Assembly: GCA_000004695.1 (NCBI GenBank) | Contig: CM000155.2 | Coordinates: forward strand, 2,336,001 to 2,400,000 | Direction: 5' to 3' | Length of the DNA: 64,000 nucleotides | Source of the DNA: Dictyostelium discoideum | Lineage: Eukaryota | In this document: positions 1 through 64,000 of the stretch, piece by piece | How positions within the stretch are numbered: position 1 is the first letter of the stretch | How the letters are laid out: every line of letters starts with the position of its first letter | Notes under the pieces: generated by a model | Databases searched by the model: none | What the model saw: only the letters and a program-made list of their open reading frames with translations | Told to the model about the DNA's origin: nothing | Translations under genes and position numbers: made by a program

Positions 1-964
1 AGATAGATTGTGAGATAATGTTCAAAAAAACCTGGAATCAAAGATATAAAAAAAAATAAAAAAAAATTTTTTTTTTTTTTTTTTTTGTAAATTGGAATTA
101 TATTGAGTTGGGTAAAAAATCAAGGAGTTTCTTTTTTTTATTTTTTTATTTAATTAATATATTTTTTTTTTATTTACAATATAAAATATAATTATTGGAG
201 AATAAGAAAAAAAATATTGGAAAAAAAAAAAAAAAGTGGTCTTTCACAATAACTGTTTTTAAAAGTATTGATTTAATGTTTTTTTTTTTTTTTTCGATTG
301 GTGATGTTTTTTCTATTGGCTTTATTTTTTAAACAGTTATTTTATTTAGATGCAGAATTTGGTTATTATTTTGAAAATCAAAAAAAAAAGTTAATGAGTC
401 AATTTTCTCATATTACCTATTTTTAAAACTGATAAATTATTTAGTTGATATGTAATCTATTTTTTTACTTTTTTTTTTTTTATGACAGAAAATTTTGAAC
501 ATTAAATGGATATATTAAAATGCCACAAAAAAACAAAAAAATAAAATATAGTTTAAAAACATCAACTTTTTTTTTTTTTAGAGTTTCTTTAAATTGCTTT
601 CTTTACAGGCCTGTAACGAAAGTGGTATATTCAGAAGGACCAATAAGAATTATATTTTATTTAAATTTTATTTATATTTATAATTTATTTTATTTATATC
701 TTTAATAATTTAAATTAATATTATTTTTATTTATTTTAATTTTATATTTATTTAATTTAATTACAACACATTTTTATTTTAATTTATTTTTTTTAATTTT
801 TTGATATGTTAACTTTTTAAAACACATATTATTAGTTAAAAAAAGAGACTAACAAACTCATTTTATTACTTTATATAGGAAAGAATAGAATTTAAATAAA
901 TATATATAATATAAATACCTTCATCTTTAGTGTGTGTGGTTTAATATTAATATTTTTTTTTTTT

Positions 965-1312
965 TTAAATTTACTTTTAGATGAACATATGAATGAAGAG
1001 ATTTGTGATTTCGGTCTTTCAAAATTAAAGAGTAAATCAACAGAGATAACAAAATCAATTGGTTCTCCAATTTGGATGTCACCTGAATTATTAATGGGTG
1101 AAGATTATACTGAAAAAGTTGATGTATGTGCTTATGGTATCATTCTTTGGGAATTGGGTACTGGTGAATTACCTTATTCTGGTTTAGATTTAGTTCAATT
1201 AGCTTTGGCTGTCACTACTAAATCACTTGGTCCTCTAATTCCAAATGTTTGGCCTTATCAATTATCTCAATTAATTCAATCTTGTTGGCATCAAGATCCT
1301 TTGACTCTCTAA
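965..1312 (+). CDS. Protein-kinase catalytic-domain C-lobe fragment (subdomains VIb-XI), TKL/tyrosine-kinase-like; partial gene or pseudogene
   Basis: The translation reads NLLLDEHMNEEICDFGLSK...GSPIWMSPE...DVCAYGIILWEL...CWHQDPL, which covers the HRDLKxxN-LLD tail, DFG, APE-equivalent and subdomains IX-XI. Homology starts abruptly after a T14 run at about 953-966. No N-lobe, HRD or VAIK region is found in 1-930. No AG acceptor lies immediately upstream of the homologous part. The frame ends at TAA 1310-1312, slightly early for a kinase. Confidence 0.55.
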   Translation, partial: LNLLLDEHMNEEICDFGLSKLKSKSTEITKSIGSPIWMSPELLMGEDYTEKVDVCAYGIILWELGTGELPYSGLDLVQLALAVTTKSLGPLIPNVWPYQLSQLIQSCWHQDPLTL

Positions 1313-1903
1313 GTGGATTATTTTTTTTTTAAAAAAAATAAAATAAAATAAATAATTACTTTTTTTTTTTTTGTTTCACGTGTGTTTTTAAAAAATTCAT
1401 TTTTATTTTTTATTTTTTTTTTCGAGTAATTGTTTAAAAAAATAAAATATTTATCACTATCTTTTTTTATTATTTTAAATATACATAAATACCAAATTGA
1501 AATATTTTTTTATTTTTAAGAACTAATTTGTAACTTTTGTTTCAATGTAAATATATATATATTATAAATTATAATTTAATTCAACTTTATTTTTTTTTTA
1601 TTATTTTTTTTTTATACTAATTTTTATTTTTTATTATTTTTATATATACTATAATAATGACATAAACCATAGGTGTTGAAGAATCAAATAAAATGAAAAT
1701 TTTGAAAAAAAATACAATAAAAAAAAATAATACAGATACCTACACAAAAGAGAAAGTTAAAAAAGATAAAGAAAATGGTGTTCCTAAATTAAAATTAATT
1801 AAAGTAGATCAATTTTCTTTTGTTGATATGTCCAGTATTAAGTTAGAATCTGATATATTAAAATTTATTGAAAATGTGATTATCTAAAAAAAATATATTA
1901 ATT

Positions 1904-2737
1904 TTGTTTTTAATTTTAATAATTACTGACTTTTTTTATGATTTAAAATATTTAAAGAATAAAAAACTTTTAGATCTTTATAATGGATTTGTAATTGATA
2001 AACAAGTTGAAATTAATGAATTTATTAATGGTGATTATGTAAAACAAGCATATTTATATAAAGGATTGGTTATTATTAATACATTAACTGAATCTAATAT
2101 TCATGCAATTACAGTTGGTATTATAAATGATACATTGGCAGTATATAGATGGAATAATGCTGAAGTTGGAACTGCAGGTACTGGGTCAATTGCAATCAAT
2201 CAAAATACATGCCAACAACCAGATGGTCAATTATATAGAGTACCCCAATTTCCTTTACTTCAAAATCCTTTTCCAGTTTTTGCACAAGATGTTTATTATA
2301 AATCATTACCACCTCCAGCAGCAATGCAAAAAATTATTCTTTATTTTAATGTTCCAACAATTAATGCATTACTTTTTATTCAAATCTATGATAGAGATCC
2401 ATTATATGGTGGTAATTTTAAAGCAGTCGCTGGGTTATACCAAAGAAATTTTAGTATTATATATCCGTCATCAATCATCTCTTTTGGTAGTCAACCATTA
2501 TCTGCAAATGATATTGCAACATATAATCAATTATCTAATAATACTCCAATTACAGGTTACTTACATAATAATAATAATTTAAACAACAATCCAAACAATC
2601 AAATGTTTATTATTACCATCAATCAAGAAACATTATATAACAATCCAGTTCCTGTTGGTACCGGTCCATTGGAACTTAATCTTTTTATTGTAAAACAAAA
2701 AATGGACCTTGTAGCAGATTTCCCTGCAACATTTTAG
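1904..2737 (+). CDS. Hypothetical protein (277-aa ORF); a possible upstream exon is the 64-aa ORF at 1693..1887
   Basis: The ORF is long and uses non-trivial codons (ccc, gtc, gct, ggg, ccg), unlike the AT-only spurious ORFs. No domain is recognised. The start and any intron are unresolved. Confidence 0.4.
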   Translation: MFLILIITDFFYDLKYLKNKKLLDLYNGFVIDKQVEINEFINGDYVKQAYLYKGLVIINTLTESNIHAITVGIINDTLAVYRWNNAEVGTAGTGSIAINQNTCQQPDGQLYRVPQFPLLQNPFPVFAQDVYYKSLPPPAAMQKIILYFNVPTINALLFIQIYDRDPLYGGNFKAVAGLYQRNFSIIYPSSIISFGSQPLSANDIATYNQLSNNTPITGYLHNNNNLNNNPNNQMFIITINQETLYNNPVPVGTGPLELNLFIVKQKMDLVADFPATF

Positions 2738-3983
2738 AAATTGATACTGTTATTTATTTATATTAATTATATATATATATTTATTTATTTACATACACGA
2801 AAGCAATAGTCGTTCGTAACAATAATTATTATAATTAATTATTTCTAAATAGTTTATTAGAAAATTATATATTCTTAAATTAGATATTCAATAATTAATA
2901 TAAATTAATTATTTTTCAAATTAGTATATTATTTTAATTATTCTCTTTTAGCAAATTATGTCAAATCATTTTATATAGTACAAAAGGTAAATTAAAATAT
3001 TATTATTTTCAGTTTTATTAGGAGATTACTCAACAATATAAAATTAATATATTTTTATAATTAATAAAATTAAATAAATAAATAAATTTTAAATTAAATT
3101 GAATTAAATTGAATTATTAAAGCTAAATAAATAAATATATATAAAATTAATATAAATAAATAAATAAATTAAATTACAAAGTTTTTCTAGATTATACCAC
3201 TTCAGTTTCAAATCAATGTAATAACCACTGTTAATCTACTAATTACAGAATTATGTTATTAAGGTCTAGACTTACTAAATGAATTACACACTACAAAGAT
3301 TATGTTGTCTATCATTCATTATAATTATGATGAATGATTGACAACTTTATTTAATGTTATTTTATGAGTATTTATACTCTTATGTTTTATGCTAGCTAAT
3401 CATTACTCGTTCCAATAGAACCTTCTAGAACGCATGTTGATTCATTAAAGATATTTATTGATTCCTTGAAAACCTTAAGAAACATCTTAACCCCTAACTT
3501 ACTTACACGAATCCATGTACCATGATTGATCACATTGTAATAAAGTTACTCTATAAAATTAATAGATATTAAATATGCATATTACATTACTAATTATAGT
3601 TGACACATTTAAATAATATAATAATAATAATAATAATACTGTCAACTCATTATAAATAATATAAATACAAAAGAATAATTTTATTTTACAATATTGAATA
3701 TCATAAAATATAAATTAATATTAAATAAAGATAACAAAATATTATTCAATTATATAATTATTAATTATATATTTTATAAAGTTAACAAGCTTCTGTAATA
3801 ATCGCGAATAATTAAACGACATAAATTATTATATAATCCACAATTTCGCTTATTTTTTGTAGGCATTTGTGTTGCTTAATATTTGTGGTGTTGTTTGTGA
3901 TTTTCATTTTATTTTCTTTCTATCTTTTTTATTTTTCTTTAAAAAGTTAAAAATCTGGAAATTTTCTGATTAACTTGGGTTCC

Positions 3984-3985
<2 letters not shown>

Positions 3986-4055
<70 letters not shown>

Positions 4056-4625
4056 TTATAGAAAGTACTGAGTGAATTATTGTATTTTTTGAGATGTTTA
4101 GGAAGTTCTATTGCGTGAAGAGGTGAGTTCCATTGTCTGCTAAATTGTAATAGCTTTAGCGAGATTAGTGAGTCTAATTTATTTTGTTCTTCAGGCCGTT
4201 GCTTTGATTTGATTCTTAATGTTTTGTTTATAACCGCTTGTGTCCTGTCCCATGCAGCTCTTTGTGTTTTAATTAGTTCACGTATGACTTGTTGTCTGTG
4301 AATTATTATTTCTTTTTCATCGTGAATGAGTTTATTTCTTTTGTGCCAGATTTTTTCGAATATGATAGCTATTAAATTGGCTACTAGTGCAATTTGTAGA
4401 TGGTTTAAAATCTTCACATTCCAGGTGTGAGTGGTGTGTCCACACTTAGTTAGGGTGTAGTTGAAGATTTCTTGTGTTTTTTTGATGTGGGCTTTGCAGT
4501 TGAAGAATATATGTTCTGAAGTCTCATCTTCCCCACACTGTTGGCATGGCATGTTGTATATTTTTGGTAGTGCTTTCAGTGTGTATCTCCATAATAGATC
4601 TCTACCTTCAGAAAACGACCTTGAT
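3986..4625 (-). mobile_element. 5'-truncated non-LTR retrotransposon 3' fragment (TRE5-like by position): ORF2 C-terminus with CCHC-type zinc motif plus a ~66-nt poly(A) tail
   Basis: The minus-strand frame is open from about 4624 to the stop at 4052-4054. It reads ...RDLLWRYTLKALPKIYNMPCQQCGEDETSEHIFFNCKAH..., the typical C-terminal Cys/His motif of LINE ORF2. The stop codon is followed directly by poly(A) on the minus strand, seen as plus-strand T run 3986-4051. The 5' junction lies ~30-50 bp upstream of the tRNA-Ser at 4655, head-to-head with it. That matches the known TRE5 target site about 48 bp upstream of tRNA genes. Confidence 0.6.
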
Positions 4626-4654
4626 TACACTTCATTACATAATCAAACATCAAA

Positions 4655-4736
4655 GACATCGTAGCAAAGTGGTCTAATGCGTCTGACTAGAAATCAGATC
4701 CCTTCGGGGGCGCAGGTTCGAACCCTGCCGATGTCG
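4655..4736 (+). tRNA. tRNA-Ser (anticodon AGA), type II with long variable arm
   Basis: The sequence is GACATCG-TA-GCA..TGC, with anticodon stem TCTGA / loop CTAGAAA / stem TCAGA. Positions 34-36 are AGA. The long variable arm is TCCCTTCGGGGGCGC, the T arm is GCAGG-TTCGAAC-CCTGC, the acceptor 3' strand is CGATGTC and the discriminator is G. There is no intron. Confidence 0.85.
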
Positions 4737-4764
4737 ATTGGTTTTGGATGTTCCAACGAAGTTC

Positions 4765-5654
4765 GGGTTTTAAAATACTAATCATAGTCCAACAGTTTTT
4801 CAAAATATAAACGATAACCATATTTTTTTTAAACTTTCAAGAGAATAATCATCATGTCCACATCACACCTCAACCCTCAACGATATGTGCAGACACTGGG
4901 GTGTATTCAGAGTCAAATTTTACCAAAACCATCCAAAGATAAATGAACTTCCAGACTGTATAAGAAACGACAATGACGAACCACTAAAACTGAAAGAAAT
5001 TTACGAACTCATGATCAAAGACAGACACCCAACACCAAGAAGAACAGAATGGCAGAAGTTATGGGCGGTGAGATACAACACAGCAATACCCAAAGTATTC
5101 ATAAACATCAACATCATTTCTCACCAAAAAGGTAGAAACACCCTCTTCAGATTCTTCTCAAGATCACTTCCAGGTATCAACCACGAAAGAGACACCAGAT
5201 GCAAGATCTGTGGCCACCTATTCAGAGACCCTTATTCTCACCTCTTCACTCTATGCCAAGATATCCTAGATATTGAAAAAACCATCATATCAACAGTTAA
5301 CAAATTATCATTCATCAAAATCCACAGATGGTCAATGGATACCTTAGACATATCAAAATACAACAGAACTGAGAGAATCTTCCCCAATCTCATAGGAATA
5401 ATAGCACACCAATTATGGAAGATAATCTGTCACAAATTGTTCAACACTGATGAAAGCAAACCAGAGCCAAAATTCGAACAAAAGGTCATAGAAACAGAAT
5501 TACTAAATCTCATCGAAACTGAAAAATTCATCACACTAAAGAAAATCAAACACGACGAAGCAATACTAAAAAACACCAATCAAGATCTTCACAAATACAA
5601 ATTCAACAAAGCCTGGCAAACCCCAGCAGCTCCGAACCCTCTTCCAATTTAAGT

Positions 5655-5700
<46 letters not shown>

Positions 5701-5850
5701 GTTTAAAAAATTTAATACAATTGAATAATAAAAATAAAATCGTTTAACAAACACCGCCGAAAAGACACAAGGACATTCCTTGAAGGTCTGATCACAGGTA
5801 AAAAAAAAAAAAAAAAATGTCCACATTGGTACTTGGACATTTTAATGTAA
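4765..5850 (-). pseudogene. Disrupted and truncated paralog of the 7104..7613 / 10747..11244 small-protein family, split by a TRE3-type insertion
   Basis: Minus strand 5850..5827 encodes MSKYQCGH. After the retroelement, minus strand 4863..4765 continues DDYSLESLKK(Y)GYRLYFEKLLDYD with one frameshift. The rejoined sequence matches the paralog N-termini MSKYKCPHDYYSLESLKKYGYRVYY and MLKYKCEHDDFSLESLKEYGYRLYF. The copy ends about 30 bp from the tRNA-Ser 3' end, so most of the gene is missing. Confidence 0.55.
4864..5817 (+). mobile_element. 5'-truncated TRE3-type non-LTR retrotransposon (ORF2 C-terminus, internal A30, ~110-bp 3' module, terminal A18) flanked by a 10-bp target-site duplication
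   Basis: The frame reads ...TLFRFFSRSLPGINHERDTRCKICGHLFRDPYSHLFTLCQD..., the Zn-knuckle C-terminus of a LINE ORF2. It is homologous to the element at 29240-30600. The stop is at 5652. An A30 run at 5661-5690 is followed by 5691-5799 of unique sequence and then an A18 run at 5800-5817. The direct repeat ATGTCCACAT at 4854-4863 and 5817-5826 brackets the element. The insertion point is ~120 bp downstream of tRNA-Ser(AGA) on the same strand, which is the classic TRE3 target position. Confidence 0.65.
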
Positions 5851-6050
5851 ATTATAAATTAGAATAGGTTATTGTGTGAACAAAAAAAATAATAAAAAAT
5901 GTTTTTTTTAAAATTAATAATTAATAATTTTAAAAGAAAAAACAAAAATAAATAAATAATAAAACTTTTTTTTTGGTTGTAATATTTTTATGAACCAACA
6001 CTCTCACCCACAACTGAAATTATATTTTTAAAACTGTTGCACCACTCTCC
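5851..6050 (-). promoter_or_regulatory. Conserved non-coding upstream element, copy 1 of 3 (5' flank of the disrupted small-gene paralog)
   Basis: Copy 1 is near-identical to 7620-7860 and ~85% identical to 11250-11480. The shared core is aattagaataggttattgtgtgaa...aatgtttttt...attaataa..agaaaaaacaaaaataaat...gtgaacc.acactctcacccacaactgaaattatattttt. Each copy lies immediately 5' of a family member on the minus strand. Confidence 0.45.
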
Positions 6051-6189
6051 AAGTGTTTTTATTTTTTTTTTTTTTTTTAAAAGCTATTTTGTGATTATTT
6101 TATATAATCTTAATATCTAATGTAATAAACTGAGCAACAAAATATGCTACCGGTTTTATGATACCCCACCAAAATACTTGTTATATTAT

Positions 6190-6830
6190 GTAATTGAAGT
6201 GGAAAATGTTATTGCTTGTTGTGATCTGATTTCTTTTCCTTTGTTGTTAATCTTGCTGTCGCTGCCTCTTTATCTTTTTTAGATCTTTCTTCTTTGGGGG
6301 CATATCCTTTTAATATCATATCTAAAATTGGTGGAGTATTACCTTCTTCAATTGTCATCAGTTCTATCAATTGTTTTTGACCCAGTGAATGCTAAACAAC
6401 ATATATATTATTACTAACACTGCTTGTTATTGGAATTGATTCGATTGAAATTATTGCAACTATACAATAATCACCTGCTAATAAATTATCAAAGATAAGG
6501 TTGCCATCAGAATCTGTTGTTGTTTGAATTAAATTGATATTGATCTGTTTGAATTGTTGATGTTTAACCATTTCCACTGTTGGTTAAAGTAATTTCATAG
6601 AATGGTGTAACTGGGAAACATGGTTTAACAATACCTTCAACACTCGGTGAATCATCAGTACGTTTACCAGTATTGGGATGATCGAACCAAACACTATCGT
6701 TTACATTGAAAGTGGAATAAGATCGAGATTTGCATTTGTGGTTGATCGAGTAAATCGAATGCGTATTTACCATTTCATCTATGACAAGTCTGTGGTTGAT
6801 GTTCAAAATTTAAAGTTATTTTTATTTATT
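6190..6830 (-). pseudogene. CnaB-type (carboxypeptidase-regulatory-like, colossin-like) repeat protein fragment with a frameshift
   Basis: Minus ORFs 6564..6806 and 6392..6577 overlap in different frames. Together they give ...VKHQQFKQININLIQTTTDSDGNLIFDNLLAGDYCIVAI..., which matches the CnaB / prealbumin-like motif TDxDGxYxFxNLxxGxYxV. A C-terminal tail ...ILDMILKGYAPKEERSKKDKEAATARLTTKEKKSDHNKQ* ends near 6190. There is no intact long ORF. Confidence 0.45.
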
Positions 6831-6997
6831 TTAATTTTATTTTATTTTATTTTATTCATTAAATAACTCATTCTCTTTTTAATTCTTACATATTTCACTT
6901 TGTGAGTTTGTGTTTGAAAAAAAAAAATTATAAAAAAAAAAAAGTTGCAACTTTTTTTAATATAATTATTATTTTATTTTTTTTTTATTATTTTTTT

Positions 6998-7040
<43 letters not shown>

Positions 7041-7103
7041 TTACAAATAACCTCAATGACAATGTTAAAAAAAAAATGGATTAAAATATGGAAAAGTTAA
7101 ACA

Positions 7104-7613
7104 CTAACGAGTGCAGTTATCTGGTAAATGGTCAGCATCATAATCACATTTTGTTCCCTCTGGAAGATCACATAATCTTACTGGCTTTCCATTAAGAATT
7201 CCAACTTTGAAATTAATTAACACAAGTTTGTTTTGCATATTGATTGGGTCTACTTTTATTTCTTTTGCATCAAAAGTTTTGTATATTCCATCGATTGGGT
7301 CCTTTCTTCTTTCTTTTAATTCGAAAAAAATTTCATAAAAAATTAGGTCACTTTCTTTTGTTTGTTTAGCATATTCAAAGATTCTAGCATCTTCAAAATA
7401 TCTTTGTGTTGAAGTTAAAAATTGCTCCATTACTATTTTATAAATCTCTTTCATTTTTGTTTTACATTCTTCGTTGCAATAACCATTAAGCATTTTTGGA
7501 AAAAGGTTAGGGTTAACCAATTCATCATAATACACACGATAACCATATTTTTTTAAACTTTCAAGAGAATAATAATCATGTGGACATTTGTACTTGGACA
7601 TTATAATGGACAT
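7104..7613 (-). CDS. Small-protein family member (169 aa), function unknown; its C-terminus ends ...CDYDADHLPDNCTR
   Basis: The ORF is intact and ~70% identical at the amino-acid level to 10747..11244. It has a conserved upstream element and an A-rich start context. No domain is recognised. Confidence 0.7.
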   Translation of the reverse strand: MSIIMSKYKCPHDYYSLESLKKYGYRVYYDELVNPNLFPKMLNGYCNEECKTKMKEIYKIVMEQFLTSTQRYFEDARIFEYAKQTKESDLIFYEIFFELKERRKDPIDGIYKTFDAKEIKVDPINMQNKLVLINFKVGILNGKPVRLCDLPEGTKCDYDADHLPDNCTR

Positions 7614-7619
7614 ACCAGT

Positions 7620-7860
7620 AAAATTGAAATAAAATAAAATGTAATACTTTGTAAATTAAAAATTAGAATAGGTTATTGTGTGAATAAAAAAAATAATAAA
7701 AAAAATGTTTTTTCAAATTATTAATAAAAGAAAAAACAAAAATAAATGGATAATAAAACTTTTTTGCTTGTAATATTTTGTGAACCCACACTCTCACCCA
7801 CAACTGAAATTATATTTTTAACACAAAATTTCCAATATCAACACTGTTGTACAACCACTT
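7620..7860 (-). promoter_or_regulatory. Conserved non-coding upstream element, copy 2
   Basis: See 5851-6050. It lies directly 5' of the 7104..7613 CDS. Confidence 0.45.
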
Positions 7861-8264
7861 ACAAATTGTTTTTACTTTTTTTTACAAATTGTATTGAGCT
7901 CCAAAAATAGAATACTAGAAAAAAAAAACTAATTTATAGAAAATGAAAAATAAAGAAAGAAAATCATTCATTCATTCATTCCAACAGACTGATTAAAACA
8001 AAAACAACAACAACAACAACAAATAAATAAAATAATGAAAAAGGTCAGAGTCAACCAACTCTTCATAAAAAGTATAACTAAATTTTTGGCTTTTTTCTAT
8101 GTTATTTATTGATTTACCAATATATAGAAGTGGAAATGGAATATTTGGAGGGGAACCTGTATATGTATTTGGTTTTTGTGAGAAAATTAAATAAACACCT
8201 GGAAATGCACATTCTTTTGGAGGTTCTCCATCATCTAAAAAAGGAACACATATCCATATAAAGA

Positions 8265-8777
8265 ATGGGAAAAGGTGAATTGGAACTTGCAGGATTTATC
8301 CTTTCTGAAGCATTTGATGAGAAAGCTGAAAAAGAAAAAGTTGAAAAGGAAAAAGCTCTAAAAGAGAAAACTGAAAAAGAAAAAGCTGAAAAAGAGAAAG
8401 CTGAAAAAGAGAAAGTTGAAAAAGAGAAAGCTGAAAAAGAGAAAGCTGCCAAGGAAAAAGCTGCAAAGGAAAAAGCTGAAAGAGAGAAATCAAAGAGTGC
8501 TGTTTCACCAGCTACCACCAATCAAAATTCAAATAAAGGTAATGTAGAAAAGGGTGTAGCAATTGGAGTTTTGGCAGGTGGTGCTGTTACTGGTGTTGCT
8601 GTCGGAGGTGCTTATCTTGCCGATAAATATATTGCTAGTAAAGCCGCTGGAGCCGCTGTTAATGTTATTGAACTAACACCAATTCCAAATGCTGCAAACA
8701 CTGCAAACAATGCAGCAGCTGTTAGTCAAGGTTCGCACCGTTGGCAACCACTACCATATTATTTGTTTAATATTTAA
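8265..8777 (+). CDS. Possible low-complexity protein: (EKEKA)n repeat region plus a Gly/Ala-rich hydrophobic C-terminal segment (GVLAGGAVTGVAVGGAYLADKY)
   Basis: This is a 170-aa ORF with an in-frame stop just upstream. The repeat is a 15-bp unit gaaaaagagaaagct x ~10. Minus-strand ORFs overlap it, so the coding strand is not secure. Confidence 0.3.
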   Translation: MGKGELELAGFILSEAFDEKAEKEKVEKEKALKEKTEKEKAEKEKAEKEKVEKEKAEKEKAAKEKAAKEKAEREKSKSAVSPATTNQNSNKGNVEKGVAIGVLAGGAVTGVAVGGAYLADKYIASKAAGAAVNVIELTPIPNAANTANNAAAVSQGSHRWQPLPYYLFNI

Positions 8778-9389
8778 TTGGTGATCACTTAGTTTTATAA
8801 AAAATTTTAGAGTGAGAATTAAATAAAATTTTTTTTAATTCTTTAATTAGAGTAATAATAATTTAATTTTTTATTTTTTTTTTATTTAATTGTTAGAGAA
8901 TTATATTATGCAATTGTAGTCAAACATTTCTATTCCTTTTGACTGAGAGTATTTTTGGGTGCAAGAATAGGATCATCCAAAAGGACGAAATAAATATGTT
9001 AAACCTGACATTGAATATTTTATAGTATCACCTCCTTGAATTTTATTTTTTTCATGACTGAATTCATTCTTGTTGCTTGTTGTTGACGGTTGTTAGTTGT
9101 TGGTTGTTGATTGTTTTTGTTGGTTGTTGGTTGCTGTGTTGTTGGTTGTTGTTTGTTTACCTTTATTATTTTTTATTGCTTGTTTTGTATTAATTGAATA
9201 ACTGGTGGGTAAATATTCGATGATATTGTTGAAGATGAAAGAGTCATAGTGGGTACATTTTGTTGTTGTGATCTGAGTTGTTTTTTAATTTTTAGATATA
9301 TTATCTTTCTTTTTCTTTGTTGGTGTTGTTGCTACAAGGATAAGTCCTGCAAGTTCCAATTCACCTTTTCCCCATTCTTTAATTTTTGT

Positions 9390-9990
9390 CCAGTAGTTCC
9401 TGTTGTTAATCTCGCCGCCTTTATTTTTTTTAGATATACCTTTCTTCTTTGAAGCATATCCTTTAATATCATATCTAAAATTGGTGGAATATTACCTTCT
9501 TCAATTTATTCTAAATATTTTACCAATTTTGAATGAATCTAACCAAGCACTATCCTCAACTGTGAGTAATGGAAATAAACCAAGATTGGCGTTTATAATT
9601 GTTTCATCGAAAACAATATGATCCTGATACTTGATCTTTTAATGCATATTTACCATTTTCATTTGTGACAAAGGTGTAATTAATGTTCCATTTGTTGATG
9701 ATGTGATAATAACTTGAACCCCATCTGATTCTTCTTTACCACTGTTATTCTTATTGATCTAAAATATTGAGCAATATCGAGTGTTGATACGAAACCTGGA
9801 TTGCCATCAGTTCTATGAATAGATTGTGATCCAGTGGGTGCTAATCAATATTCATTATCAGCAAAGAAATTATCTGCACTGCTTGTTACTAGAATTGATC
9901 GATTAGAGTTTGCAACTATACAATCACCTGCTAACAAATTATCAAAGATAGGGTTGCCATCAGAATCTGGTGTTGTTTAAATTAAATTAC
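9390..9990 (-). pseudogene. Second, rearranged copy of CnaB/colossin-like gene fragments
   Basis: Segments 9421-9500, 9781-9850 and 9885-9985 match 6275-6350, 6340-6400 and 6455-6535. An extra CnaB-like unit (...VTNENGKYALKDQVSGSYCF...) is inserted at about 9500-9780. The frames are broken. Confidence 0.4.
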
Positions 9991-10107
9991 CATTTGAGTA
10001 TTGTGGGTCATGATTCTATGATTTCAAACTACGTTCTAAATTTAATGAACATTAATGAAAATTCTTCTTTTGAATTTTTTGAATCTTTATCTTTATCTTT
10101 ATCTTTA

Positions 10108-10247
<140 letters not shown>

Positions 10248-10746
10248 TCATTTTTTCATATTTCTTTAATTTTTTATTTCATTTTTACGATCGTGGAACA
10301 AAATATAATGGTTCGAGCAAAAATTGAAAAAAAAAAAAAAAATTGGAAAAATTGGAAAAAAAAAAAAAAAAAAAAAAAAAAATTGGCGCTAAATGAAAGT
10401 AAATTGTTATTTATTCTCAAAACAATCTAATAACCTTTTTATAAATAGTTTTTTTATTGTTTTGGTTAAATTAATAGTTTTTAATATTTAAAAAAAAAAA
10501 AAAAAATAAAAAAATAAACAAAAAATAAAAAAAAGAAATCACACTATTTTTTTTTTAAATCAAAAATAAATTAAAAAATAAAATTAAAAAAAAAAAAAAG
10601 AGGCAAGGCTGATGGTTGAATTGTTGTTATAAAAAAAATAGATAAAAAACATTGATATTTATTTATTAAATTTGGATATTTGTGAAAAAAAAATAAGGAT
10701 TGAGAATGATACAAAAAAAAACCTTTTTTTACCTAAAGTTGAAACA

Positions 10747-23797: not shown

Positions 23798-24466
23798 TAA
23801 TTAATTTCAAATAATAATAACACTAATAATTATTTATTTTAAATTTAGAGAATTTTTCATTTAATTGCAGATTCAGAAGAAGAGATGGAATTATGGATAA
23901 CAGAAATTACAGAATTTTTTAATGATGATATAAATGATTTAAAGAATCAATTGAGTAATATAACAAAATTAAAAACAGAGAAAAAGAAATATGACACAAT
24001 CACAAAAAATGCAATTAAAGCAAAACGAGTCGAAGAGTATGATTTAGAAAAATTACAATTAGTATTCAAAGGTGAAAGATTATCATTATTAATTAAAGAT
24101 CCTCAAAGATCTTTTTCAATCTCTAAAAATAGTAATGGTAATGATATTTTATTAGATGATAGTGCATTATCACCAAATTCTCTAAATGGTAATAATAACA
24201 ATAACAACAATAATAACAACAATAGTTCAGGACCAACAACTCCAACTTTAATATCAATTGATGCTTCAAATATAACTACTACTACAACAAATGTAATATT
24301 ACCATTATCAATATCCACAACCACCAATATCACTACTACTACTGAACAACCTCAAACTCCAAGAACTCCAAAACCTACACCACCACCAAGAAGAGATATA
24401 ATAACAACTAAAGTTTGTGATGAAGATGACGAAGATGATGATAGTGGTGAACTTGAACAAAATTAA
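23312..24466 (+). CDS. PH-domain protein with N/T-rich C-terminal tail; 3 exons: 23312..23503, 23635..23742, 23849..24466 (~305 aa)
   Basis: The PH core KYGYLKKLGGKGISKNWKKRFFILTKSGIFYYFKHRT is split by two AT-rich introns with GTGAGT and GTAATT donors. It ends with the typical C-terminal helix EEEMELWITEI. The start follows the ORF track; my own count placed the ATG 1 nt earlier. Confidence 0.7.
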
Positions 24467-24777
24467 AAAAAAAATTTCCAAAAAAAAAAAAAAAATATAT
24501 GGAATCAATTTATTTTTAGAAAATAAATAAAATTTAACACCTGTACATATTATGATATAATTAAAAAAATAAAATAAAAAAAAAAAAAGATTAAAATAAA
24601 AATAACATCACTTTTTTTTTTTTTTTCTATTTACAAAGATTTATTGGAACCAAGTATTTGTTTTTTTGTTTTTTTTTTTTTTGTTTTTTTTTAATTATAC
24701 TTTTTTTTATCATATACTTTCCAAAATATTATTTATATTATGAAAATTTTTATACTACTACTTTTTGTTTTTTGTTA

Positions 24778-24814
<37 letters not shown>

Positions 24815-24816
24815 AT

Positions 24817-28286
<3,470 letters not shown>

Positions 28287-28646
28287 TTATTTTTTTTTTT
28301 TGTTGTTTTAATATACAAATTTATTTTTTATTCAAATTTTATTTTTATTTATTTGTTGATTTTTTTTTTTTTTTTTTTTATGTATTTAATTTTTATAAAT
28401 TGTACCCAAATAAAAATAATTAGTTATATGTAAGAGAAAGCGTGGTGTGTAAAAAAAAAAAAAAACATAAAAAATAATTTTTTAAAGTTTTATTTTTTTT
28501 TTTTTTTTTTTCGAAAAAATATTTTTAAAATTTATTTTTTTTTTATTTTTATTTTTTTTATTTTTGAAACGCTTTTGGAAGGAGAAAAAAAAAAAAAAAA
28601 AAAAAGGTCAAAAGATATTAATTATTTTTAAAAAAATTATTTTAAT

Positions 28647-28681
<35 letters not shown>

Positions 28682-29115
28682 AATAAAATAAAAATAAAAA
28701 TAAAATTAATTAATAAATAAAAAATAAAAATAAAAAAAAACTGCATTTTTAATCAAGTTAATATCCTAATCGTGTGTTTTGGAAAAAAAAAAAACCCCTT
28801 TATTTCTTTATTAATTCCTTTACCCCATAACTAAGGTTTGGTATTTTATATTTTTTTTTTTTTTTTTTTTTGGATCAATTCTTAAACAAACTTTAAAATT
28901 TTTTTATTTTTTTTATTTTTAGTAGTTGGATATTTTCCCCTAAAGATTTTAACTATCTTACCAAAATTGTTTATTTAATTTAGAGGAGTTGAAATATGTC
29001 TTTTAAAGATTTAAGTGTTTTTTTTAGGAATTGATCCTGTGTTTTTTGTAAAAAAATAATTATTTTAAATTTTTTTCAATTTTTTTTATGCAATTCATCA
29101 TGAGAAATCATCAGA

Positions 29116-29187
29116 TCCTCTTTGGTGTAGTCGGTAACACTCTAGTCTCTCACACTGGTACCCCGGGTTCGATTCCCGGAAGGGGAG
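29116..29187 (+). tRNA. tRNA-Glu (anticodon CTC)
   Basis: The sequence is TCCTCTT-TG-GTGT-AGTCGGTA-ACAC-T-CTAGT-CTCTCAC-ACTGG-TACC-CCGGG-TTCGATT-CCCGG-AAGGGGA-G. Positions 34-36 are CTC. The TTTTTT terminator is at 29190-29196. Confidence 0.85.
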
Positions 29188-29217
29188 GTCTTTTTTATCC
29201 GGTCACCATTAGATCAA

Positions 29218-29229
29218 GGGTTCAATTCC
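29218..29229 (+). promoter_or_regulatory. Ex-B box downstream of tRNA-Glu
   Basis: GGGTTCAATTCC (B-box consensus GGTTCGAATCC) lies about 30 nt 3' of the tRNA end. Confidence 0.45.
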
Positions 29230-29239
29230 ATATAAAATC

Positions 29240-30693
29240 AAGTCTTACCAACTATCAAAGATCATCCTTAGTACTATGGAAAACCACTGACTCAACAATC
29301 AAAACCAAAACCAACATCCTCAAAGCATTCGCACTCTCTAAATTAACCTACTATTCATATGTAGAGAACTTTAAGGAAGAGGAATTAAACCAAATCAATA
29401 AATTAGTCGAATGGTTTTTATCGGCACCAAACAACAAAAATGCTAGTGGATTTCAAGTTATTAATTTAATGAGAACCAAAAGAGCAAGATACCCACTAAA
29501 AGTAGGGGGCTGGAACATTTGGAATATAGAATTGAGACAACTGGCGCAGAAACTTTGGATCATAAACCAGTTCATCCTAGCACTAGAAACCAAACAAACA
29601 AACTCATCTCATCACAAAAGCTGGGAATATCAGATCCAAAAAAACAAATTCACATCCAGATACCTAAAAGAAAACTTAGACGAATGGAACAAAATAAGAA
29701 TAAAAAAAGCAATCTTCAACAATAATCTCACATCCATAAAAAACGAAAATGGACAACCACTTTCACTGGCAGAATGGTATACCACAATTCAAGACCAAAA
29801 TCCAACCATCCCTAAAACGGAATTCCAATCATCTCTAAACTTAAGAGGCTACAGCTATAATCAACTCTTCAACAACATACTGAAGATAAAAGACCCTAAA
29901 ACAAGAGACACAATGTTTAGATTCCATGCCAGATGCCTTCCAATAAACTACCTTCACAACAAACAATGCCCACTCTGCAAAGAAGATATGAGCAAAGACC
30001 CATACGGTCACCTGTTCTTCTCATGCAAGAAAACAAAACAATTCATAAAAATAAATAAACTCAAAAATTTCATCTATATTACCACAGGCAAAGGTAAAAA
30101 CTGGCACCATACAAGAATTAGGCAAAATAACAATTTCATTAATAGAATAACTCCAAAATTATCACCGACAGCCAAAAAAGATCAAGAAGTGAATGCAGAT
30201 TACGCCAACCACAGATTCCACAAAGAATACTTTGAATGGAACTATAAAGCAATAGACTATGATCTAACCAGATCATTCGCATATAGAAACCTAATGGCCC
30301 TTATCCTCCACAACATTTGGATTTGGATTTGCAATCAAATATACAGTGAAGATCCTTTAACAGATGAATCACTATCATACAGCTCCCTTCTAAAGAAATG
30401 GCACAAATTGGCCACTCTAGAATACATCAAAAAAGCAAAAGATCTGAAAAACTTATCAGCAAAAGACCATAATAACTTCAAAGATCCTAAGATCCTTCTC
30501 ACTTCAACGATCAAGCTAAGAAAAACAACAGCTAATTACTATTGTATTCCAGAATCATCTCTCCCAAATATTATATCTTTTGATCAATTCATATGATTAA
30601 AATAACCCTTCAGCTTAAATGATAAGCCTTTAAATAAATATTAAATAAAACTCGTATTAACACAGATGGACATATATCAATCTTGTTAATCCA

Positions 30694-30725
<32 letters not shown>
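29240..30725 (+). mobile_element. 5'-truncated TRE3-type non-LTR retrotransposon fragment (~1.4 kb of ORF2 C-terminal region, 3' UTR, A29 tail) inserted downstream of tRNA-Glu
   Basis: The 502-aa track ORF starting at 29088 spuriously reads through the tRNA. The real homology is the RT C-terminal region plus ...TMFRFHARCLPINYLHNKQCPLCKEDMSKDPYGHLFFSCKK..., which is homologous to the 4864-5817 element. The stop is at 30596, followed by a ~100-bp 3' UTR and then A29 at 30697-30725. The 5' boundary is approximate. Confidence 0.6.
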
Positions 30726-30960
30726 TTACTCAATTGACTTCATTTCAAAATTGTAAGATTGATTGATTCAATTGTTTAGAGACTGTCAAAAGAGTAAAAT
30801 CCCTCATACTTTACATAGTAAATGGAAACTGGCCACTTTAGATATAAAAAATGCAAAAAATTCAAAAGCAATTCTCTCAAAAGATCCAAACAATTTCCTT
30901 AAACAAATAGTTAAAATAAGAAAATTAATAATAGTTAATTTATTGTTTTCCTAGAATTAG
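30726..30960 (+). mobile_element. Second, shorter TRE3-like 3' fragment stacked directly behind the first (different subfamily)
   Basis: The ORF at 30763..30954 reads ...KWKLATLDIKNAKNSKAILSKDPNNFLKQIVKIRK, which aligns to the C-terminal end KKWHKLATLEYIKKAKDLKNLSAKDHNNFKDPKILLTSTIKLRK of the preceding element. Its 3' sequence differs. Its end is unclear; a (TA)14 run lies at 31049-31078. Confidence 0.4.
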
Positions 30961-31041
30961 TGCTTCCAAATATAGTCCCTTCGACCAATTCATCTAATAT
31001 TAAAACTATTAATTATTGTTTAAACACTGAGTAATCAATAT

Positions 31042-31081
<40 letters not shown>

Positions 31082-31391
31082 AATTGGAAAGCTCGATTAA
31101 ATAAAAACCACAAATTATTAATAAAGCCATTTATGGTAAACAATATTTAATGCAAAAAAAAAAAATTGGAAAATGGGAATTAAAATAAAAAAAAAATAAA
31201 AAAATATTTACTCGTTTTTTTTTTTTCGTTTTTTTTTGAATTAATTTTTTTTTAATTTTTTTTTTTTTTATTATTTTTATTTTTATTTTATTTTTTATTT
31301 TTTTTTACTTTTTTTTATTTTTATTTTTATTTTTATTTTTCTTTACTTTTAGGAAAAAAAAAACCCATATATATTTTCATACAAAAAAAAA

Positions 31392-34300
31392 ATGGTAAAA
31401 CCAAATAATGTAAAAATAAAAAATAAAGGAAATTTAAAGAAATCAAATGAATCACAAAATGATTATATGAAAGGTAAAAAATTGGAAACAAAATCCTATC
31501 AAAAAGCATTATTATCAAAAAATAGTAACAACAACAATGATGGAGCACAAGCAAAACGTTTGAAAAAGAAAGAAGAATTTAAAAAGAAATTAGAGAAACG
31601 TCAAAACACCATTGTAATTAAAGATAAATTAAAAGAACCATCAACATTTTTAAAAGAGGATCAATCATTTTTCGATCAAAATATATTCAATGATCAAGAT
31701 GATTATAAACATCAACAAATGAATCGTATTAATATTAATGAAAATTTTGAAACCAATTTATTCGGTGATATGATGAATGAATTTGATGGTGATTTAAATG
31801 AAGATTTAGATCTATTAGACTACAATGACGAAGTAATTGATAATTCAAACTTTGATAATAATGGTGACCAATTCAATAGTGAAGATGAAGAATTTTATGA
31901 TGATGAAAAACAAGCTAAAAAATCAAATAAAAATAAAAATGCAGATGCAGATAATAAAAAATCAAAAAAATCAAATAAAAAAGAAGAAATTGAAAGTAGT
32001 GAAAAGTTTGAATCATTTCCAATGGATGAAAATAATGAACAAGAGGAGGAAACAACTAGTAAAAAGAAAAAGAAGACTGGTGGTTTCCAATCGATGGATT
32101 TAACAAAGAATTTATTGAAAGCAATTTTAAAGAAGGGTTTTAATGTACCAACACCAATTCAACGTAAATCAATTCCAATGATTTTGGATGGTCATGATAT
32201 TGTTGGTATGGCAAGAACTGGTTCTGGTAAAACTGGTGCATTTGTAATTCCAATGATTCAAAAGTTGGGTGACCATTCAACAACCGTTGGTGTTAGAGCA
32301 GTTATTCTTTCACCAACTCGTGAGTTGGCAATTCAAACATTCAAAGTTGTTAAAGACTTTTCACAAGGCACTCAATTACGTACCATTTTAATCGTTGGTG
32401 GTGATAGTATGGAAGATCAATTCACAGATTTGGCTCGTAATCCTGATATTATCATTGCCACACCAGGTCGTTTAATGCATCATCTCTTAGAGACTGGTAT
32501 GTCATTATCAAAGGTACAATACATTGTTTTCGATGAAGCTGATCGTTTATTTGAAATGGGTTTCAATGAACAACTCACAGAAATTCTATCAAAACTTAGT
32601 GAAAATCGTCAAACACTTTTATTCTCTGCAACTTTACCATCACTATTGGTAGATTTCGTTAGAGCTGGTTTAAATAATCCAAAATTGATAAATTTAGATA
32701 CAGATACTAAAATTAGTGAAAACCTTTCATTATCTTTCTTTACTTTACGTCATGAAGAAAAATTAGGTGTTTTATTATTCCTCTTAAAAGATATAATTTA
32801 TAAAAAACCACAATTACCAACAACAGAAACAACAACAACAACAACAACAAATAATGAATCAAATCAACAACAACAAAAGAAATCATCAACAATTATATTT
32901 GTATCAACAAAATATCATGTCGAATTTATTCATATTTTATTAGAACGTGCTGGTATTGCATCGACTTATATTCATGGTTATTTGGATCCAGTTGCAAGAA
33001 AGATTAATTTAGCAAAGTTTCGTTCACATCAAGTTGGTGTTATGGTTGTAACAGATTTAGCAGCACGTGGTATTGATATTCCATTATTGGATAATGTTAT
33101 CAATTTCGATTTTCCACCAAAAGAAAAGATTTTCATTCATAGGGTTGGTCGTGTTGCTAGAGCTGGAAGATCAGGTATTGCCTATTCATTGGTATCACCT
33201 GATGAGGTTCCCTATATGATTGATTTACATCTTTATTTGGGTAGAAAGTTTTTAAATAAATTCCAATATGAAGGTCAAACAATCAATGATCCAAAATACT
33301 CTTTCTATGGTACAATTCCACAAACAATCATTGATCGTGAAACTGAATTTGTAAATGTTCAACGTAAAGAATGTATAGAGTTACTTAGTCTCACCAAAAC
33401 AATTCACAATGCTCACAAGAAATATTTATCAACTCGTCCTGGTGCCTCTCATGAATCAAATAGACGTGCCAAGCTAATGGATAAATCAAAATATCATCCA
33501 ATGTTAAGTGATCATTTGAATTCAAACGATCAAATTAGAAATGATTTCATTCAATCTTTGAAATCATTTAGACCACCACAAACCGTTTTGGAATTGGATG
33601 CTAGAAAAAATAATGTTCAAGTTTCAATCATGAAAGATAAAAGAAAAGTTCATACAAACGTTATCGAATCTCAACAAAAGAAATTATATCTTCAACAATC
33701 TGAAACAAATTTAGGTCCTGAAAATGAAGAATTTGATTATTCAAAATTAGATACAAGAAAAAGATTATTACAATTAACTGAAAATATTACTGAAGAAATG
33801 TTAAGAAGTAATAAATCAAATGATAATAATGATAATAATAAAGATATTAAAATGAATGAAAATGATGATGAAAATGATGATGATGATGAAGAAGGTGAAA
33901 ATGATGATGATGAAGAAGAGGAAAATGAAAAAGATGAGGATGATGAAGAAGATGAAAATAAAAATAAATTTAATATTAAAATTGAATCATCAGATAAAAA
34001 TGATAATAATAAAAAGAAATTAAAATCAAGATCATCATCAAGAGATCCAAATTTCTTTATTTCAGCAACACCAGAAAATTTAATTCAAGAGAGAGCAATG
34101 TCAATTTCAAATAGATTCACTAAAGATGATGAAGTTAATTTAGTAGCCGATACTGATAGAAAACAAAAGAAATCAATGGTTTGGGATAAGAGAAAAGGTA
34201 AATTCGTTAGTAGTCAAGCCGATGCTGATAGAAAGAATTCAAAGAAATTGGTTCGTAATGAAGCTGGTAAATTGGTTGAAGCTAAAAAGAGTCATAAAGG

Positions 34301-34667
34301 TTACGAAGAATGGAAAAAGAAAACTCATGGTAGAATTCAAAGAGTTGGTGAAGATGAAAACTCTAAATATCAACCAAATCAAAAAGAATATCTTCCACAA
34401 AAATGGAGAGGACAAGGTAGAGAGAAAGAAAAGAAAGATAATAAAGCTTCCCATGCTAAAGGTTCTCATGGACTTAAAGGTAGACCAAGTGAACTTAAAG
34501 ATAAAAATCAAATTTCAAAGAATCGTTCAGAGAAAGAGAGAAAGATGAGAGTAAACAAAACAAAAGGTAATCCAAAAGGTTCAAAATCTAAATCAGGCGG
34601 TGGTGGTGGTGGTAAAGGTTCCAAATTTGGTTCTGGAAAATCAAAAGGTGGAAAAAGTCGTAAATAA
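31392..34667 (+). CDS. ddx54: DEAD-box RNA helicase DDX54/Dbp10 ortholog (1091 aa, single exon) with acidic and K-rich C-terminal extension
   Basis: The Q-motif is GFNVPTPIQRKSIP, motif I is MARTGSGKTGAF, motif II is VFDEADRLFEMGF (the diagnostic Dbp10 variant), SAT is present and motif VI is HRVGRVARAG. A long C-terminal domain precedes a KKK/GGGG tail. Confidence 0.9.
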   Translation: MVKPNNVKIKNKGNLKKSNESQNDYMKGKKLETKSYQKALLSKNSNNNNDGAQAKRLKKKEEFKKKLEKRQNTIVIKDKLKEPSTFLKEDQSFFDQNIFNDQDDYKHQQMNRININENFETNLFGDMMNEFDGDLNEDLDLLDYNDEVIDNSNFDNNGDQFNSEDEEFYDDEKQAKKSNKNKNADADNKKSKKSNKKEEIESSEKFESFPMDENNEQEEETTSKKKKKTGGFQSMDLTKNLLKAILKKGFNVPTPIQRKSIPMILDGHDIVGMARTGSGKTGAFVIPMIQKLGDHSTTVGVRAVILSPTRELAIQTFKVVKDFSQGTQLRTILIVGGDSMEDQFTDLARNPDIIIATPGRLMHHLLETGMSLSKVQYIVFDEADRLFEMGFNEQLTEILSKLSENRQTLLFSATLPSLLVDFVRAGLNNPKLINLDTDTKISENLSLSFFTLRHEEKLGVLLFLLKDIIYKKPQLPTTETTTTTTTNNESNQQQQKKSSTIIFVSTKYHVEFIHILLERAGIASTYIHGYLDPVARKINLAKFRSHQVGVMVVTDLAARGIDIPLLDNVINFDFPPKEKIFIHRVGRVARAGRSGIAYSLVSPDEVPYMIDLHLYLGRKFLNKFQYEGQTINDPKYSFYGTIPQTIIDRETEFVNVQRKECIELLSLTKTIHNAHKKYLSTRPGASHESNRRAKLMDKSKYHPMLSDHLNSNDQIRNDFIQSLKSFRPPQTVLELDARKNNVQVSIMKDKRKVHTNVIESQQKKLYLQQSETNLGPENEEFDYSKLDTRKRLLQLTENITEEMLRSNKSNDNNDNNKDIKMNENDDENDDDDEEGENDDDEEEENEKDEDDEEDENKNKFNIKIESSDKNDNNKKKLKSRSSSRDPNFFISATPENLIQERAMSISNRFTKDDEVNLVADTDRKQKKSMVWDKRKGKFVSSQADADRKNSKKLVRNEAGKLVEAKKSHKGYEEWKKKTHGRIQRVGEDENSKYQPNQKEYLPQKWRGQGREKEKKDNKASHAKGSHGLKGRPSELKDKNQISKNRSEKERKMRVNKTKGNPKGSKSKSGGGGGGKGSKFGSGKSKGGKSRK

Positions 34668-35824
34668 TTTAATTCCAAAAAAAAAAAAAAAAAATCAAAG
34701 GGATGTCAAAACCACTCAAAAATACAATTAGTTTTGCAAACCAAAAAATAAAAAATAAAAAAAAAATCTTAAAAATAATTTCTATGGAATTTCATAATGG
34801 TAATCAGAAATGATTCTTTTTAATATTAGTATTTTGTTTTTTTTTTTAATTATTTTTGCTGAGTTCGATAATGCGATATTTGTTGCTTCTCCTTGAGATA
34901 CTTACTTACAACAAAGAAACTTCACTCTACATCAATAACCAACTATCAAAACCCTTCGTCTCCAAAAGAGTTACTAAAAACTAAGTGAGAGTCCTCATTG
35001 CTTACAAATTTTTAATTTTACCATTTTAATAATAACCATATTATCATTTGATCTGTATTGAATTCCCCTCAATGCTATCAATTCGAAAAATTACTTTTAC
35101 TAAAAAAAATTTTTAAAAAAAGAGGGGTAGTTTGTATGAGCAATTGTTTTTGTCCTTCCCCAAGCTTTACCCTTTTTTTCAAAAAAAGAGTAAAGTGGCC
35201 CTCGTACTTCATAAATTTATTATTTTAACATCTTGATAATAACGATATAAATCATTTTATTGGCCTTGAATTCTTCTATTTATTTTTTTCGACACTCAAC
35301 TCATTATAACCCACTAATAGGGGACAGCAAAATCTTCAACCACTTGGACATATCAATAACATCCAACACAATTGTCATTTTATATAAATAAAAATGAAGA
35401 AAAAGAACAAATTCAATCACGAGAAAGTAACCATCCAAATCCATAAAAAACAAAAATAAATTAACTGAAAAAGTCCAAGCAGCCATATGGTTTAAAACGA
35501 GATTCTGACAACAAAAACTAATCAGAATTAGTACCTGAACAATTTGACCAAGATTTGTTTATCCCCTCAATTCCAGACCAGAAAGTAATTTTAAAATCTT
35601 TTTACTTTCCAAACCATCACTGTTGTTGGTTTAAATACTTGGATGGATTTACCAATCTTACTCTTTTTTAGTTATTTTTATTATATTTACCAAAAAAAAA
35701 AAAAAAAAATTCTTTAATTGTAAGGAATAGGTTTTATTAGTTCTTTTTAATCTCTAGAAAAAAAAAAAAAAAAAAAAAAACAAAAATAAATAAAAAAATT
35801 TTAAAATGAATTAAATAAATTTAT

Positions 35825-36750
35825 TTATCTTAATTCTGGATGATTTTTAAAGTCAGATGAAAGGGATTGACCACGAGCAATACCTTGGATTAAGAAATTC
35901 ATATCAACAATTTTAGTGACGAGACGGCTGCCAATGGTGAAAAGTGAACTATCTCTCCAAGTGAGTCTACCAACACTACGAATTAAAATGTCAGCAACTG
36001 AATCTGGTGTATCTGAAATTGCATGGAAGAATTTGAAGAATGAAAGTTTTGGTTGATTATCATAAAAGTTTGTTTGGATTGGTCCACTTTGTAAACTGAT
36101 AACATCAATACTATTTTTGTTTTTTAAAAAAAAATTATTAGTAATTTGAAATAATATTTTTATTATAATTATTATTTTTATTATTACATACCCATAATTA
36201 TAACATTCGATTGCTAATGAAGCAGCAAATGATTGTAAGAAAGCTTTACCACCACCATAACTGCTACAACTTGGAGCTGGGAAGAAAGCAGATTGACTTG
36301 AAGTAAAAGTAACACAACCCTTTAATCCCTTTTCAACCATATTTGATACAATGTAATGAGTGAGTTTAACATGTGACATCATATTGCATTCTAAGTTGAC
36401 TAATTGTTTTTCTAAAGTTGAACGGAAGAATGCTGATAATTGGATGTAACCTGCATTGTTGATTAAAATTTGAACATCGATATCTTTGATAGCTGCTTTA
36501 ATGATTGGCATGTAATCATATTCATGATCAGCTCTACCTAAATTAACACCAACCTTTCTAAATTCAACCTTTGGGAATTGTTTTTTTAATGATTCAAATG
36601 CACCTTGTAAAGTTTCATCATCAAGTGCAACTAAAACAACATTTAAACCTTGTGCAGCTTTATAATTTTAAAAAAATTAAAAAAAATTTTGTTAATATCT
36701 TTTTTTTTTATTTTAAATAAATAAATAAATAAATAAATAAAAAATAATAA

Positions 36751-36806
<56 letters not shown>

Positions 36807-37073
36807 AAATAAATAATAATAAAAAGAAAAAACAATTTTTTTAAAAAAAAAAAAAAACATACCTAATTTTGTGGCAACGGCTCTACCAATGCCAGATGAG
36901 GCACCTGAAACTAAAGCCCATTTAGCATTATACTTTTGTTTTAAGTTTTGATCCTCAAATTTGAAAGCAGCTAAAATAACTGGAACAAGATAACTGAAAA
37001 TACAAATGAAACCAGCTAAAAAGATTGACCAATAAATTAAAGATAAAAACATTTTATACTTTGTTGAAATCAC
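35825..37073 (-). CDS. Short-chain dehydrogenase/reductase with N-terminal TM anchor, HSD17B12 / very-long-chain 3-oxoacyl-CoA reductase-like; 3 exons: 37073..36863, 36657..36192, 36110..35825 (~320 aa)
   Basis: Exon 1 has a hydrophobic anchor plus GASSGIGRA (TGxxxGxG). Its donor is GTATGT. The 205-bp intron 1 carries an (AAAT)n repeat. Exon 2 has NNAG and the catalytic YGGGK (YxxxK). Its donor is GTATGT and the second intron is 81 bp. Phases close, and the total is divisible by 3. Confidence 0.75.
36713..36835. repeat. (AAAT)n / (ATTT)n microsatellite inside SDR intron 1
   Basis: A direct read of the sequence shows the repeat. Confidence 0.85.
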
Positions 37074-37075
37074 AG

Positions 37076-37109
<34 letters not shown>

Positions 37110-37447
37110 GAGCACTGACGAAAATATAAAAAAAAAAAAAAAAATAAAAAAAAATTGAAAAAAATCAATTAAGATATTTTAATTATGATTGATTATTTTA
37201 AATCCATTGCTAATAAAAAAAATAAAAAAAAAAAAATTAAAAAAATCAATAAAAATTATCTTTGTTAAGATTTAATCCTTTGTTATAAAAATAAAAATGA
37301 AAATAAAAACAAAAAAAAAAATTAAAAATAAAAAAAAAAATAAAAAAAAATAAAAATAACATTAAAAACATTTTTTCGTTCGTTTTTTTTTTTTTTTTTT
37401 AATTTTTATAAAAATTCCTGAACAAAACCAATAAAAAAAAAAAAAAA

Positions 37448-39541
37448 ATGAATAAATATAAAAATAAATATAATACTGATAATAAATTTAATAATAGTAA
37501 ATATATTAAAAATAATCAAGTTGAATTAAGTAAACAGGAATTAGAGGATGAAGAAATTTTAAAAATAAATGATGATGAATTTAATGAAGGATTAAATAAA
37601 CAAGCTCTATTTCAACAAGATGATTATGTATATAAATTTAAAAAACAACAAAAAGAAGAAAAAATAGGTGGTGATGAAAAAACACAAATAGATAATGAAA
37701 AACCTGAAGATTTTAATATAACCTTAAAATCAATAGATTTTAAATCAATTAATTTACCTTCTTTTAAAAAAAGATTCTTACAATCATCAACAATTAAAGA
37801 TATTGATTCATTTGAATTTATAAATTCAACTACAGAATTTATAATTGAAAATAAAAGTGATGACGATAATTATTATGATGATGATGATGATGATGAAGGT
37901 GACAAAAATAAAGAAAAAGAAAAAGAAAAAGAAAAAGAAAAAGAAAAAGAAAAAGAAAAAGAAAAAGAAAAAGAAAAAGAAAAAGAAAAAGAAAAAGAAA
38001 AAGAAAAAAATAAAGAAATTGAAAATAAAACATATCCAAATAATTGTAAAATACCAATTGCAAATACAGGAGAAAGTGAATGTTTACCAAATACATTAAA
38101 ATTATTTTTTAAGAAAACTCAATTTCCAACACCAACTTTATTTCAACAATATGCATGGCCAGCAATTTTAACAGGTCATGATATTATTGGTACAAGTTTA
38201 CCAGGATCAGGTAAAACATTGGGTTATTTAGCACCAATGATACCACATTGTTTAGCAAGAGTTGATAGAGGCGGAAAGAATAAAATAACAGGGGAAAAAG
38301 CACCAAAACAATATACAGGTATTTTAGTATTGGTATTAGTACCAACAAGAGAATTAGGTTTACAGGTTCATAGTAATACATTGATAATCACTCAACTATT
38401 TGGAATTAAAACATCGGTTATATATGGTGGTATTTCTAAAAACCTTCAGATTGAACAATTGGAAAAAGAAAAACCACAAATTTTAATATCAACACCGGGT
38501 CGTTTAATTGAGATGATAGAGAATGGTCATGTTGATCTTTCAAGTGTTACAATGTTAGTACTGGATGAGGCTGATAAAATGCTTTCCAAAGGTTTAATAC
38601 CACAACTTAAACAAATTCGTGGTCAAATTAGACCCGATTCACAAAATATATTATTTAGTGCCACTTTTCCAGATTCATTAAAAGAGGTTTCAAAAGATTG
38701 GATTAAAGATCCATCGATTCGTTTAAGAATTGGTTCTTCAGAATTACCAAAACTAAATCATATTCAACAAGATGCTCAATTAATTGCCCACCATAAAAAA
38801 CCACGTGCACTCATTAAACTATTAAGTGAGCCACAATTTAAAGAAAAGAAGAAAACAATTGTATTCTTTAATAAAATTAAAGAGCTAAAGAGAATTTCGA
38901 TCATGTTATTAAAATCAAATATTAAACATGATACAATCTTTGGTAATATTGATCAAGAGTTGAGAGAGAAACTCATTAATAAATTCTCAAGTTCACGATC
39001 AACTCTATTACTCTCAACCGATATCATTGGTCGTGGTATTCATATCGATGATATTTTCAATATTATAAATTATGATTTTCCAAGATCTCTAGAACAATAT
39101 TGTCATAGAGTTGGCCGTGCTGGTAGATCCGATAAAGTTGTAAATCCAAAAGCATTTAGTTTCCTCACAAACAGTGATTCTTATTTGGTTGAACCTTTTG
39201 TTCAATTCCTAAAAGATCAACATCAAAATATCTCCATTCCATTCTTAAAGCTATGTAATGAAAACTTTGGTACAAAATTCGAATTCACACTTTCAAAAAG
39301 AAAACAAAAGAAATTGGCTCAAAAAGATGACGTTGAAAAAGATGATGAAGCTTACTTGGCAAAATATGAAAAATTAATTAAAAAAGATAGAAAAAAAGAT
39401 AGTGATGATGAATGTAAAAAATTTAAATCATTTAAAAGAAAAAATATTGATAGTGATAGTGATAATGATAGTGACAGTAATAGTGATAATGGTAAAGAAA
39501 CAAAGAGTAAAGATAAAAATAAAAAATTTAAAAAATATTAA
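37448..39541 (+). CDS. Divergent DEAD-box RNA helicase (697 aa, single exon) with an (EK)n acidic/basic insertion and K/D/S-rich tail
   Basis: The Q-motif region is TPTLFQQYAWP, motif I is LPGSGKTLGY, motif II is LVLDEADKML, SAT is present and motif VI is HRVGRAGRS. A (gaaaaa)16 repeat encodes KEKEKE... at 37911-38010. The family assignment beyond DEAD-box is not possible by eye. Confidence 0.85.
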   Translation: MNKYKNKYNTDNKFNNSKYIKNNQVELSKQELEDEEILKINDDEFNEGLNKQALFQQDDYVYKFKKQQKEEKIGGDEKTQIDNEKPEDFNITLKSIDFKSINLPSFKKRFLQSSTIKDIDSFEFINSTTEFIIENKSDDDNYYDDDDDDEGDKNKEKEKEKEKEKEKEKEKEKEKEKEKEKEKEKEKNKEIENKTYPNNCKIPIANTGESECLPNTLKLFFKKTQFPTPTLFQQYAWPAILTGHDIIGTSLPGSGKTLGYLAPMIPHCLARVDRGGKNKITGEKAPKQYTGILVLVLVPTRELGLQVHSNTLIITQLFGIKTSVIYGGISKNLQIEQLEKEKPQILISTPGRLIEMIENGHVDLSSVTMLVLDEADKMLSKGLIPQLKQIRGQIRPDSQNILFSATFPDSLKEVSKDWIKDPSIRLRIGSSELPKLNHIQQDAQLIAHHKKPRALIKLLSEPQFKEKKKTIVFFNKIKELKRISIMLLKSNIKHDTIFGNIDQELREKLINKFSSSRSTLLLSTDIIGRGIHIDDIFNIINYDFPRSLEQYCHRVGRAGRSDKVVNPKAFSFLTNSDSYLVEPFVQFLKDQHQNISIPFLKLCNENFGTKFEFTLSKRKQKKLAQKDDVEKDDEAYLAKYEKLIKKDRKKDSDDECKKFKSFKRKNIDSDSDNDSDSNSDNGKETKSKDKNKKFKKY

Positions 39542-39924
39542 ACTTAAATAAAAAAATAAAGATTGCAATCTATTTAGTAGATATACGATTTTTTTTTTTT
39601 TTTTTTTTTCTTGGCTTTCATGAGAAACCAAGAAATAGTTTTATTTGAAATAAAAAAAAAAAAATAAAAAAATGGTCCTTATTTTTTTTTTTTTTTTTTG
39701 GTTAAACAAAGTGGTTGGAAAAGTAAAAAAATCTTTTATTTCGAATTTTTGAGAAAAGTGTTCTAAAAAAAAAAGTTTTTTTCTTTTTTTTTTAAGTTAT
39801 TTTCTTTTTTTTTTTTTTTTTTTTTTTCTTTTTTTTTTTTATTTTTATAAATTTTTTTTTTTTATTTTTTTTTTTCTTTTTTCTCCATTTAAAATTTCTT
39901 TAATCTTTGTAAATATATATAAAA

Positions 39925-40414
39925 ATGGGTTTAGAACAAGATAAGCAACCATTAATGGGACAACAACCAGTTTACCAAGGTTACCAACAACAACCACAAT
40001 ATGCTTACCCACAACAACCAGTTTATGCTCAACAACCAGTTTATGCTCAACAACCAGTTTATGCAACTACTGTAACTACATCTGACCATCATCATCATCA
40101 TCATCATGATGGAGGATATACTGGAGCTTTGATTTTCTTTATTTGTGGCTTCTTCATCTCGTAATTGATTTACTTATTTATTAAATTTATATATATATAT
40201 ATTGGTTTTTTTTTTTATTCTTTATACTAATTATTTTAAACTTTCTTTTTATTTTTTTTTTTTATTTTTTTCATTTAGATTACTTTGGTTAGGTGGTTTC
40301 TATTATATTAGATCTCACAACAGAACTGCTAGATCTTTAGGTATCGCCTCAGTCGTTTTATTCTTTGTCATGTTAGTTATTGTTATCATCGTTTTAGCTT
40401 CAGGTGCAAATTAA
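39925..40414 (+). CDS. Small PQY-rich membrane protein with two predicted TM helices and a His7 run; 2 exons: 39925..40160 and 40279..40414 (~123 aa); possibly CD225/dispanin-like
   Basis: Exon 1 has (PQQPVYAQQ)x4 repeats, HHHHHHH and ...GALIFFICGFFI. Its GTAATT donor is phase 2. Exon 2 is SLLWLGGFYYIRSHNRTARSLGIASVVLFFVMLVIVIIVLASGAN. That gives TM, then a short basic loop, then TM. The family call is an inference from topology only. Confidence 0.55.
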
Positions 40415-40601
40415 ATATAAAATCAAATTCTTATTGAAAAAAAAAAAATAAAAACAAAATAAAAAATAAAATAAAAATCTTAAGATTTTCTGTAAATAAA
40501 TTTTATTTGTTTTCTGACACCACGCTTTAGGTTTTTTTTCACTTTTTTTTTTTTTTTCTTGACATTTTCTGAAATTTTTTTTTTTAAAAATTTTGTGTTT
40601 G

Positions 40602-40646
<45 letters not shown>

Positions 40647-40673
40647 ACCACCAATGCCATAAAGAAAAAAAAA

Positions 40674-42860
40674 ATGGATGGATTATATAATAAGATTTTC
40701 AAAAATAAATATTTAAAGAATATAATCTTTTCAAACATTAAAGAATATAATAAAGAACAAAGATATATTAGATATAATTATTATGATTTCCCATTTGAAT
40801 TAATATTGAAAACAAAGAATCAACAATTATTAATTGAAAAATTAAATGATTATAAATTTTATTTTATTGAAAATCAAAATATTAATATGGATACATTCAA
40901 ATATTTTATAAATTTTAATGAATCATGTTTAGAACAGTTATATATTTGGGATGAATTACCATTTGAATTATTTGAACTAGTTTTTAAAATATTTGGAAAT
41001 GAAATAAATGAAATTAATAATAAATCTCAAATAAATAGTGGAGGAAGGTATTATTATGCTGAAAATCATTTTCAAATATTTGGAAAATTATTTTACAAGC
41101 ATTTAATTAAAAGCTGTAATTCTGATAAATTCAAATTTCTAATTAATAACAATCATTTTAATATAAAGAATATTGATTTACACTCATTAAAATTATTATT
41201 TCAAGAAATTACTATTACTGATTCAAATAAAGAAGAAAAACATAATGAAATCAATAAAAGAAAAGAAATGTTTGAATTTATTTTTAATGAAATTAATATT
41301 TCATTTTGTCAATTAGCACAATATTTAAACTCTTTAATAGCGAGTAAAAATTTATCAGAAATATACGGGCCATTCATTATTGATCATTTTCCAAAACATG
41401 AAATTATTCCAAACTCATTCAAAGATTGTATGTTATCAATTTTTGAACACCAAAATTTATTTATTTTTAAAGAGATTTTAAATAAATATAAATATATTGA
41501 ACAAAGAATAGATATTTTACAATCACCAGCAGAGTTGGTAACTATTTTTGGTATTAAAATTGAAAAATGTGTAATTGAAGCAATGGAAATTCCAATCAAA
41601 TGTTTATTTGAAAGTTTTAATGTTGAAATTACCAAAACTCTATGGGAGGATTTAAAATTTTCTGGTATAGCTTTATTTAGCCTTAGATCATTGGTAATAA
41701 TCAATGATCCAAATGTTGCATTATACTTTAATGAAAAATTAAAAGGAGACATTTCATTAAAAAAGATATCATTGGTATGTGATTATAGGTTAAGAAAGAT
41801 GGGTATGAGAGATCAGGTTCGCTTTGAAACAACTCATAATAACAAATCTGACTATAATTATCTTAATGACAATGTTTCAAAAGAGATAATTCAAGACCTA
41901 CCAATTTATTTGTATAATCCAAATGAATTTTTAAATTGTATAATTAAAAAAGGATGTATAGAAACTTTTAAAGAATACTTTAAAAAGTTTCCAAGACATT
42001 ATAATATTGAACATGTTAAAAATATATCCCTCCTCATGAGAGATACAGATTTTTTTGGTTTTTTATTAGATATTATTAAATTTGGTGAACCACCAGAAAT
42101 GAATCAAGTAAATTTACCATTATATCATCAAAGTTTTTTAAAAGTGCTATTGGAATTTTCAATTGAAAATGATATAGGCAAACTATTTGATTCAGTTTCA
42201 TATCGTTTAACTTCACTTTTATCAAACAATCCAAAGCAAGGAAAATCATTTATAAGTAGTATTTCAGAATGGGTAGTTTCCAATCCAACACTTGCTAGAA
42301 GATGGCTAAATAATTCCACCTTAAAATTTTATTATCAAGAGACGGTTTCAGAAAAGGTAAACCAGATTTTATCAAGTCCAAAATTCGTAGTTGCTCCAAA
42401 TTCTATAATTGATTCAATTGAATCAAAATTTTTAATTGGTGAACTTTTAAACACTGATTTCCAAATAAAGACACTCAAAACAACTGAACTTCAAAAAAGA
42501 ATCATTTATTGTGCAATTAAAAATGAAATCGTCCTTACAAACTCCCATACTCTCTCCTATGATTTCTCAAAAATAAATAGAATGAAAAGTTTGTATTTCA
42601 AAATATTTTGCTTTTTTTATCCTTACTATGATTCACTAGAGGCTGAACATGGTAAAGGATTTATACTTTATAAAATTATAATCAAACTTCTCAAATGTAA
42701 AATTCTATCATTAGAAAACTTTGATTCAAAATTATTTTTAAAAACACCTCGCTTGGAAAAAGATATAAAAAACTTTATTTCAAAAATTAATAATTATGAA
42801 AATGGTCAAAATATTATAACTTTTAGTGATAATTTTAAGAATTTAAATTTTGAAATATAA
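40674..42860 (+). CDS. Hypothetical protein (~728 aa)
   Basis: This is a long intact ORF. The annotated ORF start at 40593 is encoded by a poly-T run (poly-F), so the first credible ATG is 40674 (MDGLYNKIF...). No domain is recognised. Confidence 0.55.
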   Translation: MDGLYNKIFKNKYLKNIIFSNIKEYNKEQRYIRYNYYDFPFELILKTKNQQLLIEKLNDYKFYFIENQNINMDTFKYFINFNESCLEQLYIWDELPFELFELVFKIFGNEINEINNKSQINSGGRYYYAENHFQIFGKLFYKHLIKSCNSDKFKFLINNNHFNIKNIDLHSLKLLFQEITITDSNKEEKHNEINKRKEMFEFIFNEINISFCQLAQYLNSLIASKNLSEIYGPFIIDHFPKHEIIPNSFKDCMLSIFEHQNLFIFKEILNKYKYIEQRIDILQSPAELVTIFGIKIEKCVIEAMEIPIKCLFESFNVEITKTLWEDLKFSGIALFSLRSLVIINDPNVALYFNEKLKGDISLKKISLVCDYRLRKMGMRDQVRFETTHNNKSDYNYLNDNVSKEIIQDLPIYLYNPNEFLNCIIKKGCIETFKEYFKKFPRHYNIEHVKNISLLMRDTDFFGFLLDIIKFGEPPEMNQVNLPLYHQSFLKVLLEFSIENDIGKLFDSVSYRLTSLLSNNPKQGKSFISSISEWVVSNPTLARRWLNNSTLKFYYQETVSEKVNQILSSPKFVVAPNSIIDSIESKFLIGELLNTDFQIKTLKTTELQKRIIYCAIKNEIVLTNSHTLSYDFSKINRMKSLYFKIFCFFYPYYDSLEAEHGKGFILYKIIIKLLKCKILSLENFDSKLFLKTPRLEKDIKNFISKINNYENGQNIITFSDNFKNLNFEI

Positions 42861-42882
42861 AATATTAATAATAATAAATAAT

Positions 42883-42917
<35 letters not shown>

Positions 42918-43107
42918 TAATAAATAAATAATAATAAAAAATAAAAAATAAATGAATGAATAAAAAAATAAATAAATAAATAATAAATATATAAATGATT
43001 ATAAAAAAAAAAAATTTAAAAATAAATAAAAAAAAATTTTATTTTTATTTTTTTTTGTTAAATAAAACCTATTCTATAACCAATTAAAATTATTTCTTTT
43101 TACAAAA

Positions 43108-44439
43108 CTATTTTTCATTATTTCCAATAGATTCAGTTACTTTTGATTCATTATTATTTTTATTATTATTTATATTATTATTTGAATAAATATTTGAAGG
43201 TAAATAAATATTTTCATCAGAATTTAAAACTTCATCTTCTAAAATTTCAAAAACAGTAGCTATTTGATTTTCAACAGTGAATCTAATATTTAAAATATCT
43301 AAACTAAATCTATGTTTTTCAGGACCTTCTTCCTCTTGAAGAAGTTCACTATCATCAGTATTGTTGGTGGTTGTTGTTGTTGAAGAGTTGGTATCTTTAT
43401 TTTGTTTTAATTTTTGATCGGTTAATTTATCTTGTTTTCTCTTTCTGACGGAACGAATATCCTCTGTTAAAATTTCAATAATACAAGTTTCGATATCATT
43501 ATAGTTGTCATAGAATTTTAATTTCTTTTTATCGACGAAATATTGTAATTGTTTCTTAGCCACATCTAAAATGATGACATTATCTAATGGTGGTACGATT
43601 GGTATTGTGACCCAAGCAGGATTAATAACACTCTTTACACTATCGTGAACAGAGTATGGTTTGACATCTAAAATGGGTGTGCCATCAATTAAATCGATAC
43701 CTGATAAATAGATTGTATCACCAACGACCTTATCGATTTTGGCAACTGATAAACCGATTGGATTTGGACGATGTGGAGTTCTGGTTGAAAACAATCCAAC
43801 TTTAATACCATCTAAACGTGGTGGTGCAACCTTTGCTTTGACACCACTTGCTGGACGATCACTTCTAACTGAACGTAAGGTGTTGGTATTTTCGTGGAAA
43901 ATGAAAATTAACCAACAATGACTATATTGATCTAAACCCTCCAATGAATAGGTTGGATTTACACTTGTCTTTAACTTTAATAATGCTTTACCTTTGGTAA
44001 CGATTAATCCTTGTCTTGGTGTACCATTTCTCTCTCTAAAACAACTCTCTAAAAATCCAATTGGTGGATAATCAGGTGGTCTTTCCACATTTTTATTCTC
44101 TCTATCTTCTTTATATGAATTGACAACTCTTCTCAACTCTCTTTCTGCTCTAGTTCTACCTAATCTTTGTTCTTCACATTTCTTTTGTTCATGTAATTTA
44201 TTTTGTTTTTCTTTTTCTAATTTATCTTTTAAACTTAAATTTTTCTTTTGAATAATTGCTTATTTAAATTTTAAATTAATATTTATAATTATTAATAATT
44301 TAATAAAAAAAAAATAAAAAATAAAAAATAAGTACTTACATAAATAATATGAAAAGATTAAACTTGATATCAAAAGTGGTGTAGTAAATAAAAATAATTT
44401 ATTTGAAATTAAAGATTTAAAAAAGTCAAAAGACTTCAT
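43108..44439 (-). CDS. TsaA/YaeB (TrmO)-like tRNA methyltransferase-family protein; 2 exons: 44439..44340 and 44258..43108 (~416 aa)
   Basis: The TsaA-like core is GFLESCFRERNGTPRQGLIVTKGKALLKL. The main ORF frame stays open upstream with no Met as far as a stop near 44264. A putative exon 1 is MKSFDFFKSLISNKLFLFTTPLLISSLIFSYYL|gtaagt, followed by an 81-bp intron and a ...aaataag acceptor. Phase and total length close (1152 nt including stop). The exon-1 assignment is less certain. Confidence 0.7.
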
Positions 44440-44514
44440 TTTCTTTTTTTCTTTTTTTTTTCTTTGATTAACAAAATATTGAAAATAAAAAAAAAAAAAA
44501 AAAAAAAACCGAAA

Positions 44515-44546
<32 letters not shown>

Positions 44547-45735
44547 CAAAAATTAATTCTTCTTTTTTTAAAGTCAAATCCATAAACTATAAAAACAACA
44601 AATATACGCAATTAAAAAAAAAAATAAAAAAATAAATTAATAAGCTTTGATTAAAATATAGTTTAGTTTATTTCTTTTTTTTAAAATAATGTTTTTTGAT
44701 TAAAAAAATTACTACTTTTATTAAATTTTTTTTTTTTTTCGCCACGGTGTTTGTCAAATTAATTTTATTTATTATTTTATTAAGTTGAGGTTTTATTTGA
44801 TTATTATTATTAAAACTAATTATTTAATTAATAATTTATTTATTAAACTATCAAAAAGTTTAATTATACAATTAATTATTTTTTTCTTTAATTTTAAATG
44901 AAGAATACAATGAATGTATGAGAATGGTTTGTATCGGTGATATCATTCTAGGATTTCTCCAGCGTTAACACCAAATTTGAGAAATTCTGCACGGGAGATC
45001 TGCAATTGCTCGCGATCGATCCTATCGTTTTATCCTTTGCCATAGTGAAATCGCACCCTTACTGTGAAATATGATTCTGGTGTTTCATCTGACGTTACAC
45101 TTAAGTGATGAAGCTTAAGTCAAAGAAGGATGTTGTTAATGTGTTAAAAACACAATAATGTCTTATTACAAAAAATTTTCGAAATTTTTAAGTTTGGTCT
45201 TTTTGAAAACTATTTTATGGGATTTATTTTTTTAAAAAAAAAAAATTGAAGTGTTATTTTTTTTTTAAAAATAAAAAAATACAAAAAAAAAACGAGATTG
45301 CCGATCCGCAAATGAAACGATTATTGTAAAGAAAAGAAAAAAATTTTGGATTACCAATCAAAAAAAAGAAAAAAAAAAAAAAAAAAAGAAAAGGAATTAA
45401 TAATTATGTTATAATTTTTTAAAAAAAAAAAAAAAAATTAATAAATAATTATTATGCCATAGTTTTCAAAAAAAACTCTTATTATTTGTTTGACTATATT
45501 TATGCGATAGTGTATTTATTAACTATATATTAAAAATAAAAAAACACAAAATAGATATTTGATTTTTTTTTTTTTTTTTGATGTATATAATCCATATAAT
45601 CAAATTTATCATATTCTTTATATATATATATATATATTTTATTGAGTTTTGATAAGAGTGAATAACAATGACTAGCTAAATCACTATTATTACAATATCA
45701 TTATTTTAAATTATTATTATTACTATTATTATTAC

Positions 45736-45791
<56 letters not shown>

Positions 45792-45805
45792 ATTAATAAT
45801 TATTA

Positions 45806-47956
<2,151 letters not shown>

Positions 47957-47995
47957 TGGTTATTTTTTATGAATAATTATTATTATTTATTATTA

Positions 47996-48062
<67 letters not shown>

Positions 48063-48246
48063 TTGTATTATTAAAATTGTCTCTTTTTTCTATGAAGTTA
48101 TTTTTTTTTTTTTTTATTCAAACTATTTGTCTATTATTTGTCTATTATTTGTAAAATACTTGTTTATTTTTATTTTTATTTTATTTTTTATTTTATTTTT
48201 ATTTTTTATTTTATTTTTTTATTTATTTTTTTGTTTGAATTGCTAC

Positions 48247-48308
<62 letters not shown>

Positions 48309-48586
48309 GCTATTTATTTAGAAATTATATGGTTATTTTATTTTATTTTATTTTTTTTTGTTTTTAAGGCTTTATTAACGGTAATTAATTATTTATATTA
48401 CTATATATCGTTTGATTGTTGATTGATGGTGGGTTAAAGTATTTTTGATTGAAAAGTATATACTAAAATTTTGGGGGTTTAGTTTTAATTTATTTTATTG
48501 TATAACGATAATATATTTTATTTGTAATGTTCTATTTTTAAAAATTACCCTTTTTGGGAAAAATAAAAAAATTAAAAAATCAAAAG

Positions 48587-48643
<57 letters not shown>

Positions 48644-48902
48644 AAAGGTTTAAATAAATGAAATTTAATTATATCTATAAAAGCAAAGTGAAAATAATGG
48701 CAAATAAAAGTCCAATTTTTTTTTTTTTTTTTTTAAATGAAAAAAAAAAAGATTTGGTAATTTGGTTTGCGTGGAAGATTTAAATTAAAAGAAAAAAAAT
48801 TAAATAAAATAAAAATAAAAAAATGTTGATGTTTGCTGTGGCAGATCCAAATTAAAAAAAAAAAAAAAAAAATAAAAGAAAAAAATTTTATGCAAAGAAA
48901 AA

Positions 48903-48940
<38 letters not shown>

Positions 48941-49269
48941 CCAGAAAATGTGTGACTCGTGTGGACGAGAAATAAAAAAATAAAAAAAAAAAAAATTGAC
49001 CTTTCCTTCATTTTGTTTATTTGAAAATGTATCCATTCCTTTTTTTTAAGATATTTTTTTGCACGGAAAAAAAAAAAAAAAGAAAAAAAAAGAAAATCAA
49101 AAAAAAAAAAAGCACTACCGTCACACGCGCAATGTAGTGTTGAACTTTTCCAAATTTTTAAATTTTTTTTTTTTTTTGTAAATCCTATTATTATAACAAA
49201 TTTCAACAAAACTAAAAAACGAAAATATCTTTTTTTTTTTTGATAAAATTTTGTATTAATTTATATTAC

Positions 49270-49500
49270 CGATTATTTATTTTTTTTTTTTGAAATTTTT
49301 TTTTAATATCTTTTTTTTTTTCATTTATTTCTTATTTTCATTCTAATTTTAGAATTAATTTTTGATTTGTTTCAAAAATTTTTTTTTTTTTTTTTAAATA
49401 TTATTTTTTTTTTTTTGAAATGTTTTTTTTAATATCTTTTTTTTATTTATTTCTTATTTTCATTCTAACTTTGGAATTAATTTTTGATTTGTTTCCCAAG
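49270..49500. repeat. ~110-bp tandem direct duplication in the 3' flank of the P5A-ATPase gene
   Basis: Two copies of ...gaaat(t/g)ttttttttaatatctttttt..atttatttcttattttcattctaa(t/c)ttt(a/g)gaattaatttttgatttgtttc lie at about 49285-49375 and 49410-49500. Confidence 0.55.
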
Positions 49501-49584
49501 ATTTCTTTTTTTATTTTTTTATTTTTAGTTTATGTTTTATTTTTAGTTTTTTTTATTTTTTTTATTTTATTTTTAGTTTATGTT

Positions 49585-52500
49585 TTAATTTTTTAATAAA
49601 ACTGAACAAACTTTTTCAATGAACCAAGCACCAACTAAATCCAAGATGATAGCACCAACCATATATAATCTAAAAGTTGAATCAGGGAATTCAACCAATT
49701 CTAACATTGAATTTAATGGTGGTATAATTTCAGTAGCCAATAATAAACCTAAACCCCAAACAAAGGAGAGAGCGTATAATAATGGTTTATTTTCACTGAG
49801 AGATTGCATGAAAGGATGACCTTTGTAGTTGACGGCAAAGGTGGCGACTTGCATAGCATTGCTCATTAAAAACACAGCGGAATTCAAGAGATTTGGAGCA
49901 AAAGGTGAGTCAGGATCAGGTCTATTTGTACCAATTCTTAATTGAGATTGATGAACGATGAAAATGATACAAACTAGATGAAGTGCAAATTGTAAAAGGA
50001 TGGAGCACATCATATAGGGTGAGAATAGATTTGGATTTGGACGTTTATTAGCCAACTTCATCAAAGGCTTTGAGGTTGAGATGAAGAGGAAACAAACGGC
50101 GATCAACATACCAGAGATGGTGGCTTGAGTATCACCCAATTTAACACCATCCAAATAGAGTACCGATAAACCATAGGCAGTGATCAATGAATTCAAAGCC
50201 AAAATCTTATACATTTGGAAAGTGGTAACCAATGTACATCTACCTTGACGAATGATATGAGTGATTGGTTTGACGGCACTCGATTTTGAAGTGAATGGTG
50301 CAGCGATAGAAGCGTCACCCAATTTCACCATTTGAACTTCATTATCTTGTTGCATACGTTGTGCAAGATCAGCCGCTTGTTTTTGAGCCAATTCAGCCGC
50401 TGCCCTTGGATCACCATTACGACGTAGTTGTTCTTGCATTTGTCTTTGTTTAGCTTGATTGAAAATTTCCCTAAGATTAATCTCTGGTGGTGGTTTAAAT
50501 TCACCTTTATTTAAGATTGCAATACCAACATGAGCTTGTTTCAATGCACCAACATCATTTGTACCATCACCTGCCATCAATGTATAATGACCATTCACTT
50601 TGAAATTTGTTAAAATCATTTGTTTTTGTTCTGGTGAAACACGTGCAAACACTTTAACCAAATATAAATCTTTCTCTAAATTTTTATCACCAATAACTAA
50701 ATCTAAACTATTACCACCAATACAAAGATTATAATCTTTATCTAATTGATTTAAATGATTTTCATTACCATTTTCTAATGGTATTATAATTGATTCATCA
50801 ACTGAAACCCATTCACCTAAATTATTATTATCATTATCATTATTATTATTTTCTTCTTTTTCTTCATTTTTTTCATTATTATTATTATTATTACTGTTTT
50901 TGATTTTTTGTAAAATTATAGTTTGTTTATTTTCTTGAACAAAACCTAATTGTTTACCAACATGACAAGCAGTTAAACTATTATCACCAGTGATCATAAC
51001 TATACGATGAGATGAATTCATTAACATTTCAATTGATTCCTTTGAATCTGGTTTCAATGGACAATCGAAAATGATGAAACCACCAAACTCTAAATTACTT
51101 TCAACTGAATCTCTTTCCATTGATTTATATTGTGATACATTTAAACCAGACTCGAATCTCTTATAACCCAATGCTAAAACACGTGAACCTTGTCTTGAGT
51201 AACTCTTGAAACATTGATCATAATTATCTGGTAATGATTTATCATTAAAGAATGGTTTCATAATCTCTGGTGCACCTTTGGAGAATGCATAAGTATTGCA
51301 TTGGAGATTTTTGGTGTAAACTACATTACAAATGGTTGTCATTCTCTTTAATTCTGATGAGAAATGATATCTATGTACAATTTCAATATTAATTGGTTTC
51401 TTTTGATGAGAAATCTTATCGGCTTTACATGTAAAAGGTATAGATTTTAATCCTGCCATTTCCATTGGATCTCCAACTAATTTATTATCAATTAAAACTA
51501 AACTATGACAACCTGCTAATATAAATTGAATAACATCTGCTAATTCACTTGGTTGAACAAATGTTGTTGAAGTTAAAGATGATTCTTGTTCTTCTTTTGT
51601 GGTGCTGGTAGTAGTAGTAGTAGTAGTGGTAGTATTGGTAGTAGTGGTATCAGTTGTAGTAGAATCAATATCAACATCTTCATGATCGTTATTTGCAGTT
51701 ATATATTTCTTTGGACAATTTGCAATACCTTGAAGAACTAAATCATCAGTTGTTAATGTACCAGTTTTATCGAAACAACAAACATCAACCTTACCAGCGA
51801 ATGGAATTCTAAATGGTTCAGTACAATAGATACCCAATTTAATTAAAGAGATTAATGAATTGTTTACAGCTAATGATAATTCCATTGGAAGTTCTGGTGG
51901 GACGACAGAAGTGATAACCATGATACAATTGAGTAAAAGTTTATACTTTGAACGATTATTTTCACGGATACCCTTATTGAATAGATAGGCAGAGGCGGCG
52001 ATGGCAAATGTCAATAGGAAGAGAATGAAAAGGAATGATTCTTTATTATTTGCAGTGACACGTTCAGAACTAAACCAAATTGTTCTCATGAGTCTGCCTT
52101 GATTCGTATTGAAACCAGTCTTATAGGCGTATGCAATACATCCCCTATCTGGTGGTTTAGAGACACGTGCTAATTTCTCGGATGGTGTATGTTGAACAAT
52201 GGTTGTACCGCCATAAAGTATATGAATCTTTTCATTCTTTAAATCCAATGGTTTTGTTGATTTTCTATCCTTTATTGATTCCTTATGATGTGGAGTTGAT
52301 TCACCAGTTAACATTGCTTCATTCACTACACATCCACCACTTAACAATATCATATCACATGGTAGTGTTGATGTTGCTTCACTTGCACCTCTACCAATTG
52401 ATACAATATCACCTGGTAATATCTCTGTTGTATTAATTTGTTTCCATTGATTTAATCTATAAACATAAATTGGGAATGTTGGTTTACTACTCATATTTCT

Positions 52501-53568
52501 TAATGAATTTAAATTACTTAATCTCTTTTAAAAAAAATAATAAATTGTTGTTAATATATAAACAATTATATATATATTTTTTTGAAAAAAAAATAATTAA
52601 TTATAACATACAGATTTAACAACAGTTGCTTCAAATACTAATAACATGAATAAACTGAAAAGACAATAGAAAACATATTCTTCTAAACACCATAAGAGTA
52701 CACAAAATACTTGGAAAACAAAGAATGGAGCGATAGCTTGTTCTTTGTATAGTGCTAAAAATGTTGGAATTGGAATATCGAATCTATTTAAACCATATTT
52801 CATTGCTGCCAATTCAATTTGTTCATCAGTTTCATAGGAACGTGCTTGATTTAATAATTCTTCACTATCTAATGGTATATGGAATTTAATTTTTTCAAAT
52901 TGTTTCTTATCTGGATTATATACTAATTTTCTTTTTTGAAATTCAATTGAATATTGTAAATCTTTAAATTCCTTTTCACTTAGATGTTTAGTTGAAATTT
53001 TACCAACATTACTACCATTACCAACAATGTTTACACTTGTTGAAGATGCAGATGAAATCGATGAAGGTGCTCTATGTAAATGTCTAGAGATTGGGCATAA
53101 TTGTTTCATACCCATATGTTTACCTGGTGTAACTTTTGCATGTGTTGCAAATTTAATATTATCAACTTTCTTCATTGTTACAAAACATTTATAATCAATT
53201 GACCAATGATTGAATAAATACGATACAAAATGTAATGCCATAGTTGAACAAATTAAAAATACATGTAAATTGAATTCAACTTGATTTTCATCTTCTTTAA
53301 TTTCACCACTTTCAGTAGAATTATTATTATTATTAATAATGGTATCATTGCTAATATCACCACCAATACTACTATCATTTGATTTTATAAGTGTCGTACC
53401 ATTATTATTATTATTATTATTTATTATTGGTTCTATTGGAGTTGTTGAATATAAATAAAATAAATAAATGTATATAATAATAAATGGAATTACATTTAAA
53501 TGTAAAAAGCTTGGTTTAATTCTATACAATTGTATAGACTTTATCCCTTTGCTATTATCTACATTCAT
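49585..53568 (-). CDS. P5A-type P-type ATPase (ATP13A1/Spf1 ortholog); 2 exons: 53568..52612 and 52524..49585 (~1298 aa)
   Basis: The motifs are DKTGTLT, GDGTNDVGALKQAHVGIA and the P5A signature PPELPMELS. Exon 1 (N-terminal TMs, ...YGLNRFDIPIPTFLALYKEQAIAPFFVFQVFCVLLW...) ends KS|gtatgt. An 87-bp intron follows. Exon 2 begins RLSNLNSLRNMSSKPT..., restoring the conserved RLxxLxxxRxM segment. Confidence 0.9.
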
Positions 53569-53861
53569 TTTTTTAAATACTCTTTAAAAAAAAAAAAGAA
53601 AAAAAAAAAAAAAAAAATTTCATGATCAGCAAAAAAAAAAATGACAAAATTTAAAATTAAAAAAAAAAAATTAAAAAAAAATAAAATTTAAATAAATAAC
53701 TATCCCTATAATTTTTTTTTTTTTTTTTTTTTTCTTCTAGGTTACTCATATAAATTAAAATTAATTTTTTTTCTTTTCAACTATAAAGGGTAATAATATT
53801 TTTTTTTTATTTTTTATTTTTTTTTATTATTACTATATTATTATTATTTTATTTTTTTATT

Positions 53862-54374
53862 TTAATAGTCAATATAGGTAATCGAACGAATTACCATATT
53901 GGGAGAAGTATTGCCCCTTACTATATAGCCGAATAAATGATAAGAAAAGGGTCTAATTTCATTCACATAATTTGGTAATGTTAAGAAATTATTCCAAGTA
54001 TCTAAACGAATATTCCAAACACTACTATTTTGTTGTTTCAAGTCAAATGTGAAATCGGTGCCAATGTATATATGGGAAATTGGTTTATTTGAATGGTTAA
54101 GGATTTTAACTCTAAATAAGGAAAATTCATCACCCCTATGATCTGACCATGTCTTTTCAAAACTTTGTACCAATTCCAAAAGATAAAAACTATCACTTAA
54201 TAAACATACCGAAACATCTTCAACCGGATTATAATTATAACACATTTGATCAAAACCACAATATCCATCACCACATGGTACCTTATAATCTATTTCACAT
54301 CTTATAATATTTATAAAATAAATTGATACCATTAAAATTATTATTAATATTTTAAAAATATTTAAATCTTTCAT
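53862..54374 (-). CDS. Small secreted Cys-containing protein, function unknown (170 aa)
   Basis: It has an N-terminal signal-peptide-like hydrophobic segment (ILIIILMVSIYFINIIRC), several Cys early in the mature part, and an A-rich start context. Confidence 0.5.
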   Translation of the reverse strand: MKDLNIFKILIIILMVSIYFINIIRCEIDYKVPCGDGYCGFDQMCYNYNPVEDVSVCLLSDSFYLLELVQSFEKTWSDHRGDEFSLFRVKILNHSNKPISHIYIGTDFTFDLKQQNSSVWNIRLDTWNNFLTLPNYVNEIRPFSYHLFGYIVRGNTSPNMVIRSITYIDY

Positions 54375-55429
54375 TTTTTTAATATATTTTTTTTTTTTTA
54401 ATAATTATTTTTGTTTTTATTATTATTGTTGTTATATTTATTATTATTATTATTATTATTATTGTTATTAATTTTTATTTTTTATTTTAAAAATTATTAG
54501 ATTTATTTAGAAAATGAAATTTTTTTTTTAAATGAATAATTATTAATAAATTAAAAAAAACTGTACAATATAAATAGAAATAAATAAATTAAGTAAGAAA
54601 ATTGGGAAAAATAAATAAATAATGAATAAAAAAAAAAAAAAAAAAAAAAATAAAATGATATTTATATTTTTTTTTTTACTTATTTTTTTGTTTTTTTTTT
54701 TTTTTTAAAATTGAATCATGATATTTTTATTTTATTTTATTTATTTTAAAATATTATTTGTTTTTTGGAGTAAGGATTATTTGTATTTAAAAAATGAATT
54801 ATTTTTTTTTTATTTTTTTTTTTTTTATTTTAAAAATGATAATAAAAGGAAAAAGGAAAAAAATCACTACCTCCAAATATTTACATTATACTATCACACC
54901 CACACATATATGTATCTAGTAATAGATAATGAGTAATTTTTTAAAATTCAAATAGTTGTAATAGTAGTTTTAAGAAATTAAATTTATTTTAAACAAAATT
55001 TTTTTTTAAAATTTCGATAGGTTTTTTAATTTATTTTAAAATAAAAAAAACACTCATTATAGTATAAATTTCTTTAAAAATACGATGATTTTGGGATTGG
55101 GGTGTCAAAAAAAAAAAAAAAAAAAAAAAAAACAATTCTATTTTTATCTCTTTTTTTTTTTTCGAAAAAAAAAAAAAGATCAAAAATATCCCTATTTATC
55201 ATATGGTATTGACAATTGAATAGAGCCCAATAAATCTCTGACCAAAAATAAATATATTGTGACAATGAAGTTTGGGAGATATATTTTAATAAATTTATTA
55301 TTTGATAAATTACACACCAATAATTATTAATAAAAAATCTGTATTTGGTAAATACCATCACATTAATCAATAATTTTCGAACCCATCAAATTATTTTATT
55401 TATTCTATTTTTGTTTAATTTTATTTTAT

Positions 55430-55478
<49 letters not shown>

Positions 55479-56177
55479 ATATACTATATAATAATATTAC
55501 CAAAAAAAAAAAAAAATATTTTATGTGTAATTTTTATAGATCTATTCTAATTATATATAAATAAATTGTGGGTGTGTTTGTGGTAGTGGTTATTTATTTT
55601 TTTCTATTTTTATTTTTATTTTTTTATTTTAAAAAATATATTCATATATATTATATTATTTTAATTATATATTTATTTTTTTAATAAATTTGAAAAAAAT
55701 GCTCTATATTTTTCTTTTTTTCTTTTTTTAATTATTATTATTTTTTTGTAGATTCGAAAAAAAAAAAATAAATAAAAAATATAATAGTTTTTAAAATTTA
55801 TTTTGATAGTTATCTATCTATATATATATTAACCTTAAATGAGTATTTATCTCAGGTGTAGACATTAACCCATTCAATAAAGCCGATAATGTGTGCAATT
55901 AATAATCTGTAAATTTGAATTACTATAATTTGATATTTTTAATTACTATTAAATTTTAAACTTGGTGGATTTTTTTTTTTTTTTTTTTTTTTTTTAATAA
56001 ATAAATTTGCGAATATTAATTTATTAATACATTTACAGAAAAATATGAAAAAAACAGTGTTTTAAAAAAACATTGGGGGAGTGTTGAAAATAAAAAAAAA
56101 AACTTTTTTTTTTTTTTTGATTAAAAAATGATTTGTTTTTTTTTTTTTTTTTTGGCCAAACAAAAAAACTATGAAAA

Positions 56178-57610
56178 ATGAATAATAATAATAATAATAA
56201 TAAAAATAATAATAATAATAATTTTTTAATTAAGAAACAAAAGAAATTAGTATTCATAAGAATATTAATGTATGGATTATTGATATTTTTAATATCATTA
56301 ATTGTATATTCAAATTCTTTAGAAGGTGAATTTTGTTTTGATGATCAATTTGCAATTGTTAATAATAAGGATGTAGTTGGATATAATGATGAACACTCAG
56401 GTACTGATTCATCAACTATTGGAATACCAAATACTATGGATAGTATGAGAGATGATGAAATCTTTAAAGATAAAACCGAGGGAGTTTATCAAGAATATGA
56501 ACAAGATGAAATCATTCCAATGAAAAAAATTTCAATTGCATACCAATATTTTAGCAAATTATTATCACACGATTTTTGGGGACAGGATATCACAAAAACA
56601 GATTCACATAAATCTTATAGACCATTAACAACCCTATCATTTAGATTCAATTTCATAACATCAGGTTATAAATTAGATTCTGAATCATTTCATCTTACAA
56701 ATGTTTTTTTACATAGTATAGTTTCAGTTTATATATTTTTCATTTCATTATTAATTTTTAAACCAATTAATAATGAAAATGAAGAAGAAAAAGAAGAAGA
56801 GGGAAAAAAAGGAAAAGAAGAAAATGAGAAAAAGACATCATATTTATTAAAATTATTAGGTGTTGATGAATTTTGTTGCTTTTTAACATCATTATTTTTT
56901 TCATTACATCCAATTCATACTGAAGCAGTAAGTGGTATTGTTGGTAGAGCAGAATTATTATGTACAGTCTTTTTAATGATATCATTATTATCATTTTTAA
57001 AATGTTGTAATGTTAATTCAACTCATTGGGGTTATTTTTTCATTTCAATTTTTAGTTTAATCTTTTCAACTTTATCAAAAGAGACTGGATTTTGTTTAGT
57101 TTTCATTTTACCAATTACTGATTTCCTTTTAGTACAATATCCAAATTTTAAAAAACAACAACAACAAAATTCTAGAAAATCATCATCCTCTTCACCACTT
57201 TCATTAATGTTTTTAATTAGAACTATTATAATTTCAATTGTTGGTTTTATTTTCATATATATTAGAAAATTAATTACAGTTAATATGGTTTTAGATAATT
57301 TTAGAATGTTGGAGAATCCAATTGCAAGAGAACCAATTTTACTCACTAGAATTTTATCATTAATGAATTTACATTCTAGATATCTATGGTTATTAATTTA
57401 TCCAATGAATTTATCAGCTGATTGGAGTTTTAATTGTATTCCATTAATTAAAGATATTTCAAATCCTTTAAATATCTTATCAATTTTATCTTATTCAATC
57501 ATTTTATTCACTTTAATTTATTATTTCTTAAAAATTCAATTCTTTACAATCATTTTCAAATCTTTAATTTCTTTAAAGAATTTAATAATTAAAAGTAAAA
57601 AACAAAAAAG

Positions 57611-57646
<36 letters not shown>

Positions 57647-59323
57647 CTCTGATGATGATGATGAAGAAGATAATAATAATGAAAATAATGAAAATAATAA
57701 AAATAATAAAAATAATAATAATAAACCAGAATATTATAATTCAATTTTATGGTGTATTTTATTTGGTATAATTTCATTTTTACCATCAAGTAATATTTTC
57801 TTTTATGTTGGTACAGCAATTGGTGAACGTTTACTTTATATCCCTTCAATTGCATATTGTTTATTACTTTCAAGATTTTTAACATTACCTTTAATTTATT
57901 TATCAAATAAAAATAATAATAAAAATAATAATAAAAATAATAGTATTAAAAATAATAATAATGATAATAATAAATCTGAAATAATTTCAACTAAAACTGA
58001 ATCAAATACAATTGGTACAACTAAAAAAAGAACAAATAAAATTTTAACTTCTTCATCATCATCATCTTCTTCTTCTTCTTCTTCTTCTTCTTCTTCTTCT
58101 TCTTCTTCTTCTTCTTCTTCACAATCTCATTCTTCATCTTCTTCATCATCATTATCAACTAATATTAAAAATAATAATAATTTAAAAGAATCAAAAATTT
58201 ATAAAATTTATTTAATTTTATTAATTTTAATTATAATTTTATTAACAAGTTTTTATTCAATAAAAACATGGAAAAGAAATGAAGATTGGAAAAATGAAGA
58301 ATCATTATTTTTGAGTGCATTAAAAGTTTGTCCAAATAGTGCAAAAGTTCAATATAATGTTGGTATTCTTTATAGAAGAACTAAAGAATGGGATAAATCA
58401 ATAAACCATTTTAATAGAGCAAAAGAGATTTTACCAGACTATTGTGATGTTGATTATTTCTATGCATTAACATTAATTAATAAGAATGGCGATTATAATG
58501 AAGCTAAACCATATTTAAATAAATCAATGAATTGTCGTTACACACAAGTTAGATCATTGGAGGCAATTAATGAAATTATGACATTCTTATTAAATTCAGA
58601 CCCAGACAATCCAATACTCTTATCTGATTGGGCAAATTATGAAAAAGAACTACAACCTGTAAATTCAGCAATGCATTTCCATAAGGCTGCTTTAATCCAC
58701 AGCAATCAAGGCGACAAAAAATTAGCTCTTCAATTATTAAAAGAGTCTTTAGACTCATTATCACGTGTCAATGATACAATGTTGAGTAAAAAATCCATTG
58801 AAAGGGATAAAAGAATTATAAATGAACTATATTGTCAAGATTATATTTGGCTATCAGCGGTTTATTTCGATTTACAAGACAATGATCAATCGGTGAATGC
58901 TTTGAATTATATTTATAAAAATTGTAAAAATTTTAAAAAGATTTGGAATGAAGGTTTATTATCATTGGTAAATTTAAAACTTTACGCTTTAAAAAATGAT
59001 AAATCTGGTAAATTACCATCAGTTAATGAAATCCTATTAATTCGTACTCAAATGTCACAAATAAAAGATAAAGAATATAAACTTGGTTCAACACAATTCT
59101 TAGCACAATACGCTCAAAATTATGAATCTGTAGATTTCAATAAAGCTGTTCAACTCTATGAAAAACTTTTATCAATCTCTCCAGATACCTCTTCCTATTA
59201 CAATCATTTACCATTACTTCGTTTATCTTGGTATTATAAAAATATTAAAAATGATCAATCTCAATTTGAAAAATATTTTAAACAATTAAATTTAAATTTA
59301 ATATTTGATAATGATTTAAAGTA

Positions 59324-59324
<1 letters not shown>
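56178..59324 (+). CDS. TMTC-family protein (DUF1736 multi-pass TM domain plus C-terminal TPR repeats), putative protein O-mannosyltransferase (1048 aa)
   Basis: The N-terminal region is NSLEGEFCFDDQFAIVNNKDV...FWGQDITKTDSHKSYRPLTTLSFRFNF (the TMTC signature). Multiple TM segments and TPR-like repeats sit in the last 400 aa. Poly-N and poly-S inserts are present. Confidence 0.85.
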
Positions 59325-59355
<31 letters not shown>

Positions 59356-59699
59356 CCTATTTAAAAATTGTTTTTTATTAATACTTAATTTTTCTTTTTT
59401 TTTATTTAGAAAACTATTCTCTGAATTATAAAATAAATAATTTACAATATTAAAATAATAAATAAATAAATGAACCAGAGTGTTAAAGATATTTAAAGAA
59501 ATTCAGAATTTTTAAGAAATTATTTGAAAAACGTCGATTAATTCTGACTTTTTTTAATCAAAACTGTTTTTATTTTTTTTTTATTTTTTTTTTATTTTTT
59601 TTTTTTTTTTTTTTGAAAAAAATTGATTGTTTTGTGACCAAAATAACCTTTTTGTTTTTTTTTTTTTTTTTTCATTCACCAAACTATTAAAAAAAAAAG

Positions 59700-61669
59700 A
59701 TGAATTTAAAACCACCAACATCAAAAGTAGAATTAAGAATTAAATGTCATAAAATCTTGGATAAAGATACATTAAGTAAAAGTGATCCAAGAGCTTCAGT
59801 TTATGAAAAAGATCGTGCTGGTCAATTTCGTTTAATTGGAAAAACTGAAACAATTCAAAATCAATTAAATCCAGAATTTAAAACTCCAATTGTTATTGAT
59901 TATCGTTTTGAAGAGATTCAAGTTCTTAAATTTGAAATTCATGATGTTGATAAAAATGATGAAGATTTTATTGGTGATGCTGTAAGTTTTAAAAAAAATA
60001 AATATATATTTAAATCCAATTTATATTAATTTTAAATCTTTTTTTTTTTTTTTTTTTTTTATATATAGAGTTGTACATTAACATCAATTTTATCAAAACC
60101 AGGTCAAACTGTTTGTTTACAATTATTAACTAAAAGTGGTAAACATGCAGGGTCAATGACAGTTATTGCAGAAGAAATTAAAAATACTTTACAAACAATT
60201 AAATTCAATCTTATTGGTAAGAAATTTGATAAAAAAGATTTATTTGGAGCTGGTTGTGATCCATATCTTATCATTTCAAGAAAAGTACCATCAACCAATA
60301 CATTTGTTAAAATCTATGAATCACAAGTTCAAAAGGGTACTTTAAATCCAGTATTCTCTGGCATTGAAATGAAACTTGAAGAATTATGTGGTGGTGATAT
60401 GCAAAGAGAAATTAAATTTGAATTTTATGATTGGGATAGGTTAGTTTATTATTATTATTATTTTAAATTTATTTTTCATATTTTAATTAATATTAATTAA
60501 TTTTATTATTTATTAATAGAATTGGTAAACATGATTATATTGGTGAATTTCATACAAATGCTCAAGAATTGTTACAACCAAATCAAGCATTTAATGTAAT
60601 TAATTCACATAAACAAGAGAAAAAGAGTGGATATAAAAATTCTGGAACTGTATCAGTATCAGATGCAGTAATTGAGAGAGAATATAACTTTTTAGAGTAT
60701 ATTATGGGTGGTTGTCAAATGAATTTAATAGTTGGTATTGATTGTACTGCAAGTAATGGTGATTCAAATGATCCAAATTCTCTTCACTATAAGAATGCTC
60801 AAGGTTTGAATCAATATGCCAATGCAATTTGTTCAGTTGGTAATGTTATTGTACCATATACCACTACACCATTGATTCCGGTCTATGGCTTTGGTGGTAT
60901 TATGCCAGGTCAAAGCGAGGTTTCACATTGTTTCCCAATGACATTGAATGCTTCAAATACATTATGTTGTGGTGTGAATGGTGTATTGGATTGCTACTAT
61001 GATAACATTTCAAAGATTCAATTACATGGTCCAACCTATTTCGCCCCACTCATTAATATGGCCGCTCGTTACGCTTCTCAAGGCCAAAGCCAATCAAATC
61101 AAAAATATACAATCTTGATGATTATCACTGATGGTGAGATTTTAGATGCAGATAATACAATCGATGCCATCGTTAAAAGTAGTGGTTTACCATTATCCAT
61201 TATTATCGTTGGTGTTGGTAATGCTAATTTCACAAATATGAATATTTTAGATGGTGATGATGCCGCTCTTCAAAGTGGTGGTGTTAGAGCTGAAAGAGAT
61301 ATCGTTCAATTCGTTGCAATGAGAGATTATTTAAATAGACCAAATGAATTGGCTGCTGAAGTACTTAGAGAAATTCCAACTCAATTCCTTTCCTTTATGA
61401 AGAAATATAAATTTAGACCAAATCCACCACCACCACCACCACCTGTTATAATTGGTGCTCCTCCACAATATGATAATCCAACCACAACCACCACTGCTAC
61501 CTCGCCATCCACTGGCATTGACCTTAATAAAGGTTCCAACGTTGGTTTAAATCTTACAAAAACTGAAAGTAGTCCTTCACCATCTGGTGGCGCTGGTATT
61601 GACCTTAATAAAGGTTCTGTTGTTGATATTACAAAAGGTGTATCAAATGTATCATTAGAAAAGAATTAA
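59700..61669 (+). CDS. Copine (two C2 domains plus vWA-like copine domain); 3 exons: 59700..59981, 60069..60439, 60520..61669 (600 aa)
   Basis: C2A is in exon 1 (donor GTAAGT). C2B is in exon 2 (donor GTTAGT, phase 2). Exon 3 reads (R)IGKHDYIGEF... then the vWA/copine core ...NLIVGIDCTASNG...IIVGVG.... A Pro-rich tail follows. Phases close. Confidence 0.85.
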
Positions 61670-62021
61670 TAAACATTTAAAAAAAATAAAATAAAATAAT
61701 TAAAATTTTACTAAACAATTTTTTTTTTTTTTCAAAAGTGGGGATTCTATTTAAATTTCTATATTAAAATATTTTACTAAAAAAAAATATATCCAAGAAT
61801 CTATTTAAATTATTTTAATTATTAATTTTCATATATATTTTTTTTTAATTATCTTTTTTTTTTTTTTTATTTTATAATTTATTTTATTTTTATTTTTATT
61901 TATTTAATTTATTTAATTTTCTGTATACAAGTTTTATTTTATTTTATTTTATTAATACTAATTATTTTTTAATACTAATTATTTTTTTTTTTTTTGTTTT
62001 TTTTTTTTTTTTGTTTTTATT

Positions 62022-62312
62022 TTATTTTGGATGAGGTGGAGAAGAAAACTTTTTTAAAATTTCAGAATCAGATAAAGGTTTTGAATTTTCATTTGTTTGT
62101 TGGTTAGCTGTATGATCTTTAATACCTAAATCGTCAAAGAGAGAACCAGTGTCATTTTTAGTATTTTCTTTTGTTTGATTTTTGGTGGATCTTTTTTCTC
62201 CACTTGGTGAATTATAAATTATTAATGCTTCTGTTCCCAAAGGTAGAATTTCATTGGAATTTGGATTTTGTGCTGTTGTTTCAAAGTCAAGGTCTAAAAG
62301 TGTATCTGACAT
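62022..62312 (-). CDS. Small acidic hypothetical protein (96 aa)
   Basis: The ORF has mixed-codon composition and sits immediately after a long A tract in start context. No similarity is recognised. Confidence 0.4.
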   Translation of the reverse strand: MSDTLLDLDFETTAQNPNSNEILPLGTEALIIYNSPSGEKRSTKNQTKENTKNDTGSLFDDLGIKDHTANQQTNENSKPLSDSEILKKFSSPPHPK

Positions 62313-62415
62313 TTTTTTTTTTTTTTTTTTTTTTCTTTAAGTGTCTTAATTTCTTTTCTTTGCTAAAAAATAATTGTTTATTTATTATTACTATTATTTT
62401 ATTTTTATTATTTAT

Positions 62416-62500
62416 AAATAATTTTTGTTTAAATAATTTTTGTTTAAATAATTTTTGTTTAAATAATTTTTGTTTAAATAATTTTTGTTTAAATAATAAT
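62416..62500. repeat. 15-bp minisatellite (aaataatttttgttt) x ~5.5
   Basis: A direct read of the sequence shows the repeat. Confidence 0.8.
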
Positions 62501-63121
62501 TTTTTTTTTTTTTTTTTTTGAAAGTGTTTTATTTTTTTTATATTTTTTTTCTAAATTTTTACAAATCAAGTAGTGTACACATACTATGAAAAAAATTATT
62601 TTTTTTTTAATTAAATTTAATTAAATTTTAATTTATTTTTTTTTTTTATTTTTTTTTTTATTTTATTTTTATTTTTATTTTTATTTTTTTGAATAATATA
62701 AAAAATAAAAAAAAATAAAAAAAATAAAAATAAAAAATAATTTTTGATTCAAATAAAAAGTTTCTAAATGATACCAGGTTTATTTGAAAATTAGTTTTTT
62801 AAAATATTTAAAGACTCCATTTTTTTTTTTATGATATTTAAGATTCCCAAGATTTCTGCAATAAAATTTTTTTTTTCCTTATCTTATTTTTTTTTTTTTT
62901 CCCCTCTCCAATATTCTTGGTGGTATTTAAAAAACCTACTTTAAAACATCAAATGAGGTTTTAATTAAAAGAAAAATAAAAAAATGTGTTTAGAAAATTA
63001 TTTTTACTATTGCATAAATTTTTAATTTTTTAAAGAATAATTGGGATTTAGTTTATTTATTTAATATTACAAAATGGTAGTTTTTTTTTTTTTTTATTTT
63101 TAAAAAAAAAAAAAAAAAATT

Positions 63122-63898
63122 TTAATAAATCAAATTAGAACGATGGTAAGCCCTTCCACCATTTGATTGAATTATAAACTCTTCAATTGTTAACATATCA
63201 TTTGAATTATCTCTTTTCTCTGAAACTTTTATAAATTCTTCAACTGTTAAAAGATCTTCATTATCTTCATCCTCCTCTTCTTCTTGTTGTTCTATGTTTT
63301 GATCAGCATAGTATTGTTGATTTACATTATTATTATTGTTATTGTTATTATTATTATTATTAAAATTATTATTTATATGATGATGATTACGTGGTGAAGA
63401 TGACATTGGTGAAGAGGAAGAAGAGGAAGAATTCTTTTTCTTTCTTTGTAAAGATAAAGATGCTAAAGATATTGGTGATTCAACATCGTCCTCATCCTCA
63501 CCTTCAATTCTAATACTATTACTACGACTATTTCTATTACTTGGTTCTCTACAACTTAATATAAATTCTTCGACTGTCATTAAATGATTTTCATTTTCAA
63601 TTGTATCATCTTCAACAATTGTTCTATTTATTCTACCACTACCACTTGCACTGCATGTAGTATTTCTTCTTCTACCACCACCAATATTACTACTACTACT
63701 ACCACCATACGATACACCAACTCCATTTTCATTCTCTGCTTCAATTTGATTTAAACCTAATATAAATTCTTCAACAGTCATTAAATCATTTTCATTACTT
63801 ATATTTACAATACTATTCTTTCTACTACCATTACCACCAATTCCATCTTGTGAGCATGCTTCTTCTTCATCTTGTATACTTTCATTTGATGGATTATA

Positions 63899-63941
<43 letters not shown>

Positions 63942-63994
63942 GATGATGAAGGTACTGAATTTGTTCTTTTTCTTGAAAGTGGATTAAATCTCAT
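63122..63994 (-). CDS. Poly-N/S-rich protein with four copies of a short L(M/L)T(V/I)EEFI motif (290 aa); the start is at the window edge
   Basis: The motif recurs at irregular spacing: NDLMTVEEFILGLNQIE, NHLMTVEEFILSCREPS, EDLLTVEEFIKVSEKRD, NDMLTIEEFIIQSNGGR. The ATG at 63994 lies only 6 nt from the window end, so the true start may lie outside. Confidence 0.5.
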
Positions 63995-64000
63995 TCTTTA

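Follow-up and report, generated by a model that had tools for sequence, protein, structure and literature searches.

Organization of the tRNA-Ser(AGA) Locus

The analyzed window comprises 64,000 bp (64 kb) of Dictyostelium discoideum AX4 chromosome 6. A tRNA-Ser(AGA) gene was located at positions 4655–4736 on the + strand (ARAGORN; Rfam RF00005, 61.5 bits). A retroelement lies on each side of it, a truncated TRE5-type copy upstream and a truncated TRE3-type copy downstream, both in canonical positions and orientations, as the original prediction held. The tRNA gene is the RNA polymerase III target of both flanking insertions. The labels TRE5 and TRE3 are based here on position, orientation and homolog context. 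The window also contains a tandem cluster of paralogs in the order B, A, C, in which A corresponds to 7104–7613 (169-aa ORF) and B to 10747–11244. The product of the 7104 gene showed 100% identity to the AX4 protein DDB_G0293026 (P0031).

This arrangement is very probably that of an ordinary D. discoideum tRNA gene with both flanks taken by tRNA-gene-targeted non-LTR retrotransposons (TREs). As a "double landing pad" the locus is not unusual by published frequencies: 61% of D. discoideum tRNA genes are accompanied by any TRE, and 13% have both TRE5 and TRE3 (PMC5006619). tRNA genes with TREs on both flanks are published as common, and the locus is known biology.

A Pfam search with the ORF2 tails of the two elements returned nothing significant, only sub-threshold matches, with a weak zf-RVT match for the upstream tail. 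Proteins matching the ORF2 tails in the databases carry only "hypothetical protein" names.

The Upstream TRE5-Type Element

The 5′-truncated TRE5-type ORF2 C-terminal tail was identified by translation and homology at 4052–4609 on the − strand. It carries a CCHC knuckle, CQQCGEDETSEHIFFNC, and its translation, ...GRDLLWRYTLKALPKIYNMPCQQCGEDETSEHIFFNC...STFYK*, ends at 4052–4054. The tail was 98% identical to D. discoideum protein P0012. At the nucleotide level it was 92% identical to positions 10004–10597 of locus L005, the match beginning at window position 4609. The edge of the element had been drawn at 4625; homology to other copies begins at 4609, and positions 4610–4624 represent a chance open frame. 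According to these coordinates, the TRE5-type 5′ end is separated from the first tRNA nucleotide by a spacer of 45 nt (4610–4654).

With this spacer and its orientation opposite to that of the tRNA gene (− strand versus +), the element agrees with the published TRE5 range of 44–54 bp upstream in opposite orientation (PMC5911963) and with the range of 37–90 bp given for TRE5-A (PMC5006619, Table 1). The predicted head-to-head placement of a truncated LINE ORF2 tail in the TRE5 position was thus confirmed. The L005 copy of the tail lies ~50 bp upstream of tRNA-Glu, also head-to-head, and the copies at L007 are found upstream of tRNA-Leu in the same geometry.

The ORF2 stop is followed by a 66-nt A-run (3988–4053, − strand; a T-run on the + strand) and then by a 152-bp TRE5-type 3′ module (3836–3987, − strand). 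The module was 98.8% identical to positions 895–1057 of L005, where it is situated 46 bp upstream of tRNA-Leu, and 94% identical to positions 5112–5249 of L006, where it likewise comes after an ORF2 stop and an A-run; the architecture ORF2-stop / A-run / C(C/T)TGGGAACCC is shared with L006. Unique host flank was rejected as an interpretation of 3836–3987, the same sequence being present at two other loci. The element had been thought to end at 3986 with a poly(A) tail. Since the module recurs after an A-run elsewhere, the left limit is more likely 3836, and the supposed tail is probably an A-run inside the element, with the 3′ module after it. The upstream insertion would then consist of an ORF2 tail, an internal A-run and a partial B-module-like 3′ module. 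Folding of the module's 3′ end predicted a stem-loop that did no better than shuffled sequence (z-score −0.9).

TRE5-A (formerly DRE) has the structure AB-ORF1/ORF2-BC (PMC3159450). Its 3′ UTR is recognized by a duplicated B-module containing the ORF1 start, then a C-module of 134–137 bp. At L005, a B-like module of ~296 nt precedes an oligo(A)-rich C-like module of ~129 nt. The 3836–3987 module holds an ORF1-like start, MKITNNTTNI..., with Ile at residue 10, in line with the "ORF1 I10*" mutant described for TRE5-A (PMC3159450). The upstream element is probably TRE5-A. It resembles this family in its head-to-head orientation across the spacer and in the passage from an ORF2 zinc-knuckle tail to a module with an ORF1-like start, as in the 3′ B-module.

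Unlike TRE5-A, the upstream copy ends 152 nt into the B-like module. Neither a C-module nor a terminal poly(A) was found past its final ...GCGAAATTGTGGAT; no A-run was read in the sequence beyond 3836. Exhaustive comparison of the flanks revealed no convincing target-site duplication, the best candidates being the 7-mer AAACGAC and an AT-rich 10-of-11 match. Both were taken as chance matches; the latter would put the element 10 nt from the tRNA gene. The C-module and poly(A) at the far 3′ end of this copy, as well as its target-site duplication, would accordingly be missing or unrecognizable. The upstream element is not cleanly resolvable; the missing duplication and oligo(A) concern the integrity of this copy, not its family origin.

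The same stretch might instead record two separate insertions, a TRE5 tail with a genuine 66-nt poly(A) placed beside an older, independent TRE5 fragment at 3836–3987. TRE–TRE tandems at a single tRNA gene are common (PMC5391098), and L007 offers an example in which a different element begins directly after the A35 that ends a near-identical ORF2 tail, so that an A-run after the stop can be a junction; the tRNA-Glu copy at L005 also continues into a different sequence after its A-run. Against two insertions, the junction A-run / C(C/T)TGGGAACCC was observed at three independent loci (the window, L006 and the tRNA-Leu copy of L005), and none of the three contains a spacer or a duplication at this point. 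The module starts on the same nucleotide in all three, which is a better fit to a fixed internal boundary than to coincident nested insertions. We therefore regard two upstream insertions as unlikely and keep to a single insertion with an internal A-run.

The Downstream TRE3-Type Element

The downstream element is a 5′-truncated TRE3-type LINE tail of 953 bp at 4864–5816 on the + strand. Its ORF2 C-terminal tail occupies 4864–5652 (stop at 5650–5652) and was identified by translation, which contains the CCHC knuckle and reads ...CKICGHLFRDPYSHLFTLC...PNPLPI*. The truncation point was placed at 4864, as the AX4 protein P0010 extends further upstream via ...KKA|HTSTLND. Because of the 5′ truncation, the endonuclease and reverse-transcriptase domains are absent. 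In a protein search, homologs of the translated tail were found only in Dictyostelium.

The 3′ UTR of this copy is bipartite. An internal run of 34 A (5658–5691), read in the sequence, is followed by a conserved 108-nt tail (5692–5799). The tail has a predicted terminal hairpin (fold energy −14.3 kcal/mol, z-score −2.3). It was ~95% identical to a D. citrinum copy (L001) as far as the final A-run and was also found in D. dimigraforme (L010). A terminal poly(A) of 17–18 nt (5800–5816) closes the element; the A at 5817 is ambiguous and could belong to the target-site duplication.

The element and the tRNA gene are both on the + strand, with the element's 5′ end toward the tRNA. Past the tRNA 3′ end, the duplication starts at 117 nt and the element at 127 nt, in keeping with the predicted LINE fragment ~120 bp downstream in the TRE3 position. 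[quoted passage not shown]

The D. citrinum copy is located 241 bp downstream of tRNA-Pro and again points the same way as the tRNA gene. Its 3′ end is likewise bipartite, including the internal A-run, and it has a duplication of its own, ATCCTTTGATCAA; the window and D. citrinum sequences part exactly at the start of each one's duplication. For the D. dimigraforme copy the nearest Rfam tRNA was 395 bp away on the opposite strand, which makes it ambiguous as a positional control.

The window contains a second TRE3-positioned element, downstream of tRNA-Glu, to which the downstream tail aligned with 63.5 bits (E 8e-16). The corresponding value for the upstream tail was 29 bits (E 3e-5), with 24% amino-acid identity. 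By these alignments the downstream tail is closer to the other TRE3-positioned element than to its upstream neighbor. The low identity between the two tails upholds the proposal that the flanking elements come from different tRNA-targeted non-LTR families.

The downstream copy shares with the TRE3 family (TRE3-A/Tdd-3, -B, -C and -D) its position downstream of a tRNA gene within the published range, the same orientation, the 5′ end facing the tRNA, the poly(A) end, a target-site duplication of variable length, 5′ truncation and the C-terminal CCHC zinc knuckle of ORF2, as well as the confinement of its homologs to Dictyostelium. It departs from the family in that all but the final 953 bp are gone, the endonuclease and reverse-transcriptase domains included. 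Human and mouse L1 copies, 5′-truncated through target-primed reverse transcription, are likewise dead-on-arrival 3′ fragments; they and the downstream copy alike end in poly(A), lie within a short target-site duplication and show no more than 1 nt of microhomology where the 5′ end joins the target. Target choice differs from that of L1: what counts here is how far the site lies from an RNA polymerase III gene and how the element is oriented to that gene, rather than a TTTT/A endonuclease consensus.

The element is bracketed by the direct repeat ATGTCCACAT, with exactly matching copies at 4854–4863 and 5817–5826 on the + strand. A 10-bp repeat had been predicted at precisely these positions; its length is 9–10 bp, given the ambiguous A at 5817. 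In the 64 kb searched, these were the only two occurrences on the + strand, and the composition-based probability of the sequence at a given site is 6e-7. With its 9–10 bp duplication, the downstream insertion proved as fully resolvable as had been claimed.

We infer target-primed reverse transcription as the route by which the TRE3-type element entered the site, its 5′ end pointing toward the 3′ end of the tRNA gene. An early stop of reverse transcription would have left the 953-bp 3′ fragment of ORF2 zinc-knuckle tail and bipartite 3′ UTR, and staggered nicks would have produced the 9–10 bp duplication. The insertion position was presumably dictated by RNA polymerase III factors at the tRNA gene and not by the target sequence. 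A degenerate motif, GAAGTTCGGGTTTT, read directly at 4757–4770 (+), ~100 bp upstream of the TRE3 insertion point, resembles an external B box and may act as one.

A similar motif, CGAAGTTCGG, was observed in the 3′ flank of tRNA-Glu at L005.

Insertion Site and Paralog Remnant

The sequence on both sides of the downstream element is homologous to paralogs A and B. The distal part of a paralog C remnant, at 4787–4863 (− strand), covers codons ~6–32 with a +1 A frameshift and was 88% identical to 11155–11230 and 89% identical to 7525–7587. The proximal part, at 5827–6034 (− strand), contains the start codon (5838–5840), the first codons and ~190 bp of promoter sequence; it was 85.7% identical to 7650–7824 and 77% identical to 11294–11464.

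Deletion of 4864–5826 yielded, on the − strand, ATG TCC AAG TAC CAA TGT GGA CAT GAT GAT ..., translating to MSKYQCGHDDYSLESLKK; the reconstructed empty-site sequence reads ...CAATGTGGACATGATG... on the same strand. The reconstructed site aligned to paralogs A and B with no gap at the junction. Removal of the element had been predicted to rebuild codons 1–25 of a paralog of the 7104/10747 family. The gap-free homology bears this out, and the frame does end after 25 codons; it is cut off there by a 1-nt frameshift within an A-run.

The further claim that the insertion split a protein-coding gene was not sustained. Homology is limited to the two segments, is frameshifted and ends at ~4787, ~50 bp from the tRNA gene, covering the promoter and ~32 codons; tblastn detected no further piece of paralog C in the 64-kb window. 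Since TRE3 targeting requires a tRNA nearby, the fragment would already have been truncated at the time of insertion. The insertion-site sequence would then be the 5′ remnant of a third cluster member already adjoining the tRNA flank, and no working gene would have been destroyed.

It is very improbable that the TRE3 insertion broke up and inactivated a functional protein-coding paralog, a reading that is already largely refuted. The rebuilt site does have an intact ATG, 18 family-typical codons and ~190 bp of conserved upstream sequence, and at the corresponding position in strain ACTFIW (L003) the third paralog is full-length (163 aa). In the window, besides the frameshift in the A-run and the end of homology at ~4787 with no other gene part in 64 kb, the distances speak against it: the insertion lies 117 bp from the tRNA gene, and a full gene would need ~470 bp in between. 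The site would then have been ~520 bp from the tRNA, beyond all published TRE3 ranges (14–305 bp; PMC5006619, Table 1).

That the 10-bp repeat is a coincidence and the LINE fragment arrived by segmental duplication or recombination can be practically discounted: the adjacent paralog cluster is recombinogenic and its copy number differs among strains, but ATGTCCACAT directly borders both the truncation point and the terminal poly(A) of the element, is found nowhere else on the + strand of the window, gives gap-free homology to two paralogs once the element is taken out, and is replaced by different duplications at the same element end in copies from other species.

Comparison with Other Strains and Annotation

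Among the assemblies reached through flanking-protein look-ups, no empty allele was found. The sole collinear second assembly, GCA_054883475.1 (L002, L004), was 99.7% identical, and its site was also filled. In more distant strains, namely ACTFIW and the D. cf. discoideum assemblies L008 and L009, the paralog family is rearranged and lacks the tRNA-Ser(AGA) gene, leaving no orthologous empty site; ACTFIW has three full-length paralogs and no tRNA-Ser(AGA) within 9 kb.

That paralog C was truncated and came to lie next to the tRNA-Ser(AGA)/TRE cluster could conceivably reflect a rearrangement specific to the lineage of AX4 and GCA_054883475.1, a suggestion we put forward with low confidence. 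Ectopic recombination between TREs or tRNA flanks might have been its origin. In that case a gene would have been lost in association with TREs at this locus, and the loss would be polymorphic among D. discoideum isolates.

No new principle emerges from the locus. It is neutral on whether tRNA-gene targeting protects host genes, because the target would already have been dead. Its importance is mostly one of annotation: it illustrates cleanly how TRE3 and TRE5 are targeted in the reference genome. Segments 4787–4863 and 5827–6034 should be labeled as a gene remnant rather than a disrupted gene. The ORFs 4052–4552 and 4885–5652, annotated as genes in a recent assembly, are retrotransposon ORF2 tails and not host genes.

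Occupancy of the tRNA-Ser(AGA) gene

The tRNA-Ser(AGA) gene was located at 4655–4736 on the forward strand by both ARAGORN and Rfam, with its TTTT terminator at 4742–4745, in an AT-rich window (GC 16–36%) that matches a second D. discoideum assembly, GCA_054883475.1, at 99.7% identity across 16 kb. A degenerate B-box-like motif, GAAGTTCGGGTTTT, follows at 4757–4770 and, judging by its sequence, may be considered external-B-box-like; an unrelated tRNA-Glu gene (locus L005) has a similar motif, CGAAGTTCGG, in its 3′ flank.

As originally observed, the gene is doubly occupied. A TRE5-type element lies upstream, head-to-head with the tRNA gene across a 45-nt spacer, which is the canonical TRE5 geometry; on the other side, a target-site duplication and the start of a TRE3-type element are found 117 and 127 nt past the tRNA 3′ end, respectively. 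Because at least one TRE is present at 61% of D. discoideum tRNA genes, and TRE5 and TRE3 together at 13% (PMC5006619), the locus is a standard case within a well-annotated reference genome, and its double occupancy is biology already known. The tRNA-Ser(GCT) gene (11716–11798, reverse strand, in the segment 11640–11800), located 7 kb away, has an external B box GGTTCGAATC, the reverse complement of 11681–11690, and carries no TRE on either side.

Structure of the TRE3-type insertion

From 4864, the forward strand encodes HTSTLNDMCRHWGV...CKICGHLFRDPYSHLFTLC...PNPLPI*, ending at 5652. A database search returned relatives of this ORF2 tail from Dictyostelium species only. A longer copy, AX4 protein P0010, reads ...QLSRKKA|HTSTLNDMC... 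and extends further upstream; therefore, the window copy is truncated at 4864, with microhomology of at most 1 nt at the junction. The stop codon is followed, on the same strand, by an A34 run (5658–5691), a 108-nt tail (5692–5799) and a terminal A-run of 17–18 nt starting at 5800. Since a D. citrinum copy (L001) is ~95% identical through the final A-run and the two copies part exactly at their own target-site duplications (TGTCCACAT... in the window, ATCCTTTGATCAA in D. citrinum), this bipartite 3′ end is part of the element. The D. dimigraforme copy (L010) has the same 3′ tail and a different duplication, ATCAAAAAAAGATG. The last 47 nt are predicted to form a hairpin (−14.3 kcal/mol, z-score −2.3).

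The element is bracketed by an exact 10-bp duplication, ATGTCCACAT, at 4854–4863 and 5817–5826 (forward strand), and occurs nowhere else on that strand of the window; for any given site, this 10-mer has a probability of 6e-7. With 4864–5826 deleted, the reverse strand reads ATGTCCAAGTACCAATGTGGACATGATGATTATTCTCTTGAAAGTTTAAAAAAAA..., translated as MSKYQCGHDDYSLESLKK, and the rebuilt site aligns without gaps over the junction with paralog A (7104–7613, 100% identical to D. discoideum AX4 protein DDB_G0293026) and paralog B (10747–11244). This alignment is independent proof of both the insertion and the duplication, and the insertion is resolvable as had been proposed.

Target of the insertion

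The interrupted sequence, paralog C (4787–4863 and 5827–6034), matches paralogs A and B at 88–89% over 4787–4863 and their upstream regions at 77–86% over 5846–6034. Its frame is shifted by one extra A in an A-run. Since the likeness fades at ~4780–4787, 50 bp short of the tRNA gene, and tblastn with both paralog proteins found no remaining parts of paralog C in the 64 kb, the target comprised a promoter and about 32 codons; the suggestion that the element split a protein-coding gene was thus not borne out. TRE3 is positioned by the tRNA gene, and a full-length paralog C would set the insertion site about 520 bp from it, a distance that no published range includes; hence the remnant must already have been truncated and beside the tRNA gene when hit. 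The third paralog was probably intact ancestrally, since strain ACTFIW has three full-length paralogs following tRNA-Ser(GCT); no tRNA-Ser(AGA) was found within this 20-kb locus. In a search of other assemblies for an empty allele, the sole collinear one, GCA_054883475.1, was filled, and more divergent assemblies had rearranged loci.

Position and family of the TRE3-type element

The element is oriented as the tRNA gene, with its 5′ end toward it, and lies ~100 nt beyond the external-B-box-like motif. According to published data, TRE3 inserts 40–150 bp downstream and points the same way as the tRNA gene (PMC5911963); the subfamilies together cover 14–305 bp (PMC5006619, Table 1). In D. citrinum, the homolog is found 241 bp downstream of tRNA-Pro(TGG) and co-oriented with it, inside another TRE3-type element; within L001 4040–5260, it is inserted at codons ISFDQ in the 3′ end of that element, with ATCCTTTGATCAA duplicated. 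The D. dimigraforme locus is ambiguous as a positional comparison: ARAGORN found no tRNA, Rfam placed one 395 bp off on the opposite strand, and the same strand has a tRNA-like sequence with a B box, 280 bp upstream.

An internal control was provided by a second, different 5′-truncated TRE3-type element (motif CPLCKEDMSKDPYGHLFFSC) downstream of tRNA-Glu(CTC) (29116–29187, forward strand), whose external B box GGTTCAATTCC (29221–29231) was rated good. The control starts at ~29240, with its ORF running to 30596 and a 3′ UTR plus A31 run ending at ~30725; an ORF call of 29088–30596 was rejected as an artefact passing through the tRNA gene. The 4864–5652 tail matched the control element with 63.5 bits (E 8e-16) but reached no more than 29 bits against the upstream tail (E 3e-5; 24% identity over 97 aa). 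This difference bears out the two TRE families, one on each side, and the proposed distinction between a downstream DPY.HLF and an upstream SEH knuckle class therefore holds in the present data.

The upstream TRE5-type element

The reverse strand encodes ...GRDLLWRYTLKALPKIYNMPCQQCGEDETSEHIFFNC...STFYK* (stop codon 4052–4054); AX4 protein P0012 shares 98% identity with it, and in longer relatives the sequence reads ...KKIINMKGRDLLWRY. DNA homology to L005 10004–10597 (92%) begins at 4609, and the end originally placed at 4625 reflects a chance open frame. The L005 copy has the same geometry, about 50 bp upstream of tRNA-Glu(TTC).

On the left, CCTGGGAACCC...GCGAAATTGTGGAT (3987 down to 3836) follows a 66-nt A-run. 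Copies elsewhere ruled out this module as unique flank. One, at L005 895–1057, is 98.8% identical and lies with an A12 run 46 bp upstream of tRNA-Leu(TAG); another, in L006, is 94% identical and likewise follows an ORF2 stop and A27. In L005 the module extends to 296 nt; after it come A23 and a segment of ~106 nt that is rich in oligo(A) and ends AATTGCGTTATCCAATTC(A)n. Its ATG-initiated ORF begins MKITNNTTNI..., with Ile at residue 10. TRE5-A has the layout AB-ORF1/ORF2-BC, with a 290-bp B-module containing the ORF1 start and a C-module of 134–137 bp; an ORF1 I10* mutant has been described, and 3′ B-modules are absent from TRE5-B and TRE5-C (PMC3159450). Given the recurrent ORF1-start module after ORF2, Ile10 and this absence, the upstream element is somewhat likely to be TRE5-A-like, spanning 3836–4609. 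The copy stops within the B-like module, terminal poly(A) is absent and comparison of the flanks gave no convincing target-site duplication, so that the clean anatomy first envisaged did not hold. A less likely alternative for this region is that two independent insertions abut at the A-run; L007 shows that junctions of this kind exist. A diverged tail in L007 is directly followed by a C-like segment, in agreement with TRE5-C as described (PMC3159450).

L007 3138–4110, upstream of tRNA-Leu(CAA), contains three stacked TRE5 pieces with the common target sequence TGGGACAACCAC(ATG) three times: a 7-nt C-module end with A24, a TRE5-A-like tail with A35, and the diverged TRE5-C-like tail with its C-like module. 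The stack implies either that one target site was used repeatedly or that a composite insertion arose by template switching. In L006, the B-like module of the TRE5 copy is interrupted by a ~750-bp element (4364–5113). This element is bounded by terminal inverted repeats (CACAGCAAAGAAAAATGCACCTTTAAAG... / ...CTTTAAAGGTGGTTTTTTCTTCGCTGTG) and contains internal 'tttaaag' repeats as well as a tRNA-like fragment.

Paralog cluster and annotation

The paralogs, members of an uncharacterised gene family found only in Dictyostelium, form a tandem cluster (4787–11606) with B at 10735–11606, A at 7093–7972 and the C remnant. Neighbour segments 9401–9988 and 6242–6535 were duplicated along with them. Assemblies of D. 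discoideum and D. cf. discoideum (L003, L008, L009) differ strongly in copy number and context; they have three to four copies or more, and some of these are at loci without tRNA genes. A 45-bp inverted repeat (8259–8303 / 9336–9381, 95.7% identical) flanks the gene at 8265–8777 and its downstream region. The gene calls of the recent assembly GCA_054883475.1 (L002/L004) list both retrotransposon ORF2 tails (166 aa and 255 aa) as ordinary genes; these calls are annotation false positives.

Follow-up and report, generated by a model that had tools for sequence, protein, structure and literature searches.

Stacked TRE3-type retrotransposon fragments downstream of a Dictyostelium discoideum tRNA-Glu(CTC) gene very probably reflect two successive insertions

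The TRE3 retrotransposons of Dictyostelium discoideum form a family with the members TRE3-A, -B, -C, and -D, of which TRE3-A is also known as Tdd-3. These elements are found about 40-150 bp downstream of tRNA genes and share the transcriptional orientation of the gene that they have targeted. Sequential targeting of one and the same tRNA gene by TREs has been described, with tandems of elements as the outcome (PMC5391098; PMC5006619 Table S2 note). Here, we describe a tRNA-Glu(CTC) gene followed by two stacked retrotransposon fragments, F1 and F2, in a 64,000-nucleotide stretch of D. discoideum DNA (hereafter the window), which is AT-rich, with a GC content of 16-36%, and whose encoded proteins are 95-99% identical to D. 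discoideum sequences; all window features given below lie on the + strand. Both fragments resemble TRE3 in their poly(A) end, their 5' truncation, and their location tens of bp downstream of a co-oriented tRNA gene near an external B box, and F1 does so as well in the type of its ORF2, with endonuclease, reverse transcriptase (RT), and C-terminal Cys/His motif (PMC5911963, PMC5006619). Nothing essential sets them apart from TRE3, though no clean target-site duplication (TSD) is visible. An assignment of F1 and F2 to the TRE3 type is suggested by where they lie and how they are oriented, by their structure, and by homology to APE-RT-type ORF2 proteins of D. discoideum, all of which are listed in databases as 'hypothetical protein'. 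We put at roughly 90% the probability that the two fragments represent independent integrations of TRE3-type elements, in the same orientation behind one tRNA gene, with F2 arriving first and F1 inserting recently at the 5' edge of F2.

The tRNA-Glu(CTC) gene occupies positions 29116-29187 (ARAGORN; Rfam RF00005, 56.3 bits, E=1.2e-10), with an internal B box, GGTTCGATTCC, located by the B-box pattern at 29166-29176. Just 3' of the gene, a run of six T residues can be read at 29191-29196, which probably serves as the RNA polymerase III terminator. A pattern search of the 64 kb for GGTTCRANTCC returned two matches against 0.11 expected: the internal B box of the tRNA gene and a second motif, GGTTCAATTCC, at 29219-29229, which starts 32 nt past the last base of the tRNA. 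This second motif agrees with the B-box consensus GGTTCGANTCC and sits a few tens of bp past the end of the tRNA coding sequence. The tRNA-Glu gene is retained at the orthologous locus of a divergent isolate labelled D. discoideum, of D. cf. discoideum, of D. citrinum, and of D. firmibasis, and a B-box-like motif is found at +28 to +33 after the tRNA in five of five orthologous loci (four other genomes). The motif at 29219-29229 fits a conserved external B box (ex-B), and ARAGORN, Rfam, and the pattern search all agree with the original prediction of a tRNA-Glu(CTC) gene accompanied by such a box.

F1 (29258-30725), delimited by amino acid and DNA homology, appears to be the 3' fragment, 1.47 kb in length, of a 5'-truncated non-LTR retrotransposon of TRE3 type. 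It comprises the last 445 codons of ORF2 (29259-30593, with the stop codon at 30594-30596), a 3' UTR of 102 nt (30597-30698), and a poly(A) tract of 27 residues (30699-30725). The coding part corresponds to the post-RT C-terminal third of ORF2, beginning at about residue 816 of 1260. An ORF2 C-terminal fragment of ~1.4 kb had been predicted from the start, and that description stands, except that its tail is A27 and not A29. Nor does F1 follow the ex-B box directly, as first proposed, since the DNA homology to another copy of its family begins at 29258. The F1 translation is 99% identical at the amino acid level to DDB_G0285835 and related D. discoideum RT-domain proteins, and against a 1260-aa ORF2 protein with APE and RT regions (P0142) it is identical at 421 of 424 positions, covering residues 837-1260. 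RVT_1 is recognized in P0142 at residues 551-760 (68.7 bits), as is Exo_endo_phos at residues 36-280 with a score of 18 bits, below the Pfam cut-off of 24.5 bits. F1 itself is without ORF1, endonuclease, or RT domain and keeps CPLCKEDMSKDPYGHLFFSC, a weak match to zf-RVT in Pfam (E=0.17); beyond this sub-threshold match, a Pfam search of F1 and F2 returned nothing.

At the DNA level, F1 is 100% identical over 587 nt to a copy at a second locus (L006) and 99.2% identical over 955 nt to a copy at a third (L001). The L001 copy sits behind a tRNA-Leu(TAA) gene, starting ~55 nt past it, and the L006 copy sits behind another tRNA gene, starting ~109 nt past it. A recent insertion of F1 fits its 99-100% identity to these copies, which sit at two further tRNA genes, and we take the F1 family to be abundant and young, as described for TRE3-A.

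To place the two fragments in time, the interval between the tRNA-Glu gene and a DDX54-type helicase gene was compared in five other assemblies. Orthologous loci were reached via helicase homologues and the downstream single-exon ORF; exact-product look-ups of the helicase ORF of the window and of P0001 gave no match. Loci were aligned by blastn with low-complexity filtering, an unfiltered run having been swamped by AT-rich matches. The loci come from D. discoideum GCA_054883475.1 (L005), 99.7% identical to the window over 17.5 kb; from the divergent isolate labelled D. discoideum, GCA_054859355.1 (L002), about 92% identical to the window; from D. cf. discoideum (L003), about 86% identical upstream of the tRNA and about 92% in the helicase gene; from D. 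citrinum (L004), about 80% and about 86% identical in the same two regions; and from D. firmibasis (L007), whose helicase protein is 85% identical. Both F1 and F2 are present in L005. Alignments of L002, L003, and L004 reach window position ~29234-29246 and resume only at 31001-31182 (in L002, 6010-9348 corresponds to window 26000-29234 and 9583-11627 to window 31001-33000), so that F1 is absent from these three loci; neither was it found at the orthologous locus in L007. The start of the adjacent helicase gene, of DDX54/DBP10 type, has been moved about 1.5 kb away by F1.

F2 (30726-31165) is a decayed fragment on the same strand, likewise 5'-truncated and putatively of TRE3 type, in which two blocks can be distinguished. 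Block a (30726-30755), the 5'-most remnant, is ~90% identical to L002 9376-9404 and falls in the ORF2 region of 'KINKLKNFIY' (about aa 1084-1095 of 1260); its counterpart in L002 runs into a 44-aa tblastn match to residues 177-219 of P0009, a TRE3-type ORF2 (E=4.7e-7). Block b (30756-31165) was delimited by BLASTP, tblastn, and an eight-sequence alignment of C-termini. Its ORF2 coding sequence spans 30808-30924 and continues past a frameshift at 30941-30994, with the stop codon at 30995-30997; a (TA)16 microsatellite lies in the 3' UTR (31047-31078), and an oligo(A) tract, A12, closes the element (31154-31165). F2 had been predicted to end at 31080, a position that marks the end of the (TA)16 microsatellite, and the A12 tail extends the fragment to 31165. 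A 63-aa ORF of F2 is 49% identical to the C-terminus of F1 over 43 aa (BLASTP, E=3e-6; tblastn, E=1.4e-6), bearing out the proposal that the second fragment encodes a diverged copy of the F1 C-terminus. The true ORF2 C-terminus of F2 follows the frameshift, YCFPRISASKYSPFDQFI vs YCIPESSLPNIISFDQFI (30941-30994, tblastn E=0.004). With its frameshifts, stops, internal deletion, and microsatellite, F2 is a pseudogene. A composite F2 peptide had no match in a database of 5.8 billion proteins. HMMER with the 63-aa ORF returned a single kind of match, to a kinesin-like coiled coil, which we discarded as spurious.

F2 is also present in L002 and L003, in each with different deletions and with the same junction between poly(A) and 3' flank. 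These copies were mapped by segment, using tblastn and blastn; the deletions in the three versions of F2 are mutually exclusive, which makes global and MAFFT alignments of the window, L002, L003, and F1 unreliable. In the numbering of P0001, L002 9362-9548 encodes ORF2-like peptides, NNKCTNRITPIILPNMKEDQ and KSYFEWGYKWVNYGL, at residues ~475-541, and L003 9564-9768 spans residues ~524-600; the window copy keeps a 30-nt piece (30726-30755) of the region seen in L002 and then continues from ~aa 556 to the end. Block b is 92% identical to L003 9695-9800 and 85% identical to L002 9570-9810, and the window, L002, and L003 have in common the end of the 3' UTR, the poly(A), and the flank TTGG..GGGAATTAAAAT. 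In the D. citrinum and D. firmibasis spacers, a relaxed tblastn search detected no TRE3 remnant (all E at least 0.03). The alleles of L002 and L003, empty for F1 and filled for F2, support the original prediction of independent TRE3 integrations at one tRNA gene, or of integration next to a pre-existing element.

These same alleles bear on other ways in which the two fragments could have come to lie side by side. F2 adjoins F1 directly and is collinear with its last ~95 codons plus UTR, an arrangement that a local duplication of the F1 3' end, whether internal or tandem, would readily produce, but the orthologous loci of L002 and L003 carry F2 without F1 and thereby refute this origin. Moreover, when F1 is aligned with F2, 181 coding positions can be compared, at ~77% identity, and 53 of the 234 columns are gaps; F1 and its other copies, in contrast, agree at 99-100%. 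F2 also possesses an A-tail and a flank junction of its own, and we assign next to no probability to a duplication. The 3' UTRs of the two fragments barely align; that of F2 does differ, as had been anticipated, and the alignment of F1 with F2, at ~77% and with many indels, speaks against an internal duplication in which the 3' UTR would be identical. Hardly more credible is the joint arrival of F1 and F2 as one composite insertion, through 3' transduction by read-through or through a template switch. Donor loci of such architecture do exist, as a similar stack of young plus old is found at L001, a second tandem in which the F1-family copy lies between the tRNA-Leu(TAA) gene with its ex-B box and an older, short TRE3 C-terminal fragment. 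However, what follows the L001 copy is another sequence (77% identical to F2 over 102 nt), the transcript of F1 itself ends at the internal A27, and F2, bounded by the same 3' junction, already occupies this site in lineages that lack F1, which contradicts a joint arrival. Whether F2 differs from F1 in its source or only in age and decay is a separate matter. Descent of both from a single TRE3 subfamily would fit the plain decay of F2, the resemblance of the final bases before the two tails (TTAATCC.. and TTAATGC), and the outcome of protein database, HMMER, and blastn searches, which brought up nothing closer to F2 than the F1 family. We nevertheless regard descent from a single subfamily as unlikely, though well short of negligible: F2 has diverged by ~8% from its L003 orthologue since the split but by ~23%, with many indels, from F1, and the lack of F2 in D. 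citrinum and D. firmibasis sets a bound on its age. In addition, the eight-sequence alignment places 'FLKQI.K.RK' in F2 in common with other TRE3-type lineages (P0006 and the L001 elements), where F1 has 'LLTSTIKLRK'. Together, the two divergences and this motif make it likely that F1 and F2 derive from different source lineages or subfamilies.

A different challenge comes from the 502-aa ORF in the ORF list (29088-30596), which starts upstream of the tRNA gene and runs through the tRNA, the terminator, and the ex-B box into the ORF2 frame of F1. This frame stays open for 1.5 kb, and GCA_054883475.1 annotates it from the second ATG as a gene of 498 aa (L005 1662-3158). One could therefore suppose that it is a genuine gene of the host, perhaps a C-terminal ORF2 domain that has been domesticated, an idea to which we give about as little credence as to a composite insertion. 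TRE3 homology begins only at codon 58, and the first 57 codons are nothing but translated tRNA, terminator, ex-B box, and flank, which identifies the ORF as an artefact, just as the original prediction maintained. Dozens of dispersed TRE3 copies match the remainder at 99% identity, so that its openness is a mark of youth and not of selection, and the locus is F1-empty in one conspecific isolate and three related species. Neither F1 nor F2 can encode a functional protein, and the long ORF is accidental; the proper annotation for the 498/502-aa 'hypothetical protein' across the tRNA is accordingly a tRNA gene together with a retrotransposon remnant.

Returning to two successive insertions as the preferred reading, the junctions indicate where F1 entered. 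The upstream flank held in common with the empty alleles ends at ~29246, which is 59 nt past the tRNA and 17 nt past ex-B, and F1 homology starts 70 nt past the tRNA. Between the two, at the 5' junction of F1, lie 11 nt (ACCAACTATCA, 29247-29257) without a counterpart in the empty allele or in TRE3, possibly filler; a search for their source yielded no informative second copy in the window. By comparison with L002, which at ~8% divergence is an imperfect proxy for the pre-insertion state, 15 nt (GTAAAGATTATTTTA) are missing at this junction and 11 nt are extra, suggesting either the loss of ~15 nt of target together with the gain of 11 nt or merely a pre-insertion allele that differed from L002. 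The first detectable codons of the old element in L002 lie 60-62 nt past the tRNA, from which it follows that F1 entered at the 5' boundary of F2, to within ~15 nt. The upstream boundaries of both insertions fall 17-30 nt past the ex-B motif. No textbook signature is seen at the 5' junction of F1, and a check for TSDs revealed no flanking direct repeat above chance at either F1 or F2, the longest shared words being 5-6 nt, a length reached by most shuffles.

The most parsimonious history begins with a single insertion of F2, from what is likely a diverged TRE3 lineage, before the split between D. discoideum and D. cf. discoideum. F2 at first spanned some 175 terminal codons and the UTR; it then decayed, and the internal stretches that it lost differ from one lineage to the next. 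F1, from a currently active family, came much later, in the lineage of the strain sequenced. It inserted at F2's original distance from the tRNA, about 59 nt, landing at the 5' edge of F2 and displacing F2 1.5 kb downstream. Established knowledge of TRE and L1-like elements suggests how each of these steps may have taken place. The element's endonuclease would nick the DNA at a site set by the complex of polymerase III factors bound to the B box or the ex-B box, the poly(A) RNA would be copied from the nick by target-primed reverse transcription, and early termination of reverse transcription would leave a 5'-truncated, dead copy. The literature makes TFIIIC and the ex-B box plausible guides for F1 and F2. 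A later insertion whose position is measured from the tRNA, and not set by the local sequence, would be expected to land between the tRNA and the earlier copy.

More tentatively, and with the balance of our judgment against it, we propose that the F1 insertion is a presence/absence polymorphism among isolates labelled D. discoideum whose upstream junction lies within ~15 nt of that of an insertion made before the D. discoideum / D. cf. discoideum split, such that TRE3 integration would be measured from the conserved ex-B with near-nucleotide reproducibility whatever the sequence, and may use a small target deletion plus filler in place of a TSD. If this holds, filled and empty alleles could show the effect of a TRE3 on expression of the tRNA or the helicase.

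Set against known systems, the locus provides a clean and datable example of sequential tRNA-gene targeting by TRE3, with little import beyond annotation. F1 is an insertion polymorphism, from which it can be seen that the TRE3 family to which it belongs remained active once the D. discoideum lineages sampled here had separated, and it could be used as a strain marker. As in described TRE-TRE tandems, the younger element lies next to the tRNA gene and the older one has been displaced distally, without nesting (PMC5391098, PMC5006619); the difference here is that F1 may have removed about 15 nt of the 5' edge of F2, so that 'without integrating into each other' holds within about 15 nt. The likeness extends to TRE5, DGLT-A, and yeast Ty3/Ty1, for which insertion is also position-specific, guided by the RNA polymerase III machinery, and directed to safe havens in a compact genome (PMC5911963, PMC5006619). 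However, these elements insert upstream of tRNA genes, TRE5 in the opposite orientation, whereas F1 and F2 lie downstream and are co-oriented. Skipper-2 uses the same interval downstream of Dictyostelium tRNA genes (PMC5006619) but is an LTR element of the chromovirus type; F1 and F2 lack both LTR and integrase, end in poly(A), and carry the C-terminus of an L1-like ORF2. Sequential TRE3 targeting at this tRNA-Glu gene is an instance of an already known phenomenon, one that has been correctly described and that is ordinary in kind.

The stacking of TRE3-type fragments behind tRNA-Glu(CTC) is seen again at tRNA-Leu(TAA) in a second D. discoideum assembly (GCA_054883475.1, locus L001, 7872-9270). 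There, a copy of the family to which the young fragment F1 belongs (8010-8965, 99.2% identity to F1) lies 3' of the external B (ex-B) box, with a short piece of a different TRE3 C-terminus (...FCIPE.ALPNLISFNQFI*) directly behind it. A third TRE3-type element, 66% identical, occupies 5460-6823 on the minus strand. At another tRNA-associated locus of the same assembly that carries an F1-family copy (L006, 6900-6970), two copies of a 25-nt direct repeat (AATTATTAAAGCTCATCAATAATAA), 10 nt apart, sit between an ex-B-like motif and the TRE3 copy.

Within the window, retroelement remnants are also found on either side of tRNA-Ser(AGA) (4655-4736, plus strand), together spanning 4052-5652. The downstream ORF (4885-5652, plus strand) is 39% identical to a TRE3-type ORF2 over 102 aa (E=1e-16) and therefore represents a more distant TRE3-like lineage. 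The upstream ORF (4052-4552, minus strand) begins with a CxxC...HxxxxC motif and gives a weak match (E=0.004), features as would be expected of a head-to-head TRE5-like fragment. Close to another tRNA gene, tRNA-Ser(GCT) at 11716-11798, are two paralogous minus-strand ORFs of ~165-169 aa lying 3.6 kb apart (7104-7613, MSKYKCPHDYYSLESLKKYGYR...; 10747-11244, MLKYKCEHDDFSLESLKEYGYR...), probably the product of a local gene duplication.

At the orthologous tRNA-Glu locus of GCA_054883475.1 (L005), positions 1662-3158, equivalent to window 29100-30596, are annotated as encoding a 498-aa "hypothetical protein". The N-terminal part of this protein comes from reading the tRNA-Glu gene, its terminator and the ex-B box as codons, and it is joined to the TRE3 ORF2 remnant; the protein is an annotation artefact.

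Beyond F1, a (TA)16 microsatellite (window 31047-31078) arose within the 3' UTR of the older fragment F2, and the allele in GCA_054859355.1 (L002), an assembly labelled Dictyostelium discoideum, has unrelated sequence at this position. The D. citrinum locus (L004, 9440-9795) has ~350 bp of unrelated AT-rich spacer separating the ex-B box from the helicase promoter, with no detectable TRE3 homology and with an A21 run at its end, roughly where F2 has its poly(A); this spacer could be an older remnant past recognition, or nothing.

The L002 assembly is itself divergent, sharing only ~92% identity with window 26000-33000, in genes and spacers alike, and 95% identity in the helicase protein. Because L002 and "D. 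cf. discoideum" are roughly equally distant from the window, the comparison suggests that one name covers deep divergence or cryptic species.
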